A DNA stretch of 64,000 bases from Podarcis gaigeae (taxonomy: Eukaryota): the NCBI GenBank assembly GCA_964106915.2, contig OZ066929.1; one strand, written 5' to 3'. The position numbers and the translations under genes are program-made. Positions 1 to 64,000 of this stretch are shown piece by piece (position 1 is the stretch's first letter; the number at the start of each line of letters is the position of its first letter). Under the pieces are notes generated by a model that had not been told where the DNA came from, did no database searches, and saw only the letters and a program-made list of their open reading frames with translations.

Positions 1-171
1 ATGCAGGCAGCCACATCTTCTTCTATGGTCCTCTATTCTGTTCCCAGTTCCCCACTCTAACAGCCAGCACCCCATGCCCACTGATCATATTCAGTCATTA
101 TTGGACAGGTTGTTTTTTTTTTGGGGGGGAAGGATCTTTCCCCTTTTACTTGCCCCATTTTTTCTGCAAAC

Positions 172-214
172 CTGCAGGTTCCTCCGAGACTGCCGATTTC
201 TTCCTTTTGTGCAT
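172..214 (-). CDS. Candidate first coding exon of a divergent upstream gene (possibly CCDC153/DRC12-like by synteny)
   Basis: Minus strand reads tttatgtag|...acc ATG, MHKRKKSAVSEEPA, G|GTTTGC (phase 1). Short Lys-rich N-terminus. CCDC153 lies head-to-head with CBL in mammals (recalled), but similarity is weak. Confidence 0.25.
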
Positions 215-1759
215 GGTTGTTGTGGATTTGGCTACATAAATATAATGAATAAATGCATGTACAAAGCTTACCACTCAGCAAATGAATTTACTATTAGTAT
301 CTATGATGCTATTAGTATCTCTGCTATCTGCTTTCAGAATAGCCAACATGGTGCCCTCTGGATATTAGACTACAATTCACACTAGCAGCAGCCCTCATGG
401 CTAACAGTCTGGTACATGAGGAGAGCCCTGCATTGTCTATCCCTGGTTTAGAAAGTTCAGGGAGGCTCAAGTAGGGTTTGCAGGCAATTCCCACACTGCA
501 CACAGTTGCCAATGTCATGACTGTATCCATCCTGTGATGCTTGAGAGCAGCTGCCAGTCAGAGCAGACAATACTGGGTTAGATGAACCACTAGTTTGGCT
601 CAGGAACGACTCTGCACTCTGCAGCTATCTTCTACTCCCCAAAATTCCTGAAGATCAGACCAGGCTAGGTCCACACACGTAGCAGCTGAGATCACAGCTA
701 GAAAGCATGACGTAGCTAATGTGGACTGATGGTTATGCGAAAACAGCACATCATGTGGCTACAGGAGAAAAGGGAAGTGCTTGTCTGCTCCCTTTTGCAC
801 TTGCGACATGGGATTTCTTTTGTTGTTGTTGTTTGCTTCCACATCTCAAGTTCAGATGTGGGGTGAGGACCACAAAGGCTCAGTGAGAAAGGGCATGATC
901 CCTGCCAAAGCTGCAGGATCCAAACTGGAGTGATGCAGCACCAGCAAGGCTGCTCCACTTGGTGCTACAGCTCCAATTCATGAGACGATTCCAGAGTTTG
1001 TGATGTTTCAACAGCCGGGTGCTGCATTTTAGGGCTGACCTCTGACCCCTGAGATTATGCTGGGGTTCTGCAATTTAAGTCTACGGGTCGTGGGAGTTTC
1101 CCCCCTTTGCCACAGAACAGCCTTCTTCCTCACCCTCTTCCTGTGGGGTAGTCTCTAAACAGGATCTTCTGTTGGATTGATTCCTCTTAGTTGTTGGTAA
1201 CGTTAATGACTCACTTATTTCAAAAGAAAAAGGCTTCTCTCCATTTCTGCTTTCCTATTTAAAGGAGTGTAATTACTTCCCTTATCTGCTGTGGAACAGA
1301 GCCCTTTACTACTCCCAAGTCCCTCCCTTTCCTTGGTACAAATACTCTTTAGTTAGGTTTTCACAACTTTGCAAAGAAATCGATTTCACATGCATGGTGT
1401 TGTAACTGCATTCATCCTTAAGGAGTTAAAAACAAAGGGGTCCCAGCAAACCAACCATTGCATCTTTTATTTGCATGCCTGTCCAAATCTCTCCCTTCCA
1501 TTGCTGGGCATTCACTGCCTCACGAGGTGGTCTGCCAGCTGGCTCAGGTTCGCCAGCTAGGCTTCCTTCAAGAACCCAGGCATCAATCCTTACTTTTATG
1601 AAATTTGCATAACTTTGCATATGCCTGTATAGCATCCATGAAGTGCTTCTCCCGAGTCTCGGAACTTTTTTATGGTGCTCGCCGCGTTCCCAGGAGCCTC
1701 CTGCCAACGTTGCCCAAATCCATCATGGCCACCCTGTTGGCCTTTTCTCACTATTGCGC

Positions 1760-2720
1760 ATGCTCGGCCCCGCTCCATCTTTGACCATGCGCAGCAGCTG
1801 GCACACTGAACAGTGAGAGCAAAGCCAATCAAGGCGTGACTATGCTAATAAGGCGCTAGTTGGGCGGGGCCTCTTTTTCCTAAGTGGGCCGGTTTTCCTC
1901 TTCCCTTCAGCGTTGACAGTCGGGAACGCGTCTCACTCAGCGTGCGCGCTCACGGCACTAAAGAAGAAGAAGAGAACTCACTAAGAACGAGCCAACCACT
2001 TTTAAAGGCGCCCGCTCGGTCGCGCGCCTAACTCACCGCGCGCTCACGAAACATACTGAGACCTCCGCCGCCCCTCCCCCTTCGATGTTTGTGAGAGGGC
2101 ACTCTGGCCAATAAAAAACGCGACTCAACCCTAGGGGCGGGTTGTTGAAAACGAGCTGCCCAATCAGAACGCGCCTCCCCTCAGGGAGCGTTTCTCCCCT
2201 CCTCCACACACACACACTTTCGGCTTTCCTCCCACCCTCGCCACTGCCACAGCCAATCAGAGCGCCCCGCCGGGGGAGGCTCGCGATCCTGTCACGGGGG
2301 GGCGGGGGTTTAACGCGCGCGCCTCCCCCTCCGTCGCGCGCAACCTCCTCCTGCCTTCCTGCCCGCCCGCTTCCCTTTTTCTTCGTCAGTCGGGCGCGTC
2401 CCCGGCGCTCCTGGAGCCGCCTCCCCTTCTCCTCCGCCGCCTCGACAGTCGGTGGCCAAGCCGGGGAAGGAGCGGCCTGGCGGAAGGGACACGCCTTAGC
2501 CGCCCTCCGTCCCTCCCTCAGCCGGAGCCTCCGCCGCCGCCGTTGCCCCTCTTTGCCGCCGCCGCCGCCCCCATGTCGGCCCCGCTGAAGAAGGGCCCCG
2601 GCGGGCTGATCGGGCTCATGAAGGACGCCTTCCAGCCGCACCACCACCACCTCGGCCCCCACCAGCCCGGCACCGTGGACAAGAAGATGGTCGAGAAGTG
2701 CTGGAAGCTGATGGACAAGG
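1760..2720. promoter_or_regulatory. CpG-island, TATA-less, probably bidirectional promoter of CBL
   Basis: Sharp rise in CpG/GC content. CCAAT boxes near 1825, 2109, 2160 and 2253; GGGCGG boxes near 1862, 2136 and 2299. Directly precedes CBL exon 1. Minus-strand donor GTGAGT at 2031-2036. Confidence 0.8.
2573..2719 (+). CDS. CBL: CBL exon 1 (coding part)
   Basis: ATG at 2573; [49 protein letters not shown]; donor AAG|GTGCGA. Confidence 0.93.
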
Positions 2721-3419
2721 TGCGAGGTCGGGGGGGCTGGGGCGTGGCCGCCGAGGGGGCAGAAAGTGGGGCGAGGCTGGAAGGGGGTGCGCAGAGAGGG
2801 GTCGTGGGGATAGGGCGGGGACGTGGGGAGGGGTCGTGGCCGCTGACGACGGTAGCATTGCCATCCTCCTCCTCTCCATGTACCGTTGGATTCCAGGTTT
2901 TCTTGCGACGCGATCCTGTGCTACGCAAGAGTAGGTGTGTTTCTTCACTCTGATTCACCCTGTCCTGAGGAATTGCGAGGGCAGTCAATCGATTGCTAGC
3001 AGCTCGGTGGGGGGGGGGCGCTTTATTAGCATGATAATACTAATACTACTAATAATAAATAAATGCGAGTTCAGCTGCAAAAACTGGGATGGCTCAGTCA
3101 AAGTTCAGGAACAGTTAAAGGGTTAGCGTCACTGTCAGCGTCATTTATGAAGGGCCTAATATGTGCTGATCCCTATACAAAAATAATAAAGCGCAAGTCC
3201 CTTCCTGTAGGCTCAATCTCTCCATTTCACCTCATCAAGGCCTTGTGGGAGGTTCATTGGCCATTTGTAATGTGGGACTGCTTTCCGGTGTGGGTTATTG
3301 TCTTGTTAAAAAAAAAAATTAGCAGCAGTTAGTCATATTAGACTTTTTATAAGTAATAGATGAGATGGGACAATAATTGTAAATCACTCCAGAGCAAAGA
3401 GATTTTATAGTCTATTTTG

Positions 3420-4380
3420 CAGCTGTCCATTGGAGAAGAAGGGTGAGGCTGGATAGATCCAGGCTGGCTGACCTGGGAAAATTAGGAGCTGAGGGGCAGA
3501 GGTGGAAGTGATGGGCCAGAATGAGAGCAGTGAGGCAGGTAGGGCTGGAGAGAGGTGCTTAGTGTTGGCTTAGTGTTGGCATCAGAAGTAAAATTAGCAG
3601 CTGCCATTTGATAAAATGTTTGAGGTGACATACAGCATACTTTTTGCATATGTACAGTGGTACCTCGGGTTAAGAACTTAATTCATTCTGGAGGTTCATT
3701 CTTAACCTGAAACTGTTCTTAACCTGAGGTACCACTTTGGCTAATGGGGCCTCCCGCTGCTGCCGCTGTGCTGCTGCCGTGCAATTTCTGTTCTCATCCT
3801 GAAGCTAAGTTCTTAACCCGAGATACTATTTCTGGGTTAGCGGAGTCTGTACCTGAAATGTCTGTAACCTGAGGTACCACCGTATTGCTATCAGCATACT
3901 TCAGCTCATTACAAAGTGATGCAAGCTGTGGTCCTTGAGGAGTTGAGTCTTTATTTAGTGTAAAGCAGGGGGAGAAATTGGAGAGGGGTGAGGGAAAGGC
4001 AAAAGTAACATGGAATGAATGCAAGCAAGTGGGCAAATCCAGTTGGAGCAGGCGTTTTCTGCTAGCTGATGAAAAGGACTGGAGCTGGGTAGACTAAGGT
4101 AGTGCATGGCTTGACCTGTGGAGAGGGAGATGTGATGTGGAAGGGGTTGTAAGGGCCCCAGTGGTTGAATTGAGCGACAGTGAGTTGGAGGGTAATTTTG
4201 AGATTGCATGCTGAGTTGCAGGAAGAAGTTGAAGAAGGGCCTGCTGTAGATGGCTTAAATTGATGCTCAAGGCAAAGGATTGATGGAATAGGAAGTGGCT
4301 GAGCTTGAGCTGGGAAATGGATTTGGAAGGCTGAAGGACCATGGGGAATAGGAAGGATGGATCATTTAGGAGCATAAAAT
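3420..4380 (-). mobile_element. Degraded L2-like LINE fragment interrupted by a MITE
   Basis: Purine-rich + strand; Leu/Ser/Pro-rich broken frames on the - strand; recognised by pattern only. Confidence 0.35.
3653..3884. mobile_element. Tc1/mariner (pogo/Tigger-like) MITE, family A
   Basis: TA|CAGTGGTACCTCGGGTTA ... TAACCTGAGGTACCACCG|TA; near-identical to 6557 and 62553. Confidence 0.85.
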
Positions 4381-5231
4381 GATTGGCTCCGTTAAAGCAG
4401 CTCAAGTTCTAGCTCTCTATAGCTTTTTTCCATGTTATTTCCCCTATTTTAATGAAACCATCACAGAAGTTTGCTCAGACTTCCTGATTAAAGGTTTCAA
4501 AATAACAGCTCACATTCACAGGATAGCAACTATGTTTGCTGACCTTGGTGTCCTTTTTTAGGAGAAATGTGCCTAAAGGGTGAAGGACGGGAGCAATAGA
4601 GGAACATGACCTTCCTGCGTAGTTCTTGGGCAATGTGCTGTGAAAGGGTAGACTTGCCCATTTGCTTCTAGGCCTGCTCTGAACCCTCATGAAGGCATGT
4701 TTAGAGTGCTACAAAGCTCAAACCATTTGCTAGACAGGAAGTTGTTTATTGTGATATCATGGCTCAGAGCAGTAGAGTAGCACAAAAGAAAGCTTTGCAG
4801 TCTTGAAAGCCTTCATAATCCTACTTTGGAAGCATGCACTTGTGCTAAACTATGGGAAACTGGAGCTTTAAGAGATGCTCCAGCTTTTGTAGGATTTAGA
4901 CCAGTCTCTGTGTTCTTGATCTTTCCGGTATAATACATCAATTCATTTGACTGTGTTCTATTGATTTGTCAGGTAGTCATTACTGCTGGACTCTGGATTC
5001 TGGTGTAGTTTGACAAGTGTGCCATTAAGTTGTGTTAGATGGAAAATACAGATAAAAATAACGTTAAATATTTAATAATCTTTTTATCAAGTGGATGTGG
5101 TATTCCAGCTTGTGTGATCAAGATGGCTGATAAAACAGAAGTTGCATTAATAGGTTGCATTAGTTTTAACACAAGGGACATGCTCACAAGTTAGCATATT
5201 GCATGGTCCTGAGTACTCAAATAGTCAAGTT

Positions 5232-5590
5232 TTATGAAACCACTAGTGTCTTTTGGGGAGGATGTAAATTTATAAAATTATACCTGGCATTGAGAAAGTG
5301 ATGTTTGCTCCCTCTTTCTTAATATTAGAACCTGGGGTTATCCAGTGAAGATGAATGGCGGGAGGTCCAAGTACAAATGCAAGTATTTTTTCATAGACAA
5401 ATTCCTAGAGGATATGATTGTCAATGGCTGCTGGTCATGGTGGCTTTATGCCATCAACAGAATCAGAGGTTGTTGAATACCAGCTTTTGACCTGCTTTTG
5501 ATTATCATAAAGACATCTGGTTGGCCACTGTAGGAAATAGGATGCTAGACTTGGTTAGTCTGATCTAGAAGGGCCCTTCTTATGTTCTTG
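5232..5590 (+). mobile_element. CR1-type LINE 3' end, degraded
   Basis: Resembles a CR1 ORF2 end and 3' UTR; terminates in cttcttatgttctt. Confidence 0.55.
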
Positions 5591-6556
5591 CAGTATGGTA
5601 CTGTCTCACAGATATGCCTGAGCAAAATAAGGCTTATTTTGCTGCCAGAGTATATGAGTGGAAATATTAAGTTTATATAGATTTGAGCTATAAATGAATT
5701 GAAAACCAGATACTTTTCAATACATTGTATTGGTGAGCTAAGAATAAATATATTTGGAAGCCTGTTGTAAATTACTTCAGACTATGTTGTCGTTTACTCT
5801 TTCCTCCAGGAAAATGATATTCATTGCTGTGTAGATCCCATCATAACTGCTTTTGAAGCATATAGGTACCACCTCTTCTTTTCCACACAACAGTTATATG
5901 TAGCCTTGTTAATGGCTTTCTTTGGGTCCAGAAAAGGAAGTGGGCAGTGCATAGAATTCTAGAGGTGGAGGAGCTCAGGAGGACAACTAGAAAATTCTCA
6001 AACAGGAATGGGCATGTGTCAGAAGCCATCTGAATACAACCACTCATGCATTTTTATGGTGTTATATAGGATTTATCTCAAGATGCAATCTATGGCTGCT
6101 GTACCAGTAGCAGTCCCACTGCGTTCAGCATGCCTAGAACTGCTGTCTTGATTTAACTCAGCAGCTTATGGGAAAAGAAGAGTTGCACACCCCAGTTCCC
6201 CGTCCCCCTGCCGGAGATCAAGCAGTAATCTTGGCACCCAATGCAGAGAGGCAAAACTGATTTGCAAAGTCTACAATTGAGTTTTAAAGAAATTTCTTCC
6301 TTTACAGAATGTGTGACACTATCAGCTGCTTATGATTTGCCTAAGTGTTGAAATCTGGGAGTTAACTGACCTGCACTGCTAACAGATTTTGAGCAATGAT
6401 TCTCTGATGCAGGAATTCTGCCTTCTAATGAAGGTAAAGGTGAAATGAACTGGTCCAGTAACATATTGATGAAAACTTCAAATGATGCCTTTTGGTGAAT
6501 GTAAACTGACTACCTAAATGTATCAGTACTTTGAACCAGTTGTATTTTAATATATA

Positions 6557-6786
6557 TACAGTGGTACTTCGGGTTAAGTACTTAATTCGTTCTGGAGGTC
6601 CGTTCTTAACCTGAAACTGTTCTTAACCTGAAGCACCACTTTAGCTAATGGGGCCTCCTGCTGCTGCTGTGCCGCCGGAGCGCGATTTCTGTTCTCATCC
6701 TGAAGCAAAGTTCTTAACCCGAGGTACTATTTCTGGGTTAGTGGAGTCTGTAACCTGAAGCGTATGTAACCCAAGGTGCCACTGTA
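6557..6786. mobile_element. Tc1/mariner MITE, family A
   Basis: TA|CAGTGGTACTTCGGGTTA ... AACCCAAGGTGCCACTG|TA. Confidence 0.85.
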
Positions 6787-6908
6787 TATTGTTTTATTCC
6801 TTTCTAACCATTTGTATATTGCATATTATTAGTAGGAGTATTTTGGTATATATTAATGTAAATGCATATTTTGGTCAACATTGTTCTTCAATACTGTGTT
6901 AGTGTGTA

Positions 6909-6909
<1 letters not shown>

Positions 6910-6951
<42 letters not shown>
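6910..6951. repeat. (ATT)14 microsatellite
   Basis: Direct reading. Confidence 0.95.
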
Positions 6952-6954
<3 letters not shown>

Positions 6955-9593
6955 TTGGTTTATATGATTGTCAAAACAGTAATAAATGATGACCTAGCTG
7001 CTTATAGAGAATCCTGATCACCTTGTGACAGATGCTTAAAATTAATTCCTCTCAAACACTGTAATCTAGTTAAGAAAAAGAAATATTAGTAGTAGCCTAT
7101 AACTTTAGCTGACCATTACAGTTGTAGAGAAGGGATACATGCTATATTCATTTCTGCATAAGTAAACACAGTTTTCTGATGGAAAACCTAATGCTTACCT
7201 AGACTAAAGAAGAGGAATTTGTTCAGCGGTGATAGTCACCACAGCTGCTTTGCATTGCTTAATAAAAAATGGGAAGTGTGACTGGCAGATTGACAATTCC
7301 CTTTTTACTAGTTGAGTTTTTCCATCAAGCTGGGGTGACCAAAAGATATTGATGGTTAACCCTAGGTATGGCGCAGAGCTGACATGTTTCAGAATGTTAT
7401 TCATAAGCACATGCGTTGGAGAAATGTAGCTTGCAGACTCTAGGATTCCCCTAGGAAGAAAACTTCAAAAGGGGGAACAGTGAGATGAAGGCTATGTTTA
7501 TGCCATAAATTAGCCGTAATCTGATTTTGATCCAGTTCAGCTGTTGTGGCTTCCTCATGGAAACTTGGGAAATGTAGTTCTGGAAGGCAGAAAGGATAAT
7601 TCTGTTAGAAGTTCCTAGTCTTTTCTCATAACATCTGTTCTGAAGATTCCTTATGAGAAGTCCTGACATGTGCTGGGCTCTGACCAGCCCACATATTAAA
7701 CATCAAGAGGCTAGGAGAATGCTTGAACTTCCTACTTGTATTTTCTAGCAGTGGGTTTGTCTTCCAACCCATCACTCATTCAAGTCATTTTCAGTATGCT
7801 TGTGTTTCTCTTTCCTACAATTTGTTTGAGTTTAGAGTACTGAGGACTGTTGATGTTATACTCTCTTTTCTCTATTGCTTTCATTGGAAGTTTAGCTCGA
7901 AGGATGTTGCAGTCCTACTTCCTGTCCTTTACTTTGATCTGCTTACCTCCAAACCTGCTGTAGATGTTGCTGGTGACAGCTGAGCTTTCAGTCTCTGTTT
8001 TGCCCTAGTTAATCTTGAGATTAATTTGGTGGAGGGTGGGTTCTTGCCTGTAATTTGTATACAAACCCTTTTATAATTAATTTTACAATCCATTTCACAG
8101 GCTCAGTGGAATGGCAAGCTTGTTAAATTGTCTTTTAAAAAAAAATGCTAAGGCTACAATGTGCATCATATGTGCTAGGGACAAAGTATCCATTGGACTT
8201 CAAGTACTGTAAATATGTTTAAGATGAGGTACAAGTATTTTAACACCATTGTATATTGTGTGATATTCTTTCTAGTACTTCAGGTTTTTACCTTCTGAAA
8301 ATGTAGATGCAGATAGGCCAGTGGATTTCCACATTCTTGAATGAAAACATATTCATGTTCCATTCCTTAAATAACATCAGAGATCTGACCAAATTATGCT
8401 GATAATTGAGACAATACTTTATAGTCCACTTTAGTTACATTGCTTCTTTATGTATTTGTCGTTTTTACATGGTATTCCTTAATGTGGTCTAGCAGTTACT
8501 GATGGCAATCAACTAAAATTGTTTGCTACAGCCAGTAGTCAGTTTAAATATTAGAGCATCCATGTGGAAGTAGACAAAATTTTTACCTGTATTTGTGCAT
8601 CACATGGTGGCGATAACATGTTTTAGACTGCAAAGTGAGACATTTTTCTATCTTAAGAAACTCTGTAAAGTGTGAGATACACTGATATTAATGTGTATTA
8701 ATGGGGAAAGCTCCTTAATCCCTCACTTCAGCCACTGTGCTTATAGTGCATTGCACATCTGTCCTGCATACTTCTATGTTGGTGAGCTTTCACTATGTTT
8801 GGGGGCTAGTACAAGAGGTGAAAGGTTTTTTAGATGTTTCCACTGTGTGTCATGCTGACATGGGTCAGGCCTCCATGTGAAGTGCAGATTCTGTCATAAC
8901 TCTGAACCTCTTGATTAAATGCTTTGTTGTACTTTTCCTGCCTGAATAGTAAGCAAGTCATTATCTTTATTCTGCCTGTAGCTATCCTATATATTTTCCT
9001 AAGATAATGTCAGGGGAACTGTTTTCCTTGGCTTGATCATGCTTGTAGTTTGCCTGCATTATGTGTGGCGATTAAAGCACATTTTTTAGAGTATAAAATG
9101 TGAACAGGAAATACATAGTTCCATATTTTGGCTGCAGGTGATATATTTTAACTTAATGATGCTGTTTATAATTAGGAGTTGAAACATAAATTACAGCAGA
9201 ATAAAGCAGAAGTGTAGCACATGTTGGTATTTGGGGGAAAAACCTGTAGAAAGTCTGGGAGGTTTTGAACTGGAAAGGAGGAAAGACTACATAATAAGCT
9301 GTTGCAGAAGAATGATCTGAGCTTAGACAATGAATACTTACGTGGGTGTGCAGCAAGCATTTCCATTGGCATGTTAAATACCTTGAAGGGGGCATAATCA
9401 GGTAGTTTATTTGCTAAGAATTCAATGAAGAATAGTTACCAACAGGGAAGCAGCAAAGTGGTGTGCCTATTGTGATAAAACCTAATGGCAGGTGCCTTTT
9501 TCCTGAGCAGGAAACATTCCAAAACTGCCTGTTTTTGGTTCTGTGGAGAGTGTTTTTTAAAAAATAATAGCCAATAACTGGGAGAAAGTGTTC

Positions 9594-9750
9594 TAGTTAC
9601 AGGTAGGTAGCCATGTTGGTCTGCCGTAGTCGAAACAAAATAAAAATATTCCTTCCAGTAGCACCTTAGAGACCAACTAAGTTTGTTATTGGTATGACCA
9701 ACTTAGTTGGTCTCTAAGGTGCTACTGGAAGGAATATTTTTATTTTGTTT
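9594..9750. repeat. Perfect 51-bp inverted repeat, probably a Penelope-like element terminus
   Basis: 9633-9683 is the exact reverse complement of 9700-9750; gtagcaccttagagaccaactaagttt resembles sauropsid Penelope ends (recalled). Confidence 0.75.
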
Positions 9751-10855
9751 GGGGGAAAGTGGTCCATTTTATTGCCCCTTAGACACTAACTAGTTCAATG
9801 TGGCATGGTCATTTATAGCAAAGAGGCTGATTCATTAGATGCATGTGATGCATTAGATGCATACGATTAGACCAAGAAGGCCATAGGTCAGAAAGGTATG
9901 TGAACTGAGGAACAAGAAGGTCCCTCTACCAGTGCATTTGATAGCATGAACCTATGAAAGCTCCTTCCAGATAAACAAAGTAGCTGTAAAATTTCTGTTA
10001 CAATTTGCTGATATAATGGTTTATTCTTTTCAAAATAGACCCCCAACTTTAAATTATGGTTTGTAAACAAGTTCTTGTAATTCATCTGTTGGTTGTGCCT
10101 TATTAAACATTAAATTAGCAACTTGAGGTTGTTTAGTCATGTAAAAATAAACTGGGGTGAGGTGGGGAACCCAGAGTGCCTTTCCGTTTTATGTATTTTT
10201 GCTCTGCACACTAGGCATAAAATTAGTTTCGCTGTTTCCCCTTTTTTGTTTGGTTTCCTTAAACCATTTGGTAAGAACGTGTGGGTATTTGTCTCTCTCC
10301 TTCTCTCTATCTTTGTTCATCAGACCAAAAGAGCTATGTTGTCAGCCTAGGAAAGGTTTTCAAAATCTGATACTGCCTAATTTTTTAAACTTATTATTTT
10401 CAGCTGGAATCTAGCCCACTATATTTGTTACTTTTCCTTCCTGCTGAACAATTAAAAGCCTTCCTTGGACATTTGGGGGAAGGTAGGATAAATTCTCACA
10501 AATAATCATGGGAAAACCCCTTGAAATGGTCACAAAGTACTTGCCTACACCATAATTGCTTCTTTTAAATATCTTCACACTTGATGTGAAGAGTTAGCAG
10601 ACTATGGCCAAGGAACAAATGGCTTCAAAAGACAGCTAAGGAGCCAAAGAGGGAGAATGAATGCAGTGTGTGCTAATTTGCTGGTACGCTGCTGATTTCC
10701 CAGAGCTGTGAACATTGCATCTGGCAGTAGTTGTGTTCTGCAAGGGCACACGAAGGGAGCTAAGTTGAAGACAGGTTTTTGTTTTGTTTTGTTCAAAGGA
10801 GGATCAAGTCATACATTCTGGTCTGGTTCAGACATAATGCTGAGGGTTAGCTTAG

Positions 10856-10891
<36 letters not shown>
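10856..10891. repeat. (GATT)9 microsatellite
   Basis: Direct reading. Confidence 0.95.
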
Positions 10892-10894
<3 letters not shown>

Positions 10895-13262
10895 CAAGCT
10901 GCAGGGAACTTTGGGCTCCCCTTTGCTTTTGTCTATCTCTTCCAGCATGGTGATGAGGAGCAGTTTGGAAGTTTTCACTTCCATTTTAGCAGTGCTTTAA
11001 AACAAAAAGAAAGAAAAAAGGTGTTGGTATTCAACATGAAGTTCTTGTAGTAAGTGGCACACTCAACATTTGGGGATGTGGGGCAGGTTCCTCACTTTAA
11101 ATAACAGACTTCCATGCTGCACCATAAACTGATTTGGAAACTCCTCACGATTTCAGAAGCTCTTTCAGAAGAATAACTCATGAATTATAGCAGCATGGGA
11201 GTCGGGCCATGCTAAGTAGCCTCACCCCTGGATTGTACACTGTGTAGCCATGACATTCATACAGATATTGAAAACATCTGCAGAGTTGAGCTTTCACACC
11301 TGCAGCTGTCTACGTAGAGCCTTTCCCATAGTCTGGAAGCCCTAATTTTTTGGGCTTGCCAATCCCATGAAGGACATCACTTGTACACAGCTGTACACTC
11401 AAAGGTTCTCTCCTTGCACGCATTTGTGCTGTTTACAGAAATTCTTGGGCAGGGGGCTACTTGGAGTGTGCAACATCAAGCGGGGAGCTGGTTGGTGTGG
11501 CTCTGCTCTCTGCTCACAAGTTGATAAAATACTTGAGTTGGTTCTTCTTTGAATGCCATTTTGTGAAAGCGTGCGGCAGGATGCTGTGCAAGAAGTCCAG
11601 AGTTCCAGTGAATGCACAGAATTTGTGCAGTTGTTGAATCCTGGTTGTAATGGTTAATGAGAAAAAAGTACTGCTATGAATTACACACATCTCATGAAGG
11701 TGAATGGTTGTTGATATGATGCACTGGTTGTGAAACAAACTGGTAGAAGATGTGTGCCAACATTGGGCCAAGCCCATAGTTAGAGCCTGGATAGGACCCA
11801 TCCATAGTAACAGGTGAAACTCTTGTCCAGAATGGTAACTGCTGTTCTTGTAAAACATCTACGATCTGCAGAGAGGAAAAGATTTACTCTTTGGGGGTAT
11901 TCGTTGCTGTTGGTTGCTTGGATTACTGATCCAGTATTTTCCAAATAAAGTCTTCTGTTTGGTTGTTCCAATATATAGTAAATTCTTTAGGCTTGGGGAG
12001 CTGGGCAAGTTGCTCATTTTAATACTGTACCCGCTATAAAGCTATTTGCGGTATCTCAACAAAGTACTGCATTTGGGATGTGGATCAGCATAGTGTTTGT
12101 CAGTCTTCTAGAGCTGCATTTAATATGAATAATTGATCATATATTCAGGTCCATTTCCTTTCTGATAGTTTGGGTGCCAAGTGCCATCAGTGCTTATAGG
12201 CGAATCTCACATACCTTGCAGAATTTGACATAGATGGCTACTCTATGGTTGATCATCTCAACTTTTAAAATGCTCAATCAGTATAAAAGTTTGGGTGTGT
12301 ACCATATCAGCCACAAACCTTTTGCACAATAACATACATTGATTTAGATGCTCACTAGATTGAGCAAGTCTGCAGTGAGCAGGAGTATCATGTAGTTCTT
12401 TCATCACTATTTAAGTAGCAAACAAGAATGAGATGCCCATGATGGAGAGATAAAAGCAAAGTCTGATAGACTGCTTCAGTTTGCTCAGTAACTATTTTTA
12501 TTAGGTGAGAATGAGAATGTTTATGATCAGATTGATTATTCATTTACACAGCAAAGCCTCCCTTAAGTTCCTGTGTCTGGTAGAGGATATTGATTCAGTT
12601 GAGAGATTGGTCTAGGTTGCACATATTGCTGAACCATTGTTGGCCTGTGTTCCCCACTCCAGCACAGCTGCTAGGAGATCTGAATCATTTGCTTGCATTT
12701 TCAACTAACTCCTGTCTTTGGAAGAGGATGATAGTGGAGGGGAAATCCATAAACCCCAGCCTCATGTTTTTCATGTGAAGTAGTTTATTAACTGTAGTTA
12801 CCATGCTTTTATTCAGATTAATAGTAACCAAGTTGATCTTAAAGATAAAGTTAGTATTTACAATGAAAAAGAGAAATCTTAAATTTTAATCTGATATTTT
12901 AAGTTAACAACATCCATTTTTATTCACACTGAATTTCAGTAATATTGTTTTGATTGTAGCTTAAACATTCTTTTTAGATTAGCAGAAAATAACATAGACC
13001 TCTTAAACCTACTTCTTGTCTCATGTTTCAGGCTCAGTATTTTGCATGGTTTGAATATAACCTCCTGTAGTGTTGCAACTTGCAAATAAAAATGAATCAC
13101 ATTATAGGTTGTGGCTTTCATAATGAATATTGAGTTTCTGGGAATTCAGTTAAGCATGTTGACATCTTGGTTGTAAATCCATTTCTTGCATTTGCAAACA
13201 TGGTGGCACTAGTTAAGCTAGAATCTTACATTTCATTATCCTTGTTCATTCTTTATTTCTAG

Positions 13263-13511
<249 letters not shown>

Positions 13512-16500
13512 TAACGTTTTGTGTACTTAATCGCTTGTAGTATTAAAATCCAAGTGTGTCGTTGGAGAGCACTCTTGAAACTCTTCTTATTTCAGTGGTT
13601 CTTGGGCTCTTATGAACTCTTATGGTTTCTTTCAGAACATAATGTTTCTCTGGAAGTTCTTGACTGTAAGTTGGGCTTGCTATTTTGTGGGATGTCTTGT
13701 TGGTGAAATCGATGGTATAATTTCAAATAATTATTAAGAACTGTAGGTGGAAGTAGAGGAGGTCTGGAGATGCAGTTAATATTCATGACAGATGCATGTA
13801 GCTCACAAGCCTGTTAACGCGCTGGAGAATTTATGTTATATACATGGCTAATGTTTTGCTTTAGCATTCATAGTATTTTACACATAATATCAGCAAGTTT
13901 TGCAAAAACCAAGTAAAGTATGTTGGTATTATCATACGGATAATATTGAGTGAAAAAACAATTATACATACTCCAAAGATACAGGGCTGCTGTTGCCCAT
14001 TAGTCAATGGATCCTGATGATGAGCCCGCAAGGAGGGACTCAGGCAGATGTTAAGACCTGGGCAGATTTGTATGGGTGTAGATGATCCTTCAAATAGCCA
14101 GGTCCCAAACCAGAATAAGAATTGTATTGCTAAGCTTAGCTATCCAACAGATTCCTCAGGGATATTTCACTGCTAATTTTAACAAGCTGGGGAAAAAGGG
14201 GATGGGGGAGAAAAGAGAAGTATTTAGCTTTGCGGTTTGAGATAAGGGTCTATTACAACTTGTTCAACATGGTGGATGAGTGCTCTGGTCTGAGTGGCAT
14301 GGTGGCAAACTATCTCTGTGTGACCAACTCTAAGCTGCTTCCCAACCTTGACATTGCAGCAGCAGGAGGAGACAATCTTCATGGCGTGGAGAAACCCTGG
14401 GCTTTGTTTTGGGCACCGAGTGCTCCAAGTTGCAGGCATGGAGCAAGGGCTTGTTTCCACATTGTTTGAAATCTGTTATTCCCCCAGCTCCAATCATGTA
14501 GCTAAAGAAGCAGGGAGGTGATTGTCCCTTACTTTATGCTTACTTTATGGTTTTAGCTTTAACATTTGCGTCAAGGCCAGGACAAATCATGCTCCTTTAC
14601 CAATATCTGAAAGACATCAGCAGTGTCAAAACTATAGGAGCATCTGGAATTATGTGTGGTTCTGTTCAGGTCAGCATTTTGTTTTTTTGTCAAACTGATA
14701 GGGTTGCATTTCCCCTTGTGTATTTGCTGAGTAGTTTTGCATGTTACGGGTTGTGTAATGAACACTGACTTCAGGAGGCTGGGGGAGTGTTGGTGTGGGT
14801 GGTGTGAGCATTTACTGTACAACATAAACCTGATTCAGTTCAAATATTATTGGCAAACGAGAGCAAACCATAGTAAAGCAAGTTTGCATAGCAAAGGTAA
14901 AATGCAGAAAATATGCACTTCAGCTCTGTGAGACCCATCATCTAATGTAGGTGTCTCAGGGAGGATGTATGTGTCTTGTGTGTCATAATTGGAAGCTTTC
15001 ATTTTATTCTCTCTCCCCCCCCCCCCCCCGTATTTATATGCTGCCTTTCAGGGCAAGTTCCCCATGACATAAGTAAAAAGCATTCCCTCCTCTCCCCTCT
15101 CCTCCCCTTTTGAGGAAGAAGGGCAGCCTTAGATCTGTCTTTAAGAGTTATGGGAGGTACAAGCTTCAAAAGGAGAAGAGGAGTTTGAGGTGTAGGAGCT
15201 GCCTGTCGAGGCAGATTGTGGCTAGAAAGTGTGTGGGAGGAGGAGAGTCTGTATATGTACAAAGCAATTTGGTAGGCCAAGCTGTGTTCTAAAAATTACC
15301 TCCTGACATTAGTGCATCATTAAAAACACCTTCCAGTTCCAAATAGAAAGCTGGTAATTTTCTAGTGGATAACAGTGTGTCAAAACTTTGTGAATTATTT
15401 TTAAGATCTCTATTGAAGTTTTGTGTGTGAGAGGGAGGGAGAGATGATAGGTTAAACTCTGGATTCTAGACAGTAAAGTCAGCACTTAACTATTGCCATG
15501 GTGAAAGTTACACTTCTCATTTGTCTACTGCCCCAGAATTCACTGTTCAAAAAGCATCCGCTACTGTGGTTAAAACGGAAAACAGACTTGGGTGCTCTGC
15601 ATGCTCCTATGCATGCAAGTTAATCATGTGTGTTTTTCCTAGACTCGTAGCTCTTTCTGTTAACTTGCTGTGATAATATTCATGTCAAGACATTCAGTGG
15701 TAATGGCAGTTGACTTGTGCTGAAATTTGATATCTTACGCATGTGCAACAGTGTGTTGCTTAGAGGCCTTTAGAGATGTCATACAAAACAACTCCAATTT
15801 ACACATCTATTTAAAGTTCACATCATTATGAGCCATAGCTTTTATCTATTATGTAGGCATGTCACACTGAGCTAGATGCTGTGGTCTTGGTTTCATTGAG
15901 TTTTTTACCACCTTGAACAGCACTGAGCAGATACAGTGGGAGGGCAGTGGGAGGAATCCTTTGTTGTTGCTGTATTTGTGCGATCAAATTAATACTGTGC
16001 GACATTCACCATGTCTGTATTCTTAAGTGGTATCCTGCAACCTCAAAGCTCCCACTTCCTTACTAAGCCAAAGACTGAGAAGTGAATGGAGGGGGGCATC
16101 TAGTGTGTGGGGGATATCAGTAGCCCAAGGTTGACCCGGGTGTGTATGGAGCTGCCAGTTTCAGCCACAGATTATCTTCTGGAATACATTTGGATTTGTT
16201 ATATTTCATGGAAGCAGTCATATTTCAGTACTGCTTGCCTCAAAAGATGTGCTGTACATTTTAGTCCACCGTCAGCTCCAGAGAAATTGAGGTACAAAAA
16301 TTCATATATAATTATCTGACTGACTGACAAAGATGAAGTCAAGGACAACATATGTGGTTTAAGTTCTGTAGCATGTTATAATATCCCTGAATTCTTAAAT
16401 CAACCCTTCCCCCTTTATGGGAATTGTATGTCCTGTCCTATATAGAGAGGTTGCAGTAAAATTCTAATAGCAGCCAAGGTGTTGAGCTTGGAACATTTGT

Positions 16501-18004
16501 TGTCTCTCCTTGCAGCCAGACTTGTGGGGTTGCTGTCTCAGCAAGATTTTGTGTTCGTCATCAGCTCTAGGGCATAGAGGAACAAATCCATACAGGAAAA
16601 AGCTGCAGATACTTAATATCTCTTCTGTGTATAAATTGTGCGCAGCCTTACCCAGGAAGGAAACTGATACTACTAAGAGGTTTGTTTTTTGAAATGTTGA
16701 TTTTGAAATCAAACTGGCTATAGTTATAAACTGCTTAGAAAGCACTAAAGCCCCCAAAGTACTAAAACAAATTCTGTACTGATAATTTTGTCTCTTAAAG
16801 TGAGAAGCTGTGTTAGGAAAACACTAGAACGCATTGTTGAGGCAGCCTATCAAAGCCTGTTGTGAAAGAGTCCCCTGTCACTTCCTTCGAATGAAACTTG
16901 CACTTCAGCATGTGGAAAACTTGTGAAGCCTACTTCTGCATTTCAATTAGAGTATCTTAGAGAAAATTCAAAAGCTGCCTATAAAAAAAAAAGAGTCTTG
17001 ACTGCCAGGTTGCTACATAAGAACGTGAACTGCTTGCTGCCTAAAGAGACCCCCATTGCCATGAAGAAAATGTGCTTAGATGTTGATCTTTAATTAGGTC
17101 CACTGGGATGGGCAAACACACCCAGGTTCCTGTAACAAATCCTGGGACCCCAAGCTTTCATTTTGAAACTTCTGAGTCCTAATGGTTTCATGGAAAGTTT
17201 GAAAATGTGGTAAGATAGCAATGCATGCAAGTAAAAAGGATCTCAAATTCAGCTCACCACAATTTCCAATAGTCATTAAAGGGATTATTCAAAGTATGCA
17301 TTTCTGAGGGTAACAACTTCTAGTCCATGGTACAGTCCTTGGTGCTGAACATCTCTACCTTCATCTACATTAGTGCTAGTGGTGGAAGCCACTTTCCCCT
17401 TTCCATTTTTTCCCATAGGAATCCCATATCAAGGTAATTCTAATGTTGATATATATATGGTAACAAATGTGAATATACTGATCCCAATCCAGAAGCTGCT
17501 TTTCCCTGCATAACTAGGTTTGGATATGTGAGAATTTGAATACAAGAGTCTCAAATTCTGGTTTGCATCTGTTATCAGAACCTCATCTCAATGAATTAAC
17601 AATTTCAGGTTTTGCAGTGCTGTTTATTTTGATGTTTCCTCATTAAAATATTCTCCTCAGAAATCTCATTTTAGCACTTAATGCTTCATGCATTTCCAAA
17701 CAATTTCAAATGATTAGAAAACCCATAATCTTGTTTTGCTTTGCTGGAAGTATAATTTAATATAGATTGTAGCCTTTTGTATTAAATCTTGGTGTCTGAT
17801 AGAAAGGCACTAAGGAGATGTGGCGTTGAAAGATTGCACAATTGCTTTATGTCAGACCAGTGAACTTGAAACAGGATCCAAATGTAACTAGGCAAATTCC
17901 AGCATGCTTTGTGTGTTAAATAGCTGCAGCTGTCTTCTAATTACAGAACTCATAATCAGTTATACAACTAATATGATTATGATGATTAATCATTAATTGA
18001 CATT

Positions 18005-18178
18005 AGTGACCAGGAAACTGAGCGATAGATCAGGAAAGGTCCTGGTTTGAATGTAGTTTCTGCCATGAACTGATGTAACGGCCTTTGGGCCAGCCACTCT
18101 CTCTCAGCCTTGCTCCTCCCCATTTGTAACGTAGGGGATAATAATATTGATTAACTTTACTAAGTTGTTGTAAGGACT
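18005..18178 (+). mobile_element. CORE/MIR-like SINE remnant
   Basis: cctggtttgaat B-box remnant followed by ctcagcc...ccccatttgtaacgtaggggataataata CORE-like segment. Confidence 0.55.
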
Positions 18179-19774
18179 CTATTACTGCAATACGTTGTAT
18201 GTGGGCTTGCCTTTAAAAACGGTCTGGAAACTACAGTAGATCCAAAACAGGGCCACAAGATTAATAATTGGGGTGGGTGTTTCAACCAAATTATGCAAGT
18301 GCTTTGTCTTCTGTGCTGGCTCCCATTTTGGCACTTAGTTTTAAAACTCTAGTCTTAATCTTTCAAGTGCTTAACACACAGGTGAGGAAACTTTGACCCT
18401 CTAGGTGTTGTTGGACTACAACTCCCATCATCCCTGGCCATGGAACTTGTGGGAGTTGGAGTCAAGCAACATCAGGAGGGTTAATGGTTCCCTACCTCTG
18501 TCTTAATGGCTTGAGACCAGGTTACATAAAAAAGATACTCTTTCCTTTCTAACTGAACTTTAAGGTCCCATTTAGAGGACCTGCTCCTGGTGCCCCACCC
18601 AGGGAAATGAAGTGAATGTCTACTAGGAATAGTTTTTGGTAGTGGGATCTTAGCTTTGGAATAGCTGCTCCAAAGAGGCTTACCTAGTACCTTTCTATGT
18701 TTTTTCTAGTGCCAGCTTCTTATTTCTTAAAAATTAGAAAAATAAAATAAAATATTTGCAGTTGAACCACTGAAGGGATCCACAAAGACTTTTAAGGTAA
18801 AAATGTTAGAGGCTGTGTCCAGCTCAACTGTTGATTTTTTCTGATAGTGGGTTTACAGCATCTAATTATGTTGACTTCCTGTTTCATGCTGGTTCCTTGG
18901 CGAATCAGTCCGCAGAATCAATGCAATGCTAGCTGACTGGCTGCAGACTGGCATGATGGACATGTAATTTGATGGCTCTAAAATCTGTCTGGATGAGTCT
19001 CCTACTAAGCAAAAGACAGTGGGCACTTCATTTTGTATATCAGTTTGCCCTGCAGTTCTCTGGAAGGTGACTTATGCTTCTATCAGTGAGAGTGAAGTGG
19101 AATTTCAATCGCTTCCTGTGTTGAAAGTTTACTTGAAAGTAGTTCCGTTGTATATCTATTTTTAAAAACTGATTACTCTGTGAAAGGCTCTGAAGCTGCA
19201 CAAATCTTATAAATGTTGACATAGGATGTTTAAGCATGACTATTCAGCACTTCTTTGCAAGGGTCAGAGTAAAAACTGATAGCAGCAGGGCAGTTGTTGC
19301 TTACATGGAATATCGTCCTGTTACAGGGACTCGGTGTAATCATTCATCGGCCTCAATGGGGTCTGACATGTTAGATCAGAGGTGGAAAACACATGGCCTA
19401 CATGCAGCATTTGGGCTCTTTCGTGAGGCCAGAGATATTCTTTTAGTGCTTCCCCCCGCCTCAAAGCTCCGTACATTTGTTTGAACATGAGCTTTAATGA
19501 CTTTAGAGAGAACAAAATGGCAAAGACACAGTTGCAGCAGTGGCTCAGGATAACAAGAAAATAAGAAGCTCCAACTAATTGCTTTTCATTTACATTTTTG
19601 TAAGTTAGGTCTGTAACTTAACCCTTCCCACTTAGGGTTGGTATCCGAAGCACTGCCATGCCACCTCTTCCCCTCAAAGGAGAATAAAATGTATGAGCTT
19701 GTAACAAGGGACGTGGTTGCTACAGAATGTTTGGCCTAAGCCCTTCAGGGCTTTATGGGTTAGTACAAGAATCT

Positions 19775-19857
19775 TAAAATGCTGTTTTTAATATTCGGTT
19801 GGGAGCTGCCCAGAGTGGCTGGGGAAACCCAGCCAGATGGGCGGGAGATAAATAATA

Positions 19858-19900
<43 letters not shown>
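19775..19900 (+). mobile_element. LINE 3' end with (ATT)14 tail
   Basis: cagagtggctggggaaacccagccagatgggcggg plus microsatellite tail; reverse copy near 43680. Confidence 0.6.
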
Positions 19901-19902
<2 letters not shown>

Positions 19903-20139
19903 ATATGCCCAGAGAAAAGAGAGTGAATAGAGACATCAGAGCAGTGTGCTTTGGTGGTGGTCCATTTCTTTGGGGAGATGGGTTGCTGCCTTCTGTACCA
20001 GAAGAAGCATGTGAAGCTTTTTCCAGAGCAGCCCCATATAGAGTGCATTTCCTGCACAACCCCCCATGTGCATGTGCATGCAGTCACTTTTGGCTCTGAG
20101 TTTTGATACTCATCTGCTCCTGTGTTAGAGTAGAATCAG

Positions 20140-20385
20140 TACAGTGATACTTCGGTTTTCGAACGTCTCCATTGACGAACATTATGGTTTTCAAACGCCG
20201 TAAACCCAGAAGTAAATGCTTCGGTTTTCAAATACACCTTGGAAGTCGAACATGCTATGCATCTTCCACTGAGTGCAAGATCCTGAGGCCTAGCTGTCAG
20301 CCATTGAGTTTTCAGTTTTCGAACGTTTCAGAACTCAAACGGTCTTCCGGAATGGATTACGTTCGAAAACCGAGGTATCACTGTA
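20140..20385. mobile_element. Tc1/mariner MITE (different internal sequence)
   Basis: TA|CAGTGATACTTCGGTTTTCGAACG ... CGTTCGAAAACCGAGGTATCACTG|TA; ~24-bp TIR. Confidence 0.85.
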
Positions 20386-21168
20386 CTCAGAAATTACTGT
20401 AACCTTGTAGTGCAAAAACAAGCAAACACAACACCCACTAAAGGTCTGGGGACTAAGGGCATCTCTGAAGTGAAATACTAGCCTTGTTTTACAGAACAGC
20501 TGAAACTAAGCCTATTCTGTTTCTTGATGAGTGTGTGGCATTTGTTAGGGAAGTCTCCAGTGAACATTTGGGAGCAAAGCTCGCTGAATTGACTCTTGAA
20601 ATGCTTCTTTGTCATGAGACCTAATATCCATATAATCTAATTTTTCTGCATAGACGAGTTTTCTTTCCAAAGGCAGACCTAAACCTTTGGACCATGTTTA
20701 CTGTACCAGTCTGTCTTTAAGCTACTGATGCAGTGAGAGTAAGCACATGACATTGTGAGGAAACATCACATGTTAGCACTATTTACAGCACCCAGAGAAG
20801 TATAAGGGTGCTTTCTGAGTGTAACTGTTCTTACCTTGAGGTGCATGCTTCTCTTTATCCAAAGTTATAAATATGTAGCATTATTTGTGCATTGTGTTTT
20901 TTTAAGTGCTTGAGAATGCAATATTTGGCTTCCATTTCTTCTCCCTGCAACTAAAGGAGTGTTTTTTGTTGTTGGTGTTAGATTCAGCCAGAAGTTGTTA
21001 TGATGGGAAAAACACAGAGGTGGGAATTGGGAGGACTATGATAGTTAACTTGACTGATTCTGGACAACCAATCTGCAGTTCTGGACTCCTCATTTCTATA
21101 CAGCTATGGCTATACTGCCTTAGTATAATTATCAACCTCTTTGCTTTCATTGATTCTAGTAGGCCTGA

Positions 21169-21695
21169 GATGTGCACTTTGAGAGACTCCAAGCCTTCCT
21201 AGTAAGATGTAAAAATATGTTATTGCCCTCTTTTGGGAAAAGTTGGTTTTAGCAAAGTGGGCTGCCAGAAAGGGGGGAGGAGAGTCCAACCACCAACATT
21301 GAGAGTCCAACCAAACTAGCTCCCCCAGCCCCCCACCATTGCAGCCAGTCAGGCCTTCCCCATGAAGTTTTATAGCAGCCCTCCAGTTCCTCGTGCCTCA
21401 GAGAAGGTGTCTGGGTTGCTGCTTGCTTCTTGCCCCATCCTTGATGAAAGCCTGGCTGGCCACAGCAGAAGAGCAGGCTGTGCTCAGCTTGAGATGGTGT
21501 CCATTGCTAGATTTTCATCCCGTCTTGCTGCTGACCTCCTTCCCTAAAACCAACATTTTCCAAATGGGGAGAGAACAAATTTTACATCTTGCTAGTAAGG
21601 CTCAGGGTGTCTCAGAGTGCACATCAGAATCTTTCTAGTAAGATGTAAAATACGTTTTCTTCCTCAGTTGGAACAAGTTGGTTTTAACTTGCAAA
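21169..21695. repeat. Old foldback element with ~90-bp imperfect inverted arms plus a partial third arm
   Basis: 21169-21257 is an imperfect reverse complement of 21539-21625; ctagtaagatgtaaaa recurs at 21635. Confidence 0.65.
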
Positions 21696-24600
21696 AATCT
21701 TGTATCTTCCCTTCATCAACCTGTGAAGAAAGCTTCCCTGATACAGAACATCTGAGTTACTTAAGAAAAGCAATATGCTTGTTAAAAGTTAATACAGTAA
21801 CAGAGCAGGTCTCTAATGAGAATATGTATCTTCTAAGGGAGAAACATTCTGATTTTTCCACCATCAATTTTAATGTTAGACATTTTGAATAAACAGTGCT
21901 TGAAGAGAACAACTTGCTTGCACAAGGTGTCCCTAGGTACATTTTTAGTTTTCCTCACAAAATGTAAATAAGGAAGCAGGGTTGTTATTTTTATAGGGGA
22001 TATTTGTATTTCCAAGAGTCTCGTGCCTTTAAATCTATTTATAAAATTAGTGTTTGTAGAAAATTAGGCATTCCCAGTATTTCTTCTTACTATGTGTGCA
22101 TAGAGGAAATGGATGGTGTACTTTTTGTAACCTTTCTGCAGACTTGTCAGTTGTAGGATCAATATGTCTCCAAACTGTTTTTCTGCTTAATTACATTACC
22201 ATTCACATTTTTGGCTAGAATTTTCTAATTATAAGAAATTGTAAGTACATTATTTTAGGGCCAAGACTAGAACAGTAATTACATGCTTAATTCTAATGTT
22301 AGTTTGAAAATTGCTATGTGTAAAATGAGCTCCCTGCTGGAGCTTCTGCTAAATGTGCAAAGTGTATTAACTCTTCTCTGCATGCTTAAAGCAACACTGT
22401 AGGATTCTGAGCATCATAAATCTAATTAATTATAGAAACCTGTATCAGGAAGTGATGCATAGACAATAAAGAACCTTATTTTGGACTCTCTAATTATCTG
22501 TGTAGTATGTAGCTTATTTTTACATTGGAATTTATATACTTCCTGCCTAAAATAGCTATATGCCCAGAAGGGGTGGATTTTGTAGGTTGAATAAATTATG
22601 CAAATTATGCAAATTTTCACTTTTCATTTGCATACTTTTACTTCTGCCATAGAAATGGAGTATGATATGCAGGTCATTAAAGCACAAGTTACTGATCACA
22701 AGGGATGGATGAATCTGTCAGTTTTGGTTTCTCTCAGTTCCTCATTTTCCCAACCTTCAGTTTGCTCCATTTCCTCATCAATTTGCAACTTTTAAAAGTT
22801 GCACAAAATTCATATGTGCATATCTCCTAATATATGAATTTTTGGATACAGTTTTGCCAAGCATACACATTTCTGTTAGCATCTCCTCTGATGTAGTACA
22901 GTTTTTCCCATTGTTTTCACTGATAGGGAATTAAATGCATTCTCATTGGCTGGAGAATTAAATCACAAAATTCTAAGAAGTGCAAATTTCGAAGAATCCT
23001 CTGTGTTTTGGTTTGGGAAGGGTGAATTGATGATACTATGTTGGTATGAAAATGAAAACGGAATCAAGTTTTCTCCCATCTCAAATGGTCACTGGGAGTT
23101 TCCCAGTACTCCTGTGCTTCTAAGCCTGTTCGTATCCTTCCCCCAAAAAATGAAACCCGAGATTCAAAGAATGCTGAATCCTGTTCCCAGTGCTAAATTC
23201 CACATTTACCCTCTGCTTGCTTTTACTGTAGTTGTTGGGTTGGTGCTTAATTTTGTTTAAGGTATCAAAAGTCAGTCTTGTGCTAATGGGTAGCAGCATA
23301 AGCCAGACTTTCTAGTGAATATGAATTATACTAGTTTTGTTGGTTTGCTCTTAGTTCTGAGAGTAAGATGAAATTATTTTAGGAACCCCAGTAGGGGTTT
23401 TGCCAAGTACAGCAGGTACTGGTTGGGCATGTGGAATTGTCTGATTATCTTACTGGTGCAAAGAAAGTCATAAGGGGTTAAAACGTGGTTTGCTGTCTTC
23501 TGCAAGACAAACGCTTACTGTGGAAGAATGCTTTTATCCAGCAAACAGGAAACAGGAAAGGAACAGCCTACTGCAGGTCAGAGGGGAGCAGGTTCAGAAA
23601 GCTGAACTGGGGGAAGTGGGGGCCCATTGAGAGGCTGCTGTGAAGGTTTCGGCAGGACTGGAAGTACTTGGTTGACCTGTTGACTTCCTGCAAGACATAT
23701 GGAGCCAAAACAGCAATGAAGGGGGGAAGGAAGTAGTACAACCACAGCACAGGGGAGGGAGAGAGCCGAGGACAATATCCGTTCAGTGTCTTCAAAATTG
23801 GATCTTGCATGGCTTGTCTAATTTTTAAATCTGTTATCTGATTGAACTACTTTCACTACAAGAGGTTGTGGATGCTTATGTTTTGTAAAACTGGAGGCTG
23901 TAAAGCTGGAGTGGAAAGGTGATCCCATCTCCAGTTTCTTAAGTTCTGAGAAACTCACTTAATAGTAGGATTGAATTAAAAGGACTTGTCCCATCGCTAA
24001 GCAATTAATTTTTCAACAACTATATCAGTGTTCAAAGTGATTGCCTGTTCAGGAAACATTGGTCTTGCTCTCAATTCTTTATTTGCTTTTAGCAAGGTTA
24101 TCACTTAGCCAAATCTGATTGGCTGCATAGTGACATGACACGATCCCTGATTGGCTGGATTTGCCCGTGTGACTGATCCCAGAAGAGGATGTAGTAAGAA
24201 GAAAATGGAGAATTGTTAAGCAGAAAGCAGATGGGAGAAATAATATTGGTGCACAGGTTTGTAAAAAGGGAAACTAACTTACAATTAACACTTCTTTCAG
24301 GAAGGACTTCTGTCCCCTGAAAGCACTGCTTTTAACCTGACAATGGAAATGAAACAGGAAAACATTTAACACAGCCCTGTGTTACAGTAGACTTAAATAC
24401 AGAGGCTCTTGTTAAATGCTGGTAAACAACAATATATGCCAAAGAACGGCTGTTTCTTGGCTACAGCTGTGGCCACAACATCCAACACACCATTAATTCT
24501 AGACAAATGTTTCTTAGTGGAATATGCATAATGACGCCTGGCATGTGCTGAGTGCTTCTTCCATATGCTGTTGCATCTGATGCCTTTGCAAGCAGGATTT

Positions 24601-27600
24601 TCCTTAAAAACATCTTTACAAATTAAATGCTGCCACAAACTTGTTGCTGCTGCTCTCATTATGGTGGCTGATGCCAGATCAGTTGTTCTTTCTTTTCTTT
24701 TCCAGAAACTAAAGTAACAATTTTAAGTCAGACCCTCTGATTAATCAGGCCACATTTGGTATTGTTTCAAAGTGAGGAAATTCCATTAGAGTGTTGTTGG
24801 TGGTGGTAGAAGTAGTAACAACTTTCAGGATAGAAGTGTAGCATATGAACCTAAACAGTAAAATGCATTATTAAACATAAAGTAAGAGCAAGTTTAGTAA
24901 ATAATAACTAGTAACTAGTAAGCAGGCACATTTGTAAAGCTTCATTCATGGGATGGTGTCTAACTAAAGTGGCAGGTGTGAGTCACTTGGGAGAGCTGGG
25001 GACTTCTGCTTTCAGCGGTCTTCCACACATTGTGCCAGATCTACCCAAAATTGCAAGATAAGACTTGAGTTACCAGATGCTCCTAGTGTTTACTAGCAAG
25101 TCTGTGTTCCCACCACCATGCTACCATTTTGGATGACTGTTGCTTGATCTCCTCTAAGTGAAACAGAAGTGGTTTTAATGGGTGCTTTTCAGGAGCAGGT
25201 GCTGGCCTGAAGTTTCTGTGTCCTTCCTGTGTATCACCTGATGGCCTGAAGGAGAATAAATGGTGTTTACCTTGTTAACCAACTTTCATGTGTAAAATTA
25301 AACGATGTGGGTTTTTGTTTTCTTTCAAGCGTGCTATATTCCCAGTTAAGCCACAGCTCTCGTTCATTGCCAGGTGGATTCTGGATCTCAAGCCCTGAAT
25401 GGTTCCCTTTACAAATGTGTTCATGCCCTGCCTGCCAACCACAGGCACATAAAATAGTCATTCAGGGTTTTAGCTTTCCCTCAGGCTTGTGAACGTTGTA
25501 ATTTTATGTCCTCGTTTATACTTGCAAATAGACTTTAAATTTATGCTGCTTAAGCACCTGAGAACAGCTGTTAAAAAGTTAGCTCGGCTAATTGTGTTGC
25601 TCAGTTATAACTTCAGTTTCCTGGAAAAACATTTTCCATCGGCAAAGTCCAGTGAGGCAAGAGATCACGTTTCCTATTCAGACTTTAAAGAAGCTGCCAG
25701 TGAGTTGGATATCTACAACTTTGCAAAGCTGTTGTGTCTGAGTATTTAAAATTAAGTTGTGGCGCTCCTATAGCATCTTGTTAGTTTATTACCTTGAGCC
25801 CACCTATGCAGTGCTCTTTCCTAATCCTAATGCAAGGCAGTATTAGCTGAGATGCTGAATAATCTTTGTGTCTGTGGGTTCTTTGAGACATGTGATCCTT
25901 TGAGTATTTTAAACAGCCATCCTCAAAAGTATCTACGCAGGAGAGTTCAAGCGCTAGTGCTAAAATCATGCTTACCTCCTTTTCATTTTTAAATGAGAGC
26001 TGTTCTAGCTATTCTAATGGGGAGCATGTTCAACACAGACACAATAGTTGACTTGTCCTTGAGTGCACATTCTCACTTGAGCAAGATATGGAGGAGAGGG
26101 GGGCCTGTCATTTTCCCTGTAATGACTCAAATGAGTGTCATTCTAAAGGAAGCTAAAAAGATGCTAAAAATAGGAGGGTGGCTGTCCCATTCACTCCAGT
26201 ATTGTATTCTTGGCCCAAGAAATGGATGGGCAGACATAGTGCACACAGCTGCCATGTTAGAGCAGATTTTGATGTGGTGAGGATTAGTGCATTGATCCAG
26301 TCAAGATGTGCACAAGAGAGGCCTGAGTTCCAGTGGTTCATGAACCCTTAGAAAAGGTTTCCTCCTCACTTAATTCCACGCTTGAACCATGGGTCTTGAC
26401 TCTGTTGTCACAAGCTTCAGTTCATCTGGAAAATCTGCCAGTGTACCTGTCTCAAGAATTCCAGCACAGCCCAATCTTAAAAATCTGGATTTGACTAGTT
26501 TTTGTAAGGAAAGAAATCAGTGGGGAGCTGCCTGATGCTGCAAATGGTTGGCTTTTGTACTATTTTTAAGTGATTGCTCTTGTCTCCTTGTTTTGTTAGC
26601 CACCTGGGTGTCTCTTTATTTAAGGTGTAATGCCAACATAAAAATGTTTAGGGCAGCATAAATTAAAGGTGAATAGTTGAGAATGAAGTACTCGTTTGTA
26701 CTTTTGTTAAGAAATTGGGCTTGGCTTCATTAACTTCTTCTAGCATGCTCAATAGATTATCTGAACATTGCTAACATAATCAACGCATACTACCAGGATC
26801 TGCCAAGATGAACAAGTTTGGAATAGGCAGACCTCAGTCTGGGCTTAGCTGGTGCTACACTGGTGTAACTCCCTCAACCTGGCGCCGCAGTGCATATTCC
26901 AGCAAAATTCCCTCAGCCTGACTGAGACAGGGCTATGCTGGCTCAGCCAGTGGAACTTAAGTTAGCAGAGTTTATACTGGTGTTAAGTCCCTCAAAAGGG
27001 GCTTTCCTGCGGTGTGGCAGGGAAGGAGAGAGTTGCACCTATTCCAAACTTTTTTCAGCTCAGTTACGTAATGTGGCAACCTGGTAGAACCTATGCTGGC
27101 AAAAAGAGTGTTGTAAGCGAAACTTTATTTTAAGGGCCTGTTTCCTCTTTTCTTGGTTTGGGCCATCTCAGCCAACAGCCAGGAGCCTCCTGAACAGAAT
27201 TTGGAATAGGCTTAATTTATGCCAGCTTCCTATATTTAGGATTGCTTTGTAAGGTCGCTTATGGTTGCTCTTGTTTTGTAACATTCACAAACACCTTCTT
27301 GTTTGGAGGAAGTGAGTAGTGATCGGCATTTTTAAAAATTGCAGATTTAGAGAGTGGGAACTCTCTCTTGCAAAGCTGCACATCTGGAAAATAGTCATAA
27401 ACAGCATCAGTTTTTGTGTGTGTAATCCTTGAAAGAACGTAGTAGGTGTTTTAAAAACAACCACCACCAAAAAAGTATTAGGTGAATAATGACAACGGGT
27501 GCAAATTTAGGAGTTACACAGTACATGTTTGAGCCCTGCCCCCCCCCCCCCTTATAAAAGAAGTATATACATTCCTAGCAGCCCATGTAGCACTAATCGG

Positions 27601-28782
27601 TTAAAAACACAGTGGAACTTAGTTGACCTTGTCTCACTTTTTGATACAGAAAAAGATAACGAAAGAGTTAACGGCTTTAAGAAAAAAACTGTCTCATATG
27701 ATTAGAAGTAAGTTGAAGTCTGGTGTAACAGATTAGGCATGTTGGGGAGGGAAAGACCCCTTCTGCTGCACTGAAGATCAGTGATAGACACGGGGCAGCG
27801 GCAATGTCCCTTCAGCTGCTGCTGACTCCAGTTGTCTTCCTATTGTTGTTCCATTTTAAAAAGTGGGAACTCTCCTTAAATTTGCAAGAACCAGTCTTTG
27901 CATATTGTAGTTTTCTGTGTGTTTTAAACATTGCAAAGGGAAGCAAGCCTCATGTTTCTCTGGGGCATTTTAGTTTTATTTTTCTTTAGAAAAACTGCCT
28001 TGTGTTAAAAAAAAATAAAAACCTTGGCCATGAACCAAGACTTCCCTCTTTGAGCCCTTAATTTTATTGTAAAGATTTATTTTATATATGCAGTTTCAAA
28101 CCATGAAAGCCATTTTTAAAAGTGTATATGCAGAAGGGAACAGTTGCATTGTGCTCTTTGAGGGACAGATTTTTGTGTTCAGGTATCAAGGCAGGAATTT
28201 AGAACTTGGTGAGAATTTACTTGTAAAGGAGTCAGCTGGCAAAATTCTGGTCCTGGCTGCAACATGAAGGGAATACATTGTGGACCCTACGTGCCAATCC
28301 ATTCATTCCCCTTGCTTCTGAATCTGCCAGCCTCTTTCTCTCACCTCAGATGCCCTTGTTCCCCCCCCCCCTTTCACCACCTTCAGATTTGGGGATCACA
28401 AGGTGCTTTCTCTATAAAAAACTTCCTCTTGTGAAATCTTGAACTGATCCAGGTTAACGGAAAAAGGAGCAGAAAGGTAACCAAAACAACAATGAAACAT
28501 TGAGCAAGGGCTTGTGAATTCTAGCTTGGTAATAAACCTCCTGTGTAGTTTAAATCGTTCTCACCTTTCCATTGCATATCTAAAAGTGGATAACATACTT
28601 TTCTGCAAGGGACTTGAGAGGTAAATCTAAGCTTCACAACTGCTGTGCAGAATACTGCAACAAATGTATCATTGTTGGAAGAAGCATTCCAAAATGTGAC
28701 TCAAAAATCCGGCTTTCTGCTCCTTTTTCTATTCCCCATCTGGCTGTTTGTTTCACGTTTCAAGACAGATCTGTGTTTGTGA

Positions 28783-28938
<156 letters not shown>

Positions 28939-30024
28939 TAAGTACTCTTTCCAGTATAAGTTTCTGCTTTGGCTCCAGCAAATCTGTTGGCGATGGGAGC
29001 GTGTAAACGTGGAGCAGCTGCAGAAAACACCTTTCTGCTGGTGTTGGCATCTGTAAACGGCATAGGATGGAACTGCGAGGGGGAGCCCACACAGGAGGTT
29101 GCATGGGAGTGGCTATTGATCATTGCCTTCAGGGATCTTTCTGCCAGAAACAGATGGAACGACCTGAACTTCTCCTAGGTCCCACTACTGTGGCACCATC
29201 CACTCACAGGGTCACTACCCAAGAGTTTGTTTCAGCCTTACTGTGTCATTGGCTTGTTGGACCTGGCTCTTATGCAGCGTTGCATTGATGTTAGGGTGAC
29301 TTTTAACGGAACAGAAAGACAATGATGAATAGTCGCAAAATAGGCCAGCGCACATCACTCAAATGAACCAGGCATTGCATGACTTCCTACTAGTTCTATA
29401 AGATACAGTACCACTGGATTAGTCTTTTTGTATCTGCTTTAGGCAGAATGGGAATTAACATGTCCCTTGGATGCAGGGATGGAGGCTGTCATAACTCTAG
29501 ATGGTTGTCTGCAGAGATTAATTTAAGTGTCGTTGGACGGGGGGTGGGGGAGGCAGGGCCATACATTCATTTCTAATAGAGTGTCTGTTTATGAAATATG
29601 CATTACCAGTCTCCTGAAAGGTACTTGGAAAGTGCTGGTTAGCAAGATGCTCGCTCATAGAATGGCTTTCCTCTTTCCTCCCCGCAGTTAACTTGCCACT
29701 AGCTTAACATCAGAAAGCCGCTAATTAAACTGGTTTACATGAGAGACCTTGTTTAGACAGAGATTGTGTCGCATCTTTTTCTCTTGCAACTACACAAATA
29801 TAAGTGCTTCAGACGCCACTTCCATCAGTTAACTGAACAGGTTCAAAATTAGAAATGATGCTGTCCATTTGTCCTTTAGCGTGAATCATTTCTCTTACGC
29901 AAAATGTCTTGTTCTTGGCATCCTGTTGTGTGCGTTTCACATTCCTCCCTTCCGTTGTGGCTGTGAATCTATATGCATATGGAGTTAGGGAGTTTCTGAG
30001 GTCTTCCTTTTCTCCCACTTCCAG

Positions 30025-30181
30025 GACCATTGTTCCATGGAAGACCTTCCGTCAGGCCTTACATGAAGTGCATCCTATAAGTTCAGGGCTAGAGGCAATG
30101 GCACTGAAATCTACTATTGATTTGACATGCAATGATTACATTTCAGTGTTTGAATTTGATATCTTTACCCGCCTCTTTCAG
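30025..30181 (+). CDS. CBL: CBL exon 4 (EF-hand)
   Basis: ttccag|[18 protein letters not shown]...[21 protein letters not shown]|gtaagt; 157 nt. Confidence 0.97.
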
Positions 30182-30765
30182 GTAAGTAAAACAAAAGGGA
30201 ATGGCTTTCTTAAACCCAGGTGAAGCTTCACAATTGACAAGCTTCCCTTGGTCTATAGTACGCTTATGGTGTTGTTATCTCTTGTGTTAGTGGTGAGCTA
30301 GATCTGTTGACCTGCCGTCGCCATTTCTGACTTCTGGAAATAGGAGGATCATTTTTGGGCACAAGGGGACTGTTCATTACAGCAACTTTGACAGGAAAGC
30401 TCCCTTGCATCAGCCGACTTTGTTCTGTGTCAGTACAGAAGGTTGGGATTCATTGAGAATTCAAATCATAGTTTAATCGCACACTTCATATTAAGCTTCA
30501 ATAGCTTCCAGCCTCTGTTCTCTGATTGGAATATTAAGCAGCCCATTCTACAGCATGGTTGATCAGATAACTGAGAGCAGGATTGTAACATTCATCTTGC
30601 GGAATCCTACAAGATTGTGTGCCACAGTTTTAAATCCACTGGATGCTTACTTGGGAGTAAGTCCCATTGAACATAAGTTATACCCAGCCAGATGAGTGGT
30701 TAACAATAACAATAATAATAGTTATTATTTAATAAACCTGGGTAATCTGGCTGCCTGAGAAATAG

Positions 30766-31023
<258 letters not shown>

Positions 31024-31954
31024 TGAGTTCTTGAAGGCAGCATCCCTTTCTGAAGCCTCTTGTTATCCTACTGTCTACTGCACACTGCACTCTTGTCAAA
31101 GGAAGTTTGACATGACTCAAGGCCACTGGAAGGCACTGTGGCATTGCTGCCGGAGATCTAAGCTTAAGGCAAGACATAAAGGGTTTTAGCATTAACCCAT
31201 TGGTCTCCCTAAACTTCAGCAGTAAAAATAACAGGGCTGCAGAGCAGGTTGTTTTAAGAGGTGTGGGGAAAGCTCTTCATTTTTGAGAAATAAGGACAGG
31301 GTTTAAGGTCTGTCACTGATGGTGTGGGTAGTTTTACAAATAACAGGTTGTGTGTGTGTGTGTTGTGTGGAGTGCTCTCCACCTTGAGTAACAAATCCCA
31401 AAGCTCATTTAGGGCAGTGATGTACCGCCAAGTCATCACTTCTGTGTTGTGTAGTCCAAAGCAAAATCCAGCACTTGCAAGTCTCTTCAAGTCTCTACTC
31501 CACCTCTCTTGTCGGCAAGCCAGGGGTGGGTGAAGGAGTTGTGCCGGAAGTGTCTAACCTCCTGGAAGTCCGGAAAAATATTCCGAGCCCACGTGGTAGC
31601 TTTGGACCTGGCCAAGGGACTAGAAAACACTGGCTGCAAGTTTTGACGTGCTCTTCAGGCCTAAAATCCTGCAAATATATCTCTTTCTGGGAAAGAGATT
31701 ATTGCTTTACATTGCCGAAGAGTTGCCTTCTAGGTATTTCCTTCAGAAATGGAAAGCTGCTATATAATGTAAAACTAATTTACTGCCTCTCGGAAGTCAG
31801 GAGCATCCTTGCAAGTAAGAAGGCTCAATTTCATGTTGAAAGAGGTCTTCAGATAATTTGAATCCTTTCTGTCTGGCTGTAGGGTTCTGCCTTTGATCTG
31901 CAGGCGAAACTGTTTCAGCCATTCCATCTGAAAGAAAGAGCTCTGTCCAGCTAG

Positions 31955-32134
<180 letters not shown>

Positions 32135-32787
32135 TAAGTAACTCATCAATGTAGTTTGTCATGACTCCTGCCCGTTTCTGTTAGTGTGTCTGTAGGATGA
32201 TGCCCTTCAGATGCAGGTTTTACCTCCTTGGCTCCTGCCCCTGGAAGGCAGATGGAAACAGCTGCATTCATTATGCTGGGACCTGGCAAAGGTGTAGTAC
32301 TTTTGAAACATCAAGCAGTGATAACTCCATTCTCTATGATTTTTTAAGGCATTTTTTCATTCTGTGGACCACATAACTGCACAACCTTTAGGCTTATACA
32401 TTCACAGTTTTCACAAACACATGCTTAATTGTCAGATTTTGGAATGGACTCTGAATTTGAGATTATTCTTGCAGTCCTAAAATGTGTGTCAGTTTCGCCT
32501 TTCAGCTTTTAGGCTCTTCAGTTCAGCTCAGAGCACAAAGAGCACAACTGTGATGCAGTTGTGGCCTTGCCCAGTTGTTCGGCCAAGGTGTTGTGGCAAG
32601 AGTGACTAGGCGAGGAAGTTGAAGTTAAGAGCACTTGTCATTTATCAGCACCTTTGTTTTAGCACATACGGCAACCAGAAAACAAGCTTTTAAAAAAAGC
32701 ATTCTTCATTTTATAGGTGCTTGCATTTAAAACAATTATTCATCAAAATCACCCCCCGCTGTTCAAAGCATTATATTTCCCAACTGA

Positions 32788-33069
<282 letters not shown>

Positions 33070-33506
33070 TAAACAAAGCACAACTCGGAGCTCAGCTTTG
33101 GGAAGAAAGAGCATTAAATCTCAATTGGATCCCAGGGCAGTCAGGAACATGGTTCAGAGTGCAGAGCTTGTAATGTTATTTTTTTCCTTCTTATTCAAGG
33201 GCACGACTCTGGAAACCTTTGTACTTAAGGGGTGGGGTGGTATAATCAGGCCAATTCCATTTTGGTGACCTTTGACTGCCACCTCTTTGGAGGAGAAAAT
33301 ATGTGGCCATAGGTTAGGCCTTTTTTTTAAGTGCATGCCTTAAATTTTTCATTGCCACTGGGATTTTGAAAGCCATCTAGGTGATGCTCTTGATTATGGT
33401 AAAGAACACAAATGTTACCACCTTGTACATTTGGGTTATCTGGCAGTTATTACAAGGAGCGGCATTATTAAACCCTCTCACATGTTCTTTTCCCTCTTGC
33501 TCTTAG

Positions 33507-33728
<222 letters not shown>

Positions 33729-33830
33729 TGATGAAGCAGATACTGTCAAGTCTACAAAAGGTGTCTCTGTGGGGGTAGGGAGTTGTCTTTAGGCCATGTT
33801 GTCTTCAATGCAAATAAGCGGCTATGCAGA

Positions 33831-34250
33831 GGAAGAGCCTGGTGGCTGGATCAGGCCAATGGCCTATCTAGTTCACATTCCTGTTCTCACTGTGGCCAAC
33901 TAAGGTACGTAGAAGAAACTTGAAAGCCAGACCTGAGCACAACCACATCACCCTCCCAGTTTGCGATTCCCAGCAACTGGTATTCAGAGCTGTACTAGGC
34001 TGTAGCCAACCCTAGTTCTACTCATTTAAGTTAATGGATTAAGTTAGGACCATTAATTTTAACACATCTAAAATTAGAACTAGAAGTAGAACTTGGCCAT
34101 TGTGTTTAGTAGCCACTGATAGCCTTATGTTCCATGAAGTTGTCTAATCCTCTTTGAAAACTATCCACATTGATGGCCGCCACTGCTTCTCACAGGAATG
34201 AATTTTATCATTTAATTTTGCACTGTGCAAAGAGGTACTTTCTTTTGTCT
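33831..34250 (-). mobile_element. CR1-type LINE 3' end, degraded
   Basis: Reverse-complement similarity to 5232-5590 (ggatcaggcc...ctgttctcactgtggccaac...tctaatcctcttt). Confidence 0.5.
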
Positions 34251-34547
34251 CTCCCGATGTTCAGTTTCCTTCAATGTCTACAAGTTCTATTCTAAAGAGA
34301 GAGAGAGTGAAACATTTTCCTTGACTCACTTTTTTATGACATTGGCAAAGAATAGTTCTAGCAGAAATGCTGCAGTTGTGGGGCACCTCGATTTTCCTTC
34401 TCTTTCCTCTAGCTGGCATTAGTATGTTCTTACTGACAAGGTTTCTTCTCACCATGGGTACACCATTATCTGTAGGCTGCCTTGAGGCCTGTCAGAGAAA
34501 AAGGCAGGGTATAAATAAATATAACAACAACAACAACAAACTTATAG

Positions 34548-34796
<249 letters not shown>

Positions 34797-35410
34797 TAGA
34801 TCTTTCTTGTCTTCAGCTCAAGGTGGTTTCGCATGTAGCTCCCATGAGGTCTCCCATCTAGGCATTGACTCACCCCAGACCTGCTTGCTTTCAGCAAGGT
34901 CGCAGCTGTCTCTGCCTTCAGATCATGCCCTGGGACCTGACTCTCCCTCCCAGTATGAGCTGTGTGTGCTGATCTTGTCTAACATCTCACTTGTCCTTTT
35001 GGGTGGCTTAAGACTTCCTGGATTCAAATGCAAGTCGTAGATCCAGTGGTGGTGCTCTGGTGATGGTATGATTGCCTTAATCCTCTGGAGCAGATTTTGG
35101 AGGGGGCAGGGGGTTGCAAGGGGGAGAAGGAATCACCAAATTTGCTTCCTTCCTCATTTTGTAGAAAGAAACGACTGAGTGAGAAACCTTGGCTACAAAC
35201 CGCTGCCAGGAGATTTCTCTATCACACATATATATGTGGATCTGCAACAAAATGTTACGGTGTGGAGCTTTGCTGTTCAAGATGCCTGCGTGCCAGCCAT
35301 GCCCATTCTACTCCACACCATTCTGTTCTGATTGTCCCCTTTCAGCAGTTGCTTAGAGCATGCATTGCACCCAGCGTGTTTTGGTCCTCATGAGGCTGTT
35401 TTTTCATACC

Positions 35411-36489
35411 ATCATAGAATTGTGGAGTTGGAAGAGGCCTCACGGGTCGTCTAGTCCAACTGCCTCCAATGGAGGAATCGTGCCTAAAGAATCCCTGCCA
35501 AATGGCCATCCAACCTCTGCTTAAAAACTTCCAATGAAACAAGAGCCCATTGCCTTCCGAGGGAGACCATCCCACAGTTGAACAGCTCTTAACTGTTGGA
35601 AAGTTCTCCCAGATTTTTAATTGGAATCTTCTTTCTTGTTATTTGCATCCATTGGTTTGGTCCTGGCCTCTGGAGCAGCAGAAAACAAGCTTGCTCCATC
35701 TCTCATGTGACAGCCCTTCAGATATTTGAAGATAGCTTATCATATCACCTCTCCAGTTTAAATATACCCAGCTCCTTCAAGTGTTCCTTATAAGGCTTGC
35801 AGACCCTTGATCACTGTGGTGCCCAGAACCAGACGCAGTATACTCCTGGTGGTATCTGACTCAGGCAGAATAGAGTGATACCAGTACTTCCCTTGATCTG
35901 GACACTATCCTTCTGTTGCAGTACAGAACATTAGGGTTTTTTGGCTGCTGCATCACATAGTTGACTCACATTAAGTTTGGGGTTACTGAGACCCCTAGAT
36001 CCTTTTCACAGGTACTGCTGCCGTCTGCTGTCCCTATCCTGCATCTGGCTTTTCTGGCCTAAGTGTAGAACCTTACATTTGTCGCTGTTGGAATTTGTTT
36101 TGTTAGTTTTGGCCCAGTTCTTCAATCTGTTAAGGTAATATTGAATCAATCTTCTGAGGTATCGGCTACCCCTCCCTCAATTCTTTCACCCAAGTCTTTT
36201 ATAAAGATGTTGAACAACAGAACCTTGCAGCACCCCACTTGTCCCAGTTTTCCAGGATGGCAAGGAACCATTAGTGAGTGCTCTTTGGGTTTAGTCAGTC
36301 AACCTGCTACAAATCCACCTAACAGTAACATCATCTAGCCCACATTTTACTAGCTTCTCTGCAAGAATATCATGGGGGACTTTGAAAGCCTTAGTGAATT
36401 CAAGCTATGTACATCCACAGCATTTCCCTGATCCACCAAGCTTCTAACTCTCTCGGTCAGAAAAAAAGAAAAAAAGAAGATTAATAAGA
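35411..36489 (-). mobile_element. CR1 LINE fragment
   Basis: Starts atcatagaattgtggagttggaag...tctagtccaac (typical CR1 3' end on -) and continues into degraded RT-coding sequence. Confidence 0.75.
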
Positions 36490-36728
36490 TACAGTGGTAC
36501 CTCAGAACTCGAACATAATTCATTCCAGAACACTGTTCAACTTCCGAAACGTTCAAGTTCTAATGCACTCCTTCCGATTGGCCGACAGCTAGGTTTTTGC
36601 ACAGTGGAAGCTGCGTTGGACATTCGTGTTCGAGAAACATTCGAAAACCAGAGCACTTCTGGGTTTTCGGCATTCAGGAGCCTAAATGTTTGAGAACGGA
36701 GCCATTCGAGTTCTGAGGTACCACTGTA
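36490..36728. mobile_element. Tc1/mariner MITE at the edge of a CR1 fragment
   Basis: TA|CAGTGGTACCTCAGAACTCGAA ... TTCGAGTTCTGAGGTACCACTG|TA; perfect 22-bp TIR. Confidence 0.85.
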
Positions 36729-37705
36729 ATAGGAATAGTTTGTCTTCTTCCTTTTAGCAGCCTTTTGCATTGTTCTGTTTTGTAATTCCATGGTTCTCCC
36801 AAGCCCAGTGATTCTCTCGCATGTGGGTCAAGCTGCTTTTGGCTGTAAATGGATCCATACCTGGAGAAGGTTCTTAACCTTGGCCTACCTTAAAGCAATT
36901 TTATAATTGCGTATAGACTTCTGGTATTTGGTTTGACTTGTATGTGAACCATGTTGTTCTTTGTTTTGTGCACATAATCATGGCAAGAGACCATTTACAC
37001 AAGTATTTCCTATTTCTGTGTCAGCTGGGCCTGTGATCATGATGACAGAGCACGCCATCTAGTGGCTAAATAAAAAAAAAATAGGCAGGTTGAAAATCCA
37101 GTGCCTGTGGGCTGGGTTGTTTGGATATTTAATTTCTATACAACTTAATATATTGAAAGCCTCTCTAAGTAGTGTACAGGAAACTGAAGCAACCACAGAT
37201 GAATAAAATATTATAAAAAATGCACGGTTACAAATAAAAATGTTACGCTGATGCAACGTTACCAATATATAAGAATCTGTACAAATTCATTTTCTTTCTG
37301 ACACACCTGCCACTCAGCTTCCAGGTTCTCACCCAGGGTCCAAGCAAACTCTCAGCTCATCCCCCCCCCCCAAAAAAAATCCCACAACGAGAAGAGTTCC
37401 TGGAAACAGTGGACATCACCCTTGCCTCTCACTCTACAGTAGATATGCTTTTCATGGACAGCCGAAGGTGGGCATGCAGTGTGGTGTGCAGACTTGTCGG
37501 TGACAAGTCTATATTCAGAGCATGTTCCTTTCGAAATGAAGTATCAGGGCTGTTGGGGAAATTCAGCGTATCTCTATATGCTCAGCACTGTGTTCAAGGT
37601 AAATTGCTAGCTCACAGCCTCAGGCAGTGGGAACTTTGTTATTAACACCCACACACCCACACACCCCAACACCTTTAACCAGGGCTTCTTTTGAAATATT
37701 TGCAG

Positions 37706-37837
37706 GTAGAACGTCCTCCTTCTCCATTTTCAATTGCTCCTCAGGCATCGCTCCCCCCAGTACCTCCCCGATTAGACCTTCTGCAGCAACGAGTGTCCAA
37801 TCCATCAGGAGCTTCTAGTCCAGGGACCACCTGTAAG
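37706..37837 (+). CDS. CBL: CBL exon 10 (Pro-rich)
   Basis: ttgcag|[44 protein letters not shown]|gtacaa; 132 nt. Confidence 0.94.
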
Positions 37838-38244
37838 GTACAAACTCCACCTGTCTTCTTTTGTAGTGGTGAAAGTAGGAATGACACCTTCCTCTTTCCG
37901 AATGGGGTAATTTTCCTTTTATCCGAGGAGATCTGTGTGGAAGCTGTCTCGTGTGTTTCATTATTTTGCTATCTGGACCATCTCTTCCTTGGGTGCAAAC
38001 CAGGGTACGCATTGGCTTGCCATCTTGTCTGGCGTTTGACACTCCTGGTCGCCGTACTGATGGATATTGTGTTACTCAGCACAACCATTTAGTGGTGCTT
38101 GCCCTCAGGACATGCCTCAGTTTCTTGTTACCCTGCAGTTGCTACCGGGATCAGGTTTTTGTGGGACACCAGGATTCTGATTGCAAGCTTAGACTTCACT
38201 TGCCAGCTTTTCCCATCTTACTTACTGGTCTTTGTTTCTCCTAG

Positions 38245-38622
38245 GCTGCACCTGGCTCCCTCCACAAGGACAAACCTTTGCCGATCCCTCCGACGCATCG
38301 AGATCTCCCCCCTCCGCCACCTCCGGACAGGCCGCATTCCCTTGGGCCCGAGAGTCGGCCCCAGAGGCGGCCTCTGCCCTGCACTCCAGGAGATTGTCCT
38401 ACCAGGGACAAGTTACCCCCTGTGCCTTGTAACCGCCAGGGGGACCTCTGGTCGTTGCGGCCGATTCCGAAAGCTCCAGCTGTAGCCCTAAGCCCCAACG
38501 AGCCTTGGGCAAGTCGGGAGTTGACGAACCGGCACTCGCTTCCATTCTCGCTGCCTTCTCAGATGGAGTCCAGAGCTGACACTCACAGGCTCGGGAGCAC
38601 TCTCAGCCTGGACACCCCAGCA
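38245..38622 (+). CDS. CBL: CBL exon 11 (Pro-rich)
   Basis: tcctag|[30 protein letters not shown]...[16 protein letters not shown]...LSLDTPA|gtaagt; 378 nt. Confidence 0.95.
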
Positions 38623-38705
38623 GTAAGTGCATCTCAGGCTAGCGGCCGTGTTAGTTTTGCACACTCATACGCCCTGCGTGGAAAATTGCTGCTCTGTATT
38701 ATTCA

Positions 38706-38965
38706 GACGCGGGTGGCGCTGTGGTCTAAACCACAGAGCCTAGGGCTTGCCGATCGGAAGGTCGGCGGTTTGAATCCCCGCGACGGGGTTTGCTCCCTTC
38801 CTCGGTCCCTGCTCCTGCCTACCTAGCAGTTCAAAAGCACGTCAAAGTGCAAGTAGATAAATAGGTACTGCTCTGGCGGGAAGGTTTCCGTGCGCTGCTC
38901 TGGTTCACCAGAAGCGGCTTTATCATGCTGGCCACATGTCTGCAGACAAACGCCGGCTCCCTCGG
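38706..38965 (+). mobile_element. Sauria-type tRNA-derived SINE, 3'-truncated
   Basis: gacgcgggtggcgctgtggtctaaaccacagagcc... with A/B-box-like motifs; aligns with the copy at 52845. Confidence 0.85.
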
Positions 38966-39811
38966 AGGAGGGTATGGGGGGTGAATCAGTATCAGTGTTA
39001 TGCCTTCCCCACCATGTGTGCAGCATAACCAGCAGAGATGTAGGCTGTAGACACTGACATCTCTGGGATCTTATCTCACCTTTCTCATTCTGTGAATCCA
39101 TGTGCATGAATCGAAAGAGGCAGGGTTGCACAAATGGTGCGTGCATTTGGCTTGGTATTCTTAGGTCTCCTGTGTTAGGTGAATGTGTGCAAGTGTCTGT
39201 GGTCTCCCACCCCACCTACACACAGAGAAGGCCTAGAATGAACTGGACTGTAGCATTACATATTAAACAGAACAGTTAACATGGAAAAACTCCTGTAATG
39301 CCAGTTGCAGTTGAGTTCTTTGAGTGGGCTAGGAAGCAGTGTGAAGAGGACTTGTCCACTGAAACCCACAGGTACACACACCCAACAATGACTACTTTGG
39401 TCATTGCAGGCAATATTTTAGCCACTAAGTCAACAGTTTCTGGTTTGTCCAGAACATCCCTACTGGACTCAGGGAACTGTTTTTTATAATCTCACTGAAC
39501 CAGCTTCCTAACACTGTATGCTTTACCCATAATAGCAAGCAGCCCATAATAGCAAGCAAGGAAACAAAGCTTGTTTTTTTCCCCACCCCTTGCCCTGCTT
39601 GCTTGGTCATATTTTTTTCAAGCAAGTTTCCAGACAGTAGCTGTTTTGAAATTGCAAAGCAAGTCTTTCTGACATACGGCCCTTTAGATCAGGTAACAAG
39701 CAACCCCTAGGAATTCTTTCTTACCGTGAAAAGGTAAACGTGGGCTGTGTGGGGATGTCTCCATTTTCTTTCAGACCATCTGCCAGTGCTGGTATTTGAT
39801 TTGTCTTGCAG

Positions 39812-39906
39812 AATCAACCTGGCGGGGTCCCAACTGGCTCAGACAGTGAACATTCTAAAATAAAACCTTCTTCTTCTGCCAATGCCATCTACTCTCTTGC
39901 TGTAAG
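39812..39906 (+). CDS. CBL: CBL exon 12
   Basis: ttgcag|NQPGGVPTGSDSEHSKIKPSSSANAIYSLAV|gtatgc; 95 nt; not in the ORF track. Confidence 0.92.
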
Positions 39907-40018
39907 GTATGCTCTGGAGCGGGGGCTTTGCCGACAGAAATTTCCTTGAATTGCAGCCAGTGTACAATTGATGTATACCAAGGGTCATCAGTGGGTGCAT
40001 TTCTGAGATGGATTACTG

Positions 40019-40252
40019 TACAGTCATACCTCGTGTTGCATCCGCTTCATCTTGTGTCTTTTCGCGTTACATCCCGCAACAACCCAGAAGTACCGGAACG
40101 GGTTACTTCCGGGTTTCGCCGTTCATGCATGCGCAGAAGCGCCAAATTTGCACCGTGCGCCTGCACAGACACAGCGATTCGAGTTGTGGGCATTTCACGT
40201 TACGGACGGGCCTTTGGAACGGATCCCGTCCGTAACATGAGGTACCACTGTA
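40019..40252. mobile_element. Tc1/mariner MITE
   Basis: TA|CAGTCATACCTCGTGTT ... AACATGAGGTACCACTG|TA. Confidence 0.78.
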
Positions 40253-40831
40253 TCGTATATGAATGCAGACCTCCAGCCTTGTTAGTTTCAGCATGTGGAT
40301 TCTCTTGCATTTGTCACTTACTGTGCTCCTTAGAGGGGTAGGGAGTGGAAATATAAAATAAGTGCAGGAACTATGGAATAGATAAGATATTTTACATTAA
40401 TCTGGCTGAATTGGAGGTTTTAAAGTTTTTTTATGTTACTCTGTTTATGTTTTTGAGTTATTTCAGTCCCGAAAATCAGTCAAAATGTCCTGAGGACTCA
40501 CTCCCAGAGTTGTAAATTTATAAACCCGTCTGGAGAGTGGTTAGAGCATTGCAACCCTAAAAGGGTATAATAAATCAGCTTATTGAAACTGACCCTCCTT
40601 CCCCATTTACCCACGAGGCTCTGAGGCCTCTGCTACCTGACAGATGCCACCATGGCACACCTTGAACCGCCCCGTGTGACACACAACACGTCACAGTGTT
40701 GCGTTCCTAGAATCTGATTCTTGAGCTGGAAGCCCCTTGTTTGACACTATGTTCTCAGAGAGCCGATTGCTGCTATTTTGTCCTTGTTAGATGTCACCGT
40801 TGACTGTGAACCTTCTCGCTCTCTCCTCTAG

Positions 40832-40987
40832 ACCATTGCTTGTGCCAAAGCTACCGCCTGGAGAGCACTCGGAGAATGATGAAGACACAGAGTACATGTC
40901 ACCCTCGTCCTTGCCTCTTGTGCCCCCTGGCTCTGCTGTACAAAAACCAGAGGCCAAATTGCCCTTGGAAATGAGTCAAAGCTTACG
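40832..40987 (+). CDS. CBL: CBL exon 13
   Basis: ctctag|[26 protein letters not shown]...EMSQSL|gtgagg; 156 nt; Y700-equivalent EYMSP. Confidence 0.93.
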
Positions 40988-41754
40988 GTGAGGCGGCCCA
41001 TTCAGGGCAGTACAATGGCTGGATTATTTACTTGCTTGCCATTGGGTTTATTTATTTTCCCATTTCTAGATTCCAAAGGCTCTGAGTCAGTTGTGATACT
41101 TAAAAGCAGCTACTGATAACTTGCAGATTTATATCAACACTCCATCTGAGTCCCACTTTGAAAGTTTTGGCATAGCCTTTGAAAGACAGCCCATCATCCA
41201 AGAGTTTCTTCGTTATGTCCCTTGATTTATGTAGTATTGCCATCTGCAGTTGAGTTGCTTTGTGTCTGGGTGTGGGTTCCTTTTGAATGTGCCCAAACAG
41301 CTGCTGCAGAGTCAGATTCATAAAATATTTTGAGGCAGCTGTCAGTCAGCCCCTCCTCATAAGGATGCATCCTTCGTTTGCCTTGCTCAGAAATCTTGAG
41401 ATGCACTTGGGAAGTTATAAATACAAAAGGATATTAAAGATGTATTACGCTCAAAACAAAACAAAACAAACTCTGACTTAGTTTTGTACGGCAAATGTTT
41501 GAAATTCAGTTTTGAATACAACCAAAACAGAGACTTGCCCTTCTAGGGTGATCCAGATCCTTTGGGATGGGGGGAACCTCTGGTCCTCCAGAAGGACGGG
41601 ACTCCCAACTATCAGGAGTGATGGGAGTTGCTGTTCATCATCAACTGGCAGTCCACAGGTTCTAAAGCTTATTCTGGTGTGGCAAATGCTTGCTCTCCTC
41701 ACCTCATTTTTGTCACTTACTTTTTTAAAGGGTGTATTGCATTTGTATCTAATG

Positions 41755-41999
41755 TACAGTCGTACCTTGGATCCTGAACGCCTTGCGAGTTGAACTTTTC
41801 GGCTCCCAAACGCCGCAGACCTGGAAGTGAGTGTTCTGGTTTGCGAACGTTCTTTGGAACCCAAACGTTTGACCCAGTTTCCGATTGGCTGCAGGAGCTT
41901 CCTGCAGCCAATCGGAAGCCACACCTTGGTTTCCAAATGTTTTGGAAGTTGAACGGACTTCCGGAACGGATTCTGTTCAACTTCCAAGGTACCACTGTA
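41755..41999. mobile_element. Tc1/mariner MITE
   Basis: TA|CAGTCGTACCTTGGA ... TCCAAGGTACCACTG|TA. Confidence 0.8.
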
Positions 42000-42308
42000 C
42001 TGATGATCCATTTCCCAAAAACAACTCAACACGATACACAAAGTTTCTGTGTAGCAGTAGAAAAATACAGAATGGGTTCTTGGAGTAGAAATGTATTTGA
42101 AAATATGGTGGTGAGTGATGCTTCAAGGTTTGCACGATGTAGGGGACAAATGGAGCGCAGTTTTGCTAGGCGGTTGGCAGTATGTAGCCCAGATATGTTC
42201 TGGGTGCTGATGGCCCTGGGTACTAGGTGCTGATGGCCCTGTCCTCCTGCAGGATCCAGCCGAGTTCCTGAAGCCAATGCCCTTTCTTTTTTCTTCTTCT
42301 CTGCTTAG

Positions 42309-42412
42309 AATGTTGGACTGTGACCAGGAAATGGACGGGTGCACCTATGAAGCAATGTTCAACATCCACTCCCAGGCAGCTCCTTCTGGCTCTGAGGCTA
42401 CCAATATTCCTG
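42309..42412 (+). CDS. CBL: CBL exon 14
   Basis: gcttag|MLDCDQEMDGCTYEAMFNIHSQAAPSGSEATNIP|gtaagt; 104 nt; YEAM motif. Confidence 0.93.
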
Positions 42413-42768
42413 GTAAGTTCCCAGAGGAGAAACATCATGATTCAACCAGGAGAAATACCACAGACGAGTCCTCTCACTTTCACTGATGGGATTTTTGCTT
42501 TACATAAGGAAATCAGGGTGTCAGTAAAAGAGAGCCTAATACAAAATAAAAAAGGTGGATGGTGTTTCGCAGCCTGTGACATTGGGACAAGTTTTGCGTC
42601 CCTTCTGTTCGTTGCACTTTCTGATGTTTGTACAACATCCTCCGCTTTGGGTTTTGGCTGTGAAGTGTCTCCCTTTGAAACATTTCCACTCAGACAAGGT
42701 CTGCCGGAACTGGGGCTGGAGCCAAAGGTGTCTTCCTTGTTTTGTAGTTTCTTTCTTCTTCTTTTAAG

Positions 42769-42951
42769 ATGGAGGGGATGTAGCTGCTGCCAATGCCAGC
42801 AATGGCCCCGAGGAGTCAGAGAACGAGGAAGATGGTTATGACGTGCCCAGGCCAGCCCTCCCGTTGACTCTGGCTCGCCGCACCCTCTCAGATATCTCCA
42901 ATGCAACCTCTGCCTTCAGCCGGACCTCTTTGGATGGGGAAATCTTATCAG
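42769..42951 (+). CDS. CBL: CBL exon 15
   Basis: tttaag|[45 protein letters not shown]...GEILS|gttcgt; 183 nt; YDVP motif. Confidence 0.92.
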
Positions 42952-43609
42952 GTTCGTTGGTTTCATATAGTGTTTCTGTGCTACCCAACAAAAAAAGTTC
43001 TATGGGTGTTTTAAAGCATCAATCAAATAATAAAATACAGATTTGAGACCACAATACAAAAAGAAAGCATAAAGGTTTAGAAGCAGAACATATAATCAAT
43101 AAGGCAACTCCCCATTTACGCATGTTCAAGGCACATGCGACCACACACACACATCACTATGAACCCAGAAGTGGCACAAAAAGGGGCAGAAATGGTGTCT
43201 AGCAATCCCACAAACTTTTGGACCAACCTTTGAGGCCTGAGAGGTATTGGAGTTCGAGCAAGGTGGTTTGGAGGAAGCATGTGCGGTGGAGTTTGGTGGT
43301 GGTTGGTTATTATTATTATTATTAATTTTATTTTGATTGATTGAATTTGTATACCACCCTCTACCCTGAGGTCTCGGGCCATTTTTTTCAAGGGTTTTTC
43401 AAGGGCTTACAGAGGTTTGGAGGGCATTTGCAGGCTTTTTCAATGGTGTTCCCAGAACATGTGATTTCATTTAAATGCGTGGTGCCTTGGAACGTAACCC
43501 CTGCGTAAATGGGGAGCTTTCTGTATAAGCAGTGGAAGATTTTAAACATTTTTTTAAATGAAAAAAGCCTCCCCCCACTCAAGACTTAAAGAGATGAATA
43601 AAATGCCTG

Positions 43610-43610
<1 letters not shown>

Positions 43611-43671
<61 letters not shown>

Positions 43672-43725
43672 GTGTTTTATATTCATTTATACCCTGCCCA
43701 TCTGGATGGGTTTCCCCAGCCACAG
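43611..43725 (-). mobile_element. LINE 3' end with (AAT)20 tail
   Basis: (AAT)20 at 43611-43670 next to gcccatctggatgggtttccccagccac, the reverse complement of the 19775 element. Confidence 0.6.
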
Positions 43726-44756
43726 ATAGACGCCAGGTAAGCCTTTGTGCGGAAAGCATTCCACCAGCAGGCTGGCATCAGGGCACCCTTCCAATTTTGC
43801 TGCATGGTAGGTCTTACAGGCCAGCCCTGTACTCCCCTCTTGCGCAGTTCCATGGTTCGTGAACAGTGTAGGGCAGAAGCATCTGCTGTGGCTGACAAGC
43901 TGCTCTCCACCTGTTGCCAAGGGGATCTTTTGCACTAGATTTTGATGCTGCAAACCCGCTGGTGCCACATCCCAACTTGTGAGAGAGCTCATCCGTAGCC
44001 CTTTGTGCTCTGGAGTGAGCTCCGAGAGGGACTTGCGCATGCTTTTCCTCTCTTTGTTTGTAAGAGAGGCTGGGAACTTGGCAGGCAATGCGGTTTTGAG
44101 GCGTTCCTTTTTCTTGCGCTTTGTCAAGCATTTCTCAGAATGCCTGCAGCACAAAGGCTACTTCTGCTTAACATCAGCATGCCAGATATGACGCAACCTA
44201 AACCACAAAGTTCGCCATTTCTCAACCTCCCCGGGGTGATAAGAGAGGATTAATATTCAATTTCAGCTGTTGAGGATAACTATTGCATTGATGCAAGTAG
44301 CACCAAATTTAATTGAGTTTTGATTCCAGGTAAAACATGTGGCTGTTCCTCTAAGCAATTGACTAAAGTGGTGTATCTCACCTTGGCTGATGAAGTTAGC
44401 GTTTTGCCTGTTTTTAATCTTTAGGTTGTACATAAATAAAATAGTGCTTTATATTGTGTATTAATGCTCCTGAACAAGGGAGACCAGGTTATAAATAAAC
44501 GAATTGGCTATCTGGGTGTTCAAGCTGCTGAATATCTGAAATCTATTAATCTTTCTGCATACAAGGTTGCAATTATATTCCGGTTAACCATAGGATTTAA
44601 TGGTGAAGAGTTAGGTCTTGTGAAAGAGAAGAATTTCACCTGCAGATTCCCAGATGTTCAAAGGGCATGAAGCTGAGACTGTGTGACCTTTAAAAAGTAC
44701 CTGTCCTCCTGCCCCTGTCCCTCCCTCCCCAAATGATATGGTTCTTTCTCTTCCAG

Positions 44757-45040
44757 GTTTGTCTGATGGCTCCCAGGTCCCAGAGCGGCCTCCGAAGCCC
44801 TTGCCCCGGAGGATAAACTCTGAACGCAAAGCAGGCAGTTGCTTGCAAGCTGGTGGAGCAGGGCCGGCCCCTGCTCCCTCCCCGCAGCTCTCCAGCGAGA
44901 TCGAGAACCTCATGAGCCAAGGCTACTCATATCAGGACATCCAGAAAGCCCTCGTCATTGCCCATAACAATATCGACATGGCCAAAAATATTCTGCGGGA
45001 GTTTGTCTCCGTCTCCTCCCCCGCTCACCTAGCCACATAG
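44757..45040 (+). CDS. CBL: CBL exon 16 (UBA domain, stop)
   Basis: ttccag|[24 protein letters not shown]...[49 protein letters not shown]; TAG at 45038-45040. Confidence 0.96.
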
Positions 45041-48000
45041 CACACATCCCCTTGGCCCTGCCTGGGACACCCCTGCGCATCCAACCTGCCTGGGCAGTCT
45101 CCTGCCCAGCTTCTACCTAGAGGAGGCAACGGGCTCCGCGAGAGACTTCCTGCGAAGGCAGGCTTGCCTCGACAGAGAGTAATCGGTCATCAGGGTTTCA
45201 TGCGATTCCAGGTTTCCAAGCAAACGGAACGAAACGGAGCAGATAGGTGCGTCCTCTCCAGTCTGTGTGTCTTTTGGAGTCCCTCCCCTCTTGGCCCTTC
45301 CCTCCCGCACGTCCTCGTTGGAGGGGGCGGTTGTGTCGCTTTGGAAAGACCTCTTGGTTGCTGTGCTGGTGGACAAGAGGGCGGGAGCGGAAGGGCGTTT
45401 GCCGGGGTGTCTTTGTGTCGTGCTGTGAATTAAAAGGGGATGCCAGTCTGTCGAATGGTGTCTCCACCTTTCTTGTGGCGTGCCCTCCTGTGGTTCAGGG
45501 TACTGAATCGGGGCCTCTTTGCTGCTGTATGTTTTGGCTCAGGCTTTTTAGACCACCTGCTACCGGGTACAGATTCTTGACTTAAGGAAGTGGTTTTGGT
45601 AGCTTCCTTCTGCTACAACACCCTCCCTCTCTCACCCCACAACCTCCCCCAAATGTTCTCCTTGTTCCCTTTCTACATCTCCAGTCATTTCTGGCTCCTC
45701 CTCGGTCTGAGTCAGGCTTCTCCTGTTGCCAGCATTAACCTGACGCACACTGGATTTTAAGGCATCGGAGATGCAAGACGTCTTGCCTGCTCTCGGGCTG
45801 GTGCGATGATTGGATTAGCTGCGTGGCCCCCCAGCTCCAAGCATTCTGTGCTGTCCTGCTTTTACGTAACCGAGGCTGTTGAGGACTGGAGCAGCTGCCC
45901 TTTAACACACCCAGAGCTGCTGCTTGGTCAACGTGGCATGTCATCTTCATAGCATCTACAAGTCCCGTGGCCATCGGATCCCTTATTTCCTTTCACTTCC
46001 TGTGGATGAGAGTTAACTGTGCTGGATTACTTATGCATTGATGTGGGCAGCTGCATCCAGCATCTGTGGAAATAATTTTTGACCAGCTCAGCAGTCAAAA
46101 TGCAACAACTCCCTGCAGGGCTTTTGTGAAAGGGGATGATTCCCCACCCCCGCCTCCTTCGCTCTGCTTGTTGCATTTTTCTTTTTAAAGTTCAGGTTCT
46201 TTTGACAAACAAGTCAAAAGAAACCGTAACAGGAGGGGAGAAAAAGAAGAGTGTGGCTTCTGAATGTTGCCCTTGTTTGGGCAGGTTAATGGAGGTTCAG
46301 AAAGATGAATTTGGACCTTGATGGCCACCGTCTGGCTGATGGACAGCAGGCAACCTGAATTTAGAGGGCGCCTTCCCTCTTCCATCCTCTTCCTCAAGCC
46401 TTCACTACAGTCTCCCCAATTACAGCATTAGTCATGTGAAAATTTATGTCTCAAAACAAGTTGCATGTTTGGTTTTCCCTGCAGTTTCCCTGTTTAAATA
46501 GGCCTGGTTCCTCTGCCCCAGATAAGGATACTAAGACTTTCCCCCCAGAAGGGGGGGGGCATAGAAAAAGGCTGCTTATCTTGTGTTTCTCTCTAAATGG
46601 GCAGCCTTGCTTGCCCACGAGCGCTTGGATCCCTGGGGAATAACTGCAGAGGATGTCAGAGATGGCACCTGGTTGTGCAGGTGCCGTGAATGCACCTAGC
46701 TGGCACTTTGTTAATTGTCAGCAGTGCTGTTTGAATGACACACTATGAAGATTTGAAGACTGGCAGGAGTTTGCTGTTGCCTGCAGTGGTCCAAAAGCAG
46801 AATTGTTGACCTGGCAGCTGTGGCCCTTCTCTTGCTGCCCAGAGAAAGAGTTGTCAGTTGCCAACACCTCACAGAGGCTTCAGAAGCCCCCTCCATGCAT
46901 GGGACGGGCAGTGGCAATGTCGGTCTGATCTTGCTGCTTTCATGTGAAACACTGTGAAGATTATTACCTAGGAGGTCTCGGCTAGAGTGCATTTTGAATA
47001 ACTTGATAGCATTTAGGAGCAGGTGAGCAGAGGGTCCTTGCAACAACTGCAGAGTAGAGAGTTGTGGCCAGGCAGTTAGGGACCAAGGGGGCTGTGCAAT
47101 TTCAGAGTGTGAAATGTTGGAGCAACCACTGGACGCTCCTCTTGGATATTTCTTCCCACATCCGGGCCACGAACTCCACATCAGTTTTGGGGACTAGTTT
47201 GGTGAGGACTAGCTCTTTGCAAAGCTGATTTCCTAGTCCGCTGGAGAAGCTGTTGACGTAGCACTGGAAACTCGGTTGCAGTCAGCCTTAATCTCTTTGT
47301 GCAAAGCGGCAGCACCAACTTGCCTTTGCAGATGGGCCTCTGCAGATGCTCTCCACACCCTGAGCAGGGCCATCGTCGTTTCGGGACGCCTTCTGCCTGA
47401 CAGGAACACTCCACGTACTATAGCTGACTTTACTGCATGTCTCCTTTTTGTCCACTTCTTGTGTCTTACATTTACATGAGAACTTTTAAAGTGGCTCTTT
47501 CTCCTCGAACCACATGAATGTCTTTGTTTGCAAGCACAAGGGAGGCAGAACGAAAAACGCCTCCCGGGGTGTGTTCCCTGCTGCTTTTAAAAATTTTACC
47601 TTATTATGTTTCCCCCCCGTGTCTCTTAATCTTTAAAAAAAAAGAAAAAAAGGTTGACTTATTTTACTTAAAGCCAAATGTATAGTGCCTTTTGATGGGG
47701 GAAATGCTCTATCTCCAATCTTGCATCTGAAGAAGAGACAGATTTAAAACTTGACCAGGGAAATCCATGGAGCTGCTCCTTGGAAGGAGAAAGCTGTCGC
47801 CCCAAAGCTAACATAGTGGTGTGTTTGGTTTTGTGTGGGTGTGTTGTTCAGCCTGAGCAGGTTTTCTCTACCTTAGTCCTTAGTGTTGGGGAGTTGTTCG
47901 TATTGCTGGCTGCCCTAAGCTTGGATTGAAGGCAGTAATAGCGCAACTCCGACGCAGGATTTTGACACAACCAGTGTGGGTCACCCAAAATATCCCAGTT

Positions 48001-48873
48001 TGTCGCCCCCCCCCCCGTCCCCATCCTTTTTCTTTTTAAAAACAAATGAGGCTTAAGACTGGAAGCAAAATACAGCTGCACCTCCAGGCACATGTGTCAA
48101 GTTTCCTGTCTACTTCCGAACCTCTCTGTGTGCGGGGATGGAGTGCAATCTTCTGGGATTGTCTGTTGAGGCTCCACTCGATTCTCCCACATAGTTTTGC
48201 AAGGAGTTTCCTGTGGATTTTGTCCTGAAGTATTAAATGTCCAGTGCCTGTTCAATTTGCAGCATCCATTTTGCAAATGCTGCCTCCCCCACCTTAGAGC
48301 TGCATATGCATTTGGGGTAAGGGTGTGCGGCTTTACAAATGTCACTTCGAGTAGCCAATTTCGGAGCAGTGCGACTTGCCATTGGCGGCCCTGTTAGCTC
48401 ACTGGTGTACAACCGCTGCTCTCGTGACTAAAACTGCAAGGCGGGGAGGGGGGGGCTAGGAAAGCTGAAATGCTTAATGGATAAATTACCTTTGAGTGGG
48501 AGAGAGAGGTTATTAGTAGCTTTATTTCTCCTGAAGGTTGAGAACCAATTTTAATATCAGTGTTAAAAAATAAATGAATTCAGATTTTCACTGACTATTT
48601 TAAAAGTTATAATAATGTCATTAATATAAAAAATATATTAGCAGTATTTAATCCTTTCAGACCTGTAAAGAATAAGAACAGAAGGTAAATATTCTTACAG
48701 AGTAGCTGAGCTTTAAGGTTCATTTGGTCTAAAGTCCTCATTTTGTTCTGCAAAATGCATTGTTAATGTTTTTAGAGGTTATACTAATGTTATTTATTTT
48801 TTATTTTTCATTCTTGTAAGCTGCCCACGAAAGAGCTTGTGGAGGATTTAGGGTATTTCATGTGTGTCAGTAA

Positions 48874-48905
48874 AATAAAAAAACAAAGTTTTATTTTTAA
48901 ATAAA
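48874..48905 (+). terminator. CBL proximal polyadenylation signals
   Basis: AATAAA at 48874 and 48900, followed by GT/T-rich ttgttgt...tgttgtgt; AU-rich upstream. Confidence 0.55.
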
Positions 48906-49205
48906 TTTCTTTGTTGTAGCATATTGCTTCTGTTGTGTCATTTGCAACTCCAGTGAAATTGGGCCTTATCCCAGTAAGTTTTACGTGTACTCAAACTTCA
49001 CAAAAGTGTACCGTGGCTGTCTCCCTGGAACTGATGCTCCTTGCTTGGGATCTCTGCTCACATTCCATCCAAGTCAGAGCTCTGCTTCTAGCTATGGGTT
49101 GTATGATTTGGTGTATTTTAAGTGCTCAAAAAAAATATTATGTGGTTTGGAAACCTGTGATTCCCCCCCAGATGATGTTGGATGATGACTCCCATCCTGT
49201 TGGGA

Positions 49206-49264
49206 ATCATAGAATTGTAGAGTTGGAAGGGACCCTGAGAGTAATCTAGTCTACCCCCTTGCAA
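49206..49264 (-). mobile_element. Short CR1 3' end
   Basis: aatcatagaattgtagagttggaagggacc...tctagtcta; same terminus as 35411. Confidence 0.6.
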
Positions 49265-50536
49265 GTTTAACAGCATATGAAGTACTGCAGAAATGAGGAC
49301 TAAACTCCAGCATTCTAGTAAGCTTTGCCTTTTCTGTAAGCTGGCATCCTTAAGTCAATGAAAGATAAGGCTTTCATTGGGACAGTGTTTGTGGGCAGGG
49401 CCCAATGCCTTCTGCAATTTTTCCTATCTGAATTCTTGCCCCTACAGCCTGAGAGGAGGTTTACAATTCCTTCCCTTGCCCACAGAACCTGGTTTCACTT
49501 ACGATTTTGACAGAACTCCCACCCACCTATACAGAAATGCCAGGCAAACATTGCTTACATTGATAGAAGTGGAGAGGGGAAGATGTATGTTTAAAATAAA
49601 CTAATCTTCAGCAAGAATTTTTAGACACAATGCATCATGTTACCTGCTAATCCATGCCTGTGTGAATCAGGTATTTTAAACCTTCAAGTGCTTTACAGTG
49701 GCTGATATTTTCCCCTTGCCATGTATTCCATTCATTAGGAAAGAGCCAATGCTTGAAGACTTTAGCTTTTTATTTTTCATATACATATATATATATATAA
49801 ACCCTGCAACTCAGACACTCTTAAATTTACACACATCAACAAAAATATATAACAAAAGCATTTTTTGTTTGTTTGCTAATTTTATAGCTTACACGGAAAG
49901 CGCAACACCCCCTTCCTCCCCCCGTTTTTGGTTGATGAGTTTGCACTTTTTAACCACTCGGAAAACAAAGAGTGTCTAAAGCAAAACCTTAACTGTTTTC
50001 CCCAGTTTGTGTTGAAAGCTGTTCACTTCGCTTTGAAGGGAATGGAAAACCGAACTCTGCAGGAAGTAATTCCGTATGGAAGCAGCTAGCTACAGTATTT
50101 CTTTCTGGTGTCCATTTAGAATTCTGGGGTGTGGACAGAGAAGCAGAAAGCTTTTCTTAGGCACTGGACCAGCATGGTGAAGTACGGCATCCTGTAATAC
50201 TTCCTGGCATGTTTAAGGATGAAGAGAGTTGTCATCAGCACCTGCTCTGAAGGCTGCATGACAATCTCATTTTGGTACAGGCACCAGCTTCCTTCACATT
50301 CTCCGTGTGTCACCTGCTGCTGCTGCTGCTGCTGCTATCAGGGCAGAGCAATTCAAGATGAATTCCAATGCACTCGATCTGTTAGCACAAGAATTTACAC
50401 TTCTCTCTTCCTCACCCCCTCATCTGTCCCCTGCTCCGGAGGGTTGAGAAAACAGATTTTTTTTGGGGGGGGGGACCACCAGGGAGGAAGCATAAATCCT
50501 TGTGCTAACAGAGCAGGTTCCTTGGTGCTACACTGA

Positions 50537-50542
50537 AATAAA
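50537..50542 (+). terminator. Candidate CBL distal polyadenylation signal
   Basis: AATAAA about 245 nt before the opposing MCAM signal; consistent with a long CBL 3' UTR. Confidence 0.45.
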
Positions 50543-50785
50543 ACCCAAAATAATTGTAGAAAACTACCTCATGTGCTTAACATCCTATTTTAGTGCCTTG
50601 TTTCTGCTCCTGTGGCCTAAGGAGAGGCAGGACTTCCAAAGATTGGCAAGTGTGTCACCTGCAGCAAGGTAACCCAGAAGATCTGCAGAAAGGTTTTTTT
50701 GGGGGGGGGGGGGCAGAAGGGACAATAACCTACGTTCTCGGGTAAAAACAAGTGTGACTATACAGTGTTTGTACAAAAAAGAGAC

Positions 50786-50791
50786 TTTATT
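50786..50791 (-). terminator. Candidate MCAM polyadenylation signal
   Basis: Minus-strand AATAAA followed by gtctcttttttgtacaaaca and T-rich sequence, about 770 nt past the MCAM stop. Confidence 0.55.
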
Positions 50792-51556
50792 CCTGTCATA
50801 ACATCTGAAGTGCAGAGAGAGCCTCCTCTCTGTACAGTTATCCTTTATGTTATATTGGAAGTAAGCAGCACTGACTTCAATGAAACTGAGTCCCTAGTGA
50901 GTGTCCTTAAGACTTCTTACCTCCATTCCCACCCCACCCTCTGCCGTTTTGAGGGCTAGGGCTTCTGAAGAGCAGCTGATTCCTTCAGCACCTTGCTGTG
51001 AAGAACAGCAACAGTTCAAGGAACAGCTGAGGCAACTCTGGCTTTCCACAAGTATTCTACATGCCAGACGGAGCCAAACCCATCACACACTCGCCATTCT
51101 CCAATCCTGTCTATAAGGTAAGATTTTTAAGTTTTCTTCTCCAATTTACAAAGTCTCAATTAAAAAAAAAATCTCCAACCAATTCAGCTCAGCAAGCGCT
51201 TCGCTGTTATATTTTTTCTTTTACAAACTGACTGAAGCCCCATACAATTATGGTAGACTATATGTTCCTCTACCTGCCCCGCTCAAAAACCCCTCCTTAA
51301 CGTGGATTCTCTAAAGGGAGTAATTTTTAAACTAAGACTCCTTTTTTTTTGGTCTGAAAACTGGTGATTTGCTTCAGCTGCTTTGTCCTTCAAAAACCTG
51401 AGGGTGAGGTTGCAAAGTATTATTTGCTGTGGAGCCATCTTGTGCCTTTTGCTGCTGCTGTGCCTCTGAAAGACTATGACCGGGGGAGCAAGAGGGGTGG
51501 AGCCATCGAGAAGGAACAGGAGAAATCTTCGAAGGGGCGCAGCTGTCTCTCCTTTC

Positions 51557-51586
51557 TCAGTTCCTCAAATCGATGTATTTCTCTCC
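51557..51586 (-). CDS. MCAM: MCAM last coding exon
   Basis: aaaaag|GEKYIDLRN*; matches the MCAM-long C-terminus GEKYIDLRH; alternative frame gives (M)ERNTSI*. Confidence 0.92.
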   Translation of the reverse strand, partial: GEKYIDLRN

Positions 51587-52499
51587 CTTTTTAAAGCAGC
51601 AAAAGAAAAAACAGAGTTACATTGCGATTATGGCCCAGTAAAATACAAGCACACCCACTTCTGTTGTCCCGCAGTGTGAGATAGCCGAGGTAAGATGATG
51701 GCAGCCGTTTTGAATGAGATTGCGTGACTGGCTTGGAGGCACAGTAAAAAGAAAAAAAAAAAAGCACATGCAGGACCATTTTTCTGTATAGAGAAGCTCC
51801 TCTGGCTAGACTGCAGGAGAGAGGCAGGAAAAGCCCTCCCATAGGTGGTTGCTAGAGAAAAGCTGAAGGGAAGAGACAATGGGGCTGCATGCACACTGTC
51901 CACATGGAGCACGAAAAGCTGCTTGATGGGAAGCTGGCAGGAGGGGCACCTGCCAAACGCAGGGAGCAGCAGGGGCTGAATTTGCTGGATCAGGGAGACC
52001 TAAGGGGAGGGGCAGAGGGGCATCTGCTGACACTAAGAAACCCACTTTTGGCCCATGCTAAAAGGCATGGGGCAAAAGCAAGAGCTATACCCCTTACGCA
52101 GAGAGACAGGAGAGACAGGCTCTTCCTGCTTGGATGTCTCAGCAGTGGAAAATGCTAAGCTTCCCCCGTTCAGTTCACTATTACAGTTTATGAAGCAGTG
52201 GTGGGCTTCCTAACGTAACCGCAGCACATTCAAGAGTGGGAGTGGGGGGCAGAAGGGCATAGCAGCTGGGCCAATCTACACCAGGGGTTACAAACCTCCC
52301 CCCCCCCAACATCATTTTTTTCTTTAAAAGGAATGGATAGCACACAGGCCGACAGCCATATGTGCAACCCAAGAAGGTGGATTTGGGGAAGGATGACACG
52401 TTGCATCAAAAACAATGTTTTTATATACACCATGTTTTTATACACCACATCTGGGTCCTCTGAACCATCGCCTCTGCTAGCCATGGCAAACTGGCCTAC

Positions 52500-52617
52500 C
52501 TGGTCACCTGCCGATCTCTTCTCGCCGTTGGCGCCCTGCAGGAGCCCCGCCTCTTCAGGAAGTTTATCTGACTTAACTTCAACTACAATCTCGTCTTTAT
52601 GCGCTTCGGGCTTTGTG
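52500..52617 (-). CDS. MCAM: MCAM cytoplasmic cassette exon (long isoform)
   Basis: ccctag|TKPEAHKDEIVVEVKSDKLPEEAGLLQGANGEKRSAGDQ|gtaggc; 118 nt; VVEVKSDKLPEE signature. Confidence 0.94.
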
Positions 52618-52844
52618 CTAGGGAGGAGGGAGGGTAACAGTGTTGAGACGCATCCCTGCAGAGTGGGTGGGCTGCAGGCTGGGACAGAACAGCAGTTCCC
52701 GGGGGGATTATCATTCAGCTCCTCTGGGTCCAGCAGAGGCTTGAGCTAGGCAAGTGCTTCAAGGGAGTGGAAGGGAACCCCACCACAGACCTTGTCCCCG
52801 CTGGAGTCTCTGGCCAGCATTGGAGGTGCTTAGAAAGCTTGCAA

Positions 52845-53212
52845 GGGACGCAGGTGGTGCTGTGGGTTAAACCACAGAGCCTAGGACTTGCCGATCAGAA
52901 GGTCGGCGGTTCAAATCCCCGCAGCGGGGTGAGCTCCTGTTGCTCAGTCCCTGCTCCTGCCAACCTAGCAGTTTGAAAGCACATCAAAGTGTAAGTAGAT
53001 AAATAGGTACCGCTCCGGCGGGAAGGTAAACGGCATTTCCGTGCGCTGCTCTGGTTCGCCAGAAGCGGCTAAGTCATGCTGGCCACATGATCCGGAAGCT
53101 GTATGCCGGCTCCCTCGGCCAATAAAGTGAGATGAGCGCCGCAACCCCAGAGTTGGCTAAGACTGGACCTAATGGTCAGGGGTCCCTTTACCTTTATAAA
53201 GCTTACCTTTAT
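52845..53212 (+). mobile_element. Sauria-type SINE, full length
   Basis: GGGACGC 5' end, B box GGTTCAAATCC, (TACCTT)-type tail, 11-bp TSD AAAGCTTGCAA at 52834-52844 and 53213-53223. Confidence 0.9.
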
Positions 53213-53578
53213 AAAGCTTGCAAAGCACTATTTGACCAGTGACTTGGGTGGGACAGAAGTCAGAAAGGCGTAATCTCATGGCCAAGGGCAAATGTCTTCT
53301 GCCTGCAGCCATCACTGATCAAGCTTTGTGTGTCAGAGGAGCTGCTCCCCCCCCCCCCCCAAGGCTGCTGAGTGGGAAATGACACTGCAAAGGGCCTAGT
53401 GGGCAACAGCAGTTCAAGGTCCACCCCACTTCCTCCCTCCCATGGGATCAGAAGCGCGCTGCTTGGTGCAAGGAGACTGGGAGGGGGCAGGAAGGGAAGA
53501 AGCGTGGTCTCTGGTAGATGGATGAGAGGGAAGGAGGGAGGCACCCAAAAGGCTGCAAGGAAAGGTGTGTGTGCTTAC

Positions 53579-53720
53579 ATCTCTTGTTTGCCTGAGCGGC
53601 CACAGGTGAGCTTCCCTTTCTTGTGCAGGAAGTAAAGGACGGCGCCCAGGACAGCAATCGCCAGGATGCAGATGACGACGGCCACAATGATCACACCTTT
53701 GCTCTCCTGTGCTGTCTGCT
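53579..53720 (-). CDS. MCAM: MCAM transmembrane exon
   Basis: gagcag|EQTAQESKGVIIVAVVICILAIAVLGAVLYFLHKKGKLTCGRSGKQE|gtaagc; 142 nt; hydrophobic TM segment plus KKGK juxtamembrane motif. Confidence 0.95.
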
Positions 53721-54791
53721 CTGCTCGGGAGAGGGGGGTGGAGGAGGAGGAAAGGAAATCCAAACAGAATCACCCTTCTTGCAGCCACAAAGCAGCTCTC
53801 AATATTTCCCTGGCTTCCTCCCAAAGTGTAGCTTGAACCAGGACTGAGCCCTTGCAGGTTGAAATAGAGAGGGGCCTCTCTGAGCATGGGCAGAGGGCCA
53901 CGAAGGCACAATTCCTGCAGGCATCACTTCATTGTTCTGTGAAGAAGATTACGGCACTGCTGCCATTTCCGCTCGCCACTTTGGAAGAACTGCCATTGGG
54001 AGGAAGAGAGAGAAAAGGCATTTCTGGGCAGAACTAAAGCAAAGATCTGCTCAAATGCAAAGGCCACTCAAAAAGTTGCTGGAGGGTTCTGGCAGCAGAT
54101 GTTTTGGGACTACAATTCCCATCGTCCCTGATCGCTGGTCAGGCTGGCTGCTGGGAATCTGCTGGGAGCCCAAAACGGTTGAAGGGCACCAAATTGGGGA
54201 AGTCTCCAATACATCTCAGAAGGAGACGGAAGGAGTGGAAAGCTCCTGGATCTTATGGCAAGACTGCCCCTCCTTCCTTGCAAAGCTATGCCCCATAATG
54301 CTTCATGGCAAGGCTCCATAAGTTGCTGTTTCTGGAACACAGAGGAACAGCACAACATGGAACTCAAATTCAGCTCATTTCTTTTTTTAAAGGAAAAAAA
54401 GCAGGTTCCTAGTCCTCTTGGCAATGGAGTTTAGCCAACACCTGCTCCAACCTCAGGAACTGACTTAGATTCCCAGAGGGGCAGGAGGGCAGCTGACGTA
54501 TAGCTCCTGAAGACTAGCAAAGAAAGAAACAAATAAGACAATCATGCACATTGACGCAGCTTCTCTTCCCCGCCCCCGCCGGTAGCCCAAAACTCTTAAT
54601 TTTTGGTTGTGTTTTTCAAAGCACGCACAGCCCTGGCTACTGTCTCTGAATCTGGAGTCAAGAAGACCAGCCAGCAAAATGCTAACAGGCGGCAAGAGCA
54701 AGCGTTGGTCCGATTGGCTGAGGAAGCCCCTCAGGATGAGGCCCCCCCTAACCAATGGGAGAGGCGGCTAGAGCGGAAGTAGAAAGGATAC

Positions 54792-54887
54792 CTTCCTCAG
54801 CCCTTCCAGGAGTTTGGGAAGTTGATGTCTGGTTGTACCCAAACTCGGAAGTTTCGTTCCCTGGCAAGGTGGTGTTGGAAAAGTCAT
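54792..54887 (-). CDS. MCAM: MCAM stalk exon, copy 1 (TM-proximal)
   Basis: gcccag|(D)DFSNTTLPGNETSEFGYNQTSTSQTPGRAEE|gtatcc; 96 nt, phase 1-1; sequons NTT, NET, NQT. Confidence 0.75.
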
Positions 54888-55840
54888 CTGGGCAGCGGCG
54901 GGTGGAGAATGCAGGCAAATGTTAACATTTAGTGCTAAGGATGCTGGGAAGCTCTTGGCTTCCAAAGGAGAGGATGGCTCACATGCCCCCTACCCATCTC
55001 CCCCTGCCTGGAGCGGCAGGTGTTAAAATGAGTCCATACAAATGTTCTGTGCCAAGACCCATTTTCAGTGAACAAACAAACAAAAGGTATTCAGTTCCCC
55101 AGTAAGCAGGTTCCTTCCCCGCCCCGCCCCCCAAAAAAGTTAACAGTACGACAAGCTGATCAATGAAGTATTGTATTGACTTACTCAAACACACACCCCA
55201 CCTTAGATTACAGGGTAGATTACAACATCAGAAAACATAATAACAGGCAATCAGTAAAAAACAAAAACCACTAAAACATCTAAAATCTGTATCAACAATC
55301 TCCACCACAATAGGCAATGAACTGGCACATTGAGCAATGCCTAGATTTCAAAAGAAAATTTATATACATATTTACATATTAAATTACACATATGTTATTG
55401 TGCTGTCACTATACAGAGCAAGAGTATAGCCTAAAAGAAACAAAAACGAGATATAGTACCTGGATCCATGGGAGGTCCATTTGATAAAGGACACAAACGT
55501 CAGTTTTGCAAGTTTATGTCAAACATTTCCCCTCTACAGCATCCCACTTCTGTAGTGACCCGTCAGCTACAACCCACCCCAACCCCTGCCAAAGCAGGAC
55601 AGGGCTGGATTCCCCAAGAAGAGAACGTCAGCCAGAAACCATCACTGCCACCACGCCCTGCCCCACAGCACACCCCCTTCTTGAATCCCCAAAGCATCCC
55701 CTGACATGCTCTCCAAGTTCAGTTTCAGTAGAGGTCAAGCCCTGCAAATCGGAAGGAAAAGTTTGGCTCTGAGCACGTGCAGAGGGCTATGCAAGCAACT
55801 TCCACACCAGCCTGAGTTCTGGCTTATCTCATTTTGGAGG

Positions 55841-55841
55841 G

Positions 55842-55898
<57 letters not shown>
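55841..55898. repeat. (GA)n microsatellite, imperfect at its 5' end
   Basis: Direct reading. Confidence 0.95.
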
Positions 55899-55902
<4 letters not shown>

Positions 55903-56723
55903 TTAAGCACAGCTGCCCAGCTAAACTGCTTCCAGTGTCCTCCCCTAATATTTCCTTTGGTGCCCACAGGCTGCTGTGGAAGAACTGCAACTGTTTTTGA
56001 GAGAAAGAGAGACACGGAGAGGGGGCTTTTCTCAGGGGCCCAACATAGGCCTGCTTAAAAGCCAAAGCAACCTGAACGGGTGGTAGTGGAAACAACTTTC
56101 AGATGCAGACTAAGAAATAGCACAATATCACGGAAGGTGCTGGAGGGTGAGGGGCGGCTCCTAGTTGCTGTAGCAAAGCTGATTTTTCCAACCAGCTCCA
56201 TCTCCCAACAGAGCTACCCCATAATGTATGACATTGGGGGGGGGGGGCAGGATTGGAATGATGTGCTACACGCAGGGCTGGGCATCATCTGAGATTTCCT
56301 GGAGGCGCAGAAAAGCTGCAGGGCACAGAAATCCAATTCGGCTCCTGTTGCTTTAGAAAAGCAGCTCCCTAGCCCTTCAAGACTGTAGGCATTTTGTGAG
56401 AGAGCATCTGGTTGCTGAAACCTCAGAAGCTGAATGAGATTGCCCGGGGGGGGTGTGTGTGTGCAGAATCAAGCACATTCACAGATCAACGTCCTCCTTC
56501 CTGCAAAAAAACCACATTCCACTTTTTGTTGCTGCTTTTCAAAATGCTCTGACGTTTCCCTGTGAGTTTGACCGGTCTGCATCAATGCTAACAGGCAGCG
56601 AGAGCATGCGTCAGTCCAATTGGTGGATGGGGACCACCCCTGGGGGTTCCCCCACACCAATGGGAGAAGCTGCCTCAGCAGAAGGAAAAAAGATACCTTT
56701 CAGCAGGTGACTTCACGACATAC

Positions 56724-56792
56724 CTTCGGCTGTCTGGTTGTACCCAAACCCTGAGGTTTCATTCCCTGGCATGGTGGGGGTGGGAAAGTCCT
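56724..56792 (-). CDS. MCAM: MCAM stalk exon, copy 2
   Basis: ctccag|(E)DFPTPTMPGNETSGFGYNQTAE|gtatgt; 69 nt, phase 1-1; a second donor at 56697 gives 96 nt containing TGA. Confidence 0.65.
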
Positions 56793-57754
56793 CTGGAGAG
56801 CAGCGTATGGGGAAGGGAGGAAGTGTTAATGTCCAGCGCAAAGGATTGTGGGACTCCTGTCATTTGCCGGATCATGTTGGGCTTCTCACCCGCAGGACAA
56901 TTTATTGTCCTACCCCCTACGGCAGGCTTGAAAGAGTCTATAGGCAATAGCACACAAACGTTCCTAGCCAAGGCTCTGCTTTTAGTATGAACCTCTCGCA
57001 GGATGTTGGAATGGAGGGTTAATAAACCCAAGAGGCTGGTGGCAGCATCTCAATTACGCCAGCGACGTTTTACCAATACAGCAATTAAATGCCATTCTAA
57101 TTGAAAAACAATTCCTCAGCTCAGTTGAAAAATCAATTAAATAGCACCAAAGTTAATGAAGCTTTCAGTCTAGGAATTGTGGGTTTTTAGCAAACCAGCA
57201 ATTCATAAGCGCTAGAGCCAAATACTAAAGGCCAAAAATGCATTTAAACTGTTATGAAGTACGGTAGTCGGACAGACATAAACGACAACAGTTTTGCTGG
57301 TAATGCCAAACATACCTCATCTATGGCAATCCATTCCCAGAGTGGTAAGCCAGACACAACAGCCACACACCTTGCTTCCTGCTTTTAAATGAAATGTGTG
57401 GAGCGCATGGGAACTGGCTGGGCTCTCCAAGCCCCAAGGACAAAAACAGCAAGCAGAATGCATATGTACATACACCGCCCCCCAGTCTCAATATATAGTC
57501 ACCTTTCTCATATCCAGAAAATGGCTCTCAATATTTTCCTGGCTTCCTCCCAAAGCTTAGCTTTACCCGGGGCTGAGCCCTGCAGGTTGAAATAAAGATA
57601 GGCCTCTGAGCGTGGGCAGAGCATCATGAATTGCCACACAGGCCTTAATTCTGGCATTTTGTAAAGAAAATTACCCTGCCATCATTGCATTGCTGCCTGT
57701 TTCTGCTTGCCCACAGAGACCAATTCAGAAGAAGAACTGCTGCTGCCTTTGGGA

Positions 57755-57757
<3 letters not shown>

Positions 57758-57805
<48 letters not shown>
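57758..57805. repeat. (GA)n microsatellite
   Basis: Direct reading. Confidence 0.95.
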
Positions 57806-57809
<4 letters not shown>

Positions 57810-58481
57810 CCTTTCTAAACAGGACTAGCAAGGACCTTCTCAAAGGGAACCCAAGCAGCAAGAGCTTTCAGGGGCATCAGGGAAACAGTGCAGTATCAGA
57901 GAAGATGCTGGAGAGAGGATGGGGAGAGGCTCCTGCACTTTGTCAAAACGTGTTCTCTCTCTCCCTGGCCTACAGAAAGGCTACCCCACAAAACAATTCA
58001 CTGGATATGCTATCAGGATGAGGTGTTGCCTTCAATATCCTAGAAGCACAGAAAAGCAACAGAACATGGAAATCCAATCCAGCTCCTGTTTCTACTGAAA
58101 AGCAGGTTCTTAGCCCTCAAGACTGTGGGCATTCTGTTTCAGCAACTGACCAAGGCCTGCTGGAACCTCAGGAGCTGAATGGGATGGCCAGGAATGCAGC
58201 CTCAAAAGGAATTATCATGCACATTCACAGGGCATTTTCTTCTCCCTGCAAAAAAACCAAATCCCACTTTTTGTTGCTCACATTTCAAAGAGCTCACATA
58301 GCTCTGACCTTTGCTTTTGGGTTTGGCCAGTCTGCATCAATGCTAACAGGCAGCAAGAGCATGCGTCTGTCCAATTGGTGGATGGGGACCGCCCCTGGGG
58401 GTTCCCCCACACCAATGGGAGAAGCTGCTTCAGCAGCAGAAGGAAAAAAGATACCTTTCAGCAGGTGACTTCCCGACATAC

Positions 58482-58550
58482 CTTCGGCTGTCTGGTTGTA
58501 CCCAAACCCTGAGGTTTCATTCCCTGGCATGGTGGGGGTGAGAAAGTCCT
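58482..58550 (-). CDS. MCAM: MCAM stalk exon, copy 3
   Basis: ctccag|(E)DFLTPTMPGNETSGFGYNQTAE|gtatgt; 69 nt, phase 1-1; a second donor at 58455 gives an open 96-nt exon. Confidence 0.65.
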
Positions 58551-60150
58551 CTGGAGAGCAGCGTAAGGGGAAGGGAGGAAGTGTTAATGTCCAGCACAAA
58601 GGATTGTGGGACTCCTGTCACTTGGCGATCACTGATGGGCTTCTCACCAGGAGGATAATGGATTGCCTGCCTGCTATGGCAGGCATGAAAAAGTCTATGT
58701 GCAGAGGTATATAAATCTTCCTAGCCAAGGCTCTGCTTTCGGTATGAACCTAAACACAGGCATTGGAATGGAAGGTTAATAAACCCAAGAGGCTGGTGGC
58801 AGCATCTCAATTAAGATGTTTTAATATGGCAATTAAAAGCCATTCCTCAGCATATTTGGAAAAATCAATTAAACAGCACCGAAACTTGGTTAATGAAGTT
58901 TTCAGTCTAGGAATTGTGAGATTTTAGCAGATGAACAACTCGTAAGCACTTGAGACCAACACTTAAGGCTAAAATGCATTTAAAATGATACAAAATACAG
59001 GAATCCAACAGACAAGAACAGCAAGTCTTTCAGGGCCATGCCAAACATACCTCATCTACTGCAGTGGTAAGCCAGATACAACAGCCACACACCTTGCCTC
59101 CTGCTTTTAAACAAAAGAGCAGGCTGGGCTCTCCAAGTCTGAAGACGAGAACAGCAAACAGGACACACACAAACACCCACACCCACCCCTCCCACTTGCA
59201 ATATATAATAGCCTTTCTTGTATCCAGAAAACAGCTCTCAATATTTCCCAGGCTTCCTCCCAAAGCTTGAACCAGGGCTCAGCCCTGCAGGCTCAAATAA
59301 AGACGGGCCTCTGAGCATGGGCAGAGCGCCATGAAGGCAATTTCCACACAGGCCTTAATTCTGGTATGTTTGAGGTGTGTGTTTTGTAAAGAAAATTACG
59401 CCACCATGACAGAATTGCTGACCGGTTTCTGCTTGCCCACAGAGACCACTTCAGAAGAACTGCTGGGAGGAAGACAGAGAAAGAGAAGGCCTTTCTGAAC
59501 AGGACTAGCAAGGACCACCTCAAAGCGAAAAGGCACCCAAGCAGCTGCTGGAGGGATTGGGTAGCAAGAGCTTTCAGAGACATCGCAGAAAAGGTGTCAT
59601 AGAAGATGCTGGAGGGAGGATGGGGAGAGGCTCCCGGACTATGTCACAAAGTGCTCTCTCCCTCCCTGCCTTCAGAAATAGTTAACCCCCCAAAAAAATT
59701 CACTGGATATGGGGGGCACTAAACATGCTGCTATCAGGACTAAGTGTCACCTGCTATTTCCTGGAAGCACAGAAAAGCCAGAGAACATGGAATTCAAATT
59801 CAAGTCCTGTTTCCTCTCCTCTCCTTTTGTTTTTTTTAAAGCAGGTGCCTAGGCCTGTTGCCCGTGATGCAAGAGAATGTGTGGCAAACACCTACTGAAA
59901 TTTCAGGAAATGAATCAGATTGCCAGAGGGGCAGGGGAGGGAGGTAGAACTATGCACATTTCTAGCTTTTCTTTATCCTGGCACAAAATGGTGCTTGCTT
60001 TTTAAAGCACATACCTGTGCATGATCTGAACTCAGAAGACCAGCCTAACAGGCAACAGCATGCATTGATCCGATTGGTTGGAGAGGATTCTCAGAGTGCC
60101 ACTCTGCAACCAATGGGAGAGGCTGCCCTAGCTGAATTATAAACAGATAC

Positions 60151-60264
60151 CTTTTTGTGTGTCATTCCCTTGCTGCATTGCTGCAGGAGTTTGGGGAGTG
60201 GGTGTCGGGTTGTACCCAAACTCTGAAGTTTCATTTTCTGGCAAGGTGGGGGTAGAAAAACCAT
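60151..60264 (-). CDS. MCAM: MCAM stalk exon, copy 4 (TM-distal)
   Basis: ctccag|GFSTPTLPENETSEFGYNPTPTPQTPAAMQQGNDTQK|gtatct; 114 nt, phase 1-1, open frame. Confidence 0.68.
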
Positions 60265-60847
60265 CTGGAGAGCAGCAGGCAGAGAATGTAGGTAATGTTA
60301 ACAATTTAGCACAAAGGGATTGTCAGAAGCTCTTGGCTTCCAAAGGAGACAATGGCTTAAATGACCCATTGGAGGCTCACTCATTAAATTAGGTCTGCAG
60401 AATTTCGACGATTCATCAATTTAGAATAAATTTCGCGTAACTAAAAAGGTGCCGCCCTCAATAACGCAGTCAGAAGCTTCCCCCAGTTAATCTTATTGAT
60501 TGAAACTGTGCATGAAGAAGTTCTGGATTTTAAAAGGGGGGGGAATGGAAACTATATATATAAATTAGGCATATTTTCTTGCTCTTCAACTATAGACAAC
60601 GACGGTATGTACTAAAATGACAAAAAGTAAGTTATAGTACCTGTTTACATGGTGGTTCTATTTAATAAAAAGACAAACATTCACAATCTACAGCATCCCT
60701 TTCCCAAAGTGGTTAACCAGATTCACCTCCCGCTGCCACACACCTCTCAAAGCCCCAAGAAACAGAACGGCAGGCAGGAAGACCAAACCCCCTCCCCAAA
60801 TTCTCTTCTCTCCAAGATTACGAGAGGATACAAATTTTAAGACTTAC

Positions 60848-60850
60848 TTG
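60848..60850 (-). CDS. MCAM: Candidate 3-nt MCAM microexon (CAA)
   Basis: tttttcttttcttttcttaag|CAA|gtaagt: long polypyrimidine tract, AG, 3 nt, consensus donor. Confidence 0.35.
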
Positions 60851-62369
60851 CTTAAGAAAAGAAAAGAAAAAGTAGACCCCTTTAAAAGATTTTGCTAGAG
60901 ATAAAGACAATGGATGAGTGTTATGACAGACTGCTACTATTTGCAATTTCCAGAAATGATGGAAAATTTTTTCGTTTCGATACGTTTTTCCAACTGGATG
61001 GGTGGTTATTTTCATTATTCTAAAACTGATCTTTACTGGGATTTTGTGTTTTTTAAAAAAACCTATTTTAGTTGTTTTTATGACTGCAAATCATTTTGGG
61101 CAACGTGAAAGGCAGTTCATAAATTAATAAAACAATAATAATTGAGTTCAGGGCCATAAGGTGCCAAGGTTGGCATCTGGTACAGCATCCCTCAGGCCTT
61201 CAGGGGGTGGTGACCAAATATTATCACCCCTCTCCTGACATGCAGCATAACCTTCTGCGAGGGCAAAGGGAGCCGAGCAGATAGGCACTCCTCTTCCTCT
61301 CCTCTCACATTTGATGTATTTTACTTACTCAAAACGGATCCCACCTTTCTTCTAGGATAGAACGAATGAGATGGTGGCAGTGCTACATGGGGTTCTCAAG
61401 CAAATTGCCCAACCAGGCTCATCTTTGGTGGGTTTCAGAAAGTCACCTCTCTTGGTGCAGAAGCTTGGGGCCCCGATGGTGGAATTCAAACGTCAGTGCC
61501 CTTCCTGATAGGCGGTGAGGGCATAAGCCCCCGCCGCCTATAAGGAGTCGGATCCTAGCCTGCACCCTGTATTGGCAAATGGGAATGCAGGCTGGGATGT
61601 GGGTTGTGCCAGGGGCAGAGTCAATGGAGCTGACGGTGGGCTTCCCTCAGATCCGCCCCCTGCCCATTTAAGCAGCCCACACTTGGGACACAGCCTGTTT
61701 ATTCCTGCGCCGGGTTTCCCCATCCCACTCACCCACGGTTTACGCTGATAGGCAATGAGTTTGCTGTGGCTATGGTGATCGCCGTTCTTTACGGGCTGGG
61801 TAGGAATTTGCCCACCGGGATAATTGGCTCTTACCGGTGGTTTTGCCTACCTCATAGCAATTTGTTACAACTGGTTGGGCATTGGGACAATCCCTTGTTT
61901 TGGACAGAGGGGAGGTTGTAGTCCCTGCGGGGGATTCGGGGGGAGTGACCATGTCTACATGCCCAGAGGGGCCAGGGCCAAAGGCACTCCCCCACAGCAG
62001 TCCCTGCGGGGGTCACACTATTGGATGTAAGTTTTGGAACCCCTGCCTGGACTGACCACGCATCACTCCCACCAGGTGGGTCAGAAGAAGTATTTAGATT
62101 GCCCCATGCCCAAACCAAATCTCTTTCATCTGTATTTACCCAAAACCCCAGTCTCATTGGTCTCTTATTTATATGGGTTGGGGTATGGGAAGTCAGATGC
62201 CTGGTCCTGCAAGTAGCCCTCCTTGTTCACCTTCAGGACACTCACACCCTCCCCAGCTTCCTCCTTCCTGCAAAGCCTACGTCATCTTCTGTGGGTTCGC
62301 TCCCAGAACATTTGACAGCACATTCATATCCCTTTGACAGTCATAAATGCTCGGTAAGGAGGGGCTTAC

Positions 62370-62402
62370 CAGTCTTGGCATTGGGAGTTCCTCCTTCTTG
62401 CC
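62370..62402 (-). CDS. MCAM: Candidate 33-nt MCAM stalk microexon
   Basis: ttcctctttcttttctttcttcag|(R)QEGGTPNAKT|gtaagc; strong splice sites, phase 1-1. Confidence 0.6.
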
Positions 62403-62552
62403 CTGAAGAAAGAAAAGAAAGAGGAATAAGCACAAGCTGGAAGGGGACTGGTTTGTCACAGGTTGCCTGTCTTGCTGTGAAAGGAATTGGGGTGGGGCTG
62501 ACACAGCCACTGGCTTCATCTGAAACAGACAAAGAGAGAACTCAGCATGGTG

Positions 62553-62798
62553 TACAGTGGTACCTCGGGTTAAGTACTTAATTTGTTCCGGAGGTCCGTT
62601 CTTAACCTGAAACTGTTCTTAACCCGAAGCACCACTTTAGCTAATGGGGCTTCCTGCTGCCGCCACGCTGCCAGAGCACGATTTCTGATCTCATCCTGAA
62701 GCAAAGCTCTTAACCCGAGGTACTATTTCTGGGTTAGCGGAGTCTGTAACCTGAAGCGTATGTAACCTAAAGTGTATGTAACCTGAGGTACCACTGTA
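62553..62798. mobile_element. Tc1/mariner MITE, family A
   Basis: TA|CAGTGGTACCTCGGGTTA ... TAACCTGAGGTACCACTG|TA. Confidence 0.85.
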
Positions 62799-62937
62799 TC
62801 GGAGTTTCAGGGTATTGGTGTTGGAAGATGCAAGTCCACACCCCCTCTCAGGATTCCCCTTTACACCAGGTCATGGGAAATAACCACAGCCTCTCACTGA
62901 ACAGCAATAGTCACATAAAATGACACTCAGTGTAGAG

Positions 62938-63158
62938 CCGTGGTTCCCAACGTGGGGCACATGCCCCACAGGGGGGCAATTTGATTTTTAAGGGGGGCAA
63001 TTCGAGAATGACTTATTAACAGTTAATGGCCTTTTAGACTTTCTCCAAGTGAATAGTTCACTTTTTGAATAATAAGGGTTATATATCACCAGGGGGTGGC
63101 ACCCGGATTTTAGAGATGTTTAGGTGGGGCATGGTCAAAAAAAGGTTGGGAACTGCTG
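62938..63158. mobile_element. hAT (Charlie-like) MITE
   Basis: TIRs CCGTGGTTCCCAAC / GTTGGGAACTGCTG; degenerate 8-bp TSD gtgtagag / gtacagag. Confidence 0.65.
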
Positions 63159-63610
63159 GTACAGAGGAAATACTAAGCTAGATGGACCAGCAGTCTGGCT
63201 CAGCATAAGACAGCTCCCTATGCTCATGAAAGTGGAGTGACATTTTCAGCACAGCTTTACTTCAAACCACCTTCTGGCCTGACAGACTGATGCGCCTTGG
63301 CATACTTGCTTCTGGTGTTGGGGACAGCTGTGATGGAAGAAAAAATGTTGGAGGGTACCATTATTTCCCTAGCCCCAGCCCTTCCCAGAAGGGCAAATGT
63401 ACCCGTCACCACCAACACCTTCTGTGCTCATTCAGGCTTTCGCTTGGCTCGCTGCTTTCCCCTGCGGATATTCAATCTTTACTGTGGAATCGGAGCAAAC
63501 GCCCATTGGGTTTCCCGTGAATTGAAGTTTGCTCTGATTCAGTCCTAAAGAGTGGGACAAGCGGGAAGTGTGGATGAGCCCTCTTCTCAAGACAAAAGGG
63601 ATGGACTTAC

Positions 63611-63752
63611 TCTGTGCCAGCATGAAGTGGTGCTGAGTGGTGCCCATCCTGTTTTTGGCGGTGCAATTGACTCCCGATTCTAGAAGGGCTTCAGTGACTT
63701 GGAACAGGACTGTGCTGTTGCGCTGATGACCCTGCATGACTGAAGTAAAGAC
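63611..63752 (-). CDS. MCAM: MCAM exon encoding the C-terminal half of the membrane-proximal Ig domain
   Basis: ccacag|VFTSVMQGHQRNSTVLFQVTEALLESGVNCTAKNRMGTTQHHFMLAQ|gtaagt; 142 nt, phase 0-1; resembles human VTPELLETGVECTASNDLG. Confidence 0.88.
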
Positions 63753-64000
63753 CTGTGGAAAGAAAAGGGAGGGAGGATTAACGCTCCTAAGGAGAACTTA
63801 AAACAAAACAACCCAAAACAGGGCAGCAAGCACTGTGTCCCTCCAGATATTGCTGCTCTGCAACTCTCATCATCTCTGACCATTGCCCATGCTGGCTGGG
63901 GCTGAAGGGAGTTGAACGGCCAAGTCAGGGATGAGAGGAGTCGCAAATCAACAATATTTGGAAGGACACAAGTTTCCCATCCCTGCAGACTAAAGCATAT

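What the first reader, a model, noticed from the sequence alone, without database searches (positions are those of the whole stretch)
54792..60264. Array of four duplicated MCAM stalk exons: candidate variable-length glycosylated stalk cassette
Seen: between the last Ig exon (63611-63752) and the TM exon (53579-53720) lie four paralogous exons at 60151-60264, 58482-58550, 56724-56792 and 54792-54887. They share the core [DG]F..[PT]T[LM]P.NETS.FGYN.T. Each has a pyrimidine tract plus CAG, a GT donor, phase 1-1 and a length divisible by 3 (114, 69, 69, 96), so any subset can be skipped without frameshift. Each carries 2-3 N-glycosylation sequons and many Ser/Thr/Pro. Frames and splice sites are intact while the flanking introns have many indels. 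Recalled: human MCAM has one ~96-nt stalk exon here. Inference: a lineage-specific CD44v/CD45RABC-like cassette that could vary the stalk from ~32 to ~116 aa, changing receptor height, glycan load and shedding. I know of no description of this for MCAM.
Basis: partly seen in the sequence, partly recalled or inferred. Interest (0 to 1): 0.9.

Follow-up and report, generated by a model that had tools for sequence, protein, structure and literature searches.

The report
Optional glycosylated stalk exons, lizard MCAM
In lizards the adhesion receptor MCAM (CD146) carries a set of normally skipped, sugar-rich spacer exons that different lizard lineages multiplied independently, so one gene can probably make a short or a much taller receptor; this control is known for its relatives ALCAM and CADM1, but I found no description of it for MCAM.

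Summary
Observation confirmed; interpretation partly corrected. The four phase 1-1 exons are real and lie in 1.7-1.9 kb tandem duplications of a Podarcis MCAM intron. They are under coding constraint: 97-98% identical to Lacerta/Zootoca orthologues versus 93% for intron (p 5e-5 to 3e-3), pN/pS about 0.3, indels in frame. The unit occurs across lizards: 4 copies in lacertids, 6 in Rhineura, 2 each in Tiliqua, Anolis and Varanus, one 456-579 nt internally repeated open exon in geckos; none in a boa or a turtle. Anolis RefSeq isoforms include none, one or both units; Varanus none or one. In Podarcis-like RNA runs most contigs were unspliced; one low-depth contig fits a B-to-C junction. Best reading: a usually skipped cassette adding 23-116 acidic, N-glycosylated residues next to the membrane, probably tuning shedding and reach. 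A full ladder, the tissue and the function are not shown. New variant of a known kind.

The parts
63611..63752 (-). MCAM exon ending the last Ig domain (phase 0 in, phase 1 out)
   Evidence: matches Podarcis MCAM proteins
62370..62402 (-).
60151..60264 (-). Optional stalk unit A (114 nt, 2 sequons); inner in-frame acceptor at 60237; groups with Rhineura unit 1
58482..58550 (-). Optional stalk unit B (69 nt, 2 sequons); inner acceptor 58523; second in-frame donor 27 nt further (exon to 58455, 96 nt)
56724..56792 (-). Optional stalk unit C (69 nt, one base different from B); its 27-nt extension (56697-56723) holds a TGA at 56713-56715 found only in this genome of three lacertids
54792..54887 (-). 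Optional stalk unit D (96 nt, 3 sequons, most conserved); inner acceptor 54860
53770..60680 (-). Array of four 1.7-1.9 kb exon-plus-downstream-intron tandem duplications
53579..53723 (-). Transmembrane exon; two acceptors 3 nt apart (53723 and 53720), both used in lacertid models
52500..52617 (-). 118-nt cytoplasmic exon (the known long/short tail switch, exon 15 in mammals)
   Evidence: PMC12701039
49750..51586 (-). Last coding exon and 3' UTR (3' end approximate, AATAAA near 49770)
   Evidence: read from the sequence
60056..60126 (-). Inverted ATTGG...CCAAT element downstream of donor A; paralogues at 58357-58429, 56602-56674 and 54695-54767. Possible intronic stem-loop, not established

Best explanation
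The four segments are functional, normally skipped cassette exons of MCAM that encode a disordered, acidic, N-glycosylated (and probably O-glycosylated) spacer between the last Ig domain and the membrane. SHOWN: intact phase 1-1 exons; purifying selection on the protein; conservation across lizards; inclusion and skipping of homologues in Anolis and Varanus RefSeq models; skipping as the default in lacertid models. WEAKLY SHOWN: splicing of B to C in a congener. INFERRED: weak donors (mostly G|GTATC) make skipping the default, and some cell type or stage includes one or more units, adding 23-116 aa and up to 9 sequons to a stalk that is otherwise about 36 residues from the last cysteine to the membrane. 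INFERRED BY ANALOGY to ALCAM and CADM1: inclusion shields the juxtamembrane cleavage zone with glycans and acidic residues (less soluble MCAM), lifts the Ig head further from the membrane and adds galectin-binding glycans. Lineages lengthened the spacer independently, by exon-plus-intron duplication (lacertids, Rhineura, Tiliqua) or by repeats inside the exon (geckos 81 nt, Varanus 33 nt).
For: Orthologous exon identity 97.7/97.9/97.1% versus intron 92.6/92.7/93.3%, Fisher p 7e-5, 5e-5, 3e-3; the three distinct length changes in lacertid unit A are 9, 6 and 6 nt while 70-76% of intron indels are not multiples of three. pN 0.015-0.020 versus pS 0.040-0.065, on 7-10 changes per pair. Measured between homologous splice sites, 11 of 12 distinct unit lengths over nine species are multiples of three. 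Both sequon Asn are invariant in 15 aligned units. Gecko homologues are open for 152 and 192 codons with 12 sequons each. Anolis X1/X3 include both units, X2 one, X4 none; Varanus X1/X3 include one, X2 none. One contig in run X7 has the 6-letter geometry of the B 69-nt donor joined to a B/C acceptor. Analogy: ALCAM exon 13 loss raises shedding ten-fold (PMC5816644); glycans and acidic residues near the cut block shedding (PMC5385562, PMC12480741); MCAM is shed by metalloproteases and binds galectin-1 through N-glycans (PMC7767164).
Against: None of the Podarcis, Lacerta, Zootoca, Rhineura or Tiliqua models or gecko RefSeq models that I read includes a unit (4 of 19 lacertid cluster members were not listed; the Gekko kuhli model that does is an unverified prediction). 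In four RNA-like runs most contigs run unspliced through A and D and no joint for A or D was listed. The one junction has depth 2.4 and one mismatch even to the Lacerta/Zootoca form. RefSeq isoforms are computational models; I did not see their reads. Two protein searches with the units found nothing, both limited by length and by representatives. No functional data.
Confidence: 0.72

Rival explanations
1. The exons are real and coding but work as a two-state switch (short form, or all units in one block) or one at a time in a narrow cell type, not as a combinatorial ladder. The copy number only sets the length of the long form.
For: Geckos reach a similar length with one large exon, which can only be in or out apart from one inner donor. 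The single Podarcis junction joins neighbours, B to C. Default models skip all units.
Against: Anolis models show three states, 0, 1 and 2 units. Each unit keeps its own acceptors and donors, with extra in-frame sites 27 nt apart. No steric or frame rule enforces mutual exclusion: introns are 1.6-1.8 kb and all phases match.
Confidence: 0.17
2. The conserved thing is a non-coding element (splicing regulator, intronic stem-loop or paired CCAAT-like DNA site, or a device for intron retention and a soluble form); the open frames are a by-product and little protein is made.
For: A conserved inverted element follows most donors. RNA-like runs cover this intron evenly at depth about 13 in two runs. 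Chicken MCAM has a soluble form made by intron retention (PMC13116496).
Against: pN is well below pS and below the intron rate; length changes keep frame, including 81-nt and 33-nt repeat expansions; sequons are invariant; the inverted element shows almost no covariation and is barely more conserved than intron. Flat coverage may be pre-mRNA or DNA.
Confidence: 0.07
3. Neutral leftovers of recent segmental duplication, or an assembly artefact.
For: B and C differ by one base in the exon; lacertid annotation ignores them.
Against: Same array in three genera; B and C introns are only about 76% alike; exon conservation exceeds intron; homologues in five other lizard lineages.
Confidence: 0.02

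Closest known systems
ALCAM (CD166) exon 13 stalk cassette
   Same: Same Ig architecture family as MCAM (own knowledge); optional in-frame exon just before the TM exon; inclusion lowers shedding ten-fold (PMC5816644).
   Different: One 39-nt exon; here up to four (six in Rhineura) duplicated units of 69-126 nt, each with N-glycosylation sequons, and skipping is the default.
CADM1 juxtamembrane exons 8/9
   Same: IgSF adhesion molecule whose stalk exons and their glycans set ADAM17 shedding (PMC5385562).
   Different: O-glycan (Thr) based and small; the lizard unit keeps two invariant N-sequons and has been multiplied lineage by lineage.
CD46 (MCP) STP exons
   Same: Short Ser/Thr/Pro-rich membrane-proximal exons, alternatively spliced, changing glycan load and apparent size (PMC2118878).
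   Different: Complement regulator; 15-aa O-glycosylated segment; not an Ig-family gene.
CD44 variant exons and CD45 RA/RB/RC
   Same: Optional in-frame glycosylated ectodomain exons used in combinations (own knowledge).
   Different: Those are not near-identical tandem copies, and their cell-type control is documented; CD45's are at the N-terminus, not next to the membrane.
Known MCAM isoforms
   Same: Same gene; long and short tails by exon 15 and a shed soluble form (PMC12701039, PMC7767164). Database human isoforms vary in exons 12-13 (PMC13116496). Turtles, parrots and platypus have an optional 6-aa stalk exon.
   Different: No paper found describes a duplicated optional stalk array for MCAM, or any lizard MCAM isoform.

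Membership tests
MCAM/CD146 orthologue | TM and tail sequence of MCAM, 118-nt tail exon, tail-to-tail with CBL | tested here: met
   TM exon 98% identical to Podarcis muralis MUC18 XP_028563330.1; CBL-like exons on the + strand (recognised from own knowledge)
Alternatively spliced juxtamembrane stalk cassette (ALCAM/CADM1/CD46 type) | Symmetric, frame-preserving exon(s) between the last ectodomain module and the TM exon | tested here: met
Alternatively spliced juxtamembrane stalk cassette (ALCAM/CADM1/CD46 type) | Protein-level constraint on the exon | tested here: met
Alternatively spliced juxtamembrane stalk cassette (ALCAM/CADM1/CD46 type) | Both skipped and included transcripts exist | tested here: inconclusive
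   Skipping: all lacertid models read. Inclusion: RefSeq models in Anolis and Varanus; in Podarcis-like runs one depth-2.4 contig
Alternatively spliced juxtamembrane stalk cassette (ALCAM/CADM1/CD46 type) | Glycosylation of the insert and changed shedding or adhesion | not testable with these tools
   sequons present; no biochemical data
CD44v/CD45-type combinatorial, cell-type-regulated array | Several exon combinations, switched by cell type or activation | tested here: inconclusive
   three states in Anolis models; no tissue information; no ladder seen in Podarcis-like runs
Mutually exclusive tandem exon cluster | Exactly one copy per transcript | tested here: not met
   default form has none; Anolis X1 has two; B-to-C type junction
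Orthologue of the mammalian 96-nt MCAM stalk exon | Detectable homology to non-squamate stalk exons | tested here: inconclusive
   DNA profile finds nothing in turtle; protein profile scores platypus, echidna, aardvark, manatee and turtle stalks within the range of their shuffles; short low-complexity sequence limits the test

The most novel reading that the evidence does not exclude
Lizards evolved an MCAM stalk-length dial that has been lengthened independently at least four times, by three different mutational routes, and lost in snakes. A specific cell type or stage switches from a short, sheddable receptor to a tall mucin-like one whose stalk could rival the five Ig domains in length, with up to 12 different lengths from the four main exons alone. 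That would be a natural comparative series for how stalk length and glycans set shedding and reach in an IgSF receptor.
Probability: 0.3. Interest if true: 0.7.

Novelty: new variant of a known kind. Interest (0 to 1): 0.5.

Why it matters
MCAM is treated as having a fixed ectodomain, varied only by its tail and by shedding. A hidden, selected, repeatedly expanded stalk module shows that in lizards the membrane-proximal part is a regulated variable. Current gene models for wall lizards, worm lizards, skinks and geckos miss it. It gives a graded natural series (0 to 116 aa here, up to 192 aa in geckos) for testing the stalk-length, glycan and charge rules of ectodomain shedding. The principle itself is known from ALCAM, CADM1 and CD46, which limits the surprise.

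Tried and rejected
Pfam: no family for the units. Rfam: nothing in 53000-64000. Protein searches with the Anolis stalk region and with a 15-unit alignment: no hits; uninformative, because only cluster representatives of similar length are scored. Anolis X2 and Rhineura X2 had no contig on record; their X1 isoforms did. A 15-nt exon candidate (62505-62519): donor is CT in Lacerta; rejected. TGA in the C extension as a conserved soluble/NMD switch: GGA in both other lacertids; rejected as a conserved device. Intronic stem-loop: conserved outer stem, only 2 of 10 pairs with any two-sided change, z mostly above -2; not established. Orthology to the mammalian stalk exon: not detectable. The binomial figure used a rough count; one search supersedes it.
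Full report
Observation. Each heads a 1.7-1.9 kb block of exon plus downstream intron, repeated four times between about 53770 and 60680. B and C differ by one exon base, but their introns are only about 76% alike with about 99 gaps. The window holds no N.

The gene. The TM exon is 98% identical to Podarcis muralis MUC18/MCAM. The 118-nt tail exon and last exon follow, and CBL-like exons lie tail-to-tail on the + strand (recognised from own knowledge). The stalk and last Ig exon match Podarcis proteins, so the window is very likely a Podarcis wall lizard (inference; the tools code the organism name).

A correction. Every lacertid protein model I read (P. muralis, P. raffonei, P. lilfordi, L. 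agilis, Z. vivipara) goes from the last Ig exon to an 11-codon exon and then to the TM exon, with none of the four units. So the units are extras that are skipped by default. Including them would add 23 to 116 residues, in 12 possible totals counting zero, to a stretch of 36-37 residues between the last cysteine and the membrane.

Constraint. The Lacerta agilis and Zootoca vivipara loci carry the same four units in the same order, which rules out an assembly artefact. Unit exons are 97.7, 97.9 and 97.1% identical in the three pairwise comparisons against 92.6, 92.7 and 93.3% for intron (Fisher p 7e-5, 5e-5, 3e-3), as conserved as the TM exon. The length changes in unit A are 9, 6 and 6 nt, whereas 70-76% of intron indels break frame. 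pN is 0.015-0.020 and pS 0.040-0.065, on few changes. Both sequon asparagines are invariant in 15 aligned units.

Distribution. A DNA profile of the unit with flanks finds, always between the short stalk exon and the TM exon, 6 copies in the worm lizard Rhineura and 2 each in Tiliqua, Anolis and Varanus. Each of two geckos, which were not in the profile, has one locus with the same flanks and an exon core repeated with a period of about 81 nt. Nothing was found in the boa Candoia or the turtle Caretta. The gecko exons are open for 456 and 579 nt with 12 sequons each; Varanus unit 2 has an open 33-nt repeat at its 5' end. Between homologous splice sites, 11 of 12 distinct lengths are multiples of three; the exception is the distal donor of Varanus unit 2, which has an in-frame proximal donor (by hand, 10 of 11 changes at the intron rate of 0.28 has p about 2e-5). 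The tree groups lacertid A with Rhineura unit 1 (99/98), the two Tiliqua units together (100/98), Rhineura 3 with 4 (100/98), lacertid B with C (100/99) and Anolis 1 with Varanus 1 (100/99); deeper forks are open (geckos left out). So several duplications are lineage-specific, and at least one predates the lacertid-amphisbaenian split. Whether the unit descends from the ancestral amniote stalk exon could not be told.

Use. Anolis RefSeq isoforms X1 and X3 contain both units, X2 only the first and X4 neither; Varanus X1 and X3 contain one and X2 none. These are computational models, normally built on transcript alignments (own knowledge); I did not see the reads. They use both acceptor types: the outer one, and an inner one 27 nt downstream that is also present in all four window units. 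For Podarcis, no run on record as RNA holds the region; I laid four guessed-RNA runs from apparent congeners on 54650-60400. Coverage was flat across the intron in two runs, contigs ran unspliced through A and D, and no joint for A or D was listed. One contig of depth 2.4 in run X7 goes from 58552 back to 58488 with four letters between. That is the spacing of the 69-nt donor of B joined to a B- or C-type acceptor, and the letters differ by one base from the Lacerta/Zootoca exon end. I read it as a probable B-to-C splice; a back-splice or artefact is not excluded. Contigs drop rare forms, so absence proves nothing.

Mechanism. Shown: constrained, in-frame optional exons encoding acidic (3-5 D/E against 0-1 K/R), Ser/Thr/Pro-rich peptides with 2-3 sequons. 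Inferred: skipping is the default because most donors are weak (scored with an approximate matrix from memory), and inclusion is confined to some cell type or stage. Inferred by analogy: the insert protects against ectodomain shedding and raises the Ig head. ALCAM loses protection when its 39-nt stalk exon is skipped (PMC5816644); O-glycans and acidic residues near the cut block shedding of CADM1, ALCAM and UNC5B (PMC5385562, PMC12480741). MCAM is shed by metalloproteases and binds galectin-1 through N-glycans (PMC7767164). At about 0.2-0.25 nm per residue for extended glycosylated chains (own knowledge), 116 residues could approach the length of the five Ig domains.

Comparison and novelty. 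The device is of a known kind: optional glycosylated juxtamembrane exons (ALCAM, CADM1, CD46 STP; more loosely CD44v). It is not a mutually exclusive cluster. Reviews list only tail and shed forms for MCAM; one paper notes database human isoforms that vary in exons 12-13. My searches found no description of a lizard MCAM stalk array, in a library that lacks most subscription papers. New here are the gene, the default-off state, and repeated in-frame expansion by exon duplication and by repeats inside the exon, with apparent loss in snakes (one locus, plus snake protein models with short stalks). This scan had noted the dual donors of B and C on this same stretch; I found no note of this module on other DNA.

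Limits. Exons were searched singly by reference; the joined spliced model was left out. No human contig was fetched or compared. Tissue, inclusion level, number of combinations and function remain untested. Verdict: real, constrained, probably regulated cassette; new variant of a known kind; interest 0.5.

Noticed in passing
window 60056-60126, 58357-58429, 56602-56674, 54695-54767 (- strand) and most homologous units: Conserved inverted ATTGG...CCAAT element 25-95 nt after the donor; predicted to fold as a hairpin in most copies but with little covariation; could also be paired CCAAT-type DNA sites.
   Followed up: partly
window 53720-53723: Tandem acceptors 3 nt apart at the TM exon give stalks differing by one Ala; both appear in lacertid models.
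   Followed up: yes
window 56713-56715: TGA in the 27-nt extension of unit C; GGA in Lacerta and Zootoca, so private to this lineage.
   Followed up: yes
window 54650-60400: Even intronic coverage (depth about 13) in two guessed-RNA runs; may be slow splicing or retention of this intron, pre-mRNA, or DNA.
   Followed up: no
L009:31249-31266: Turtle 18-nt optional stalk microexon (AEPIKK); similar 6-aa optional segments in parrots, platypus and a caecilian; not seen in the lizard models read.
   Followed up: no
proteins P0187, P0034, P0047, P0062: Repeated stalk segments also appear in MCAM models of pig-nosed turtle, Discoglossus, shad and a grenadier, unrelated in sequence to the lizard unit; the MCAM stalk seems prone to repeat expansion across vertebrates.
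   Followed up: no
L010:30005-30236: Varanus unit 2 begins with eight 33-nt repeats, most carrying a potential in-frame acceptor.
   Followed up: partly
L006:55575-55690: Rhineura unit 1 has lost the outer acceptor AG and both core sequons but keeps the inner acceptor and frame.
   Followed up: partly
window 62551-62774: A 220-nt interspersed repeat, with copies at about 3651-3870 and 6557-6778, sits just upstream of the 33-nt exon and is absent at that place in Lacerta.
   Followed up: no
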